From the NCBI GenBank assembly GCA_965372715.1, contig CBDVDH010000023.1:1-51180 (forward strand): 51,180 nt of DNA, read 5' to 3'. The notes under the pieces are model-generated. The model was not told the origin of the DNA, searched no databases, and saw nothing but the letters and a program-made list of their open reading frames with translations. How positions within the stretch are numbered: the first letter of the stretch is position 1; each line of letters opens with the position of its first letter. The position numbers and the translations under genes are program-made. Of this stretch, positions 1 through 51,180 are shown piece by piece. The DNA is from an uncultured bacterium (GTDB lineage: Bacteria; B130-G9).

Positions 1-17
1 AGTCAGCGTCGCGCGTT

Positions 18-91
18 GTAGGGGCGGCTCACGAGCCGCCCTTCTCCAATGTCTGACCGCGAATTGAGGGCGGCTCGTGAGCCGCCCCTAC
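18..91. repeat. REPIN: inverted pair of GTAG-type REP palindromes
   Basis: GTAGGGGCGGCTCACGAGCCGCCC (18-41) and its exact reverse complement (68-91), separated by a 26-nt spacer; each arm is itself a hairpin starting with GTAG. Confidence 0.85.
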
Positions 92-159
92 CAACCTCAT
101 TCCCCTTCGAAAGCCATGTTACGACGCCTCGCAAGGGTTGAACAAGGCCGCTCCCGATC

Positions 160-188
160 TTGACAATTGGCCGCGTTTCCTGTATCAT
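160..188 (+). promoter_or_regulatory. Sigma70-type promoter upstream of hup
   Basis: TTGACA (160-165), 17 nt, TATCAT (183-188); a second TTGACA lies at 306-311. Confidence 0.6.
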
Positions 189-235
189 TACTGTGCAAAT
201 GAACAGGAAAACCCTGACAACCGGACTTATTGGAC

Positions 236-280
236 ACCCTCTTTCGCCTTTCGCCTTTTTTCCCTTCCGCCCGTTTCCCC
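236..280 (-). repeat. Purine-rich ~8-mer tandem repeat element
   Basis: Reverse complement closely matches 48143-48189 and resembles 10262-10308; all contain GGAAACGGG at the start. Confidence 0.7.
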
Positions 281-460
281 AATGAGCGAATCTCTTAATA
301 GTTGCTTGACATCGTGTGCGTCTATCAGTATCTCTTGTGTCAAGATGCTTGCCAAATTGGTTGTTGATTGGTAGTGTTCCGTGTATGAATGAGAATTACG
401 CTATCGCTTTATAGCTGCGTATGAACCGTTTCTGAAATTTTCACGGGAGGAGGTGACACA

Positions 461-733
461 ATGAATCGCAAGGATGCTGTGAACCACATGGCCACCAAGG
501 CCAAGATCACTAAGGCACAGGCGGATGAGGCGCTTACTGCCCTGCTGGACGGAATCATCCACGCACTGAAAAGTAACCAGAAGGTGACGTTCATCGGATT
601 CGGCACCTTCATGGTTAAGAAGCAAAAAGCTCGCAAGGGCTTCAACCCCAACACCAAGAAACCGATGACCATCCCAGCTTCGAAGAAGGCGAAGTTCAAG
701 GCTGGGTCGAAGCTCCAGGACGCTTTGCGCTAG
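461..733 (+). CDS. hup: DNA-binding protein HU
   Basis: 90 aa basic protein with VTFIGFGTF and ARKGFNPNTKKPMTIPA..AKFKAGSKL signature; RBS GGAGGAGG. Confidence 0.97.
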   Translation: MNRKDAVNHMATKAKITKAQADEALTALLDGIIHALKSNQKVTFIGFGTFMVKKQKARKGFNPNTKKPMTIPASKKAKFKAGSKLQDALR

Positions 734-782
734 GGATACGTTCTTTTTTGTTCTGACTCCGCTAAACTGAAGTTATGGATGC

Positions 783-827
783 TGGCGGCGCTCCAGGTTG
801 TTTGTAATGCAACCTTAAGCGCCGCCA
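783..827 (+). terminator. Probable terminator hairpin after hup
   Basis: TGGCGGCGCT/AGCGCCGCCA 10-bp stem plus inner AGGTTG/CAACCT, followed by TATTTGTG. Confidence 0.55.
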
Positions 828-890
828 TATTTGTGTATTAGCCGATGCCCGGAAAGATAGCGAAACATTTCTCAAGGATTTCCCACGCTT

Positions 891-2039
891 ATGGCCGTGG
901 ACAACCTGCTTTTGTTTCCGGACCGCCTCCAGGCAATCATGGCGGATACGCCGGGCCTCGCCGTCGAGCAGCTGAAGGGCGACGTCTCAACTAGACAGTA
1001 TTTCAGGTTCCAGTTCACCGAGGAGGCCTCCGCCCGGCGATTCGTGGAGCGCTGCTCCGAAGCGGCAGACCTGGCGTCGGAGCACTTCACTCATCACGAG
1101 GCCCAAGAGCGCGTTCTGGTCGCCATGCTGCTGCCCAGGAGAGGCGCGTCAAGGGCATCCCGCGTCATCGTTGACGTAACCAAATACATCGAGCGCTGTG
1201 GCGTGCCTGTCCCGGCGCTACATCTCGCCATTCACGACCTGGGTTTCTTGGTCATCGAGGACCTAGGCGATGCTCGGCTCTACGACGTCATTGATGAGAT
1301 GGACGTGGGACGGCTCCAGAAGACCTACACGAAACTTGTCGATTACCTCATTCGCACGCAGTTTCCGCCCCCGTCAGTGCCCCGGGATTGCGTCGCCTAT
1401 ACCTACGCGTTTTCGGCCGACCGCTTCCTTTGGGAGCTGAACTCCTTCGCCCAGCCGTTCTCGGAGGTCGTTCTGAAAAGGGACTTAACAGCGTCCGAAA
1501 ACGAGGTCATAAAGCGAACTTTCCCGGCTATATGCGAGGAGATGATGACGCAGGAGCTGCTCTTTACGCATCGCGACTACCACTCGCGCAACGTCATGAT
1601 CAAAAACGATGACCTCTACGTCATCGATTTCCAGGATGCGCGCCTCGGCCCCATCCTATACGATATCGTGTCGCTTGTTTTCGATCCCTACGTGTCGCTG
1701 AGCGCAAAGACGCAACAGGAGCTAATCGATTACTACGTGTCGAAGCTGCCGGCCAAATCCCGCAACGCCTTGCGCGCACTGGGCGTAAGCAGGGCGTTTG
1801 ATATTTGCCAGACGCAGAGATGCCTGAAGGCTGCTGGCACGTATGCGTTTATGGCGAGTCGGCGAGGCAATACTGGCTTCTTGCGATTCATTCCACGTGC
1901 TATTGAGAGCGCCCTTGACGCCGCGAGGCGCAGCGGCGATTTGCTGGAGCTATCGAACATGCTCACGCACTGGCTTGAGAGGATGAACGAGTTCCTGCAA
2001 AGGAATCAGCCGGCTGACGGAGAGCCTCCGTTCCCGTAG
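891..2039 (+). CDS. amgK: APH-family phosphotransferase, AmgK-like anomeric MurNAc/GlcNAc kinase
   Basis: GDVSTRQYFR, EDLGD, HRDYHSRNVM, IDFQDARLGP..YDIVSL, QRCLKAAGTY motifs. Confidence 0.75.
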   Translation: MAVDNLLLFPDRLQAIMADTPGLAVEQLKGDVSTRQYFRFQFTEEASARRFVERCSEAADLASEHFTHHEAQERVLVAMLLPRRGASRASRVIVDVTKYIERCGVPVPALHLAIHDLGFLVIEDLGDARLYDVIDEMDVGRLQKTYTKLVDYLIRTQFPPPSVPRDCVAYTYAFSADRFLWELNSFAQPFSEVVLKRDLTASENEVIKRTFPAICEEMMTQELLFTHRDYHSRNVMIKNDDLYVIDFQDARLGPILYDIVSLVFDPYVSLSAKTQQELIDYYVSKLPAKSRNALRALGVSRAFDICQTQRCLKAAGTYAFMASRRGNTGFLRFIPRAIESALDAARRSGDLLELSNMLTHWLERMNEFLQRNQPADGEPPFP

Positions 2040-2090
2040 CTTCTTCTGCTGGCGAATGCAATTGGACGGCTCGCCTGGGACGGGCTTTCC

Positions 2091-2255
2091 GAAGCTGGGT
2101 CATAAGTCGATTGCGGTTGTGTAAGGGCGTGGTCTCAGACCCGCCCTTTCGAATTGATGGTCGCATAAGATGCCTCGTATCCGCAGGAATTCATGTAGGC
2201 GGGCGGGTCTGAGACACCGCCCCTACAGGCTGATGCCGACAATCGCGGCGTTAAG
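2091..2255 (+). mobile_element. Truncated copy of the REP-targeting MITE (left TIR plus internal REPIN)
   Basis: GAAGCTGGGTCATAA at 2091, then ~160 nt closely matching 35149-35315; preceded by REP half-arm and loop GGGACGGGCT-TTCC; no right TIR seen. Confidence 0.8.
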
Positions 2256-2405
2256 TAATAGGAGCTTCGCGAGCGGTAGCACTCTGTCGGAGGCGAGCCG
2301 GCGCAGTCGCCGAGCCGACCTTTGCGGCGCTAAGTAAAAGAAGATACGGGAGCGGAGGCTCTCGGTATTGCAAGATGCGCGGCAGGGGATAGAATTGGGG
2401 GCGAG

Positions 2406-3209
2406 ATGATAAGAAGGTTTGTCCGAATCTGCAAAGACCGCGAGATAATCTACAACCTGGTCGTCAAGGAGCTGAAGGTCAGGTATCGCGGCTCATATCT
2501 TGGCTTCCTATATGCCCTCTTGAACCCGCTTGTCTCGACCGTGGTCTTCGCCGTAGTCTTCACGTTCATCATTAGGATCAAGATGGAGCACTATGGGCTT
2601 TATCTGTTGACTGGATTCATGCCCTGGATATTCTTTCAGCAGTCGCTGTCCGAGTCGGCCACCTCGATCATCCGCAACGCCAACCTGATCAAGAAGGTGA
2701 TGCTCCCGCGCGAGATATTCCCGATGTCGAGCATCCTCGCGTGCCTCGTCAACTTCGGCCTCGGGCTATGCGTTATGCTGCCATTTCTGGCGGGATACGG
2801 GCATTTTTCCGCAAGATGGGCGTATCTTCCGCTAATCCTGCTAGTCCATTTGGCCTTCACACTTGGACTTGGGCTATTCCTGGCGTCAACCAACGTCATG
2901 TTCCGGGACATCGGAAACCTCGTGGAAATTGTCATCTTCGTCTGGTTCTACGCAAACCCGATCATTTATCCGCTGCGGATGCTGCAAACTAAAGTTTACG
3001 AAATAGGGAGGCCTGAGCTGCTGACCGTATATCTGTTGAACCCGATGGCTTCCATCATGGTCCTGTATCGACACGCCTTGTTTGCGGTCGAGTCGTCGGA
3101 CGTTCTCAGAGTTGCAGTGCCAGTTGCGGTTGTCAGCGCACTTCTTGCGCTTGTCGTCGGCCAATCGGTTTTTAGCAGGCTTCAAAAGAACTTCGCCAAG
3201 GAGCTCTGA
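2406..3209 (+). CDS. wzm: ABC-2 type polysaccharide export permease (Wzm/TagG-like)
   Basis: LVVKELKVRYRGSYLGFLYALLNPL, NANLIKKV..PREIFP, FRDIGNLV, PIIYP, NPMASI; six TM segments; ends FAKEL. Confidence 0.9.
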   Translation: MIRRFVRICKDREIIYNLVVKELKVRYRGSYLGFLYALLNPLVSTVVFAVVFTFIIRIKMEHYGLYLLTGFMPWIFFQQSLSESATSIIRNANLIKKVMLPREIFPMSSILACLVNFGLGLCVMLPFLAGYGHFSARWAYLPLILLVHLAFTLGLGLFLASTNVMFRDIGNLVEIVIFVWFYANPIIYPLRMLQTKVYEIGRPELLTVYLLNPMASIMVLYRHALFAVESSDVLRVAVPVAVVSALLALVVGQSVFSRLQKNFAKEL

Positions 3210-3212
3210 GTC

Positions 3213-4421
3213 TTGGCGGCAAGTTACTCGGCACTGAGGAAGGCCAATCCTGGATACGTCAAGCTCGATCTGTTCTGCAAGGGGATGCGAATCGACGAAA
3301 GCTGTGACCTGGCGCATGATGGCCGGCCGATCCTGAGAACCCGGGCGGGTCTCGGCAGCGGGCTCGAGATGCTCCTGCCAGAGAATGTGTGGGTCAACGC
3401 CCCGGTCGAGGAGGATTTCGCGAGGGATTCGCCGTATTGCCTGCACAAGGCGAACGGCAGGTATCTCCTGAAGCACGGTGACACCGTTGTGTTCGACGTA
3501 TCGCTCCCGAAGCGGCCGGGTTTCTATGACGCGCTGACCCAAAGCGGCAAGCCTATGTCGCAGATCGGCGTCCTGCAGGGGACCTACCTCGGTATCTACC
3601 CCACGCGGGTCTGCTACTACTGGACGCTGGAACCCAGGCAAAACTGCAAGTTCTGCTCGGTCGGCCTCAACGTGGGAACCAAGGAGGCGCGCGAGAAGTC
3701 CGTCGAAGACGTCCTTGAGACCGTCCTTGAGGCGAGGCGCGAGGCTCGGATAACGTTTGTGCACCTCAATACGGGCTATCAGGATGGCGACACGTATCTC
3801 GATGATCTGGCGCCTTTCGTGGGGGCCGTCAAGCAGAAGACGGGCCTTCTGATCGGCGTTCAGACCCCACCCCACCCAGACCTAAAACGCTACGACGAGC
3901 TCAAGAAGATGGGCGTCAACAACATCTCGTTCTGCTTCGAGTTGATGGACGAGTCGCGGCTCAGGGAAGTCTGTCCCGGCAAGAGCAGCTACGTGGGTCT
4001 TAAGCGCTACCTGGACGCCATCCGGTATTGTGCCCGGATGTTTGACACGACCAACGGTGAGATAATCGCGGGCCTGGAGCCGGTGGAGACGACGCTTAAG
4101 GCCATAGACTGGATAACCGGCGTGGGCGCCATCCCGACGGTGTGCGTCTTTCGTCCGCTCAAGGGCACGGACTATGAGAACGTGCCCCCACCCGGAACCA
4201 ACGACATGGCCCCCGTTTTCGCAAGGCTCTATCAGCTGTGTATGGAGAGAAACCTGCCCATCGGCATCGCGCCGAACATCCAGGTAAGCATCGTTTTGCT
4301 GCCCGACGAGGGGCGGTACTTCCTCGATAATCCGAAGCAATACCCTTTGAAACGGGCGAAGCTTTGGGCAATGAAAAAGGCGTTTGGCATGTATTTCCGA
4401 TCAAGATTGAGGGTGAAGTGA
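3213..4421 (+). CDS. Radical SAM protein with non-canonical CX10CX2C motif (biotin-synthase-related / MSMEG_0568-like)
   Basis: CYYWTLEPRQNCKFC; VCPGK; IIAGLEP; FRPLKGT; starts 3 nt after the wzm stop. Confidence 0.8.
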   Translation: MAASYSALRKANPGYVKLDLFCKGMRIDESCDLAHDGRPILRTRAGLGSGLEMLLPENVWVNAPVEEDFARDSPYCLHKANGRYLLKHGDTVVFDVSLPKRPGFYDALTQSGKPMSQIGVLQGTYLGIYPTRVCYYWTLEPRQNCKFCSVGLNVGTKEAREKSVEDVLETVLEARREARITFVHLNTGYQDGDTYLDDLAPFVGAVKQKTGLLIGVQTPPHPDLKRYDELKKMGVNNISFCFELMDESRLREVCPGKSSYVGLKRYLDAIRYCARMFDTTNGEIIAGLEPVETTLKAIDWITGVGAIPTVCVFRPLKGTDYENVPPPGTNDMAPVFARLYQLCMERNLPIGIAPNIQVSIVLLPDEGRYFLDNPKQYPLKRAKLWAMKKAFGMYFRSRLRVK

Positions 4422-5440
4422 TGAGCTTGATGGACATCGACATTTCGAGGATGAAGGTCTATGTAACCAGACGGATACCCGAGCCGGGTATCTCGCTCCT
4501 AGATGAGTATTTCGACGTTGTAGTTCGTGACGAGCCAGGGCCGATCAGCAAGCAGGAGCTGCTGGAAAACGCCCGCGACATCGACGGCCTTCTGTGCCTC
4601 CTGACCGACTCGATCGATGCCGACGTGATCGCCGCGGCCGGAGAGCTCGTCTGCATCTCAAACTACGCTGTTGGCTTCAACAATATCGACGTCGCGGCCG
4701 CCACAGAGCGGGGCATTGTCGTGACAAACACCCCAGGAGTTTTGACTGAGACGACCGCTGACTTCGCATTCGCTCTTCTGATGGCCGCGGCCAGGCGCGT
4801 CCCGGAGGCGGATGGCTTCCTGCGGGCCGGCAAGTTTATTGGGTGGGACCCAATGCTGATGCTCGGTTGGGACGTGCACGGCAAGACGCTTGGCATCGTG
4901 GGTTTCGGCAAGATTGGCCGGGCCCTGGCGAGGCGTGCGCGGGGGTTCGACATGAAGGTCTTGTATTATGACCCTGTCAGGGCTGAGGCGGATGAGGCCG
5001 CGCTTGGGTCGATGTATTCGTCGCTTGATGGTATTTTTGCGGAGTCGGATTTCGTGTCGCTCCACGTCCCGCTGACGGACGAAACCAGGCATCTGATTGG
5101 TCGTCAGCAGCTCAAGATGATGAAGCCCACCGCGATACTCATTAACACATCACGCGGCCCGGTCGTGGATGAACAGGCCCTGGCCGAGGCGCTCCGCGAC
5201 GGGACAATCGCCGCGGCGGGGCTCGATGTTTTCGAGGATGAGCCGCAGGTCAATCCGCTCCTCACGTCGCTCCCGAACGTTGTCCTTGCCCCACACGTTG
5301 CTAGCGCCTCGCTTGAGACCCGCTCACTGATGGCGAAGCTCGCCGCTGAAAACTTGATTGCCGCGCTCTGCGGTGAGCGCCCTCGGTTTCTGGTTAATCC
5401 AGAAGTTCTGGGGAGTGGGACCGGGGGCGCCCCAGGCTAG
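4421..5440 (+). CDS. D-glycerate dehydrogenase / glyoxylate reductase (D-2-hydroxyacid dehydrogenase)
   Basis: NYAVGFNNID, NTPGVLTETTAD, GKTLGIVGFGKIG, NTSRGPVVDE, LDVFEDEP, LAPHVAS; ATG at 4421 overlaps the upstream TGA. Confidence 0.93.
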   Translation: MSLMDIDISRMKVYVTRRIPEPGISLLDEYFDVVVRDEPGPISKQELLENARDIDGLLCLLTDSIDADVIAAAGELVCISNYAVGFNNIDVAAATERGIVVTNTPGVLTETTADFAFALLMAAARRVPEADGFLRAGKFIGWDPMLMLGWDVHGKTLGIVGFGKIGRALARRARGFDMKVLYYDPVRAEADEAALGSMYSSLDGIFAESDFVSLHVPLTDETRHLIGRQQLKMMKPTAILINTSRGPVVDEQALAEALRDGTIAAAGLDVFEDEPQVNPLLTSLPNVVLAPHVASASLETRSLMAKLAAENLIAALCGERPRFLVNPEVLGSGTGGAPG

Positions 5441-5496
5441 ACTGACTTAAAGGAGCCATTCATGACACAACTGTGCCCCGTAGGCCCGGCGAATCC

Positions 5497-7206
5497 GTGA
5501 AAACCAGTCCCAGAACGGTGGCTGTTTTCGCGCTGTTCGTGCTGCTCGCGCTAGGCATTCGGCTGACCTACCTCTTCCAGGCGAGCCAGTCACCAGTTGG
5601 GAGACTCGTGATACTCGATTCGGAGGTCTATCAGAGCCGCGCCTTAGAGATTCTGAAGGGGGAGTTTTTACCTACAGAGGTCTTCAGGATGAGCCCCGCA
5701 TATCCCTACATTCTCGCCGCCGTCTATTGGCTTTCGGGGACCGAAACGCCGAACGTCGCGCGGCTCTGGCAAGCGTTTATGGGCGCAATTGGATGTGGGC
5801 TAACATATCTTTTGGGGAGGTCGCTTTTCGGAGCCCGGGCGGGCGCCATCGCTGGGGTTCTGCACCTTCTGTGCGGCCCGCTCGTCTTCACGGAGGGTCT
5901 GATTCTTGCCGAAAGCTCCTTGTGCTTCTTTCACCTAGTTTTCCTGTTGCTGCTACTTGGCGCGATTAGGAGGCATTCACCTCACCTCGCAATTCTGGCC
6001 GGCGTCGCGCTGGGGCTGTGTGCGGGCCTAAGGGGTAACGTTTTGTTGTACCTTCTTGCGCTCGGGGTCTTTTTCCTATTGACCCCGCGCGGGGACAGAG
6101 CGCGGACGCTGCGACGGGTCGGGCTGCCAATTCTGGTCGGCGTCATGGTGCCGGTCGGGCTTGTGACAGCGGCTAACTACCACGCTGAACGGGACCTTGT
6201 GCTGCTGAGCTCTAACGCGGGTTTCAATTTCTACGTCGGTAATCACGCGAAGTCGAGCGGCGTTTTCGATAAGATTGAGGGCCACGACGAGTCCCGCGGG
6301 TTCGATGCACTCAAGGACCTGGACGGGCGTGATTTCGCGCGGTCAATCGTCGGACGGCGCCTGAGCCCATCCGAGGCGTCGCGGTTCTGGTTCCGGGCGA
6401 CCTACGATAGCGCCCGGGGACGGTGGGGGGACTTCGTCCTGCGGTTTTTCAAGAAAGGTCTGCTGTTCTTCGGCGCGAGAGAGGTACCGCAGATCTACTC
6501 TTATGCAGTTGCCCGGCAGGAATCATCAATGCTCAGATTCCTACCCGTCTCGTTTGCCATCTTGACCCCGCTCGGGCTCTTCGGTCTGGGTATGGCTTTC
6601 CGCAAAAGGCGTGAGCACCGCCTGGTTGCCGTGCTTTGTCTCTTCTACGCGGCCTCGATTGCGATGTTCTTTGTCGTCGGTCGCTACCGCGTCACGATCA
6701 TCCCGCCTTTTCTCGTGTTTTCGGGCTGCGCAGTCTCTTACGTCATTGAATCGCTCTGCAAGAAGGAGTGGCGGGGTGTGGTGATCGCTGGGATCGCAAT
6801 CTCACTCCTGGCTGTCCTACCGATTGCTACCGTTCAGCCGCACGAAGAATGCGCCGTCCTTGCACATTTCGCTCAGCTGTATGCGTCCGTCGGGGAGCGC
6901 AAGCCGGCAAGACTCGTCGCGGAGAAGGGTCTCGAACGATGCCCCAACGACGGCCGATTGCTTCACATCATGGGCGAACTCGCATCCGTCGAAGGGGACC
7001 TCGCGGGTGCACTTGAATACTACCGACGGGCAACAAAGTCCGAGGACGCCAAACCCAGCTACTTCTTCCGCCTTGCCAAGCTGCTGATGGCGGAGGGAAG
7101 GTTGGATGACGCCCTTGAAGCCGTCACTGCCGGTCTTAAGAAGGAGCCAGAGAACGTCGAGGGACTAGTCCTTTTGACCCAATTGCAGCGCCAGAAAGGC
7201 GATTGA
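5497..7206 (+). CDS. GT-C (PMT/ArnT-like, GT39-type) membrane glycosyltransferase with C-terminal TPRs
   Basis: N-terminal TM then LDSEVY; PAYPYILA; ~12 TM; GFNFYVGN; RYRV..IPP; TPR-like C-terminus. Start uncertain (5473 or 5497). Confidence 0.8.
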   Translation: MKTSPRTVAVFALFVLLALGIRLTYLFQASQSPVGRLVILDSEVYQSRALEILKGEFLPTEVFRMSPAYPYILAAVYWLSGTETPNVARLWQAFMGAIGCGLTYLLGRSLFGARAGAIAGVLHLLCGPLVFTEGLILAESSLCFFHLVFLLLLLGAIRRHSPHLAILAGVALGLCAGLRGNVLLYLLALGVFFLLTPRGDRARTLRRVGLPILVGVMVPVGLVTAANYHAERDLVLLSSNAGFNFYVGNHAKSSGVFDKIEGHDESRGFDALKDLDGRDFARSIVGRRLSPSEASRFWFRATYDSARGRWGDFVLRFFKKGLLFFGAREVPQIYSYAVARQESSMLRFLPVSFAILTPLGLFGLGMAFRKRREHRLVAVLCLFYAASIAMFFVVGRYRVTIIPPFLVFSGCAVSYVIESLCKKEWRGVVIAGIAISLLAVLPIATVQPHEECAVLAHFAQLYASVGERKPARLVAEKGLERCPNDGRLLHIMGELASVEGDLAGALEYYRRATKSEDAKPSYFFRLAKLLMAEGRLDDALEAVTAGLKKEPENVEGLVLLTQLQRQKGD

Positions 7207-7229
7207 GAGCGGGGAGATGAGGGTGCCAA

Positions 7230-8909
7230 TTATCGATCGGCGTTGGGTTGAATGAGATAGGGTTTGAGCATGTATATCTCGGTGGTCGGGCCGAAGTAGG
7301 TCTTTGGGCCGATCTTCGGCGCGGCGAAACTGTGGTCGGGGAACCAGCGCGGCTCGGGCGGCCAGCCGTGGATGGTCTCAACGAGGACGCAGTGCTGCCG
7401 TATGAGGCGAAGCATACGCGCGGGCCACTCGAAGTTACAGTAGCGGGTGATCCCCCATTTCTCGACCGTGAAGAAGACGACTCCCTGCTCGACGAACCAG
7501 GTGGGGTCAGGCAGGCTCTTCTTATTCCTTGCGTGAAGTAGGAATGTCTCACCGATCGAGAGATCACGGCCGCCCACGGTTCTCGGCGTCCACAACGAAT
7601 GCAGCGAGGCGACGCGGTAGCCCGGCCCTGCGACGCGCTCGGCGTTTCGGGTGAACCACTCCTGCACTTTCGTTAGCGTGCACGGGCGGGTCATGAGATA
7701 GTCATTCAGGAGCGTTGCTCGCGCAGGTAGAAAAACCGCAAGCACCGTCGCCAGAACCATGACCTTTGGCCGGATAGCGGCCGTTGCGATTGCGTCCGCG
7801 GTCCGGACGACGGCAACCCCCGCAAGAACGGCCACGGCCGGGCTTACCGGAAGTACGTTTCTGGGGAACGCGGCCCGCGCGGCGGAGAAGAGGGCGACAT
7901 GCGGTATGACAAACGCCGCAAGAACGAGCAAGTACTTCCTTCCAATTGGGGACGAAGCGCAGACGATTATGCCGAATATGGCGAAGCCTGCCGCGAGGTA
8001 ACCCACGTCCCCGAGCATCGCGCGGATGTGGAACACGCCCCCGCGCGGGTTCTCTGATGACATTTGTGGGACGCCGAGGTTCCCCGCCTCGAAATAGTGC
8101 ACCGCCTCGGCCTGTATATGTTCGAGGAAGACTGGCAGGCGCCGGACGGCGCCTATGTTTAGGAGAACGAAGAGTAGAAGTCCCAGAAACGGGGGTCGCA
8201 GGGCTCTTTTTAGCCAGCGCCGCTTAGGTCCGGCAAGCGCCGCGGTGAGGCACGCTGGGATGACAGCGAGGGCTGCTGTGTATTTGAACGACGCGGCAAT
8301 TGCGGCGAATACGGCCGCCGAGAGACTCAAGCGAGCGCGATTGCGGGACAGGCTGAGGAATGAAGACAAGATGGCGAGCTGGACGAATAGGGTCAGCGCG
8401 GCGTCTGGCGTGGCGTAGTGGCTGTGGAGGACGCCAAGAAAGGAGAAGGTCGCTATGACGGCTGCGGGGATGCCCGCGCTCGGGTGGATGCTCCTTGCGG
8501 TCTTCGCCACAACGAGAACGGTAAGGGCCCCTGCGATCGCGGAAAGGAGCCTCGCGTACGGTAGATAGTCCTGAACCCTAAGGTCGGTGAATGTCCCCAG
8601 AAGGCCCGATGAACTTCGCATCAGGAAGGCCGCGACAGCCGCAACGTAGTGCATGAGAACTGCGAGCGCGGGGTAGTAATAGAACTGGGGGGATAGGTCG
8701 CGCGAGAAGAGCGCCTTCAGCACTGTAAGGCCAACGTTTCGCTCGTCATGGTGGATGACCGCCGGAAGCGCCCAGTTGACGCCCCACACACGGACGGCAA
8801 GCGCGGCGAGGAATACGATGAATAGGACGCTATTAGTCCGCAGATTACGCAGATTTCGCGGCTTCTCGCAGAGCGTCGCCGTGGGGAACGGTTGGTCAGG
8901 CACGGCCAT
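7230..8909 (-). CDS. GT-C (PMT-like, GT39-type) membrane glycosyltransferase
   Basis: VRVWGVNWALP..HHDE, P.FYYYP, HSHYATPD, ASFKY, multi-TM. Confidence 0.82.
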   Translation of the reverse strand: MAVPDQPFPTATLCEKPRNLRNLRTNSVLFIVFLAALAVRVWGVNWALPAVIHHDERNVGLTVLKALFSRDLSPQFYYYPALAVLMHYVAAVAAFLMRSSSGLLGTFTDLRVQDYLPYARLLSAIAGALTVLVVAKTARSIHPSAGIPAAVIATFSFLGVLHSHYATPDAALTLFVQLAILSSFLSLSRNRARLSLSAAVFAAIAASFKYTAALAVIPACLTAALAGPKRRWLKRALRPPFLGLLLFVLLNIGAVRRLPVFLEHIQAEAVHYFEAGNLGVPQMSSENPRGGVFHIRAMLGDVGYLAAGFAIFGIIVCASSPIGRKYLLVLAAFVIPHVALFSAARAAFPRNVLPVSPAVAVLAGVAVVRTADAIATAAIRPKVMVLATVLAVFLPARATLLNDYLMTRPCTLTKVQEWFTRNAERVAGPGYRVASLHSLWTPRTVGGRDLSIGETFLLHARNKKSLPDPTWFVEQGVVFFTVEKWGITRYCNFEWPARMLRLIRQHCVLVETIHGWPPEPRWFPDHSFAAPKIGPKTYFGPTTEIYMLKPYLIQPNADR

Positions 8910-10197
8910 CCCTCGTGGCCTCGGGTGGGTATCCGTTCAGAGACCCAGCGAGTGCTTGCTCAAACTCGAGCTTCATCCCCTCGACCATGGCGTCCCACGA
9001 CGAGGCGCGCGCCATCTCAAAGCCCCGTTTGATTGCGTCGTCGTCCGGCCGCTCCAGGGACGCCTCAACGGCAGCAATGAAGTCATCGGGCGTGGTGGCT
9101 ATTTTGATGATTCCCGCATAGAACCTAACGATGTCCGGGATGGGCGTCGAGACGACCGGGGTTTTCGATGCCAGGTATTCGAGCACCTTTGTGGGGTGGG
9201 TGTGAATCGTGAGGTCGTTCAGGACGAATGGCAGGACCGCGACATCGAACCGGGCGAGGTAACCTGGCAGTTTGGCATAGGGGACAAGGCCTGGCAGGAT
9301 GATGTTTGGATGCGACTCGATCTCTGAAAGTGGCCTCGTCGCGAGCCAGGGGCCGGCGAGGAGGATCGTCCACTCGGGGTGAACCTCTGCGGCGGCAAGT
9401 ATCATGTCGAAGTTCAGTCGGTCATCAACGGCGCCGAAATAGCCTACCACGGGGCCCTTGGCGTCCAAGAGCGCTGCGGGAACCGGAAGGTCTTTGTCAG
9501 CGGCGCTGCTGAAATGCTCAAACTCAACGCCGCATGGGAAGTACTTGATGCTAGACGGGAGTTTTCTCTTGCGCTCGGCGAGCGTATTCGTGCCCGCAAA
9601 GACGACATCTGCTGCGCGAATAAGCCTTGCTTCGAGGTTGGTTGTCTCGCGTCTTGCGAACCCAAACGCCGAATGTTCATCCATGATGTCATAGACCACG
9701 CCGCTTTGAACGAGCGAGTCGAGGAGCGGCGTGAATCTGGGCGCGTAGAACCAAAGGAGCGGGGCGCGAGCGAGACTCGTTTGGCGCAGACATGTCGTTA
9801 TGGCCGCCCGGACGGTCCGTAGGTTTGTCCTGTAAATCGCTGCGACGGCGCGCTCAAATGGGAGCAGAATCGGCGACAGGAGTTGAACCTGCGGCGCCTC
9901 GCCGGAGGGCGGGAGTTGTTTTTCGGTCTTGCGCCTTGCCAGGTCCGAGGCGTATCGTGGCCAGAGATAGAGCACGGGATACGATTTGGCGAGGCGCACG
10001 GCCAGCTGCTGCGGTCTCTGCCAGAGGCCGCCGAAGGGATGCGTCGAGATGAAGACGATAGGGGTTGGGCCAGCATTGGTGGTCGATCTTGATTCGAAAA
10101 TAGAACGTGCGCGTATCGCGACCGCGTAGGCCAGCGCAGCGGACGAGAAAGCGAACAGTCGGAGAAGGAAGCTGATCCTGGCGATGATTGGATTCAT
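8896..10197 (-). CDS. GT4-like glycosyltransferase
   Basis: WQRPQQLA, VVYDIMDE, GVEFEHF, VGYFGAVDDRL, PTKVLEYLA..PVVST; start moved to ATG 10197 because the upstream extension is simple repeat. Confidence 0.88.
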   Translation of the reverse strand: MNPIIARISFLLRLFAFSSAALAYAVAIRARSIFESRSTTNAGPTPIVFISTHPFGGLWQRPQQLAVRLAKSYPVLYLWPRYASDLARRKTEKQLPPSGEAPQVQLLSPILLPFERAVAAIYRTNLRTVRAAITTCLRQTSLARAPLLWFYAPRFTPLLDSLVQSGVVYDIMDEHSAFGFARRETTNLEARLIRAADVVFAGTNTLAERKRKLPSSIKYFPCGVEFEHFSSAADKDLPVPAALLDAKGPVVGYFGAVDDRLNFDMILAAAEVHPEWTILLAGPWLATRPLSEIESHPNIILPGLVPYAKLPGYLARFDVAVLPFVLNDLTIHTHPTKVLEYLASKTPVVSTPIPDIVRFYAGIIKIATTPDDFIAAVEASLERPDDDAIKRGFEMARASSWDAMVEGMKLEFEQALAGSLNGYPPEATRDGRA

Positions 10198-10261
10198 AGC
10201 GTTCCGATCTTTGCACGCCTTTTTTGCAGAGACAAGGGGGATGTGAGGTGTTTTCGCATAG

Positions 10262-10330
10262 CGGAAACGGGAGAAGAGGAGAAAAGGAGAAAGGGAGAAG
10301 GGGAAAAGAGTCGCAAGTCGAAAGTCATAC
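10262..10330 (+). repeat. 8-mer purine tandem repeat followed by 7-mer (AAGTCGC-like) repeats
   Basis: CGGAAACGGGAGAAGAGGAGAAAAGGAGAAAGGGAGAAGGGGAAAAGAGTCGCAAGTCGAAAGTC. Confidence 0.65.
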
Positions 10331-10399
10331 AAGTGTAGTGGCGTCGTCTTGGGCCCGTTCGCTCTGTTTGAACAATTGAAGACTGCGGCTATGGTGGGT

Positions 10400-10507
10400 G
10401 TGGGGTGGGCTTTCTAGCCCGCCGAAGAACGGGTTTTGTGCGACAGAGTGTTGTGTGTGTTAGATGCGCCGATCACTACGAAAGGCGGGCTGGAAAGCCC
10501 GCCCCAC
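10400..10507. repeat. REPIN (family GT[AG]GGGY[AG]GGCTTTC[CT]AGCC)
   Basis: GTGGGGTGGGCTTTCTAGCCCGCC (10400-10423) inverted with GGCGGGCTGGAAAGCCCGCCCCAC (10484-10507); same family at 50980 and 51151. Confidence 0.85.
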
Positions 10508-10560
10508 ACAGGCTCCGTCTCGTCCGTACGATTCGAGGCTACGACGCGCAGAACACCTCG

Positions 10561-10944
10561 CTAGACTGTGGCCCAGATGGATGGCAGCGAGCTGTCAACG
10601 CGGCGGAGCGCGTCCTTCTCAGTGGGCGTGATGACAAGGTGCCTATTGAGGCCATAGACCTTGAGCATTTCGGCGGCCTGCCGTTGCGGTATCGTCAAGA
10701 TGAGTAGGCCGCCGCACAGAGCAACATCGTGGCGAATCGCCTCAAGCAGCATGAGGCCATCGGGCGTCAAGCTTGTGATGCCCGACAGGTTGAGCACAAG
10801 GCTCCGAAAGCCAATTGCAATTGCCTCTTCGACCTTCTTGTGAAGCTCCATGGCGCCCTTTTCGTCGAGGACGCCCATCGCTCTTAATACCGCCGCCGGA
10901 CCTTCGGTGTGCAGCTCTACCGTTACGCTCATTGCCCGTGTCAA
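10561..10944 (-). CDS. STAS domain anti-sigma factor antagonist
   Basis: VLRAMGVLD..GA..L, LVLNLSGITSLTPDGL, LKVYGL, TEKDAL; RBS AGAGGAGG; canonical DSSG replaced by TPDG. Confidence 0.8.
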   Translation of the reverse strand: MTRAMSVTVELHTEGPAAVLRAMGVLDEKGAMELHKKVEEAIAIGFRSLVLNLSGITSLTPDGLMLLEAIRHDVALCGGLLILTIPQRQAAEMLKVYGLNRHLVITPTEKDALRRVDSSLPSIWATV

Positions 10945-11091
10945 ACCTCCTCTTTTTAATATCGGATATTTGTGACAGTTCGTTTAACAGTTTGACGATT
11001 GTCTGGGGGGCTGGTAACCTTTTTGGCAATGTATGCAGGAAAGAACTGCTCACAACGTTTCTGTATTCAATGATTCGGAGGTGTAAAGATT

Positions 11092-11394
11092 TTGGATCCC
11101 AAGCCAAAGCAAATGCAGTTCAAAGTGAGGATAGACGAGGCCGCGGCCACGGGCAAATACGCCAACTTCATCAATGTGTGGCACAGTAATTACGAATTTG
11201 TGATAGACCTGGGGCAGGTCATGCCGGGGCGCAATGAGATCAAAGTGTTCGAGCGCATCATAACGAATCCTCTGCGAGCCAAGTTGTTCCTAAAGGCGTT
11301 GGAGATGAATATCCAGAAGTACGAGGAGATGTTCGGTCGGATAGACGTCGAGAGACATCCCATGCCGGAGATCGATGATACGAGGCTTCACTGA
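11092..11394 (+). CDS. DUF3467 family protein
   Basis: GKYANFINVWHS..EFVIDLGQ, RIITNP..AK.F..AL..NIQKYE..FG.I; RBS GGAGGT. Confidence 0.85.
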   Translation: MDPKPKQMQFKVRIDEAAATGKYANFINVWHSNYEFVIDLGQVMPGRNEIKVFERIITNPLRAKLFLKALEMNIQKYEEMFGRIDVERHPMPEIDDTRLH

Positions 11395-11462
11395 GTTGGT
11401 ATTCGGGGCAGTTCGGGGCTGTGAAAGGCATTTTTCGGTTGGATGATTTTTTGGAGGTATGA

Positions 11463-11789
11463 ATGGAGCGGGAATCGGACTTCGTGGTTGTGCTGATAAC
11501 TGCGTCGAGCTTGTCGGAGGCGAACCGGATTGCGAATGCACTCGTGCGCGAGAAGCTCGCGCCTTGTGTGAGCGTCGTGCAGGATGTTTGTTCCACGTAT
11601 TGGTGGGACGATGATGTTCAGTCAGCCAAGGAGTCGCTGTTGATTGTCAAGACCAGGTTGGACGTGTTTGATGCGTTGAAGGATCGGGTCTTGGAGCTTC
11701 ACAGTTACGACGTGCCCGAGATCATCTGCATGACTCTGGTCAAGGGGTCGGAGGATTACCTGAGCTGGATGAAGGACTACTTCAGATGA
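11463..11789 (+). CDS. cutA: Divalent-cation tolerance protein CutA
   Basis: IANALVREKLAPCV, STYWW, E.LLIVKT, LHSYDVPEI, YLSWM. Confidence 0.95.
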   Translation: MERESDFVVVLITASSLSEANRIANALVREKLAPCVSVVQDVCSTYWWDDDVQSAKESLLIVKTRLDVFDALKDRVLELHSYDVPEIICMTLVKGSEDYLSWMKDYFR

Positions 11790-12961
11790 CGCAGGAGCTG
11801 CCACCGCCGGTTATCTCGAGTGAGGGGGCGAGTTTCCCGTTTTCTCGGGGGCTTCTGACGAAGTCTCTTGCCGCCTCGGGCTTGGCTTTAGAGGAGGCTT
11901 ATGGTCTTGCCTGCCAAATCCAAAGGGATATGGCTGAGCGAGGAATGACCGAGTGCACCAAGGAAGAGCTAATGGACACCGTTGTATCCAGGCTTCGGGA
12001 GAGCTACGGGCAGGCCGTTGCAGACAAGTACTCGCGACTTAGGCGCAGCCCACGTCAACTTGTGGTCGAGGGCACAGGGACCTCGTTCCCATTCTCTAAG
12101 GGGTTACTGACTATCTCGATTCAGGCTTCAGGTGTGGATACTGAGACGGCCTTTCGCATTGCAGGGCTGGTCGAGGCCGAGCTCAAGAAGACCAATAGAT
12201 CAGTCGTGACGAGGGACGAGATTCGCGAGAGGACATCGCATTTTCTCTCGGAGATTGCTGGCGCCGAATACGCACGACGCTACCTAATGTGGCGCCATCT
12301 TAAGGACCAGTCAACGCCAGTGATTGTCTTGGTTGGGGGAGGCACTGGCACGGGCAAATCGACAATAGCGGCCGAGCTAGGCCGGTTTTTTGGGTTCAAG
12401 CGGTCCAGTTCGACGGACTCGATCCGGCAGATAATGAAGATGCTGTTTTCCGATGAATTCGTGCCCTCGATCCACGAGTCTTCATACACGGCTCACAAGT
12501 CTCTATCCGTGCCGCTTCCGGCCGGGGTCGATCCTGTGGTGTTCGCGTTTCAAGAGCAAGCCACGAGGATATGCGTTGGTGTGTTCGCGATGATCGAGAG
12601 GGCAATTCGGGAGGGCGTTAGCATGATCATTGACGGCGTGCACCTTGTTCCGGGCTTTCTGAATACCGGTCCGTTGAGGCGCTCCGCGATGATCAGTTGG
12701 ATAATGAGCACGGTCTCGGACGAGTCATCACACAAGGCCAGGTTCTCATCGCGCGAGGTGGGTTCAAAGAACCGGCTTGCACAGCGTTATCTGGACAATT
12801 TTAGCTCAATTCGTAAGATACAGACTTATGTCCTATCACTTGCTGGGGAGCACCAAATACCGATAATTGCGAACGATGATTTTGACAAGGCAGTTGCGAC
12901 GGCGATCTCGATTGTGAGCGATGATGTCTTGAAACAGAGCGCGGATACAGCCGGTGGTTAG
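11786..12961 (+). CDS. pgk2: 2-phosphoglycerate kinase (archaeal type) with two N-terminal ATP-cone domains
   Basis: Repeated FPFS[RK]GLL..S..ASG modules; PVIVLVGGGTGTGKST; STDSIRQIM; IHESSY; IIDGVHLVPG; RYLDNFSSIRKIQ. Confidence 0.85.
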   Translation: MTQELPPPVISSEGASFPFSRGLLTKSLAASGLALEEAYGLACQIQRDMAERGMTECTKEELMDTVVSRLRESYGQAVADKYSRLRRSPRQLVVEGTGTSFPFSKGLLTISIQASGVDTETAFRIAGLVEAELKKTNRSVVTRDEIRERTSHFLSEIAGAEYARRYLMWRHLKDQSTPVIVLVGGGTGTGKSTIAAELGRFFGFKRSSSTDSIRQIMKMLFSDEFVPSIHESSYTAHKSLSVPLPAGVDPVVFAFQEQATRICVGVFAMIERAIREGVSMIIDGVHLVPGFLNTGPLRRSAMISWIMSTVSDESSHKARFSSREVGSKNRLAQRYLDNFSSIRKIQTYVLSLAGEHQIPIIANDDFDKAVATAISIVSDDVLKQSADTAGG

Positions 12962-12967
12962 CGGCCA

Positions 12968-14173
12968 ATGCGCATAGCCTTCTTGGTTCAGCGGTATGGT
13001 TTGGAGGTCAACGGGGGAGCGGAACTGCACTGTAGGTTGGTGGCAGAGCGGCTTGCCGGGGACCACGAGGTGGAGGTGCTTTCATCTTGTGCGTTGGACT
13101 ACATCTCTTGGCGAGATCATTATTCGCCAGGGGAGGAGAGAATAAACAACGTGCTACTCCGCCGCTTTAAGGTCAAACAACCGCGCGATGAGCGGCGTTT
13201 CGGGCTGATCTCAAGCGAGGTCTTCGGCGGGCCTACCCCTGTGGAGAAGCAACGACTCTGGCTGCGTGAGCAGGGCCCTTTTGTTCTGGACCTCATCCAG
13301 TATTTGAGGGCGAATATCGACTGCTACGATATTCTGGTCCCGTATAGCTTCCGTTACTATCACTCGAATGAGTGCGTGAGGCAATTTGGCCATAAGTCAA
13401 TCCTGGTTCCCACGGCAGAGCCTGATCCAGCAGTTGAGCTCTCCGTCTTCAGCAGCACTTTCCGAGAACCTCGTGTAATACTCTACAATACGCCCGAAAG
13501 CAAGAACCTTATTGAGAATGCTCAACACAACTATTCCGTTCCTAACGTCGTCACAGGTGTCGGTATCGAAGAGGGGAAGTCGGGCGATATCAAGAAGGTC
13601 CTCGCAAAGCACTCTCTTCTTGCGCAGCCGTATATCATCTACATAGGGCGAATCGACAAGAATAAGGGCTGCGACCGCCTGTTCGATTATTTTCTGAGTT
13701 ACGTCGCGCAGGAGGACGTCCCCAAGCCCTATCTTGTCCTCCTGGGAAGCAGCGTCATCGAAGTACCGGGCCATCCGATGATCAAGCATCTCGGTTTTGT
13801 TTCAGCTGAGGACAAGCTCGCGCTTCTCAAGGGCTCACAGCTGCTGGTCATGCCGTCTTTTCTGGAGAGCCTCTCAATGGTCCTGCTCGAGGCGTGGGCG
13901 TGTAAGAAGGCGGTTTTGGCAAACGGCGAGTCGGACGTTCTGCGAGGACAGTGCTCACGCGCAAACGGGGGCCTTTACTACCGGACAAAGGCCGAGTTCA
14001 TCGTCTGTCTCAAAGAGCTTCTGACGAACGATTTCCTTCGCTCGCGGCTCGGCAGCCTGGGAAACAAATACTTCCGTATCAATTACAATTGGGATGTTAT
14101 CAAGCAGAAGTATGAAAGAGCCTTTGAGATCGCTCTTCGCGCTGATGACGTTCGGGCGAGCGGGTCGGTCTGA
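12968..14173 (+). CDS. GT4 glycosyltransferase
   Basis: MRIAFLVQRYG.EVNGGAE, YIGRIDKNKG, PSFLESLSMVLLEAW. Confidence 0.92.
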   Translation: MRIAFLVQRYGLEVNGGAELHCRLVAERLAGDHEVEVLSSCALDYISWRDHYSPGEERINNVLLRRFKVKQPRDERRFGLISSEVFGGPTPVEKQRLWLREQGPFVLDLIQYLRANIDCYDILVPYSFRYYHSNECVRQFGHKSILVPTAEPDPAVELSVFSSTFREPRVILYNTPESKNLIENAQHNYSVPNVVTGVGIEEGKSGDIKKVLAKHSLLAQPYIIYIGRIDKNKGCDRLFDYFLSYVAQEDVPKPYLVLLGSSVIEVPGHPMIKHLGFVSAEDKLALLKGSQLLVMPSFLESLSMVLLEAWACKKAVLANGESDVLRGQCSRANGGLYYRTKAEFIVCLKELLTNDFLRSRLGSLGNKYFRINYNWDVIKQKYERAFEIALRADDVRASGSV

Positions 14174-14182
14174 GGCGAAGGG

Positions 14183-16000
14183 ATGATGGCCAAGACAAGA
14201 GGCCTGTCATCAGGCCCAGAGAATGGACCAGGCACTTCGGAGCTGAACATTGGCGATAGGCTTCTGGATGACCTCTTTCTCGTTCTTTGCGAGGTCGATT
14301 CGGCCGGACTGCTGGTTCTGAAACGAGGCGGCGTCGCGAAATCTGTGGTCGATCGTCTGCTTTCCATCCAGAGCATATCGCCGGTCCGTCCCTCCACCTT
14401 TCCGCGGCTGAAGCAGGACCGTTTGGTCAGGTTTCTGCTGAATTTGCTCTTTGAATCGGATTTGCTGGTCGTTCGTCCGCAAGAGAGCATCGCCGGCCTG
14501 TCGGACGCTTGCGATAAATGGCTCTCCGCGCCTCTTGAGACACAAATACACAGGCTCTTTTTGGCCTATCTGTCATCTTCGTGGGACGAATTGTATCAGA
14601 TACCGAATCTCAGGATCGAGGTCTCTGGCCGAAGGAACGCCCCGAACGAGAGCAGGAAGACAGCACTCCTGGAGTTGGCGAAACTACCTGAGGGCGAGTG
14701 GCATGAATTTGGGGCTTTCTTCGAACACATGCACAAGAAGGCGCCCGGGTTTCTTCGTCCGCCGTCGGACCCTTACAACTGGAAGATAACTGTGCTGGCC
14801 GCCCGCGTGGGACGTCATCTTCACACTGAAGAAGGCGACAAGAGCTTCTGGCTCAACCTCGAGGGAGGCTTGCTCGCAAACTATATCTACGACCCGCTCT
14901 ACTGGCTAGGCGTGGTCAAGCTGCGACTCTCTGAGAGCGGAATGCTGACGCATTTCGCAGTTACAGAACCGGGCAGGATGTTTCTGACGGGGGATTTCAT
15001 CAAGAGGCCGGGCAAGCCGAAGAGGCGCTTCGTGCTACAGCCAGACTTCGAGATAACTGTGCAGAGGGAGTTCGATCGCTCCGCCTTGTTCTTTCTGAAC
15101 CGGTTCGCGAATCGCACCGAGATGGATGCGGTCTTCAAGTTCCAGGTTAGCAAACACTCCATTTCAAGAGCGCTTCAGCAGGGGATTGACGCCCAATCAA
15201 TCATCTCATTTCTTAAACGGCACTCGTCGGCCGGGATGCCTCAGAACGTCGAGTTCTCGATAAAGGAATGGTCAGCCAAGTTTGGGAATATCAGGATAAG
15301 AGACGCCGTCATTCTCGAGACAGCGGACGAATTCTTGATGAGCGAGATTCTCAGTTTCCGAAAGATTGCAGCAGGTCTTCAGGAGCGCGTCGGGCGGAAG
15401 ACAGCGCTTATAAGCTCCGAGCACATTGACAGTCTATATAGGACTTTGAAGCGGGAAGGCTACCTGCCAGAGATTGACGACGAGCTCAAGAAAGCGGGCC
15501 CGGACATCCAGTCGTATTCTTTCTCACAGCAGCAGAGTGTGGCGGTATTCGCGTGCGCACTCGCATTGTCTGACATCCTGACATCGCTCGAGACCGACAT
15601 TCCTTCGCTGAAGAAACTGCTCGTCGATGAGGAGTTCCTCTCGACCAGGGTTCCGTACAAGTTGATGCTTCGTGTGAGCTTCTTGGCTGGTGAGCTCTCC
15701 GACCTGGTCCTACACCGAGAGCCCATCTCTCTGAAATCGAGCACGGGCGAGACCCTCGAAATGCCGAAGAGGCCTCAGAAGGGCGTCATAGACAAGCTAA
15801 ACAAGGCGATGACGCTCGGCAAGCCAGTGGCAATCGAATACATCTCGCCTATCACGCAAGCAGTCCGTTACAAGAAGATGACGGTCTCTGAAATGATGGA
15901 AACAAAGAACGAAGGTTACTTCAGAGGTATTGATCGCACGACCGGCGCCTCGAGGGTCATTTCGATCACAGCAGTCAAGAGCATCTCACACTTGGGGTAG
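14183..16000 (+). CDS. XPB/Ssl2 helicase-associated domain (Helicase_C_3) protein with C-terminal WYL-like domain
   Basis: VLQPDFEITV...FANR...FQVSKHSISRALQQG...FLKRHS...PQNVEFSIKEW; C-terminal LNKAM..GKPVAIEY...YFRGID....SRVISITAVKSI; no Walker A seen. Confidence 0.78.
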   Translation: MMAKTRGLSSGPENGPGTSELNIGDRLLDDLFLVLCEVDSAGLLVLKRGGVAKSVVDRLLSIQSISPVRPSTFPRLKQDRLVRFLLNLLFESDLLVVRPQESIAGLSDACDKWLSAPLETQIHRLFLAYLSSSWDELYQIPNLRIEVSGRRNAPNESRKTALLELAKLPEGEWHEFGAFFEHMHKKAPGFLRPPSDPYNWKITVLAARVGRHLHTEEGDKSFWLNLEGGLLANYIYDPLYWLGVVKLRLSESGMLTHFAVTEPGRMFLTGDFIKRPGKPKRRFVLQPDFEITVQREFDRSALFFLNRFANRTEMDAVFKFQVSKHSISRALQQGIDAQSIISFLKRHSSAGMPQNVEFSIKEWSAKFGNIRIRDAVILETADEFLMSEILSFRKIAAGLQERVGRKTALISSEHIDSLYRTLKREGYLPEIDDELKKAGPDIQSYSFSQQQSVAVFACALALSDILTSLETDIPSLKKLLVDEEFLSTRVPYKLMLRVSFLAGELSDLVLHREPISLKSSTGETLEMPKRPQKGVIDKLNKAMTLGKPVAIEYISPITQAVRYKKMTVSEMMETKNEGYFRGIDRTTGASRVISITAVKSISHLG

Positions 16001-16019
16001 CCGTGGAGGCCTGCTCAGT

Positions 16020-16090
16020 GTAGGGGCAATCCCCCCGTGGTTGCCCTTTGCGATCAATAGGATAGGGCAGGCGCGGTGGCCTGCCCCTAC
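16020..16090. repeat. REPIN between convergent genes
   Basis: GTAGGGGCAATCCCCCCGTGGTTGCCC and inverted GGGCAGGCGCGGTGGCCTGCCCCTAC. Confidence 0.8.
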
Positions 16091-16176
16091 GAGACGTAAC
16101 TGCCCTTGCATAGCCAGAATACGATCAACATCTTCCAAATCCTGACGGGTGGATCGATACCGAAACGATTGCAGAT

Positions 16177-17607
16177 TCATGGTATTATATCGTCGTCGTC
16201 TTGGTCAACCCAGAGCGGGGCGTCTGTCTCGTCCGCTGAATCCCACGGTGGTGGCCCATCTTTCGAGATGTTCTTAAAGCAAGCGTGTCTGGTCTGGAAT
16301 AGCAGCTTGACGGTGCCTGTCGGTCCGTTCCGCTGTTTGGCGACGACCACGTCTATTTCGACTGCGTCAGGCCTTCGATATGCTTCGTCCTTCTTTTTAT
16401 AGATCGAGCGAGTCGGGTCGTGAAGGAATATCACTACGTCGGCGTCCTGCTCAAGCGAGCCGGACTCGCGGAGATCGGCCAGCTGCGGAATACTATTTTC
16501 CCGACGCTTGGTTACGTCCCTGCTAAGCTGGGAGAACGCGACGACGGCGATATTCAGCTCCCTTGCCATCGCTTTCAGCGATCTTGAAATCGCGGTAACC
16601 TCTTGTTGGCGGTTTTCGGTTCGTCTGTGGTATTCCATCAGTTGAAGGTAGTCAATCATGACGATTCCGACGTCGTGCTCAGCCTTTAGCATCTTAGCTC
16701 TTGACCGCATCTGAAGCGGTGACAGAGTCGCGGAATCGTCGATGAAGATTGGGAGTTCGGCGAGTTCGCCGCCAGCGTGATTGATGACCTCTCGGTCCTT
16801 GTGTGACAGTCTGCCGCTTCTGATCTTCGTGAGCGAGACGTTAGCAATGGCCGAGAGGAAGCGGTTCGTGACCTCTTCCTTGGACATCTCGATCGTGAAG
16901 ATGAGGACTGGGACACCCTCTTTCTTGGCCACATTGTAGGCGACGTTCAGGCAGAGAGATGTTTTGCCAACGCTAGGCCTTGCGCCAACTATTATCTGGT
17001 CGCCGGGATGCAGGCCGAGAATGAGCTCGTCCAGGTGCTTGAACCCGGTAGGCACTCCGGAGACCTTTTTTTCACCGGACGCAAGTTTTTCTATCGTGTC
17101 GAGGTTTTCCTTGACGACGTCTGCCACAGCAATAACGGCGCTGCGAGACCTGCTCTGCGCCACATCGGATATCGCCCTCTCCGCATACTCGATGACCTGG
17201 ATGGACTCCTGGGCCCCTTCATAACACTTGTCAACCACGTGGCTGCAAGCGGAAATCAAGCTGCGGAGCAGGAACTTATCGTTGACGATGCTCGCATAGT
17301 GCCTGACGTTGGTCACCGCCGAGACGTCGGCAACCAGGCCGGAGACGTATGCCATGCCCCCGACTTTGTCGAGCTTCTGCCGCCTTATAAGCTCGTCCTT
17401 GAGAGTAACGAGGTCCGCCGGAAGGTCTCGTTCATATAAGTCCAGCATTGCCGAGAATATCTGTTTGTGGGCCGAAAAATCGAAGCTGTTCTCGGTGATT
17501 ATCTCCCCAACTACCGGAATGAGGCTGTTGTCGATCAGTAAGCCGCCTATCACGAGGCGCTCGGCCTCTCGATCGTGGGGCGGGACTCTTGCTTGAACCT
17601 CTGTCAC
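16177..17607 (-). CDS. dnaB: Replicative DNA helicase
   Basis: PPHDREAE, GVPTGF, GARPSVGKT, IDYLQL, SQLSR, DLRESGSLEQDAD, AKQRNGPTG; no intein. Confidence 0.98.
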   Translation of the reverse strand: MTEVQARVPPHDREAERLVIGGLLIDNSLIPVVGEIITENSFDFSAHKQIFSAMLDLYERDLPADLVTLKDELIRRQKLDKVGGMAYVSGLVADVSAVTNVRHYASIVNDKFLLRSLISACSHVVDKCYEGAQESIQVIEYAERAISDVAQSRSRSAVIAVADVVKENLDTIEKLASGEKKVSGVPTGFKHLDELILGLHPGDQIIVGARPSVGKTSLCLNVAYNVAKKEGVPVLIFTIEMSKEEVTNRFLSAIANVSLTKIRSGRLSHKDREVINHAGGELAELPIFIDDSATLSPLQMRSRAKMLKAEHDVGIVMIDYLQLMEYHRRTENRQQEVTAISRSLKAMARELNIAVVAFSQLSRDVTKRRENSIPQLADLRESGSLEQDADVVIFLHDPTRSIYKKKDEAYRRPDAVEIDVVVAKQRNGPTGTVKLLFQTRHACFKNISKDGPPPWDSADETDAPLWVDQDDDDIIP

Positions 17608-17630
17608 AGAACCACCCTTCTACGACTCGC

Positions 17631-18545
17631 TCAGGTGAGGTTGCCGGCGTTTCTCAAGTCGCCCTTTGATTTGTCGAGATTCCTCGCTAACGAGAAATCG
17701 ATGCCGGAGCACTCAACGCTCCTGAAAGTGGCGGAAAGGCAATCGGCCCGGTCCAGGTTCGCGCCCGTAAGATTGACGTCCCTGAAGTATGAAGCCTTTA
17801 AGCTAGCGCCAGAGAGGTTGACGCGCGGCAGCTGGCAGGCACGGATCTTGGCCACCTCCAGATTAGCGTTGCTCAAATCCGCATCGGAGAGGTCAACATC
17901 CTTGAGATTGCCCGCGGAAAGCGTTGCGTCGTTCAGCTTCGCTTTCACCAGTTTGGTCGAGATGATCTTTGCCTGCCGGAGATTGGCTCCTACGAGGCAG
18001 GCCATCATCATCTCGCAACCGACGATCTCGGCGCCTCCAAGATCAGCCCCTTTCAAAAGTGAATGGTCAAACATCGCGTTTTCAATTCGGGAAAGAGAGA
18101 AATCTGTGCCAAGCGCCCGTACCCTCTCCATAGTAGAATCAATGAAGTCTGAAAGCGTCATGTCCGCACCGTCCAAGATTGCCTCGGCCAGGTCACAATT
18201 AACGAACTCGCAGTCCTCCGCCATGGCTTTGCGCAAATCTGCTCTTTGGAGATTACACGACTTGATGTGCGCGCGTGAAAGGTCGACCTTGCGGAGAATA
18301 GCGCCGGAGAAATCGGCCTTTTTGATGAACGCCTCCTGCATGTTTGCCCGGGAGAGGTTCGCACCCTGAAAATTGCAGTAAGAGAGGTCCGCGTTCCGGA
18401 GGCTAGAACCTTGGAGATTCGCGTTCGAAAAGTCCGTCCCCGAAAGATCACACTCGTCCAAATCAACCTGAAACAGGTCGGCGCTTTCGAAGCTCCTCCC
18501 GTCCTTGACGCCTCGCTCAACTTCCTCACGAGTAAATCTGCTCAT
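17631..18545 (-). CDS. Pentapeptide repeat protein
   Basis: Almost the whole 304 aa is A(D/N)(L/F)xx repeats. Confidence 0.95.
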   Translation of the reverse strand: MSRFTREEVERGVKDGRSFESADLFQVDLDECDLSGTDFSNANLQGSSLRNADLSYCNFQGANLSRANMQEAFIKKADFSGAILRKVDLSRAHIKSCNLQRADLRKAMAEDCEFVNCDLAEAILDGADMTLSDFIDSTMERVRALGTDFSLSRIENAMFDHSLLKGADLGGAEIVGCEMMMACLVGANLRQAKIISTKLVKAKLNDATLSAGNLKDVDLSDADLSNANLEVAKIRACQLPRVNLSGASLKASYFRDVNLTGANLDRADCLSATFRSVECSGIDFSLARNLDKSKGDLRNAGNLT

Positions 18546-18644
18546 GCCCCAAAACCTCTCATGACTCTCAATGTACGAATACTACTCATTAGAGCTCGGC
18601 GTTGACAAGAAGGGTGCGCCGCTGCGCTGAAAATGAGGCCAATC

Positions 18645-18893
18645 ACGGCGACCGGAACATGTTGATCAACGTAGATATTGCGTGGTCTGAGTACCAACAA
18701 CAACATGTGGGACGTTCTGAGGAGGCAACATCACAAACGTAGCGGATGACCTCCTGCCTCGGACATCAAACCTTCGGTGTCGGTTCCGTGCCACGCACAG
18801 ATACCGTCAACAGCGCGATGCTCATGCCGTGTCGGCTTTTCACCTCGCTATTGCGGCAAAGCATGGATTTCGGTGAACGCGACACCGAAGGCA
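18645..18893. other. Highly structured intergenic segment (candidate ncRNA or decayed palindromic repeats)
   Basis: ACATGTTG/CAACATGT (18657-64/18701-08); AGGAGG..CATC/GATG..CCTCCT stem (~18711-18767); perfect 12-bp CCTTCGGTGTCG/CGACACCGAAGG (18771-82/18880-91) enclosing ATGCT-TGCCG/CGGCA-AGCAT. Confidence 0.45.
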
Positions 18894-18921
18894 CTAGTAT
18901 CGCTGAACGAGAACGTTGCTA

Positions 18922-19167
18922 TTACTCACCACGAAGCGCCATACACGTCATCGTGTGGGTAACGCCCTTCGTCTTCTGAATCTCCTGCACCACGAAATCG
19001 GCGAAGCCTTCGGAGGTTTCCGCCTCAACCACGATCATCAGGTCATACATCCCGGCGACTAGGAAGATGGACGTAACCTCTGGACGCTTCTTCAGGTAGT
19101 TATAGACGTTGAGCGCCTCGCCTGTGGCGACGTTAACTGCCACAAAGCCCTTATGCTTATTCATCAA
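18922..19167 (-). CDS. Stand-alone Lrp/AsnC ligand-binding (RAM) domain protein
   Basis: GFVAVNV..G, V.GMYDLMIVVEA, V.EIQKTKGVTHTMT; no HTH; RBS AGGAGGTGA. Confidence 0.9.
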   Translation of the reverse strand: MMNKHKGFVAVNVATGEALNVYNYLKKRPEVTSIFLVAGMYDLMIVVEAETSEGFADFVVQEIQKTKGVTHTMTCMALRGE

Positions 19168-19244
19168 TCATCACCTCCTTTCAAACCTCTCTCTGGGCTG
19201 TTCTTTTAGCCCTCTCAAAAAAGAAGATTTTTAGGATGATTCGC

Positions 19245-19272
19245 ATTATACGATAGGGATAGCCAATGTCAA
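19245..19272 (-). promoter_or_regulatory. Consensus sigma70 promoter for the Lrp/AsnC gene
   Basis: Minus strand TTGACA, 16 nt, TATAAT. Confidence 0.7.
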
Positions 19273-19414
19273 CGCAATGTTTTTGTGAGGCGTTTGACCC
19301 TGGATTGAAGTTAATGTTGGGTCTTGGTCATGACGCCGGCAAAAGAAGCCACCCCTACACAATGCGTTCGCAATTGCGACGCAGCCCCGGCGCGAACGGC
19401 CCTCGATGGCAGAT

Positions 19415-19438
19415 GGGTGCGGCAAGCGGCACCCCTAC
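19415..19438 (-). repeat. Single REP
   Basis: GGGTGCGGCAAGCGGCACCCCTAC, identical to 21551-21574. Confidence 0.8.
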
Positions 19439-19442
19439 CCGT

Positions 19443-21467
19443 TCAGGGGAGGGTTACGTCGAGCGGTTTGGCGGGGTTGCCGGCTCTGTCAGATGCCTTA
19501 ATGAGAAGCCTGTGCCTGCCTCGCGGGCGACTCAGGTTGAACCTGCCCTTCAGGAGCTTGCGGTCGGGGTCGTATTCCGCGTCGATCTCGACCCCGTCAA
19601 TTGTGGCGACTACTGTTCTATAGTCGATGCCCGAGCCGGCGTCGGTGATTCTCGCGACGAGGCGATTGCCTGTTTTGCGGAGGCGAGCGCTGGATTTGGG
19701 CTCCAGCAGGCTGATCTGCGGAGGCGCCTTGTCAACTAGCAGCCCGAACGTCGAGAGATAGGGCACGCCGTATCCGACCGACCTCTCAGAGAACCGCTCG
19801 GCGCCGCGATACTTCCATCTCGATCTCTTCGCGTTGTATTCATAGACACCGCATCGGACGATGTCCTTCTCAGGCAAATCACTCGGGCAGTCAAACGACA
19901 CAATCACTTCCTTCTCAAGCGGGATGCCTTCCGGGAGCACTTTACGGACGAGGCCCGAAACGACCGGCACGCCGGGAATCTCCTTTGCCGGGACCTCAAC
20001 GACCTCGAATATCTGGTCGCCGTAGAGGGCATCGGGCGGGAACTCAACCCTCAATCCATTTGCCTGCAAAATCCCGCCGCCTTTGGGCATGATACAGACA
20101 CCGGTCTCGGTCGTCCTCCACGCAATGGCGTCATCCGCGCTGCGTGCAACCGACAGGCTTATCTGCCCTTGGAGGCGCCCATCGACCGGAAGGCACGCGG
20201 ACAGCCAATCCTCGCCTCGCTCGACTGGCGTGAGCGTCAGCTTCTGCCCGGACCCGCCTTTGGCGACGAGTTGCACGGTCTCGGCCCAACTTGGCGCCTC
20301 GTTTTCGGGCCTTTGCAGCCAGACCTCGGCGAAGTCGTCCCAGACCTGAACCAGCGGCGCCCGTTTGGCTTGATGTCGTTTCACAAGCCTGAGAGGCGGT
20401 TTGTCTTGCCCAGGCGGTTGAGGCGCGGATTGGACGTGGATTTCGGCGGTGGAGCAATTGCCCGCGTCGTCCCAGGCCTTGACGGTGAGTGTGTGCGGTC
20501 CTAACTGATTCGAGAAGCCGAGTATCCCTCGGTTATGGGATGAGAGCTCCCAGGGGTTTTGTGCGCCATATCTGTTGTGGAGGCTCAGAACATAGCTCGG
20601 CGGCGAGAAGTAGGCATACTGGTTGTCGAAGACAAGGCCGCCTCGGTGACTGCTCTTGCCGTATTCAAACTCATCGAAACGCATCGCATAGACGAGCTGG
20701 TTGTCTGCAAAGAGCTCCAGTTTGTGCACGGCGCAATGGTTGCCGGCGCTGACTGTGTCAAAGACGTTGGCCAGAACCACAAACTCTCCTGAGACCGCGG
20801 GTTTTCTTTTGCCGCGATAGCCCCGGCGTGACTTCGTGAGCCAGACGTCAACGTCGTCGTGTTGTCCGTCAACCAGCGAGTTAGGCCCCAGCGGGCGAAG
20901 GATGAGCCTCTTGATCACAGGCGCACTGCGGTCTTTCTGTTTGAAGATAGAGAGCGGATTTATTGGCTTGGTCTCGCCGCGGCGCAGCTCGAAATGCAGG
21001 TGAGGGAAACCATAGCCGGTCTCGCCGGAGTAGCCAATCGTTTGGCCCTTCTTGACGGGCACGGAGATGAAGATATCGCCGGGGTAGCGCTCGCCGGTTT
21101 CTTTTCTTTTTCTCGCAACCACGTCTTCGAGGCCCAGCCGGCGGTTCTCGAACCCATCTAGGTGCCCATAGACCGAGATCAGGCCATCGGGATGGCGGAT
21201 GTAGAGCGCCTTTCCGAACCCGCGATAGTTGACTGAAAGACGATAGATGACGCCGTCGCCTATCGCGCGGACCCTGAGGCCGGTAACTGTCGCAGTCCTG
21301 AGGTCAATCCCGGTGTGCAGCCTCGTCCTGCGATACTCGCCGAACGTCCCGCTGAGCCCAAATCTCCTCGTTAGCGGCCAGACGTATTCGCCCTTGGCCG
21401 AGGCGCGGGTGGGGAAGAGGGCGAACAAGAGCAGAGCTGTGAGAGCAAGATGTATAGTCGATCTCAA
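19443..21467 (-). CDS. Secreted M23 family metallopeptidase with C-terminal Ig-like extensions
   Basis: Signal peptide; FGEYR..RLHTGIDL, YGHL, GYSGETG...PHLHFE..PINP; start moved to TTG 21467 (RBS AAGGA) because the ORF-track extension is REPIN. Confidence 0.88.
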   Translation of the reverse strand: MRSTIHLALTALLLFALFPTRASAKGEYVWPLTRRFGLSGTFGEYRRTRLHTGIDLRTATVTGLRVRAIGDGVIYRLSVNYRGFGKALYIRHPDGLISVYGHLDGFENRRLGLEDVVARKRKETGERYPGDIFISVPVKKGQTIGYSGETGYGFPHLHFELRRGETKPINPLSIFKQKDRSAPVIKRLILRPLGPNSLVDGQHDDVDVWLTKSRRGYRGKRKPAVSGEFVVLANVFDTVSAGNHCAVHKLELFADNQLVYAMRFDEFEYGKSSHRGGLVFDNQYAYFSPPSYVLSLHNRYGAQNPWELSSHNRGILGFSNQLGPHTLTVKAWDDAGNCSTAEIHVQSAPQPPGQDKPPLRLVKRHQAKRAPLVQVWDDFAEVWLQRPENEAPSWAETVQLVAKGGSGQKLTLTPVERGEDWLSACLPVDGRLQGQISLSVARSADDAIAWRTTETGVCIMPKGGGILQANGLRVEFPPDALYGDQIFEVVEVPAKEIPGVPVVSGLVRKVLPEGIPLEKEVIVSFDCPSDLPEKDIVRCGVYEYNAKRSRWKYRGAERFSERSVGYGVPYLSTFGLLVDKAPPQISLLEPKSSARLRKTGNRLVARITDAGSGIDYRTVVATIDGVEIDAEYDPDRKLLKGRFNLSRPRGRHRLLIKASDRAGNPAKPLDVTLP

Positions 21468-21500
21468 TCCTGATGTTCCTTTGGATGTGCTAGAGGGTCT

Positions 21501-21664
21501 TGTAGGGGCGGTGCTTGCCCCGCCCTCTCTGATGTGACGGAATGTATGAAGGGTGCGGCAAGCGGCACCCCTACACACCGATTCCGATGAAGGGCGGGTC
21601 AGAGACCACGCCCCTACACAACCGCAATGGCTTATGACCCAGCCTCCAAGCCCCTGCCCCTACA
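21501..21664 (-). repeat. REPIN plus truncated MITE left end inserted after a REP loop
   Basis: REPIN 21502-21574 whose spacer matches 35428-35453; MITE-homologous segment 21589-21646 ending in TIR TTATGACCCAGCCTC, then CAAG and REP half CCCCTGCCCCTACA. Confidence 0.82.
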
Positions 21665-21680
21665 CAGCATCCAACCATGC

Positions 21681-24182
21681 TTATGGCGCCAACCTGACGA
21701 CACGGAAGCCGATCTCGGGCGACATTGTGCTCGGCTGGGCGTGTCCGCGATCCGCGGAGCGGCATGAATCGGCGGAATCGTCGAAGCTGCCGCCTCGAAT
21801 CACCCGGTAGTGGTCGCCGTCAGGGCCCGTTGGGTCGGCGTCTGGATCAGGCCTCTTTCCGTAGTAATCCTCCTGGAACCAATCCCAGCACCACTCCGCC
21901 ACGTTCCCATGTATGTCGTAAATGCCCCATGGATTCGCCTCCTTTTGCGAGACACTATACGTTTTGTCATCGGCATTGCCCTTATACCATCCGGCTCGCG
22001 AAAGAGCGGGCTCGCTGTCGCCAATGCTGAATCGCGTCTTTGTGCCCGCGCGACAGGCGTATTCCCACTCGGCCTCGGTCGGGAGACGATAGCCATTCGC
22101 CTCAGACAGGCAGACCGTCTGGTCGCCATCCATCTCGTAGCACGGGTATAGACCCTCCGCTTGCGAGCGAAGGTTGCAGTATTCGACGCACTGATACCAA
22201 GGGACGTTCTCGACGGGCCTCGTGGCCTTGACGAAGTTCGAGGGATTCGTGCCCATGATGGCCTCCCACTGCGATTGGGTCACCTCTGTCGTCTGCATCA
22301 GGAGCGGTCTTGCGATCGTAACAGTCCGCTGCGGCCCCTCGTTGTCGGACCGTCCCTGTTCCGACACCGGGCTGCCCATTAGGAACTCCCCGGCAGGGAT
22401 GTATGCAAAGCCGTTCGGCGGGTTCGCATACACGAAGTCGGTGAAATCCCATGCTACGAAGTTGTCATAGACCGGGTCCTTGAGCGCTAGGCCAAGCGTG
22501 TAAAGGCCCGGCTGGTTGACCAACGGCTCTGTCGATGGCAGCGGGACCTGAAGGATGTCGGTTGGGCCAAAGCTCCACTGGCCGGGCAAAAACTGGCCGG
22601 GCAACATCGGCGTCATATCATCTGTCCAGCCCGCGCCGGAATAGCACCACAGTGAAGAGGGCGTGAACAGGCCCAGATACACGCTCACGAGGGCGTCCTC
22701 GCCCATGTTGTTCGCGGATACTTCGATTACGACCGCGTCGCCGTTACGATACACGGTTTTGTCGCTTCTGATCCGAACGGTGATCCCTCCTGCCCCTTGG
22801 CCCGCGCTGTTAGGCGCAACCTCGAAGCTCTGCCCGAAACTGTAAATACTGTTGTCGCAGTCGAGCTGAATGGAGAACTCCACTTCCCGGCCCTCAACGA
22901 CGACGTCCAGCATCTCCCCGAATTGGCCGTAATCGAGGGGCTGTCCGTTGGTGCTGTAAACGTGGAACTTGCCGTCGCCAAGGTCGTTGATTCGCCAGTC
23001 CGCTTCGGGACAGATGCCGCCCGTTTCGAGTAGCTCGAGCCGCTTGACGGGCCCCGACGTGATGAACTTGAACTCGTGCACGTCGCGCGGCACGTACTCC
23101 GCCCTTAGCCTAACGCGACTCTCATTGAGCAACTCGTCCCAGGCGATCTGCCCAGGGTCATTGATGAGGCGCAAGTGACCAGTCCACATATCGCCCTCCA
23201 GCAGTCCTGCATCAAAGCTCGAACTGAACGCAGCCATCAGGTCGTTATACTCGCAGACCGCCCGCACGTCGTACCGGCCCTCGCTTCTGAGCGTTACGTA
23301 GGTTACCGTCCAGAAGCCACCCAGATTGTGCGAGAGACTCGCAAGGCCGGCCTCGAGCTCCGACACCTCGCTTGCGCAGAAATACTCCCCGCCAGATTCT
23401 TCGGCCAGGCGGTTCAGTGGGTCGTCGTAGATGTTCTCACCAAACCCAAAGGGGAAAAGGCGAACACCTCGCTGTTTTGCGGCATCGACGAGCTCACCGA
23501 CCTCCGCGGCGCTGCTCGTGTCCCGGCCATCAGTCAAGAACACAACACACCGGGATTCAGCGGGAAGCGAGTCCTCGTCAAACATAAAGAGTGCCTCAGA
23601 AAGCGTGTCCCAGATTTGCGAGGCGCCGCAGTATGGCGGTTCGTAGCCCTGAACCAGGGCTGCTAGTCCGCTTTTTCCCGTCGGTGTGAGATGTGTCCAG
23701 GGCTCCGCCAGGATTGTTCGGCCGCCCTCGTAGCCGCCGGGCCGGTCGAAATACGCCAGAATTGCCATTTGATGCGCCGATGTGAATCCCTCTGCGGTTA
23801 CGAGGTGGCCGGTGACGGCTGACCTCATCTCGTCGATGGCGCCGGCCGCATTCATGCTCCCCGTGAAGTCCAGCACGACGGCCATCCGAAGGGGCAGCCT
23901 CTCGCCGGGAGTTACGAAATAACTGGTCTCGAAGGGATCAATCGGCTCGCCATCCTCGTAGATCGTCCAGGTTACGAGCTCCGAGTCGAGCCAGTCGTTG
24001 ACAGTCCAGCCCTCGGACGAGACGGCGCGGAAGGCGTAGCGGACGACGTAAGGCGCCCGATGGTGAGCCTCGGCGTCCTTCAGATCAAATGAAATACCTT
24101 CGCAGATGGGCACTATGCCAAGAAAAAGCCAGATGCAGGCGCCCAGTGAGCAAATGATTCTCTTCATCCTCATATCCCTCAT
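21681..24182 (-). CDS. Secreted VWA domain + Ig-like domain + FGE-sulfatase (SUMF1) domain protein
   Basis: Signal peptide; MIDAS VLDFTGSM and FLTDGRD; C-terminal GEFLMGS, TEVTQ.QW, YRLPTEAEWEYACRAG, GNVAEWC, RGGS..GFRV. Confidence 0.88.
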   Translation of the reverse strand: MRDMRMKRIICSLGACIWLFLGIVPICEGISFDLKDAEAHHRAPYVVRYAFRAVSSEGWTVNDWLDSELVTWTIYEDGEPIDPFETSYFVTPGERLPLRMAVVLDFTGSMNAAGAIDEMRSAVTGHLVTAEGFTSAHQMAILAYFDRPGGYEGGRTILAEPWTHLTPTGKSGLAALVQGYEPPYCGASQIWDTLSEALFMFDEDSLPAESRCVVFLTDGRDTSSAAEVGELVDAAKQRGVRLFPFGFGENIYDDPLNRLAEESGGEYFCASEVSELEAGLASLSHNLGGFWTVTYVTLRSEGRYDVRAVCEYNDLMAAFSSSFDAGLLEGDMWTGHLRLINDPGQIAWDELLNESRVRLRAEYVPRDVHEFKFITSGPVKRLELLETGGICPEADWRINDLGDGKFHVYSTNGQPLDYGQFGEMLDVVVEGREVEFSIQLDCDNSIYSFGQSFEVAPNSAGQGAGGITVRIRSDKTVYRNGDAVVIEVSANNMGEDALVSVYLGLFTPSSLWCYSGAGWTDDMTPMLPGQFLPGQWSFGPTDILQVPLPSTEPLVNQPGLYTLGLALKDPVYDNFVAWDFTDFVYANPPNGFAYIPAGEFLMGSPVSEQGRSDNEGPQRTVTIARPLLMQTTEVTQSQWEAIMGTNPSNFVKATRPVENVPWYQCVEYCNLRSQAEGLYPCYEMDGDQTVCLSEANGYRLPTEAEWEYACRAGTKTRFSIGDSEPALSRAGWYKGNADDKTYSVSQKEANPWGIYDIHGNVAEWCWDWFQEDYYGKRPDPDADPTGPDGDHYRVIRGGSFDDSADSCRSADRGHAQPSTMSPEIGFRVVRLAP

Positions 24183-24398
24183 TCGTTAAGTACAAAGACA
24201 GAAGCAGCATTCTAAGAATAGGGCATATATGCGGTAAGGGCAAGCATTTACCACAATGTGTTGTATAGAAATCATAGAGCGGGTCATGCCGGGGCGCATT
24301 CCCTTTTGTAGGCGGAGTTAGGACACGGCCTTAGACCTAACAATCACGCGCATATTTTGGGTTGATGAGGGCTGTCTGTTGTGTTCTATAAATCGTAT

Positions 24399-24660
24399 TC
24401 TCTGAAGGGGAATAACGTGAATAGCCCCACGTTTCAACGTGGGGATTCGGTCGGCAGGCGCCGAAGAACCGACCCTGAAGGGGTCGCACAAACGGTTGAT
24501 GTGAGGTCAGATTTCAGGCCGCCCCCCATGCATCCTCTTCAGGAGCGAATTCTCTGGAGGGAGGATGAGGCTCTTGAGGTGCAGCCGTCACCCGAATGAA
24601 TTCGGGTGTTAGAATAATAAGAGCCATTCATATCACCGCGTTGAAACGCGGTGATTCAGA
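24399..24660. mobile_element. Non-autonomous IS200/IS605- or REPtron-like palindrome cassette
   Basis: CCCCACGTTTCAACGTGGGG (24425-44), GACCCTGAAGGGGTC (24471-85), CACCCGAATGAATTCGGGTG (24589-608), ATCACCGCGTTGAAACGCGGTGAT (24632-55); first and last hairpins are inverted relatives; no transposase. Confidence 0.6.
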
Positions 24661-24700
24661 GATATCTAACTCCATGAATATGCGTATAATTGTTAGGGCT

Positions 24701-25888
24701 TCAGACGACCACAATCTCCTCTGGCAAGGGGCTGATATTCTCGCAGCAGTCTTCGCCAACAATATAGGTGTTCTCCAGCCCAACACCCCCGAGCCTTTCG
24801 AGAAAGAACTTCGGCTCGACCGCGAAGACGTTCGACTCGCGGATTTCCTGGTCGAATCTCGGCGCGATAACAGGCAATTCATCAACCTCCAGGCCTATGC
24901 CGTGGCCGATGAACCTGACCTGCTCGCCCGGGACACCCATGAACGAATCGGCAAAGGGCGAAGCCTCGACAATCGCCAGCGCCTCGTCATAGACCTTGGA
25001 CGCGATGACGCCGCTTCTCAGCATCGATTCGACCATGCGGATGACCTCGATCGCTACGTTGTGAGCCTGTTTTAACGAGCCGTCGACGTCCCCGATCGAG
25101 AATACGCGGGTTACGTCCGCGTGATAGCCCTCGTAGCCGAAGATGAAGTCGATCATGATTGGCTCGCCCGGCTCGATTCTCTTGGTTCCTGCGCCGATGG
25201 GTATTGCCCGGCACACGCCTGGTGAGCCAACTGGGCCGTCGAAGAAAGTCGTCAGGCACGCATTCGCCCCTGAGACGACTGGATCGGTACAAGAATCTGC
25301 GATCCATCGCCGTATCCTGAACGCGCCCTGATGCCCTGCGAGCCGCGCGGCGCGCGCGACCTCCGCTGCAAGCTCAAGCTCCGCCATGCCCGGGCTGATC
25401 ATCGTCGGTATTCGCTCGAAGACCTCGCAGGCTATCTTGCCGGCGCTCCGGAGCATGTCCTTTTCGTATTCGGTCTTCTGCGAGCGGCACGCGAGAATGA
25501 GGCGCGATGCATCCACATATCCCGGCTTGGGCAGTGCTTTCTTGATCCGGTTCATCGTCGCAACTGGCAGGACGTCCGTCTCAACACCGACGGTTGAGCC
25601 GACGTCGATACCAGCGGCGCCTATTAACGCTGGCAGTTCCGAGAACCTCGAGAACTGAACGACTCTGCCGAATGTTACATCCGATTTGGCTCGCGAGAAG
25701 CACCTCCGGACGAATATCGCTGGCTCGCCCTCGGCGGGCACGCACAGGACAGCATCCTGGACCGTTCCCGATAGATAGAACATGTCGGCGCCCTGCAATA
25801 TCAGCGCCGCATCGATTGCATTCTCCTTCATCGCGTCCTGAAACCTGGCCATGTGTGTTTGAACTTCCTCGCGTGGGACCTTGTGCAT
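24701..25888 (-). CDS. Xaa-Pro peptidase family (M24)
   Basis: Creatinase-type N-domain; GYHADVTR, GHGIGLEVDE.P, AVEPK, GLENT; start ATG 25888 with RBS GAGGAG. Confidence 0.92.
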   Translation of the reverse strand: MHKVPREEVQTHMARFQDAMKENAIDAALILQGADMFYLSGTVQDAVLCVPAEGEPAIFVRRCFSRAKSDVTFGRVVQFSRFSELPALIGAAGIDVGSTVGVETDVLPVATMNRIKKALPKPGYVDASRLILACRSQKTEYEKDMLRSAGKIACEVFERIPTMISPGMAELELAAEVARAARLAGHQGAFRIRRWIADSCTDPVVSGANACLTTFFDGPVGSPGVCRAIPIGAGTKRIEPGEPIMIDFIFGYEGYHADVTRVFSIGDVDGSLKQAHNVAIEVIRMVESMLRSGVIASKVYDEALAIVEASPFADSFMGVPGEQVRFIGHGIGLEVDELPVIAPRFDQEIRESNVFAVEPKFFLERLGGVGLENTYIVGEDCCENISPLPEEIVVV

Positions 25889-26194
25889 GGAATCTCCTCG
25901 CAACGCTTAAACATGAATAATCAGCTTGGGTCCAGACTCTAAGCTTCAAAATCAAAAGCTCAAATCTCTCTACCTACGGGAGTCGTTTCCGGCAGTCTTG
26001 TGCTCTTAGATGGCCCCGGCGCCTTGTCCGTGCCCAAGACGTCCATGGAACACTCGGCGACTGCACCGTGGACCAGATAATGCCAGGAACTCGGCCGCCT
26101 CATCTGAGAGAGGAATTGACGCCGGTCGTTGTCTGGGCGGGGACTAACAGCTGTCCGCCGCGATCGGTTCGACAGTTGAGATGTGGGGGCCGGC

Positions 26195-26241
26195 TTGACA
26201 TTCGCTTTTTCATACCCGATTATTCTGACTGACGCGTCAGT
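26195..26241 (+). promoter_or_regulatory. Promoter with TetR-type palindromic operator
   Basis: TTGACA at 26195; perfect palindrome ACTGACGCGTCAGT at 26228-26241 just before the TetR remnant. Confidence 0.65.
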
Positions 26242-26272
26242 TGAATATAACAACTGTAATCACAGAGGAATT

Positions 26273-26672
26273 GTGGTCGAGCAGCTACACTGGGGCTGGC
26301 CAGAAGAGAATCTTGAAGCCCGCGAAAGTCAGATTCTGGCAACGGCCACGAAGTTGTTTTCGGACAGCGGCTATCGGGACGACGTCCAGAGGTCGGGAGC
26401 GCGGGGAGTTCCTGACCGATGCGGAGAACTCCTACTTCCGAGTGTTCTTAGAGAACGCATGGCGCCTCGAGGATATACTCCGCACCGGTATTGCTGGTGG
26501 TGGTGTTCGCGGGGCTGAAGTCAGGCAGACAACGGAGATTCTGGCAAACCTGCTCACTGGCAGGGTCTATATGCGCATCCTTGGCCGAAAGGAAAGCAGC
26601 ACGAGTGCTTATATTGATGCAATGACCGATTTTCTTTTAGACGGAATTCTTTGTGAGAGTAAAAAGCGATGA
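26273..26672 (+). pseudogene. TetR/AcrR regulator pseudogene (internal deletion and frameshift)
   Basis: One frame gives ARESQILATATKLFSDSGY (TetR helix 1), then the HTH is missing; another frame gives TetR C-terminus LEDILRTGIAGGGVR...DFLLDGI. Confidence 0.72.
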
Positions 26673-28153
26673 GGATACTCCTAGTTTATCCGGAATGCCC
26701 TGATACATTCTGGGGCTTCAAACGTGCTTTGAAATTCATTTCCCGAAAGGCGGCTCAACCCCCTCTAGGTTTGCTGACCGTCGCGGCAATGCTCCCAGAT
26801 CAGTGGGAGAAGAAGCTCGTGGATATGAATGTAACGAGACTAAAGGACAATGACCTTCGGTGGGCGGACTTGGTCTTTATCAGCGCGATGTCAATCCAGA
26901 AGACATCCGCACGGGAGGTCATCGCCAGGTGTAGAGGGGCGAATGTCAGGACAGTCGCTGGCGGTCCGTTGTTCACAACTGATTATGATGATTTTCTGGA
27001 CGAGGTGGACCATCTCGTGCTCAACGAGGCGGAAGCTACGCTGCCGCGCTTTCTCGAGGACTTGCAGGGAGGACGTGCTGAGCGAATGTACACCTCCGGG
27101 GAATTCCTCAATCTGGTCAAGACGCCTCTCCCACTGTGGGAGCTAGTGGATATGAGGAAGTATGCCTCGATGAACCTGCAATACTCCCGGGGGTGTCCTT
27201 TCGATTGCGAATTTTGCGACATCTCCGTGCTCTACGGGCAGAGAGTCCGGACCAAAACTAGGGATCAGATATTGGCGGAACTGGACTCGCTGCATTCTCG
27301 GGGATGGAGAGGGGACGTGTTTTTTGTGGATGACAACTTCATAGGGAACTGTAACAAACTCAAAGGTGAGGTCCTTCCGGCCATCGTCGAATGGATGGAC
27401 ACAAAAAGACACCCGTTTAACTTCCAGACAGAAGCCTCCATCAACATCTCTGATGATGAGGAACTCATGCGACTAATGGTTCGCGCTGGCTTTAATTCAG
27501 TGTTCGTCGGTATTGAGACGACCAACGAGGATTCTCTTGTCGAGTGCAACAAGCTGCAAAATAAGAATCGAGACCTCCTGGCCTGCGTGAGGAGAATCCA
27601 TGGGTCGGGACTCCGCGTGATAGCGGGGTTCATCTTGGGTTTTGACAGTGATCCTCCCTCGATCTTTGAAAGGACAAGCGCATTCATTCAGAACTCAGGA
27701 ATTGTCAGCGCAATGATCGGACTGCTGAATGCACCCCGCGACACTAAGCTCTACCAGCGTCTTGCAGAGGAGGGAAGGTTACTAGATGACGGGACTGGCG
27801 ATAGCATGGACTTCTCGATCAACTTCGTCCCTGCAATGGATTATGACACGCTTATCAAAGGCTATAAGAAAGTTATTCGCAGGGCCTACTCGCCCGCCGA
27901 ATACTACCAGCGGGTGAGGAGAGCCTTGAAAGAACAGAAGCCACTGAAAAGCAAGGCGTTACGCTTGAGGATCAGACACCTGGGAGCCGTCGTAAAATCC
28001 GTTGTGTTTCTGGGCATTGTAGGCAAGGAACGGTTACATTATTGGAGGCTTGTTTTCTGGACCCTTTTCCGCCGCCCGCGCCTTATTCCCCTTGCATTAA
28101 CCTACGCGATTTATGGTTTTCATTTTCGGAAATTCTTCGAGGATTATGTGTAG
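26669..28153 (+). CDS. B12-binding radical SAM protein (DUF4070 C-terminus)
   Basis: PPLGLLTVAAMLP, SRGCPFDCEFC, FFVDDNF, VFVGIET, GFILGFDSD. Confidence 0.93.
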   Translation: MRILLVYPECPDTFWGFKRALKFISRKAAQPPLGLLTVAAMLPDQWEKKLVDMNVTRLKDNDLRWADLVFISAMSIQKTSAREVIARCRGANVRTVAGGPLFTTDYDDFLDEVDHLVLNEAEATLPRFLEDLQGGRAERMYTSGEFLNLVKTPLPLWELVDMRKYASMNLQYSRGCPFDCEFCDISVLYGQRVRTKTRDQILAELDSLHSRGWRGDVFFVDDNFIGNCNKLKGEVLPAIVEWMDTKRHPFNFQTEASINISDDEELMRLMVRAGFNSVFVGIETTNEDSLVECNKLQNKNRDLLACVRRIHGSGLRVIAGFILGFDSDPPSIFERTSAFIQNSGIVSAMIGLLNAPRDTKLYQRLAEEGRLLDDGTGDSMDFSINFVPAMDYDTLIKGYKKVIRRAYSPAEYYQRVRRALKEQKPLKSKALRLRIRHLGAVVKSVVFLGIVGKERLHYWRLVFWTLFRRPRLIPLALTYAIYGFHFRKFFEDYV

Positions 28154-28341
28154 TCAAACAGTCGGCACATCGTACATCCCCGATTTGGTCGGGGATTAGC
28201 CCGAGTCGAGGCGCTTGGGGAGTTCATTCCTTAGCCGCTGCCGACCGATAACAAAGGCCACCCGATGTTGGCGCTGCTTGCTATTATGCTCCCGGCCATC
28301 ATTTAGTCTGGTTCGCATTCTAGGTATCTAAGGGTTGGGAC

Positions 28342-29148
28342 TTGCGGCTAAGAGACAGAGTAGCTCTGTTTATGGCTTGTCGGATGGCCAAGGGGATGAC
28401 GCCGGCCAGGCGCGAGGCGTTCTATGGGCTTCGGACGTTTTCTCTTTCTGACGTTGTCCTTTTTCCGGCGTCAGCTCCTTCCTCGAGGCGCCTCGTGAAG
28501 GCGTTTCCATTTTCGTTTCGCTCGGGCAGGACCCGGAAGGTCTTTTCGAATGGCAAGTTCGTCAGCATTGTAGAGAGCGGCATCGGGGCGCCATCGATAG
28601 AGATCATCGGCAATCTGGTCTGCAAGGGCGGTGCTAAGGTCATCCTGAGAATCGATTTCTGCGGCGCGCTGTCGCCGGATGTCAGCGTTGGCGACATCTT
28701 CATCGCCTCGTCGGCGAGAAGCTTCGATCAAGTGTCCCGGCATTACTTCGAAGATGATAGTATCGCCGCGGATTCGCATCTCGTTTCCTTGTTCGAGAGG
28801 TGGCTCACGCCGATGGCCGAGAAAGCCGGGATTCCGCTTCATGTTGGCCGAGTTTGCACCGTTGACCTGTTCTTTGCGGAGACCAATGAGATGCTCCGCA
28901 AATGGGCCAAGTCTGGCGAGGCGGTCGATATGGAGACAGCTGCGATTTACGCGATTGCCGGGAGCTACGGTGTAGCGTCGCTTTCGGTGATGGTTGTCAC
29001 GGACAACAAGCTTCTGGGACATCCACCGTATTCTGGTGACGTCGAAAACCTGAAGAAGATCGTTGCGGGTCACAGTCTGTTGACGAGGGCAGTCAGGATG
29101 ATCATGCCCGCCCTCGTCGATCTGACGCGCACCGCCTCCCCCAAGTGA
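28342..29148 (+). CDS. Nucleoside phosphorylase family protein (PNP/UDP-1)
   Basis: SGIGAPS, LRIDFCGAL...VGDIFI, CTVDLFF, AVDMETAAIY, VVTD. Confidence 0.82.
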   Translation: MRLRDRVALFMACRMAKGMTPARREAFYGLRTFSLSDVVLFPASAPSSRRLVKAFPFSFRSGRTRKVFSNGKFVSIVESGIGAPSIEIIGNLVCKGGAKVILRIDFCGALSPDVSVGDIFIASSARSFDQVSRHYFEDDSIAADSHLVSLFERWLTPMAEKAGIPLHVGRVCTVDLFFAETNEMLRKWAKSGEAVDMETAAIYAIAGSYGVASLSVMVVTDNKLLGHPPYSGDVENLKKIVAGHSLLTRAVRMIMPALVDLTRTASPK

Positions 29149-29162
29149 GTCGGCAGAGACGA

Positions 29163-29861
29163 TCAACCGTCAGGGGCTATCGGAGGCTTGTCGGTGTCCC
29201 GGACATAGGAGCAGATGTTCGCCAAAAAGCAGTGTTGGCATTGGGGGCTGCGGGCGCGGCAGAGCTTTCTGCCGAGCCGGACGAGGTTCATGTGCAGGTT
29301 GTACCTGTCCTTCTCCGGGACAACCTTCTCGAAAAAGGACTGCATCTTCTCACGCGTGGGTGAGACGCGGTCGAGGCCGATTCTTCTCGCGACCCTGAAG
29401 ACGTGTGTATCGACGGGGAAGGCGGGCTTGCCGCACGCGAACAGGAGAACACACGCGGCCGTCTTCGTCCCGACGCCGCGGATCGCAGTCAAAAACTCAT
29501 AGCCTTCATCGAGCGACATCGAGCAGAGGAAACCCATCGTGAGCCGTGGGTCTTTCTGCTTTATCTTTGGAATTAGGTCAATGATTCGTCGCGCCTTGGT
29601 CGGGCCAAGGCCAGCAGTCTTGATTGCGGCGAGGACTTGCTGGTAGTCCGCCGACATCAGGGATGTCCAGTCAGGGAAACGGCTTTTCAGTCGCTTAAAC
29701 GCTGCCAGTGAATTGACGTCCGTCGTGTTCTGCGAAAGGATGGTGAGGACAAGCTCGTCCAGCGGAAGCCGACGCGGCCTCCGCTCGGGCAAGCCTAGAT
29801 TGTCAACTAATCTCCTATTGACGAGCGAGATCAGACCGTTTGGTCGCGCATCACCCGTCAC
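29163..29861 (-). CDS. nth: Endonuclease III-like HhH-GPD DNA glycosylase
   Basis: LVLTILSQNTTD, GVGTKTA, FPVDTHVFRV, CRARSPQCQHCFLANIC 4Fe-4S motif. Confidence 0.9.
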   Translation of the reverse strand: MTGDARPNGLISLVNRRLVDNLGLPERRPRRLPLDELVLTILSQNTTDVNSLAAFKRLKSRFPDWTSLMSADYQQVLAAIKTAGLGPTKARRIIDLIPKIKQKDPRLTMGFLCSMSLDEGYEFLTAIRGVGTKTAACVLLFACGKPAFPVDTHVFRVARRIGLDRVSPTREKMQSFFEKVVPEKDRYNLHMNLVRLGRKLCRARSPQCQHCFLANICSYVRDTDKPPIAPDG

Positions 29862-29871
29862 GCGGCACTCG

Positions 29872-31632
29872 CTATTGAGGATCGGTCAGTATGATCGTTT
29901 CACCAGCAAGCGCGTCCCAGGGCTGATCGTAGATGTGATTCGCGGGCGCCATTACTGTATAGAGGCCGATGTTCTGGTCCACGAGCGGGAACCCGTGGAA
30001 GAACCGAGCCGTCATAGCGTGAATCGTATAGGCGAAGTTGTCATCGACATAGGTGGAATAAAGAGGAGACGCGCCTGGGACCCAAGCACCCTCTGTGTCA
30101 TACGTGAAGTACTCGCCGTTTTGGAGCATGAAGGACAAGAAGAGATCAGTCTCCTCCGTCTCGTATCCGAAACAAGTGTAAGTGGCTATGCAAGCAAATA
30201 GAGCACCGTGGTCATACTTATCGTTTCTGTTGTCGTCAGTGTATGGCTCGCGCTGCTTGTCCCACCGTTCGTTGCCGTTGAGGTCCGTGAATGGCTCACC
30301 ACTGTCGTATCGGCCATTGTAGTTCTCATCAATGTATGCCTCTCCCTCGTCCCAATAGCCGTTGTGGTTCTCGTCCGTGAACGGCTCGTCCTCGTTGTAG
30401 GCGCCATCATCGTTCAAGTCCTCAAACGGCTCACCAAGGTCCCACATTCCATTACCATTCAAGTCCTCGTATTGCTCGGCCACGTAGTAGGTCTTTACGT
30501 TGTCCCGGTCCTTCGATGGCTTGGACAACAGGACCTTGCAGACGGACCCAACCTCTTTGCCGCCAAAGACCCCAATATCGATGTCGGAGCCGTCGTAGTT
30601 GGCCTCTGTTGTGCCGTCCGGCATCTCAGGGTCGCCAGTGCCTATACATGGAGAACCAGTCCCCAAGTGATAATCGCCATTTTGTGGATCAACGAAAAGC
30701 GGGTCCTCGCCGGTTATGCAGTTTTCCCGCATCACGAGCCCGTCAACGTCCTCACCGTTGTCGTAGAATAGGTTGTAGTCTATGTACTTGTTCTTTCTGG
30801 ATTCGGCGCCAACGCCGCATTCCATGATGACGTTGTTTCGGAACCAATCCACGTGAGTGCCCTCGTACCAGTAGGCGCCGGTTGGGAAGCCAACGATGAC
30901 GTTGTTTCGGATCGTTGGCTGCGCCATGCCCGCAACGACGACGCCGTACACCTCTCCGCCAGGTGCGTTGTTTATTATGTGGTTGTTGCGAATGAGCGGC
31001 TCACAAAGCGTGAGGACTGCATCCATCCTGCAATAGACTCCGGCGTAGCCATTGCCCTCGATCCAGTTGTGCATCGCCACCGCCTGGCAACCGTTCTCGA
31101 AATAGAACCCGTAGTAGTTGTTATCGACCAGCCTGTTGCCGATGATAAAGGGCTTCGCGATATCGGTATTCAGGTTCTGGTCATAGCTCGTGATCTGGCA
31201 CATGATCCCCGAACGGTTGCCCGTTAATTCGCAATTGATGACAATGGACTCTTCTCCCTTGCCGCGGAAGCAGATGCCGGAATCCTTGCTGTTTCTAACC
31301 GTCAGGTCCCGGATGATGGTGAAAGGAGCATTTACGATGAAGATGTCGTAATTGCCCTTCGAGCCGTCGATAATGGTCTTGCCCATCCCCTCGCCGATGA
31401 TCGTTATTGACCTTCTGACAGGTTTTTTTCTGCCAATCTCGACGATCGAGATAGATGTCTCGTAGTAGATGCCCTCTCGAATAAAGACAGTGTCCCCGGA
31501 GTTAGCGTCATAGATAGCCTCCTGAATCTTCAAGAAATCATCCGGGACGATAATTGTGCGGCCATAAGCCGTCACCGGGCACGCGAGCGCGCACAACAGC
31601 GCGGCAATAGTCACAAAGCCAAACACTTTCAT
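29872..31632 (-). CDS. Secreted right-handed beta-helix protein with acidic Ca-binding-like repeats
   Basis: Signal peptide; IIVPDDFLKIQEAI..A.SGDTV; parallel beta-helix repeats; DPLFVD...DYHL..GSPCI..GDP; six ~15-aa EPFxDxNxNGxWD repeats. Confidence 0.85.
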   Translation of the reverse strand: MKVFGFVTIAALLCALACPVTAYGRTIIVPDDFLKIQEAIYDANSGDTVFIREGIYYETSISIVEIGRKKPVRRSITIIGEGMGKTIIDGSKGNYDIFIVNAPFTIIRDLTVRNSKDSGICFRGKGEESIVINCELTGNRSGIMCQITSYDQNLNTDIAKPFIIGNRLVDNNYYGFYFENGCQAVAMHNWIEGNGYAGVYCRMDAVLTLCEPLIRNNHIINNAPGGEVYGVVVAGMAQPTIRNNVIVGFPTGAYWYEGTHVDWFRNNVIMECGVGAESRKNKYIDYNLFYDNGEDVDGLVMRENCITGEDPLFVDPQNGDYHLGTGSPCIGTGDPEMPDGTTEANYDGSDIDIGVFGGKEVGSVCKVLLSKPSKDRDNVKTYYVAEQYEDLNGNGMWDLGEPFEDLNDDGAYNEDEPFTDENHNGYWDEGEAYIDENYNGRYDSGEPFTDLNGNERWDKQREPYTDDNRNDKYDHGALFACIATYTCFGYETEETDLFLSFMLQNGEYFTYDTEGAWVPGASPLYSTYVDDNFAYTIHAMTARFFHGFPLVDQNIGLYTVMAPANHIYDQPWDALAGETIILTDPQ

Positions 31633-31690
31633 AAAAGCCTCCTGCTTCCGTAAAGATTAGGTTCAACAACCAATCGCATTCTATAGGCGC

Positions 31691-31718
31691 ATTCTACGAG
31701 CGTGCTCATTTGTGTCAA
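31691..31718 (-). promoter_or_regulatory. Sigma70 promoter for the beta-helix gene
   Basis: Minus strand TTGACA, 16 nt, TAGAAT. Confidence 0.65.
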
Positions 31719-31888
31719 GCGCTTTTGGCCTAGGATATCCGTTCGTTCTTGTGTTGAGAGCTCTGCCGCACGGCGTGGACAGCTTGTGGCAGATTGGACG
31801 GTCGAAAGTTAGGGTCAGAAGTCGAGAGTCGGACGTGTGTCGCGGTTCACGGCGCATCACGGAATCCGCCGACCGGTGAGGCAAATGC

Positions 31889-33139
31889 CTACCTCTCAGC
31901 TCTGCTGCGGCGATACTCTAACCACCTCGAGAGTGTGCAGCCCGCGAAGAGACACACGTACGGGTAGAGCGAGATGCTGTACCTTGACAGCGATCGGGTT
32001 AGGACATAGCCAGCCCAGAAATAAAGCAGCAAGAGAATGGTCAGCAGTGCGAGCCGCCCGCTGACGCCTCTGCAAGAAAAGACCGCAGCGAGCGCGAGGA
32101 GCACGTAAACCGAGTTCTGTAAAACACTTGTCCAGACGATCGTGCGTGCCCACCTCGGGCCGATTACAGAATCGTAAGCGATGTTGTTGATCAGCGTCAG
32201 TCTCGGGTAATCGACAAAGATAACGCTGGTTTTGAGGACGGCGCGCCTCGGCAAGTCAGACAGGTTCTCGATGAAGATCCGCTTTCCCTCGCTACGGAAG
32301 TAGTTGTTTTTCTCGATCCAATTCATTCCCTCGATTTTTCTGAGTATCTCAGGAGCCAGCGCGGGTTGTGCGATGCCGTTGAACGGGGCAATCTCTTGGT
32401 AGTTGCCGGTCAAGAAATTGAAGCCAAATAGCGTCCCCGTCGGGACGAAAGCGTCATATCGAACGTAATTCCTGATCGTCCACGGCGCCATGATGGCCAA
32501 GAACCCGGCCAGCGCGACGGCAGACAGCGTGACTCGGCGCCCTATCGATGCTCCTCTTGTGGTGAGTATCAAAAAAACCACCAGAACTATGACCAATTGC
32601 GCCGCAGCCTTGCAGAGAGTGGCAAGGCCCAGAACCATGCCAGCGATGATCGCCCATAACGCGCTCTGACGCTCCAATAACCTCAGGATGGTGAGGAATG
32701 ATACGCCGACGAGCAGCGCAAAGAGCGTGTCTGGATAAAGCACGCCGCAGTGAACGATAGACGGCAGATGCAGGGCGAGCAGCAGGGCCCCGGCGAACGC
32801 CGCCCACCTGTCCCTCAAATACCGCTGTCCGACCAGGAATATGAGCGCTGAAAGGAGCGTTGAGGCGAGGATCTGCGCAGCCACGACCGCCATCTGAGAT
32901 GTGCCAAAGACCTTGTAGATCGCCGCGATGAAATGGCCATAAACTGGAACCCTTATGGGAAGCTCTGGCTCGCCCGCGGGTAGAGTATCAAGGGCTCGTC
33001 CGGCGAGGATGTTCCTGGCCATGACATCGTATTCGTGTGCGTCGAGAATGGCTGGCGGAATCCCAAAACACCAGACAAAGAGCATCCTTGCGCCAAGTGC
33101 GGCAAGGACGATCACCCATAGAGCCGAGCTTGTCTTCAT
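31889..33139 (-). CDS. GT-C (ArnT/PMT-like) membrane glycosyltransferase
   Basis: LDAHEYD.MA.NI..G, RVPVY..F, PWTIRNY, GFNFLTGN, RYS..LYP; multi-TM. Confidence 0.85.
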   Translation of the reverse strand: MKTSSALWVIVLAALGARMLFVWCFGIPPAILDAHEYDVMARNILAGRALDTLPAGEPELPIRVPVYGHFIAAIYKVFGTSQMAVVAAQILASTLLSALIFLVGQRYLRDRWAAFAGALLLALHLPSIVHCGVLYPDTLFALLVGVSFLTILRLLERQSALWAIIAGMVLGLATLCKAAAQLVIVLVVFLILTTRGASIGRRVTLSAVALAGFLAIMAPWTIRNYVRYDAFVPTGTLFGFNFLTGNYQEIAPFNGIAQPALAPEILRKIEGMNWIEKNNYFRSEGKRIFIENLSDLPRRAVLKTSVIFVDYPRLTLINNIAYDSVIGPRWARTIVWTSVLQNSVYVLLALAAVFSCRGVSGRLALLTILLLLYFWAGYVLTRSLSRYSISLYPYVCLFAGCTLSRWLEYRRSRAER

Positions 33140-34974
33140 TTGGCCCCACTGGTCTCAACGGAGAGTTGCCTTTTGAAGACATAAATCGGCCACTTATGCC
33201 AGATTAGGTCGAAGCCGGCCAGTCTCCCCGTCTGCTTCACCTCATCAATCACCGGCGTCTCCCACCAAGCGGTGATCTTCTCCAAGTCAACGACCGCGTA
33301 TTCTACACCGCCCGGCGCCAGTGCGTTCTCGCCCAGGAAATACACCTCATTTCGCGACGCCAGGTGCGCCAGCATGTAACGAGGCGCTGTCGCGGGCACA
33401 TTGGGCGGAATCATGGCGAGCGACTTCTTCTGTGCCTCGAAATATGGTTCCTTGTTCATTTTGAAGGCGCCCCACCACATCGGGATGTAGCATATCGCGA
33501 TGAGGAGGATGAGCGTCGATAGTGCGATTGACAGCACGCGCCGCCTTGAGCCGGCGAGTCGGGAAATGGTCAGTGCGGTTGCGGGTCCGAGAAACGATGA
33601 CGGAAGGATGCCGTAATGGAAGGGTATTGGGACTTCCCAGTTCATCAGGCCGGAGACGACGAAGGCCGGGAGCAGGCCCATCAGCGCGTAAGCGCTCCCG
33701 AAAGGCAGCAAGAAGAAGAACGGTGCGAATAGATAGAAGATGAACTCCTGCTTCTGAGCCTGTGCGAAGTTGCCGAAAAGAACGGACGGATCGTGTAACG
33801 CTTTGAGGGCGAGGTCAGAGATTGAGCGGATGTATGGATATCGCACGACCATCATGTTGTCGGGGGCGCGAAATATCGGAAATAGGATGACGAAGACTAG
33901 TATCAGCCACAGAATGTTCACTACGGCAGGAGCGACGACCCATTTCTTTGGTCTTCTCTGGACGAGCGCCAGACCCGCAAACAGGAGCATGATAAACGGC
34001 ACGTTCTCCTTTAGCCCGCTGCAAAGCACCATGAATGTGATGAACCAGCCAAAGCGCCTCGTCTCGAAGAAGTAAATGGTGAACGGAACGAGGAACGTGG
34101 CGAACACGACCGGATGGAAACCGGTGTAGTTCTGGGCGATTGCCGTCGGGATCAGAAGATACGCGGTCGTGAGCAGGAAGCTCTCAAGAGCCTTGAGGCG
34201 AGTCCTGGCGACAAGGAAAAACGGTATCGCCGCGAGCCCCATCACGACGGTCTTGAATACCAGAAACACGGCGGCAGTCCTGAAGATCAGGAAGAATGGT
34301 AGTATGAGGAGCTTGATCGGCGCGAAGTGGTCGCCGATGAGTTCGTAGGTCTGGCTGCCGGATTGTGTGTGCAGCCTCGAGAGGAGGAAATGCCCCTGCG
34401 AAACGCTGTATTGAGGGGCTGTGAATCTCGACAGGTCATGCCAGTTGCCGAAGATATAGAAATCCCACAGCCCGGTGATAAGGAAAAACACCACGTAAAG
34501 CACGACAATTGTGCCAAGCAACTTGCGACTGTGGCGGTCTGTGAAGCAGTCGATTCGCTCTCGGAAGCTCGGGTTGACGGTCCCACGGATGAAGAGGTAG
34601 CCGGCGAGTATCAGGCCGAAGAGAAAGACCTTTGGCCCGAGGCGCTGGACGTAAGACGAGAAATACGTGTTCAACGAGGTCGCAAATCGCGGGATCAGAA
34701 GCGGGACCGCGAGGAGCATTAACGCCGGCAAGAACGACAGGATATAATCCCTTTGTGAAGTCTCCGCAAGAGAAATGTCGAAGGAGCGAGAAGTCGCGAG
34801 GTAGAATCCGACGGCCAGGATTCCTCCTACTACCGCGAAGATGGAGATTCTGAGGGCGGAATTCAACGAATCACACACGCCGGGGAAAAAGCCAGCGAGA
34901 TAAGCCCCCACTATGGTCCCAGCGAGAGCCGGAATCGCCCAAGAGAATGCCTTTCGGGAACCGTCATTAGGCAT
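33136..34974 (-). CDS. DUF2079 family membrane protein (predicted GT-C fold)
   Basis: HDLSRF, GDHFAPI, GFHPV, LKEN, multi-TM, LAHLASR..Y; ATGA overlap with the downstream gene. Confidence 0.78.
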   Translation of the reverse strand: MPNDGSRKAFSWAIPALAGTIVGAYLAGFFPGVCDSLNSALRISIFAVVGGILAVGFYLATSRSFDISLAETSQRDYILSFLPALMLLAVPLLIPRFATSLNTYFSSYVQRLGPKVFLFGLILAGYLFIRGTVNPSFRERIDCFTDRHSRKLLGTIVVLYVVFFLITGLWDFYIFGNWHDLSRFTAPQYSVSQGHFLLSRLHTQSGSQTYELIGDHFAPIKLLILPFFLIFRTAAVFLVFKTVVMGLAAIPFFLVARTRLKALESFLLTTAYLLIPTAIAQNYTGFHPVVFATFLVPFTIYFFETRRFGWFITFMVLCSGLKENVPFIMLLFAGLALVQRRPKKWVVAPAVVNILWLILVFVILFPIFRAPDNMMVVRYPYIRSISDLALKALHDPSVLFGNFAQAQKQEFIFYLFAPFFFLLPFGSAYALMGLLPAFVVSGLMNWEVPIPFHYGILPSSFLGPATALTISRLAGSRRRVLSIALSTLILLIAICYIPMWWGAFKMNKEPYFEAQKKSLAMIPPNVPATAPRYMLAHLASRNEVYFLGENALAPGGVEYAVVDLEKITAWWETPVIDEVKQTGRLAGFDLIWHKWPIYVFKRQLSVETSGAK

Positions 34975-35131
34975 CGCTCAAAACAGACCTCAACACTTCG
35001 CTATTGTCTGACGACAACGCATGATAGCTACTCCTCTATTAGTTCACGCAGAGCACCGTGTGTCAACCTGCCCCTGAGCGGTAATCGTAGCATGACGTCT
35101 GGAATGTGGCTACAGGACGCGTGATACGTCC

Positions 35132-35480
35132 TGTAGGGGCGGTGCTTGGAGGCTGGGTCGTAAGTCGTTGCGCTTGTGTAGGGGCGAGGTCTGAAGACCC
35201 GCCCTTTCGAATTGATGGTCGCATAAGATGCCTCGTATGCGCAGGGATTGATGTAGGCGGGCGGGTCTGAGACACCGCCCCTACAGGCCGATTCCGACAA
35301 TCGCGTCGCATAAGAAAACCGCCGCATTGATCTTGACAATCGGCAGTATCCCCTCTATCGTTGTTGTCTGATATGGACAACAAAACCCTCCTCAATCGAA
35401 TTATGACCCAGCCTCCTTGGCCCGCCCTTCATACGTTCGGTCACATCAGAGAAGGGCGGGGCAAACACAGTCACTACGAT
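35132..35480 (+). repeat. REPIN host split by the MITE insertion
   Basis: TGTAGGGGCGGTG-CTTG [MITE] CTTG-GCCCGCCC, spacer TTCATACGTTCGGTCACATCAGAGA, degenerate second REP; intact relative at 21502-21574. Confidence 0.8.
35149..35415 (+). mobile_element. 267-bp MITE with 15-bp TIRs and 4-bp target duplication
   Basis: GAGGCTGGGTCGTAA (35149-63) / TTATGACCCAGCCTC (35401-15), 14/15 inverted match; flanked by CTTG on both sides; internal REPIN; an extra orphan TIR at 35494-35508. Confidence 0.88.
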
Positions 35481-35549
35481 GCCCGACACGGGATTATGAC
35501 CCAGCCTCGTTGTCTCCTTCCGCCTTGCTCAGAAGTGCGCTCGCCTTGC

Positions 35550-36476
35550 CTACTCAGGGAAAAGCTTCTCGTGGATTGTTATTAGGGCGCCGGCTGATCT
35601 TGGCCCGGGCCTGGTCGTGAGGTCGGGGTCGAGGAGATAGACCCGGCCGTTCTTGACCGCGGGGACCTCCTGCCATCTCTTCAGCTGGCGGAGCTCTTCC
35701 AACAGCGCCTTTTGGCTCCCGTGTCCTGTCACCAGGATGACGTCGGGTGCTGAGGCGACGACCGTCTCGAGGCTCAGCCTCGGGTAGCGAATCGTGTATG
35801 CGCCGACAACGTTCGCGCCGCCGGCGGTCGCCACGAGCTCCCCGATGAACGTCTGGGCGCTCGCGCTGACGATTGGCTTGACGTCCAGCGCGACCAGAAC
35901 CTTCGGCCGGCCCTTCGTTCTGGCAAGCTTGTCCGCCTTCGATTTGATATGCTTGACCACCAGCTCGATGTTTCCTACGAGCTCTTTTGCCTTGTTCTCG
36001 TTTCTGAAGAGCTTCCCGAGCCGGCTGATCGACTGTATCAGCCCTTGCATGTTGTTCGGAAACACGCAGAAGACCGCGATGCCGAGCGATCTCAATCTCC
36101 TGATATCCGTCTCGGAGTTGCCGTCCATCGTTCCCACGGCGATGTCAGGGCTCAATGAAACGATCTTCTCGACGTTCAGGGCCGCAAACCCGCCGACCTT
36201 CGGCAGCCTATTGACGGCTGGTGGGTAGTTGCTGTAGCTGCTGACGCCGACCAGCTTGCTGCCAAGCCCCATTCCGCACAATATCTCGGTGAGGTTCGGC
36301 GCAAGCGAGACGATTCGCTGGGCGTCGGCCGGAACAGTCACGAGCGCGCCAGATGCGTCCTGAAGGCGAGCTGCGGCTGCGCCCTCTGCCGAAGACGGGA
36401 CAGCAAGCAGCGCCACGATCACGCCCAACGTGACCGTCAGCTTAAAGCATCCAGGTCGCCAAAGCCAACTCCTCAT
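35550..36476 (-). CDS. Cobalamin/iron-siderophore ABC substrate-binding protein (BtuF-like)
   Basis: RIVSLAPNLTEIL..G, VGVS.YSNYP, NVEKIVSLSPD, PAVKNGRVY, RPGPR; true start ATG 36476 (the longer ORF is pdxA antisense). Confidence 0.9.
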   Translation of the reverse strand: MRSWLWRPGCFKLTVTLGVIVALLAVPSSAEGAAAARLQDASGALVTVPADAQRIVSLAPNLTEILCGMGLGSKLVGVSSYSNYPPAVNRLPKVGGFAALNVEKIVSLSPDIAVGTMDGNSETDIRRLRSLGIAVFCVFPNNMQGLIQSISRLGKLFRNENKAKELVGNIELVVKHIKSKADKLARTKGRPKVLVALDVKPIVSASAQTFIGELVATAGGANVVGAYTIRYPRLSLETVVASAPDVILVTGHGSQKALLEELRQLKRWQEVPAVKNGRVYLLDPDLTTRPGPRSAGALITIHEKLFPE

Positions 36477-36483
36477 AGTATCG

Positions 36484-36511
36484 ATGATATAGTTTGCCAA
36501 CCCGGTGTCAA
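36484..36511 (-). promoter_or_regulatory. Sigma70 promoter, probably giving a leaderless btuF-like mRNA
   Basis: TTGACA, 16 nt, TATCAT ending 7 nt before the ATG; no SD sequence. Confidence 0.6.
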
Positions 36512-36560
36512 TAACCGCCCGCGGCGGGAGAAAGCTCGTGCTTGTTTGGGCAAGGTCAAA

Positions 36561-37607
36561 ATGATAGATTCCGAGTCCGATATGAAGGAACCAATCATTG
36601 CAATTACAATGGGCGATCCTGCCGGGATTGGACCGGAGGTCATCGTCAAGGCGCACCGCGAGCTTCTTGCTTCCCAGAGCACCATCAACAAGCTCGTCGT
36701 GGGCGATTTTGCGCTTCTTCAGGCCGTCTGCGAGGCGACCGGTTGCCGGGTTAGGCTCTCGCGAATAGAGGAGGCCGATGTAGTTCAGGTCCAGCGCCTC
36801 GTCCGCGACGATCCCGAAGCGCTGTTCGTAATCGATCTTGAAAACATTGAGCAGGATGTCCTGTGCTATGGGAAGCCGGACATGTTCACGGGGAAGGTGG
36901 CGATAGATTACATTGTACGCGCGCTGAGTTTCTGCAAGGCAGGCGCGGTTTCGGCCATCGTGACTGCGCCGGTCTCGAAGAAGGCTATCTGCGATGCTGG
37001 CGTGGCGTTCACGGGCCACACGGGGGTCATTGCCAGCGCCATGGGCGTCAGGGATTATGCGATGATGTTCGTGTGCAAAAAGCTGCGGGTTTTTCTTCTG
37101 ACTACGCACGTCCCGCTCTCCCAAGTCCCTGCCCACGTTACCCAGAAGAACGTGAGGCGCCTCATCTTTCTCGCGGAAAGGACTCTTACGAAGTTCTTTG
37201 GGATAAGAAGGCCCAAGATCGCCGTCTGCGGACTGAATCCGCACGCCGGCGAGGACGGCGCCATCGGTAGGGAAGAGCTTGCGGCAATTGTCCCTGCTAT
37301 GGCCTCCGTGCGGAAGGAGGACATAGACATTCGCGGTCCATTTGCCGCTGACGCACTTTTCGTTCCGGAACGTGCAGAGCAGTTCGACGCCATAATAGCC
37401 ATGTATCACGACCAGGGCCTGATCCCTGTCAAAATGACCGATTTCAGACACGCGGTGAACGTTACGGTTGGCCTGCCAGTGGTCCGTGTCTCAGTCTCGC
37501 ACGGAACAGCGAACGACATCGCTGGCAAATGGGTCGCTGACCCGACGAGCATGGTCGAATCGCTCAAGCTCGCAGACGCAATGACGCGGACGCTCTTGGC
37601 TGGCTAA
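36561..37607 (+). CDS. pdxA: 4-hydroxythreonine-4-phosphate dehydrogenase (PdxA family)
   Basis: IAITMGDPAGIGPE, TAPVSK, GHT, TTHVPL, GLNPHAGE, AMYHDQGLIPVK, SHGTA.DIAG; start 36561 or 36582. Confidence 0.95.
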   Translation: MIDSESDMKEPIIAITMGDPAGIGPEVIVKAHRELLASQSTINKLVVGDFALLQAVCEATGCRVRLSRIEEADVVQVQRLVRDDPEALFVIDLENIEQDVLCYGKPDMFTGKVAIDYIVRALSFCKAGAVSAIVTAPVSKKAICDAGVAFTGHTGVIASAMGVRDYAMMFVCKKLRVFLLTTHVPLSQVPAHVTQKNVRRLIFLAERTLTKFFGIRRPKIAVCGLNPHAGEDGAIGREELAAIVPAMASVRKEDIDIRGPFAADALFVPERAEQFDAIIAMYHDQGLIPVKMTDFRHAVNVTVGLPVVRVSVSHGTANDIAGKWVADPTSMVESLKLADAMTRTLLAG

Positions 37608-37654
37608 CCCGAGGTGCCCTATACACGCAGGATGTGGGGAGTGATAATCCCCTT

Positions 37655-38464
37655 ATGAGTTCGTCGTTCAGGTCTTTTTTCCAGAAGAGCTGGGTGCAGG
37701 TTATAGCCCTCACCGTGTCCCTATGGGCTCTTGACCTAATGCAGCTTTCCGGAGACTTGTCAGGGGCATCGTTCCAGCTGGTCTTCGCGATGCTCGTGCC
37801 CCACATATTCAACGCAGCGCCCGCATTCGCCTCGGTATTCATCTATGTGTTGATGGCCGTGATCTCCAGCGCCTGCCAGTGGCCGATCACTGTTGGCGAG
37901 CCTCTGCCGATGATGGCGGTCCGACACTGTGCGCTGCTTCTGGCCGTCACGATTTCCCTGCTGTTCGTGAATAGAAGCCCAACGTGGCGCGCCAGAGCGC
38001 TATTCGTGGTCTATTACCTTGCGACCATCTACATCGCCGCCACCCACGTCTATGTCGCGCGAGTCGCCAATCCATATCTGGTCATCTGGCCAATTCTGCT
38101 AGTATTGCTTCCCGTTCTCATCATCTGGCGCCTCAGGCCCTTCGTGCCCAAGTTCTGGCAGATGGCGCCGGCGGTCGTGGTTTATATTCCGCTCAGATTC
38201 ATTGGCTACTGCCTGGTGACAACGTGCCAGCCCAGCGCCATCGCGGGATGGGCGATCTCGAAATGGGAACGGCTCTTTGAGCCAACTCTGTTGTTTGATG
38301 GCCTCGTCTTGCCGCTTGGACCATACGTCCTGATGGCGATGATCGCCGCCGTCGTGCTGACTTATCTTGGCGGCTGGGGCCTCCGCCGGCCCGATACCAA
38401 CGGAGGCGGGATTGTGGTCTCGGAGGTTGACGAGCAAAGCGGAGAGCACGATGATATGGCCTGA
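37655..38464 (+). CDS. Hypothetical multi-pass membrane protein
   Basis: Seven or eight hydrophobic segments, no recognised motif; start uncertain. Confidence 0.6.
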   Translation: MSSSFRSFFQKSWVQVIALTVSLWALDLMQLSGDLSGASFQLVFAMLVPHIFNAAPAFASVFIYVLMAVISSACQWPITVGEPLPMMAVRHCALLLAVTISLLFVNRSPTWRARALFVVYYLATIYIAATHVYVARVANPYLVIWPILLVLLPVLIIWRLRPFVPKFWQMAPAVVVYIPLRFIGYCLVTTCQPSAIAGWAISKWERLFEPTLLFDGLVLPLGPYVLMAMIAAVVLTYLGGWGLRRPDTNGGGIVVSEVDEQSGEHDDMA

Positions 38465-38480
38465 ATAAGGGCAGGTTGGC

Positions 38481-40889
38481 CTATTGGACCGAGGCCGGCG
38501 CCTCGGCCGCTGGCCGTACCTCAAGCATCACCACGTTTCGGGCCGGCGCGCTGAGCGTCAGCTCTGATGCGCCGCTCGACACAGCAATGCGCTCTCTTCT
38601 CGTGTGCGTTACGAGATCGACGCTGTATTTGCCCCGCAGATGGTATCGTGTGGGGTCAAACAGACACTTGATTGTCAGGTTCTTCTCAGAGATGTTTGCG
38701 AAAAAGAATCCCAGACGCACACCGGACGCCCAACCGGATGAGACAATGGCACGTGCTTTCACGACGCCGGACCGCGGGCTATCCTGCTCGGGGAAGACAT
38801 TGTAGTGGTCGTAATCCAGCAGAACCGTGGGGACCTCGGACACGATCTTGAGCGGACGGACCATACGTCCCCAGCAGAGAAACCGCCTACCAAACTCGAG
38901 CCTCGCCCGGGCCATCCGCCGCAGGAAGTCAAGATATGGTTTGTGCACCCGCTCGGGGCTCTTCTCCTCGACATATTCTGTCCAGTAATCATACGTAAGG
39001 TAATGGCTGGGTCCTTTTATGCCATCGAAGAGCTCCGTGGCGCTGAACTCATAGTTGAGCTCGAACACCGCGCCCCATAGATACACACGGGCGGCGATTA
39101 GATAGAATATGTCCCCGAAGCGGCGGCCAAGTTTCCCAAACCCGTCTAGCCTCACGGGGCCATATTCGTGATAGACGTAGTCGAACATTGGGATGCTCTC
39201 GATTGCCCCAGTCGGGTCGCCGGCCCACTCGAAGGCGCCCTGAACGCCCGCCATCGCGCGGCTCTGGCAGAAGTCGATGACGTCGATGAAGTTCTCGGTT
39301 ATCACCTCCGTTCCGATCGGCACGCGCTGCCCTCCCTTTTGAGCCGCGCACGCCTCGTGTGAGCGCTGGAGCAGCTCGCGGTAGTTCTCGATCATATAGG
39401 CCCCCTTGCCTCCGACTGGGTGCCCATGATCCGAGTTCTTGCAGGAAAGAGGCGCCGCACAGCAGACGGAGGTATCATTATAGAGAGCGTTACACGCAAA
39501 GTCCGGCGCCGAGACAAGTGTCCGGTCCCTCAGAGCATAGAAGTCCGCCCAATCAGCCGATGCGGGGCACATCCAGACCTTCTTCTTGCCACCGTCGATA
39601 AACTCATGTCCTGTGGACCCGGCCTTGAGCTTCGGAAAGTCCCGAGCAACCGTTGAAAGCCACAGATCAACTTTGAACACAGCAAACTTGCTCCCCGATT
39701 CTCTGATGGCACGCACGTTGGCGGGGTTCGACCACATCTTCTCAACGTCCTCCCAAGCCGCATCCGAGGCGCTGTTGTCGTTTGTTTCCCAATCGAAGCC
39801 AAGAATATGGAAAACCGGGACACCCATCGCGCTTTGCATAGTCTTCAACCACGCCGCCTCATCGCGGCGGCAGCTGATCCCGAACGTTGCCACGCCAATC
39901 CTTTCTTGAAGCCATCTTGCGCACTGCCTATCGGATTGCGTGCGCTTGGGCCCGTTCTGACACCACACGGGTGCGCCAGGCCCCTTCGACGTGACCCACG
40001 CGCGATAGAGCTCCGCCCCCTCATACCAATCCCCCTCGCGCGTTGCGGCGAGAACGACCGGATACCCGAACGACTCACGCGGCCCGTCCTTCCCTGGCAG
40101 CTGTTCCTCGACGTAGTGGACGAGGCGCATCTCCAGGTAGTCCGTGCCGAGCGGGCGGTAGAAGTTGAGCTCTTTTATCGTGTGTGCCGGGTCATGGCAG
40201 CCGAAGTAGAACCCGCCCTGGGTCTCATCATAGAAGGCCATGAACTGCATCGGACAGCCGTAGTATCCGTCTGGGTATTCGCTGTGAACGAACCGGGCCT
40301 GGTAGTTGTCCACCTTTTCGGGGCGCAGCGTGTTGAGCGGGTCACGCACCAGCAGCCCCGATGCGGATGGGTGGGCGAGGAAATCATCGTCGGAAGTATC
40401 CCCCAAGGCGGTCATACCGGAGAGGATGGGAAAGACCAAGGCGCGAATATCGGACCCACGCGAGGAGCGCAAAGTGGGCGTCAGGGCAATGGCGCCCGAT
40501 TTAGCGACCGAGACTTCGATCCGCACCTCGGCTTCGACCTCTGGAAATCGGAAGACCTGCGATCCGACTGCATCGTCGCTCGATAAGACGCTGAATCCGT
40601 TAGGGCCGGAGGGATTGATCACGGAGCCATCGCGCAGCACGAGAGAGCAGACTGGCTCTTTCCCTTTGTTGCTGAAGAGGTCTAGGCCAGTCAAGAGATT
40701 CGTGACCTGAAGGAAAGCGCCGGTTGCGGTATCAAACTCGATCGATAGGGCTGGGGTCTCAATCGTCAGTGTGTTGCGACCGGCCGGGGCAGCTGAATCG
40801 ATAGGAGAACGGTCGCATGAAACGATCAGTCCCGACAAATGTAATGTAAAGAGCAGAACCGCAACGGACGGTAAGCGTCTCATTCGCAT
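38481..40889 (-). CDS. Lipoprotein, DUF6259-like putative glycoside hydrolase
   Basis: Lipobox IVSC; YP....PMQFMAFY, GDWYEGA..YR.W, MCPAS..W, C....HGHP.G.G, IP.FDYVYHEY. Confidence 0.65.
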   Translation of the reverse strand: MRMRRLPSVAVLLFTLHLSGLIVSCDRSPIDSAAPAGRNTLTIETPALSIEFDTATGAFLQVTNLLTGLDLFSNKGKEPVCSLVLRDGSVINPSGPNGFSVLSSDDAVGSQVFRFPEVEAEVRIEVSVAKSGAIALTPTLRSSRGSDIRALVFPILSGMTALGDTSDDDFLAHPSASGLLVRDPLNTLRPEKVDNYQARFVHSEYPDGYYGCPMQFMAFYDETQGGFYFGCHDPAHTIKELNFYRPLGTDYLEMRLVHYVEEQLPGKDGPRESFGYPVVLAATREGDWYEGAELYRAWVTSKGPGAPVWCQNGPKRTQSDRQCARWLQERIGVATFGISCRRDEAAWLKTMQSAMGVPVFHILGFDWETNDNSASDAAWEDVEKMWSNPANVRAIRESGSKFAVFKVDLWLSTVARDFPKLKAGSTGHEFIDGGKKKVWMCPASADWADFYALRDRTLVSAPDFACNALYNDTSVCCAAPLSCKNSDHGHPVGGKGAYMIENYRELLQRSHEACAAQKGGQRVPIGTEVITENFIDVIDFCQSRAMAGVQGAFEWAGDPTGAIESIPMFDYVYHEYGPVRLDGFGKLGRRFGDIFYLIAARVYLWGAVFELNYEFSATELFDGIKGPSHYLTYDYWTEYVEEKSPERVHKPYLDFLRRMARARLEFGRRFLCWGRMVRPLKIVSEVPTVLLDYDHYNVFPEQDSPRSGVVKARAIVSSGWASGVRLGFFFANISEKNLTIKCLFDPTRYHLRGKYSVDLVTHTRRERIAVSSGASELTLSAPARNVVMLEVRPAAEAPASVQ

Positions 40890-40902
40890 GGGTGCGGGAG
40901 GT

Positions 40903-41268
40903 TTATTGGTTTCGCCAATCTTGGACCTCCTGCGTGGGCACGAGGCAGATGAACTTCAGCGCGGTTTCGCCCTTGTTCACGAAACAGTGCCACTCGTTCG
41001 ACGGGATGAGGACCGCGCAGCCCGGCCGCAGCGGGTGCTCGTTTCGCGCCTCGTCAACACAGGCGCCCTCACCCTCGACGACGAACATCTCATGTTCCCA
41101 CGGATGCTGGTGATACGGGGTCGATCCCCCAGGACCGACCTCAAAGAAGCGCATCCTGAAGTTACATGCCCCATCAGGCTCGGAGATGAGCATTCGCATC
41201 GTAACGTTTTTGGCCCCCTCAATTCCGACGACATTTGCCTCAACGTCGGTGTAGTGTATTAGCTTCAT
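40903..41268 (-). CDS. Cupin domain protein
   Basis: NFRMRFFEVGPGGSTPYHQHPWEHEMFVVEGEG..IPSNEWHCF.N; start ATG 41268 with RBS AGGAG. Confidence 0.92.
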   Translation of the reverse strand: MKLIHYTDVEANVVGIEGAKNVTMRMLISEPDGACNFRMRFFEVGPGGSTPYHQHPWEHEMFVVEGEGACVDEARNEHPLRPGCAVLIPSNEWHCFVNKGETALKFICLVPTQEVQDWRNQ

Positions 41269-41812
41269 TCGACCACTCCTTGCATACATTGGGTTCAGAC
41301 GCAACGTGAAATCCAATCGAACCTTAGCATTAAGGGCGTCTTGGCGGCAAGCCAGAATCCTGTCCCTCAACTTGCCGGGATGCCGTGCTGGCCGAGCCAG
41401 GGTTGACACCAGAGGCACTTTCCAGCACTCTTGTGATACGTTGGCGAGGTTACAAAGCTCGGATACCTGACCGCGTCGAGGCCAATTGCCGTCACGTTGG
41501 AGAAGATGAGAGGCCATTGGCAGGTCGTGTTCAGGACCGGCTCAACCTACGTCATCGCACAGAACGGCGCTGAGTCAGGTAGATTCTGACAATGGGCAAA
41601 TCTCATAGAGCGGACGCCGTCCATCAGCAGAGGTCCAGCTGCCGATGTGAGTTGTATCGATTACCTCGATTCAGTAACCTAATTGGGTAATATGCGTTCC
41701 TGTAGGGCTAGATGTTCACTCTGCGGCATGTATCCTTGGGTGAGACCGTGCTCCAGAATGAGACTCCCAACGGAAAGGTAACTTCCATGAATGATTTCAG
41801 TCTCTGCGCAGC

Positions 41813-42925
41813 ATGAACAACTCGGATAACGGAAACGGAGGGCAAACGGACGCTGCTCAAGTGCACGGACGCGCGTTTTTGCGCAGGCGGAAGCTCACTT
41901 GGGCGGTCTGGTTTTTGGCCTACGGTTTGCTGGCTGTCGTGGCCGTAGCCGTCGGCTGTGCCGTGGGTCCCGTGCCGATCTCACCTGGCAAAGTCATCAA
42001 GATCATCCTTTCGAGTTTGGGTATGGGCCACTGGCAAGACACCTGGACAGCCGCGCAGGAGATGATCATCCTGAGAATCCGTGTGCCCCGCGTCCTCACG
42101 GGCCTCGTCGTGGGCGCCTCGCTTGGCGTTGTTGGCACGGCGTTTCAGTGCGTTCTCCGCAATCCGCTCGCCGACCCGTTCATTCTGGGGGTGTCAAGCG
42201 GCGCGGCTCTCGGCGCTTCCGTCGTGATTGTTTTTGGGATTGCGATCCCCTTTCTGCCGGGCGCGAGCTTGCCGGTCATCGCGTTTTTCGGCGCGATGCT
42301 CGCCACGATATTCATTTATCGGATGGCGATTGTGCACGGCAGCATAAACCCGCACACGCTCATCCTCTGCGGCGTTATCCTCAACTCGTTTCTGTCGTCC
42401 GTCATGATGATGATCTACGCTGCCGCAAGGCCCGATAGGATTCATTCGCTGCTTCTGTGGCTGATGGGCGACCTCGAGAGCGCCGGAGAATGGTTCGTCG
42501 CGCCGCTTCTGGTGATGTTGGTTGGCACGGTCTGGGTCGCGACGTTCGCCAGGAGGATGAACGCAATGACGCTCGGGGACGAGGCGGCATTCTCGCTTGG
42601 GATTGATGTAGTGAGAACCAAGCGGGCCGTTTTCCTCATCTGCGCCGTAGTCGTCGGCTCGGCGGTCTCAGCGACCGGTGTAATCGGTTTCGTCGGCCTC
42701 GTGGCGCCTCATCTGTGCCGAACGCTCGTTACGGCTGATCACAGATTCGTGCTGCCATCGTCGGCGCTGCTGGGCGGCGCGCTCGTCGTTTACGCGGATA
42801 CGTTTGGCAGATGGGTCCTTTCGCCCGCAGAACTTCCTGTTGGCGCAGTAACAGCGCTCATAGGGGCGCCGTTCTTCATCTATATCCTTAAGAAACGAGC
42901 GAAAATCGTGTGGGCGGACCAGTGA
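41813..42925 (+). CDS. FecCD/BtuC family ABC permease
   Basis: IRVPRVL, RNPLADPFILGVSSGA, LGDEAA.SLG, GVIGFVGLVAPH, ELPVG. Confidence 0.95.
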   Translation: MNNSDNGNGGQTDAAQVHGRAFLRRRKLTWAVWFLAYGLLAVVAVAVGCAVGPVPISPGKVIKIILSSLGMGHWQDTWTAAQEMIILRIRVPRVLTGLVVGASLGVVGTAFQCVLRNPLADPFILGVSSGAALGASVVIVFGIAIPFLPGASLPVIAFFGAMLATIFIYRMAIVHGSINPHTLILCGVILNSFLSSVMMMIYAAARPDRIHSLLLWLMGDLESAGEWFVAPLLVMLVGTVWVATFARRMNAMTLGDEAAFSLGIDVVRTKRAVFLICAVVVGSAVSATGVIGFVGLVAPHLCRTLVTADHRFVLPSSALLGGALVVYADTFGRWVLSPAELPVGAVTALIGAPFFIYILKKRAKIVWADQ

Positions 42926-43800
42926 GTCCAAAGTTCAAAGTTCAAGGTTCAAAGTTCAAAGTCGAAAGTCCCACAATCCACAATCCGCAATCCGCAATCC
43001 ACAATCCACAAGACGCGGCGCTTTCGGCGCAAGACGTGCGGTTTTCATATCCAGCGTCGGGATTTGTGCTTGGGCCGGTAGGTGTTTCACTGAGGTCCGG
43101 CGAGGTGTTGGGCATTGTCGGGCCGAACGGCTCCGGTAAAACGACGCTTCTGCGGCTCTTGAGTGGCTTTTTTCGACCCGTATCCGGCTGTGTTGCCCTC
43201 GCGGGGCAAGATATGAAAGGGCTCAAGGCGCGAACAGTCGCAAAATCCGTCGCATTTGTCCCACACCAATCGGCCGCGACTTTCCCGTATCGCGCGCTGG
43301 AGATCGTGCTGATGGGACGCCTGCCGCACCTTGCGCTGTTTCGCTCGGAGAAACCGAAGGACGAGAGCATAGCCAGAAGCGCGATGCGTGCGACGGACAC
43401 CTATCATCTCGCCGACAGGTATTTCAACGAGCTGTCCGGCGGCGAAAGGCAACGCGTCATGATCGCCATGGCGCTCTCTCAACAGCCGCGGGTTCTCCTA
43501 CTTGATGAACCAACCAGCCACCTCGACATCAGCCACGTCGCCACGATCCTCGGCCTTCTTACATCACTTGCGAAGAACGAGTTGCTCGCCGTGGCTGCCG
43601 TGCTCCACGATCTCAACCTTGCCTCGGAATACTGCGATCGACTCTTGATGATGCGGTGCGGAAAGGTCGAGTCGCTCGGCGCCCCATACGAAGTTCTGTC
43701 AGTCGAGAACATCAAGCGCGTCTTCGAGGCAAACGTCACAATAGCTGAAAACCCCGCTACCGGCGCCCCCTTCGTATTCCCCATCCCGAGGCGCCCATAA
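42922..43800 (+). CDS. FecE/BtuD family ABC ATPase
   Basis: GPNGSGKTT, ELSGGERQRV, LLLDEPTSHLD, VLHDLNLA; GTGA overlap with the permease. Confidence 0.95.
   Translation: MSPKFKVQGSKFKVESPTIHNPQSAIHNPQDAALSAQDVRFSYPASGFVLGPVGVSLRSGEVLGIVGPNGSGKTTLLRLLSGFFRPVSGCVALAGQDMKGLKARTVAKSVAFVPHQSAATFPYRALEIVLMGRLPHLALFRSEKPKDESIARSAMRATDTYHLADRYFNELSGGERQRVMIAMALSQQPRVLLLDEPTSHLDISHVATILGLLTSLAKNELLAVAAVLHDLNLASEYCDRLLMMRCGKVESLGAPYEVLSVENIKRVFEANVTIAENPATGAPFVFPIPRRP
42929..43010 (+). repeat. In-frame heptamer tandem arrays (AAGTTCA)n and (CAATCC[AG])n
   Basis: CAAAGTTCAAAGTTCAAGGTTCAAAGTTCAAAGTC...CACAATCCACAATCCGCAATCCGCAATCCACAATCCAC at the ATPase 5' end. Confidence 0.85.
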
Positions 43801-44067
43801 TCGCTGCCTGGGCTGAGCCGCTCTCGCTAGCCTCTTAACACCCCCTGCGCTTAGAATCTGGGCCGTTGAATGTGTGCCAACGTTGGTCGTCAGAATACAC
43901 ATCAGCGATGCTCACTCGCGATAAGTACTGTCTTGCTGGATAGCGGTATTGCCGGACTCCCGCTCCAATGTCATTGACTTCCCGGGGTCGGCGATTATGC
44001 GTTACAGTTCTCGGGAGTTCTGCTATTCTCCCCATTTGTCAGTATTACCGCTGCGTTGGAGGCCGTC

Positions 44068-44997
44068 ATGCGTTACGTTTTCGGACCGGTTCCGTCGAGA
44101 CGACTTGGGATGTCGCTCGGCGTCGATATGGTTCCATATAAGACCTGCACGTTTGATTGTGTCTATTGCGAGTGCGGCCGGACTACCGCTCACGAAGTGA
44201 CTCGCCGTCAGCACTTCGATTCGCTTTCGCCGGTGCTCGACGAGGTCAAACGGGCCCTCAAGCGCGGCCGGCGCCTCGACTACATCACGCTTGGCGGCAG
44301 CGGCGAGCCGACGCTGAACCTTCAGTGCGGCGAGCTCATCCGGGAGATCAAGAGGATTACCGATGTCAAGGTTGCCGTGCTGACAAATGGCTCACTGCTG
44401 ACTGAGCGCGAAGTGTTCCAGGACCTTCTGCACGCGGACCTAGTTGTGCCGTCACTGGACGCCGCGAGGCAGAGTCCTTTCGAGAAAGTCAATCGTCCTG
44501 TTGCAGGCCTCTCGATAGAGAGTGTTGCTGAGGCGATGTCTGAGTTCGTCGGGGCGTTTGACGGCGACGTCTGGCTCGAGGTTCTGCTCGTGGAGGGTTT
44601 GAACGACTCGGAACAAGACCTATCCGCGCTCCTTGAGGCGGTGAGGCGTATTGACCCGCTGCTCGTGCAGATGGGGACCGTTGAGCGTCCAGGCACTGAG
44701 GATTGGGCGAGGCCAGTTGATGATAAGGTGCTTGCTGGTTTCGTGGCCAGGCTCGGGACAAGGGCAACGGTTATTGGCCGTCCGGTGAGACATTTTGGCG
44801 CGACTTCTGAAAGCGACATGTCTTCCGACATACTCGCTCTCGTCTTTCGCCGTCCCTGCACAATTGAGGACATTGAGAGCGGCGTCGGCGGGAAGCGTCC
44901 GATCATCTTGGGCAAGGTCCGCGAACTTGAGGAGGCGGGCAAAATCACGGAGTACATTCACAAAGGTGAGAGGTTTTACATCGGCGAGAGAAGCTAG
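44068..44997 (+). CDS. Radical SAM protein (COG0731-like)
   Basis: YVFGPVPSRRLGMSLGVD, CTFDCVYC, GSGEPTL, LTNGSL, PSLDA; C-terminal wHTH-like RRPCT. Confidence 0.9.
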   Translation: MRYVFGPVPSRRLGMSLGVDMVPYKTCTFDCVYCECGRTTAHEVTRRQHFDSLSPVLDEVKRALKRGRRLDYITLGGSGEPTLNLQCGELIREIKRITDVKVAVLTNGSLLTEREVFQDLLHADLVVPSLDAARQSPFEKVNRPVAGLSIESVAEAMSEFVGAFDGDVWLEVLLVEGLNDSEQDLSALLEAVRRIDPLLVQMGTVERPGTEDWARPVDDKVLAGFVARLGTRATVIGRPVRHFGATSESDMSSDILALVFRRPCTIEDIESGVGGKRPIILGKVRELEEAGKITEYIHKGERFYIGERS

Positions 44998-45067
44998 GTG
45001 ATAACGGTGTTTTGTCAAAAGGAGTCCCACCGCGGACCTCCCAAACTCATACGGCGGAGGCGATCGT

Positions 45068-45613
45068 ATGCCTGATCATTCAACTGACGACGTCAAGGGA
45101 CACAAGCGGCATATTCTTGACCCCAAATTCAAGCGGGGGATGCTAGGGCATTACGTGGCGCAGACAGCTATCGCCACGGCGTTCGTATTCGCTTTGCTCG
45201 TGATTCTATATAAGCTCGAGCAGCTCGTGATCGTGGCGGCGCTCGGGTCCTCGGCGTTCGTCGTATTTGCGATGCCCAAAAGAGAGAACTCCAGGGCTCG
45301 CTACGTTGTCGGCGGCCACTTCTTCTGTTTCTTGACTGGTACGAGCTTGAGGCTTTTAACGCACGATTGGCTGTTCGGTTACCTGGAAATGAGCCCCACC
45401 GCCGAGGACATAATCGCGTGCAGCCTGGCAGTTGGCGCGTCCCTTTTCGTCATGGTCGTTACCGACACCGAACATCCACCTGCGGCAGGGACGGCCGTAG
45501 CGACGGCCCTGGCTGACTTCTCGCCTCAGGTCGCCGTCAGCGTGATACTCGGCGCGGTTATGCTATGTGTCGGTAAACTCCTGCTCCGCCGGTGGCTGAA
45601 GGACCTGCTCTGA
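45068..45613 (+). CDS. HPP family membrane protein
   Basis: ALGSSAF.VFA.P, VGGH, TEHPPAAGTA. Confidence 0.9.
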   Translation: MPDHSTDDVKGHKRHILDPKFKRGMLGHYVAQTAIATAFVFALLVILYKLEQLVIVAALGSSAFVVFAMPKRENSRARYVVGGHFFCFLTGTSLRLLTHDWLFGYLEMSPTAEDIIACSLAVGASLFVMVVTDTEHPPAAGTAVATALADFSPQVAVSVILGAVMLCVGKLLLRRWLKDLL

Positions 45614-46183
45614 AGAGCACACGCCCGCATCGCCAGCACGCCTCTCGCTCAGGCCTATTCTGACGATTCGCAAGAGAATGATTAGCGTAGCCAAAGAGAT
45701 CGCCACGTCCGCGACGTTAAAAGCTGGCCAGTGGTAGCCGTGCTTGTAGTGGAAGTCCACGAAGTCGATGACGCCGCCATAGGACATGCGGTCGATGAGA
45801 TTGCCCAGGGTTCCACCTATTAGGAGAGCGACCGCAAGGGAGACGGAACGCCTCTTGCCACCGTAGTGCGCCGCAAACCACGAGAAGACAACGGCGGCAA
45901 CTAGTGCGCCGAACGATAAGATGAGCGTCTTGTAGCGGTGATCGCTGCCTGAAAGAAAACCGAACGCAATTCCCCGGTTCATCGTGTGGACTATATTCAA
46001 GAATCCGTCGATGACCGAGACCTGTTCGCCAAAAGCCAGGCTCGCGCGAATCCAAAGCTTGGTCCCTTGGTCGGCAGCCACGACCGCGAGGAGCGTGATA
46101 GGGAAGAGCCACGACGACAGACAGTATCTCACAAGAGACCTGAGCGAGCAGCCCAGAGGCAGTGGTCGTTTGGACAAGAGCAT
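45563..46183 (-). CDS. lspA: Lipoprotein signal peptidase II
   Basis: DQGTK, NRGIAFG, GGTLGNLIDR..G.VIDF, WPAFNVAD; start may be later (~46132). Confidence 0.95.
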   Translation of the reverse strand: MLLSKRPLPLGCSLRSLVRYCLSSWLFPITLLAVVAADQGTKLWIRASLAFGEQVSVIDGFLNIVHTMNRGIAFGFLSGSDHRYKTLILSFGALVAAVVFSWFAAHYGGKRRSVSLAVALLIGGTLGNLIDRMSYGGVIDFVDFHYKHGYHWPAFNVADVAISLATLIILLRIVRIGLSERRAGDAGVCSSEQVLQPPAEQEFTDT

Positions 46184-46325
46184 CTCCTACGGCAAACCAA
46201 TTGTCAGGCAAAAGACAGTAACCAGCGCCGAAAGAGAAGTCAATCGGAGGTGAGGCGCAGTTTTCTCGGAAGGAAGGACTTCCGTCAGCCCGAGTAATGA
46301 GATTGATGCAAGCTGGTTCTGGCCT

Positions 46326-46502
46326 TTTGGACTGCGTCCGCCGCGCGGCGGATTTCTTCGGTCGTGGCTTGACACCACCCTCTGATAGGCATCTATTCTG
46401 AACTTGGAAGCCGCAATCCAGAGAATAGGACGTCCTCCAACAGTGCTCACGCCGCGTCAAGCCGCGGCGAGTCAAAGCGGCGTCAAGCCGTCGCACTCCA
46501 AA
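46326..46502. repeat. Degenerate REPIN of TTTGGAGTGCG-type
   Basis: AAAGCGGCGTCAAGCCGTCGCACTCCAAA (46474-46502) with decayed inverted partner TTTGGACTGCG..GGCTTGACACC. Confidence 0.55.
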
Positions 46503-46891
46503 ATCACCCAATGGGTGCAACTCGCAGACCGACCCCTGTCAAACTCATCACTTTTGGGCAGCGGAAGAACGTGCTCGGCCCAGCATGTCCCTGCCGGCAA
46601 TGTGATTGTTGGGGCCGACCAAGCGCCTTGATTCTCTATGGCTGTTATGTAATATGAAAAGTGTCTGCAAGTGGGGCTCGATGACGCGGTTGGTTCAACC
46701 GCACAGGACTGTGGCTGCCGACTTGGCCTGTCTTCTGGTGGAAGCGCCGAGGCGGCCTGTTGTGTAATTGAGCTGGCAGGTCACGGGCGTTTGACAGTGA
46801 TTGGCAAGAAGGCCGCTGCGCTCAAACCGACGGCGGCCGATGAGAGACGCTTGCTTTACTGGTTTAGGGCTGAACAAGCGAAAAGGGTGAT

Positions 46892-47344
46892 GTGATGTGT
46901 GTTAATGCCGGAGGTGCTGGGCTTTCAGAGCTGATTTCCCGCACAGAGAAAGAGATTAAGAGCGATCTTTCCGAGCTGGCCGGGGTGCGCGAGTTCGTCC
47001 GCCGTGTTTGCGACGCCTCGGCGCTTGACGATGATGCCACAGATCAGTTTGAGTTGGCTATGAGTGAGACGGCGACCAATATCATGATGCATGGGTATAA
47101 GGGCCGCTCGGACGGACAGATTCGGATTCTGGCCGATACTTTCCCTGACCGGGTTGTAATGAGGTTATACCATTGGGGTGTCGCGTTTGAACCTGGGCAT
47201 GCGGAGCTTCCGAGAGTGGATACTTACCAAGAGGGCGGCTATGGGCTCTACATCATTGAGGAAAGCGTGGACGAGGTTATATACTCGCGCGATCAATGCG
47301 GGCGGAACTGCATCCTGTTGGCAAAACATGGGACGAGAGGTTGA
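46892..47344 (+). CDS. RsbW-like anti-sigma factor / Ser kinase (HATPase_c_2)
   Basis: SDLSELAGVREFV, ELAMSETATNIMMHGY, WGVAFEP, EGGYGLYIIEESVDEV.Y. Confidence 0.88.
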   Translation: MMCVNAGGAGLSELISRTEKEIKSDLSELAGVREFVRRVCDASALDDDATDQFELAMSETATNIMMHGYKGRSDGQIRILADTFPDRVVMRLYHWGVAFEPGHAELPRVDTYQEGGYGLYIIEESVDEVIYSRDQCGRNCILLAKHGTRG

Positions 47345-47358
47345 GGGGCCGGATTTCG

Positions 47359-47787
47359 ATGAAACTGGGTCTTGAGCGGGTCGATGATATCTTGATTGTG
47401 ACGGTGCCTGGGCGGGTCCTGGATGTCGTTCACGCTGATGAATTCAGGCAAGCCGTTTATCCAATACTAGCGGAGGAAACCAAGGCCGTTCTTGACATTG
47501 CGAGACTGGATTTCGTCGATAGCTCCGGGCTGGGCGCGTTCGTCGGCTGTGCGAAAATGTTGAGGGCGGCCGGCGGAGACCTGAAGATCTGTGGGATGAC
47601 AAAGAAAGTGCGCTGGCTCTTCGATCTCCTCAAGATGCACATGATATGTGATCTCTTCGACACCAAGGAAGAGGCCATCAAGAGCTTCAAGACCCTCGCT
47701 CAAGATCGCGATTCGACTGGCGATACGACGGATATGAGGTCCAGTGTTCGAGGGATCGGATATCGGAAGATAAACCAACAGGAGTGA
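47359..47787 (+). CDS. STAS anti-anti-sigma factor (RsbV-like), copy 1
   Basis: VLDIARLDFVDSSGLGAF..GGDLKICGM; C-terminal extension. Confidence 0.92.
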   Translation: MKLGLERVDDILIVTVPGRVLDVVHADEFRQAVYPILAEETKAVLDIARLDFVDSSGLGAFVGCAKMLRAAGGDLKICGMTKKVRWLFDLLKMHMICDLFDTKEEAIKSFKTLAQDRDSTGDTTDMRSSVRGIGYRKINQQE

Positions 47788-47792
47788 GTAGA

Positions 47793-48128
47793 ATGGAATT
47801 GAGTGTTGAAACGGTTGAGAACGTAGCTGTCGTGAAGGTGCCGGGGCGTACCCTCGAGGCAAGTAACGTTGAGGAATTCAAGCGGAACATGGCCCCAATC
47901 CTCGACAAGAACACATCTGTCGTTCTCGACATTCAAAACCTGGAGTTTGTCGATAGCTCCGGACTGGGAGCATTCCTCTCCTGCTTGAGGCTTCTGAACG
48001 TTGCTGGCGGGGAGCTGAAGATATCCGGGATGAGAAAGCCCGTGGTTGCGCTCTTCGAGCTGGTTCGAATGCACCGCATCTGCGACGTCTTCGACACCGT
48101 TGACGAGGCAGTCAAGGCCTTCCAGTAG
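47793..48128 (+). CDS. STAS anti-anti-sigma factor (RsbV-like), copy 2
   Basis: VLDIQNLEFVDSSGLGAFLSC..GGELKISGM; RBS AGGAG. Confidence 0.93.
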   Translation: MELSVETVENVAVVKVPGRTLEASNVEEFKRNMAPILDKNTSVVLDIQNLEFVDSSGLGAFLSCLRLLNVAGGELKISGMRKPVVALFELVRMHRICDVFDTVDEAVKAFQ

Positions 48129-48142
48129 AGGTGTTTCCGTAA

Positions 48143-48189
48143 AACGGAAACGGGCGAAAGGGAAAAAAGGTGAAAGGGCGAAAAGGGCG
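48143..48189 (+). repeat. Purine-rich ~8-mer tandem repeat
   Basis: AACGGAAACGGGCGAAAGGGAAAAAAGGTGAAAGGGCGAAAAGGGCG; matches 236-280 inverted. Confidence 0.7.
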
Positions 48190-48459
48190 CGGCCGGCGTT
48201 CCTCGAAACGGCTCGAGCTGGTCTTGCGCTTAGTGGCGTTGGTAAGGGCGATGCCACGGGTCCGGGCACCGTACGCGCTGCGCGGGCAGGCTCTACTTCG
48301 TAAGTTGGTATTTCAGGCTGGATGACTTGCCGCAGCGACAGATGTTTTTGTATTGCTGACGCCAAGGGAGCGGTAACAGAGCCGGGGTAGGCTTCCGCTT
48401 TTGAAAATGCGAATATACAACAAGAGAGGTCAACTTGCCATTCTGAGGAACATAGACAG

Positions 48460-50916
48460 ATGACGGGCGAGGAAAACAGTAAGGCGACGGTGACGGCCGC
48501 AGCGTTCGAGAAGTCGGTTCGACGGCACGTGAGGTATTCCATGGGAAAGGCTCTTGACGACGCGACCATAAGGGACATTCACTGGGCGGCGTCGCTTGCC
48601 GTTAAGGACCTTCTGGTAGAGCGGATGCTGGAGACGAGGCTTCGGTACAGGAAGGCTGACGCCAAGCGGCTGTATTACCTATCGGCTGAGTTCTTGATGG
48701 GGCGCGCGCTTGGCAACAACCTGTGCAACCTCGGGCTCTACGATGTCTTCAGGCAATCGCTTCGGAATATGGGCGCAGACCCTGACCAGATCGAAGAGCT
48801 TGAATTCGACGCCGCACTAGGAAATGGCGGGCTCGGTCGCCTGGCGGCTTGTTTTCTGGATTCGCTCGCCACGTTGGACATGCCAGGATACGGCTACGGC
48901 ATCAATTACGAGTACGGGTTGTTCAAACAAGAGATCGCCGACGGCTATCAAAAGGAGAAGCCTGACAGCTGGCTCGCCTATAGGACGCCTTGGGAGCTCG
49001 AGCGCCACGGCAAAGCGTGTCCAGTCCCGCTCTACGGCCGAGTAGAGAGCTATCCCGGCAAAGACGGCAGTGACAACCCGATGTGGCTGGACTGGCACCT
49101 TATCATCGGCGTGCCGTATGACATGCCGATCGTCGGCTACGGCGGCAGAACCGTGAATTACTTGAGGCTCTTTTCGGCCCGCGCCTCACAAGAGTTCGAC
49201 ATGCGGATATTCAACGATGGGGACTATTTCAAGGCCGTGGAGCAGAAGATCTCTTCGGAGACCGTCTCAAAGGTGCTGTATCCGTCGGATTCCAAGGCCG
49301 AGGGCCGCGAACTCCGGCTAATACAGGAGTATTTCCTCATTGCGTGCGCGGTCAGGGATATCGTCAGAAGATACGAGATGGCGCACGACTCGTTCGAGCT
49401 GTTTCCAGAAAAGGTCGCGATTCAGCTCAACGATACGCATCCGGCATTGGCTGTTGCGGAGTTAATGCGGGTCTTGGTTGACGAGAAGTCCCTGCCCTGG
49501 GAGAAGTCATGGGAGATCACGAACGCGACCATGGCATACACCAACCACACGCTGCTGCCTGAGGCGCTCGAGAGGTGGCCCGTCGCTCTGCTTGAGAACG
49601 TGCTACCCAGGCACATGCAGATCATCTATGAGATGAACCGCCGCTTTCTGGAACAGGTGTCAGCCTTATGTCCCGGGGACATCGACAGGCTTCGCAGAAC
49701 GTCGATCATTGAGGAGGGGGAACATAGGCAGGTTCGCATGGCTCACCTCGCGACCATCGGCAGTCATTCGGTCAACGGCGTTTCCGCTCTTCATTCGGGT
49801 CTTGTGAAGACATCTCTGTTCCCTGATTTCTACGAGATATGGCCGGAGAAGTTCAGCAACAAGACCAATGGGATAACTCCCCGTCGCTGGCTCAAGCTAG
49901 CTAATACCGGGCTCGCGGACCTGATCACAGAAAGTATCGGCGATGAATGGGTCAAAGACCTCCAGCATCTCAAGGAGCTCGAGCCGTTCGCCGACCAGGC
50001 CGAGTTTCAGCAGCGCTTCCGGGATGTCAAACGGGCCAACAAGGAGAGGTTGGCGAAGGTGGTCAAGGACACAACTGCCGTTACGGTCGATCCCAGCTCC
50101 CTTTTCGACGTTCAGGCAAAGCGGATTCACGAGTATAAGCGTCAGCTGCTCAAGGTCCTGCACATCATCCACGAGTATCTGCGCCTCGTCGAAGGCCAAG
50201 AGGTCCCCGCCGTTCCGCGAACGTATCTGTTTGCTGGCAAGGCGGCGCCGGGATACTGGGTCGCCAAGATGATCATCAAGCTAATAAACAACGTCGCGCG
50301 CGTGGTCAATGACGACCCACGAGTGAACGGTCTGATGAAGGTGGCGTTCGTCCCTGACTATCGGGTCTCGCTGGCCGAAGTGATCGTTCCCGCGACGGAC
50401 CTCAGCGAACAGATCTCAACCGCCGGCATGGAGGCCTCGGGTACTGGGAACATGAAGTTCGCGCTGAACGGGGCCCTCACGATCGGGACGCTGGACGGGG
50501 CGAACATTGAGATTAGGGAAGAGGTCGGCGAGGATAACATCTTCATCTTCGGGCTGCGAAATGAAGAGGTTGAGAAGCTGAATGGTGAAGGCTCTTACAA
50601 CCCGCGCGAATACTACCAGACGAATCCCGACGTGAAAAGTATCCTCGACTCGATCAACTCTGATGTGTTCTCCGCGCGGGAACCGGGCCTTTTCAGGTGG
50701 GTATTCCACAACCTACTTGACCATAACGATAGGTATTACCATCTGGCCGACTTCCCCTCGTATCTTGAGGCGCAGAGCGCCGTGTCTCAGCTGTATGCGG
50801 ATGCCACTACCTGGACCAGGAAGGCAATCCTGAACGTGGCCCGCATAGGCAAGTTCTCAAGCGACCGCACCATCCGCGAATACGCACGGGACATCTGGGA
50901 CATCAAACCCGTCTGA
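48460..50916 (+). CDS. glgP: Glycogen/starch/alpha-glucan phosphorylase
   Basis: YLSAEFLMGR, LGNGGLGRLAACF, QLNDTHP, KRIHEYKRQ, EASGTGNMKF (PLP Lys), FSSDRTI. Confidence 0.98.
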   Translation: MTGEENSKATVTAAAFEKSVRRHVRYSMGKALDDATIRDIHWAASLAVKDLLVERMLETRLRYRKADAKRLYYLSAEFLMGRALGNNLCNLGLYDVFRQSLRNMGADPDQIEELEFDAALGNGGLGRLAACFLDSLATLDMPGYGYGINYEYGLFKQEIADGYQKEKPDSWLAYRTPWELERHGKACPVPLYGRVESYPGKDGSDNPMWLDWHLIIGVPYDMPIVGYGGRTVNYLRLFSARASQEFDMRIFNDGDYFKAVEQKISSETVSKVLYPSDSKAEGRELRLIQEYFLIACAVRDIVRRYEMAHDSFELFPEKVAIQLNDTHPALAVAELMRVLVDEKSLPWEKSWEITNATMAYTNHTLLPEALERWPVALLENVLPRHMQIIYEMNRRFLEQVSALCPGDIDRLRRTSIIEEGEHRQVRMAHLATIGSHSVNGVSALHSGLVKTSLFPDFYEIWPEKFSNKTNGITPRRWLKLANTGLADLITESIGDEWVKDLQHLKELEPFADQAEFQQRFRDVKRANKERLAKVVKDTTAVTVDPSSLFDVQAKRIHEYKRQLLKVLHIIHEYLRLVEGQEVPAVPRTYLFAGKAAPGYWVAKMIIKLINNVARVVNDDPRVNGLMKVAFVPDYRVSLAEVIVPATDLSEQISTAGMEASGTGNMKFALNGALTIGTLDGANIEIREEVGEDNIFIFGLRNEEVEKLNGEGSYNPREYYQTNPDVKSILDSINSDVFSAREPGLFRWVFHNLLDHNDRYYHLADFPSYLEAQSAVSQLYADATTWTRKAILNVARIGKFSSDRTIREYARDIWDIKPV

Positions 50917-50979
50917 TCCGGGCAAGCCCAAAGCCGGAGCGCTGCGGAGGTTCGCCGAACGGCGAATCCAAAGTCCGGT

Positions 50980-51174
50980 GTAGGGCGGGCTTTCTAGCCT
51001 GCCGATATGAAGTCCCAACTCCCAACTTCGGAGCTCAAAAGACCTCCCCCGTCACGGAATCGGGTAATGATAGCCCATATCGACCGTGCCTGTATCCGAT
51101 TCCGATCAGCTCCTTAACCCGAATGATTCAAGGGCATGACTCTCGTCGGTGTGGGGCAGGCTTTCCAGCCTGCC
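50980..51174 (+). repeat. Two REPs in direct orientation downstream of glgP
   Basis: GTAGGGCGGGCTTTCTAGCCTGCC (50980-51003) and GTGGGGCAGGCTTTCCAGCCTGCC (51151-51174); CGGAATCGG/CCGATTCCG inverted pair between them. Confidence 0.8.
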
Positions 51175-51180
51175 AAAGAC

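Follow-up and report, generated by a model that had tools for sequence, protein, structure and literature searches.

A probable IS1182-derived MITE at the centre of a REP palindrome, with a REPIN of another class as its cargo

How does a REP palindrome come to be split by a segment of DNA that carries a REPIN of its own? This question is raised by a spacer in the window, meaning the whole stretch of DNA analyzed (51,180 nucleotides), which is contig C23 of a 3.56-Mb assembly with 112 contigs and a completeness of 95.9% (G000). The spacer is located between two genes on the minus strand, encoding a Peripla_BP_2-domain protein (35550-37451) and a DUF2079 membrane protein (33136-34974). A first-pass annotation made from the sequence alone had described here a REP arm, the bases CTTG, two TIRs, an interior REPIN, and an intact REP at position 21502. 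All of these coordinates and strings proved to be exact, and they are listed together with related features of the window in Table 1. The TIR motif occurs five times in the window when up to 2 mismatches are allowed, compared to 0.09 expected occurrences, and none of 100 shuffles reached this number.

Table 1. Features of the split REP-a locus and of related sites in the window
Feature	Position	Strand	Basis or remark
GTAG head and left arm of the target REP-a, TGTAGGGGCGGTG	35132-35144	+	String continues as the intact hairpin at 21502
First copy of the target-site duplication, CTTG, from the centre of the REP-a palindrome	35145-35148	+	
Left TIR (A end), GAGGCTGGGTCGTAA	35149-35163	+	Matches the right end of the intact IS, GAGGCAGGGTCATAAGTCGTTG, including the next 7 nt
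Subterminal linker of 14 nt from TIR to cargo REP	35164-35177	+	End-A cluster, n = 32
Cargo REPIN-c, 108 nt: REP-c (35178-35204), spacer, inverted REP-c (35259-35285)	35178-35285	+	Fold
Non-coding B part of the MITE with a small AT-richer hairpin and one promoter-like match (35333-35361)	35286-35400	+	
Right TIR (B end), TTATGACCCAGCCTC as read on the plus strand, GAGGCTGGGTCATAA on the minus strand	35401-35415	-	
Target-site duplication, copy 2, CTTG	35416-35419	+	
Right arm of the split REP-a, GCCCGCCC	35420-35427	+	One change compared to the common CCCCGCCC
Second, degenerate REP-a of the target REPIN, GTAGTGACTGTGTTTGCCCCGCCC on the minus strand	35454-35477	-	
Solo TIR of an older one-ended element	35494-35508	-	Its cargo is the REPIN-a whose other REP took the 267-bp MITE
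Intact paralogous REP-a, GTAGGGGCGGTGCTTGCCCCGCCC	21502-21525	+	Empty-site look-alike; sequence and fold
A-end TIR of another one-ended copy	21632-21646	-	Abuts a REP-a-like half (…GGGGCAGGGGCTTG|)
Other copy: A-end TIR, linker, REPIN-c (2121-2227), truncated B part	2091-2227	+	Second TIR absent

The segment between the two copies of CTTG (35149-35415) is 267 bp long and reads as two 15-nt TIRs around an interior of 237 nt, an anatomy that is directly supported. The only open frames in it are those running across the repeat, and it is called non-coding on that basis. It is a MITE in being short, in possessing TIRs that match those of an IS and a duplication of the same length as that of this parent, and in being one of a number of dispersed, polymorphic copies. 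The duplicated CTTG had been regarded as the 4-nt loop of REP-a. The central 4 nt are indeed duplicated, but the intact REP-a folds as a single strand into a 6-bp stem with an 8-nt loop, TGCTTGCC; CTTG is strictly the central four nucleotides of the palindrome and forms a 4-nt loop only when a T.C mismatch is allowed. Other REP classes, with the loops TTCC, CACG, or CAGG, form 8-bp stems, and in these the duplicated 4 nt are the whole loop.

Genome-wide, the TIR motif was found 114 times in the 3.56-Mb assembly (up to 2 mismatches), and more diverged termini such as GAGGCTGTCCAATAA exist beyond this number. According to the sequences inward of the termini, these were sorted into an “A end” group (n = 32) with TIR, 14-nt linker, and GTAG-headed REP, a “B end” group (n = 21), and several smaller subfamilies with the same TIR and, 14 to 17 nt further inward, other REP classes. 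The ends of the MITE are GAGGCTGGGTCGTAAGTCGTTG and GAGGCTGGGTCATAATTCG. Complete A-B copies number 16 and have a median pairwise identity of 0.90 (range, 0.68 to 0.97). Column conservation across these 16 copies is 0.91 inside the element, drops to between 0.63 and 0.72 in the 12 nt outside, and is 0.48 to 0.58 further out. The copies, their identity, and this drop agree with the non-autonomous element that the first-pass annotation had postulated. In a sister genome of the same genus (G001, about 96% identical, also 96% at the window locus), 54 matches were found.

To describe the insertion sites, a plus-strand terminus was paired with the next minus-strand terminus at a distance of 100 to 320 bp, allowing not more than 4 mismatches in total, and the IS described below was added, which gave 24 pairs. 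A perfect 4-nt direct repeat brackets 10 of them, namely, CAGG, TTCC (twice), TCCC, TTCT, GGAA (twice), CCTG, CTTG, and CAAG, while a 4/4 repeat is expected by chance in about 1 of 256 cases. These are eight different tetranucleotides, and a duplication of differing loops is hereby directly supported. Two additional pairs score only 3/4 owing to a terminus that is shorter by 1 nt (AGCCTGGG...); alignment gives TTCC on both sides and a total of 12 of 24. The 4 nt are inverted in 4 of the 24 pairs (e.g., TTCC...GGAA), and 8 pairs possess no repeat. Because only 10 pairs, or 12 with the register shift, are duplicated, half of the copies need a secondary event. Beyond the mismatch limit, a copy on C65 with GGCC/GGCC sits in a palindrome that is not a REP, ATCCCGGCCGGATT, and a copy on C64 is bracketed by GGAA/cGGAA.

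The 8-nt arms outside the repeat are complementary at 6 or more of 8 positions in 7 of the 10 duplicated pairs. At the other three sites, on C4, C22, and C56, complementarity in the 8-4-8 register is below this value, so that a hairpin either is not strictly needed or sits in another register. When the outward 12 nt were compared with the halves of intact GC-rich 8-4-8 hairpins elsewhere in the genome (up to 1 mismatch), a match was obtained for 59 of the 114 termini and for 55 of the 84 termini with not more than 1 mismatch, compared to 35 of 3,000 random positions. Potential targets of this kind are numerous. The intact REP-a GGGGCGGTGCTTGCCCCGCCC is present in 92 exact copies and in 133 when up to 2 mismatches are allowed, REP-b GGCAGGCTTTCCAGCCTGCC in 13 and 103, respectively, and a rough catalogue contains 283 GTAG-type hairpins whose 4-nt loop is mostly CTTG, CACG, or TTCC. 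The claim that the element inserts into REP loops and duplicates them is supported by the differing loops at other copies, by the intact paralogous REPs, of which each main class has about 100 or more, and by empty sites in the sister genome.

A full-length IS of 1,824 bp with a 509-aa open frame is located at G000:C5:32081-33904 and is one of the 24 terminus pairs. Its predicted product (P0001) scored 297.6 bits with the NCBIfam model transpos_IS1182 (NF033551; cut-off, 270) over profile positions 2 to 487 of 488. Matches to the Pfam families DUF772 (PF05598, 69.5 bits), DDE_Tnp_1 (PF01609, 53.4 bits), and DDE_Tnp_1_6 (PF13751, 50.0 bits) were also obtained, and the single long ORF has the order N-terminal DUF772 followed by a C-terminal DDE domain of the DDE_Tnp_1_6 type. 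As judged from these profiles, it is a member of the IS1182 family with a predicted transposase. The family had been guessed correctly beforehand, the sole intact parent in the assembly being an IS1182-family IS with matching ends, and this assignment of the parent is directly supported. The ends of the IS, GAGGCTGTCCCATAAGTC and GAGGCAGGGTCATAAGTCGTTG, contain 15-nt inverted repeats that agree at 12 of 15 positions. They differ from the MITE consensus at 1 to 3 of 15 positions, and over 18 to 22 nt they match at 18 of 19 positions an end of the C64 copy and at 20 of 22 the A end in the window. The hairpin occupied by the IS, GGCAGGCT/AGCCTCCC, has GGAA as its loop, duplicated on both sides, and the IS contains no REP, although its ends and its target are the same as those of the MITEs.

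This is the only full copy in the assembly, besides one 186-bp fragment on C17. Two other candidates for a full-length IS, C29:32369-33863 and C8:46754-48238, were rejected because the genes in them are ordinary ones and the termini around these are unrelated or due to chance. All transposase homologues of the five relatives searched are fragmentary or interrupted by a stop, and G001 possesses only fragments despite its polymorphic MITEs. A 67%-identical IS in G004 is located in the loop of a hairpin, GGTGGGCT TTCG AGCCCGCC, with TTCG as target-site duplication, and a 58%-identical IS in G003 has inverted flanks.

Comparison with the sister genome provided orthologous sites in both states, so that the presence/absence polymorphism is directly supported. 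The site of the C5 IS is empty in G001, with ...GGCAGGCT GGAA AGCCCGCC... or, in a wider reading, ...ctttggcaggct GGAA agcccgcc... opposite ...GGAA|IS|GGAA... in G000. Three MITE copies of G001 are opposite empty sites in G000. Copy L025 (TTCC/TTCT) corresponds to the empty site C21:7853. Copy L017 is opposite the intact hairpin GGCAGGCC ACCG CGCCTGCC at C4:~93230, and ACCG, the centre of its 6-nt loop, is present at both junctions. Copy L022 is opposite an empty degenerate REP-b at C8:~18795, with one junction base ambiguous. This insertion polymorphism is evidence of activity after the split of G000 and G001. For the copy at G000 C3:37087, the two flanks are on different contigs of G001.

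Empty-site alleles had been named as a check, and they were found for the IS and these three MITE copies but not for the window copy. This copy is present at the locus in both genomes, so its insertion would be older than their split. No contig bridges 35148 to 35416 in the four public runs used of the 19 that contain part of the stretch. In runs X1 to X3, the contig flanks enter the MITE, which is the filled state; in X5, two short loose ends resemble an intact REP-a and may derive from any of the roughly 100 paralogues. No orthologous empty REP was found in G002 to G006, where the flanking genes match at 69 to 78% and the spacer cannot be aligned. With the locus filled in both genomes and no bridging contig, the insertion of the window copy is deduced from its scars and its paralogues.

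Taken together, the segment at 35149-35415 is very probably an IS1182-derived MITE that was inserted at the centre of the REP-a palindrome with a 4-nt duplication. A DDE transposase supplied in trans would bind the terminal inverted repeats of 15 to 19 nt, and the 509-aa protein of the C5 IS, as the only intact one in the assembly, is the candidate for this enzyme. It would join the element to a GC-rich palindrome by cutting with a 4-bp stagger around the dyad. After repair, the four central or loop bases would be found on both sides and the arms of the hairpin would be pushed apart. It is presumably the shape or the symmetry of the palindrome that is recognized and not the REP sequence. With a REPIN of another class, REP-c, in the interior of the MITE, each transposition would copy two REP hairpins.

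That the C5 transposase, rather than that of a lost cousin, moves the MITE is suggested by the match of the ends over 18 to 22 nt, and the insertion polymorphism between the two genomes likewise speaks for an enzyme that was active after the split. A decayed IS1182-family relative may instead have spread the MITEs, the C5 IS being a recent arrival with similar ends. This would agree with an IS that is single-copy and absent from its site in G001, with MITE copies that are old and diverged (down to 0.68 identity) and in many cases common to G001, and with the broken cousins in the relatives, which end in GAGGCTGTCCAATAA and GAGGCTGTGCCATAA, termini also present on MITE-like units of G000. This variant, which changes the enzyme but not the process, is possible, albeit rather unlikely.

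The cargo of the MITE needs to be considered separately. Positions 35178-35285 fold as one long hairpin (-30.2 kcal/mol, z = -5.66, with none of 200 shuffles as good) composed of an inverted pair of GTAG-headed REP hairpins, as in a REPIN. Similar units of 108 nt are present 52 times in the genome, and the REP cargo postulated in the first-pass annotation is confirmed. Of these units, 17 belong to complete MITEs, the A-end TIR alone accompanies 13 and the B-end TIR alone 3, and 19 were without a TIR at up to 3 mismatches; 6 of the 19 possess a more diverged TIR, and the remaining 13 or so are mostly 71 to 80% identical to the cargo. The recent copies of the cargo REPIN look as if they were made by the DDE transposase and not by a RAYT, because they are bracketed by DDE-type TIRs and a target duplication.

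A link to RAYTs had been predicted, and a RAYT-like gene flanked by REP-a REPINs was indeed found, but its score is just below the NCBIfam cut-off. This gene, G000:C18:38017-38613, reached 74.4 bits with NF047646, its best-scoring family (cut-off, 80), in two stretches that are split by two in-frame REP copies. The flanking REPINs, at 37841-37994 and 38624-38741, are of the REP-a type, the class that was hit in the window. A second RAYT-like gene, on C58 (65.4 bits), also contains REP copies in frame and is flanked by a GTAG REP class with GTAGGGGCGTAT... Four genes with the Pfam Y1_Tnp domain were rejected as RAYTs, scoring as IS200/IS605 (59.6 to 76.1 bits; cut-off, 55) with no GTAG REP within 450 bp. 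The functional coupling of a DDE-type with an HUH-type system that had been proposed at first is not supported by the data: only 2 of the 114 termini sit in the cargo REP of another element, the window locus with its target REPIN beside an older solo TIR being nested in this way, and no RAYT gene flanked by the cargo class REP-c was found in the 95.9%-complete assembly.

Several copies do not fit simply. Inverted flanks occur in two copies on C12, in those on C24 and C52, and in the IS of G003. These are bracketed by the outer arms of both REPs of a REPIN, and the element replaces the stretch between the two REPIN loops, which may have resulted from two insertions followed by recombination between the copies. 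Copies without a duplication probably arose through later rearrangement. Among the 13 REPIN-c units with only the A-end TIR, 12 were examined, and at least 8 of these end exactly at the CTAC(A) of the REPIN, with unrelated sequence beyond and no duplication; in G001, L031 is a unit of this kind, and the corresponding G000 site is an intact REP. At another site (G000 C44:16560-16750 versus L035), an orthologous TIR and its flanks are shared by the two genomes, but the linker and REPIN belong to different subfamilies. These one-TIR units and this cassette swap may be explained either by recombination between copies together with deletions that begin at the base of the long REPIN hairpin or by an action of the REP system itself.

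A rival explanation is that “TIR + linker + REPIN” was moved, or at least remodelled, by a REP-associated HUH system of the RAYT type and not by a DDE transposase, with REPIN cassettes inserting beside the inner edge of the TIR and one-TIR units as products of RAYT cleavage at GTAG/CTAC. The one-TIR ends at CTAC(A) and the exchanged cassette would be expected from such a process, RAYT-like genes flanked by GTAG REPs are present, and, of the 72 termini that are followed by a REP head in the next 60 nt, 66 have a distance of 14 to 17 nt from TIR to GTAG, in subfamilies that differ in linker and REP class. HUH transposition, however, does not produce the pair of TIRs and the 4-nt duplication seen in the complete copies, and the intact IS shares ends and target without an internal REP. 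Moreover, both RAYT-like genes are below the cut-off and interrupted by REPs. ATAA as a general target of all REPINs was rejected, being present 14 to 16 nt upstream in just 24 of 433 TIR-less REP heads (below 6%), mostly as diverged TIRs. An HUH system as the mover or remodeller of the element is very improbable.

The constant spacing from TIR to GTAG, the one-TIR units ending at CTAC, and the cassette difference at an orthologous TIR are at the same time hints of a two-way relation, in which the DDE element lands in REP loops, as the data show, and a RAYT-type system may in turn place or exchange REPIN cassettes of several REP classes 14 to 17 nt inside an IS1182-type TIR. A relation in both directions is speculative and improbable as judged at present; if true, it would yield modular “TIR + REPIN” MITEs bearing fresh landing pads for their own family.

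That the whole arrangement is one composite repeat of fixed make-up, a BIME-like mosaic that recombination or the REP system copies en bloc with nothing inserted into a REP, is extremely improbable. A larger repeat (REPIN-b, “X” context ...gactctcgtcggtgtggggcaggctTTCC / agcctgccaaagacagggtctcgcgc) is indeed common to many copies, and two C12 copies share unusual flanks at a place where G001 is without the whole block, but at least eight tetranucleotides and several types of hairpin, unrelated to one another and in part not REPs, flank the element, the orthologous sites in the sister genome are intact hairpins with a single copy of the loop, and conservation falls from 0.91 inside to 0.48 to 0.58 beyond the arms.

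The locus, with its probable IS1182-derived MITE in a REP-a palindrome, offers a well-documented example from nature in which a DDE transposase presumably chooses the shape or symmetry of DNA, the tip of a palindrome, over sequence. Since the intact parent, numerous derivatives, and empty orthologous sites are all at hand, it is well suited to a study of how IS1182 transposases read hairpins and why IS1272 removes the hairpin when some members of the family duplicate its loop. It also shows that a transposase that is not the RAYT of a REP hairpin can multiply this hairpin, which matters when RAYT activity is deduced from counts of REPs or REPINs, and REP-rich spacers in this lineage turn over quickly between sister species. 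Current understanding is not changed by these data, the separate behaviours being already in print: hairpin targeting by IS1182 elements, IS1182 MITEs with 4-bp repeats, and REPs as targets of IS have each been published. A description of a REPIN as cargo of a MITE was not found in a limited search of the open-access literature.

The closest known systems, as far as described in the parts of the publications consulted, are IS1272 and its composite TnSha1 of staphylococci, which belong to the same transposase family and target stem-loops or inverted repeats with little need for primary sequence (PMC5678879, PMC4923244); for palindromic targets within the IS1182 family, both sources refer to Siguier et al. 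2015. IS1272 and TnSha1 delete or replace the hairpin without a duplication (PMC5678879, PMC4923244), whereas in the present case both arms are retained, the 4 central bases are duplicated, and the targets are mostly genomic REPs and not terminators. A pathway in which attack at the borders of the loop duplicates only the loop is drawn in Fig. 13 of PMC5678879. MITEPye1/ISPye18 of Paracoccus yeei resembles the present MITE in being gene-less and intergenic, with IS1182-type TIRs, direct repeats of 4 bp, and a fold into a long stem-loop, but its copy number is low (1 to 3 per chromosome), and the passages of that source that were available mention neither a hairpin or REP target nor REP cargo (PMC11578231).

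REP or PU palindromes are preferred sites of IS1397 and ISKpn1 (IS3) and of elements of the IS110, IS4, IS256, IS5, and IS481 families (PMC1525189, PMC3184786, PMC11708052). These differ in transposase family and chemistry, the IS110 types using DEDD enzymes and guide RNAs, and in the portions of these sources consulted none is described as a REP-carrying MITE (PMC1525189, PMC3184786, PMC11708052). The MITE “Chunjie” was rejected as a precedent for REP targeting; it has 9-bp repeats, and no REP target is mentioned in the relevant part of PMC3184786. As in the REPINs and RAYTs described in the sections seen of PMC3116915, PMC3333891, PMC2817692, and PMC3733652, the cargo is an inverted pair of GTAG-headed hairpins folding as one, and REP-a flanks a RAYT-like gene; in contrast to those systems, the REPIN here is bracketed by DDE-type TIRs and a target duplication.

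Genome-wide, 72 termini had a GTAG-type REP head within 60 nt; in 66 of these, the next such head was located 14 to 17 nt from the inner TIR edge, and this spacing was common to subfamilies differing in linker and REP class. At one orthologous locus, the host genome G000 and its sister genome G001 had both flanks and the TIR in common, albeit with a cassette of linker and REPIN from different subfamilies positioned between the stop codon of a gene and the TIR.

Units with a single TIR, followed by linker and REPIN-c (the cargo of the MITE), terminated exactly at the CTAC(A) of the REPIN in at least 8 of the 12 cases examined in G000, and unrelated sequence followed there without a duplication. 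This fixed end point coincides both with the base of the long hairpin formed by the REPIN and with the GTAG tag. A related truncated case is present in the window. In public contigs from three salt-marsh runs, the REPIN-c core had a summed depth 100 to 200 times that of the flanks, and the depth of the TIR-proximal parts was far lower than that of the core; these values represent sums across all organisms and not copy numbers.

The MITE contained one sigma-70-like match, compared with 0.4 expected, in its B part and oriented towards the B end, which is the end opposite to the REP-bearing A end. Variant termini begin with (C)AGCCTGGG in place of GAGGCTGGG, and at these sites the TIR seems to follow immediately after the right REP arm (AGCCTGCC). 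The motif AGGCT/AGCCT is common to the TIR tip and the arm of REP-b, one of the target REP classes.

Coordinates of the features related to the MITE and its target REPs (C, contigs of G000; L, loci)
Feature	Location	Remark
Sigma-70-like match	window 35333-35361 (+)	TTGACA, 17 nt, TATCGT; 10/12
REPIN-c core	window 35192-35314	depth comparison
Cassette difference	C44:16560-16750; L035:1440-1680 (G001)	orthologous locus
One-TIR units ending at CTAC(A)	C14:7180, C39:3785, C45:15568, C49:24466, C55:10528, C57:14558, C66:13618, C53:14417	
Truncated one-TIR case	window 2091-2227	
Variant termini	C6:68798, C12:56913, C48:24181, C110:2114; L017 (G001)	
REP-b tandem arrays or composite repeats	C14:31064-31170; C58:~21070-21125; window 50983 and 51154	
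RAYT-like genes	C18:38017-38613 (L091:318-914); C58 (L092:219-929)	
Inverted flanking tetranucleotides	C12:56662-56927, C12:62620-62883, C24:39130, C52:2593; L082	L082, IS of the relative G003

REP-b units were also arranged in tandem with a period of 27 nt, the array on C14 comprising four copies, and the end of the window falls within a REP-b composite repeat. For many contigs, the end was situated no more than about 150 nt from a MITE terminus; therefore, these repeats break the assembly. Both RAYT-like genes of G000 are flanked by GTAG REPs and contain REP-derived sequence in frame inside the coding region, and this insert divides the alignment with the RAYT model into two parts.

At five sites, the flanking tetranucleotides were inverted instead of direct, and these elements replace the sequence that separates the two REPIN loops. 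Both blocks on C12 were absent from G001. Concerning orientation, the A end adjoined the GTAG/GTGT-headed arm in 9 of 10 MITE copies, with C56:7236 as the exception; this count comprised duplicated copies in REP targets with an identifiable REP head, was adjudicated by eye, and may include sites that are not independent because many come from one REPIN-b family. The intact 1,824-bp IS1182-family IS likewise had its A-like end on the side of the GTAG/GTGT-headed arm.
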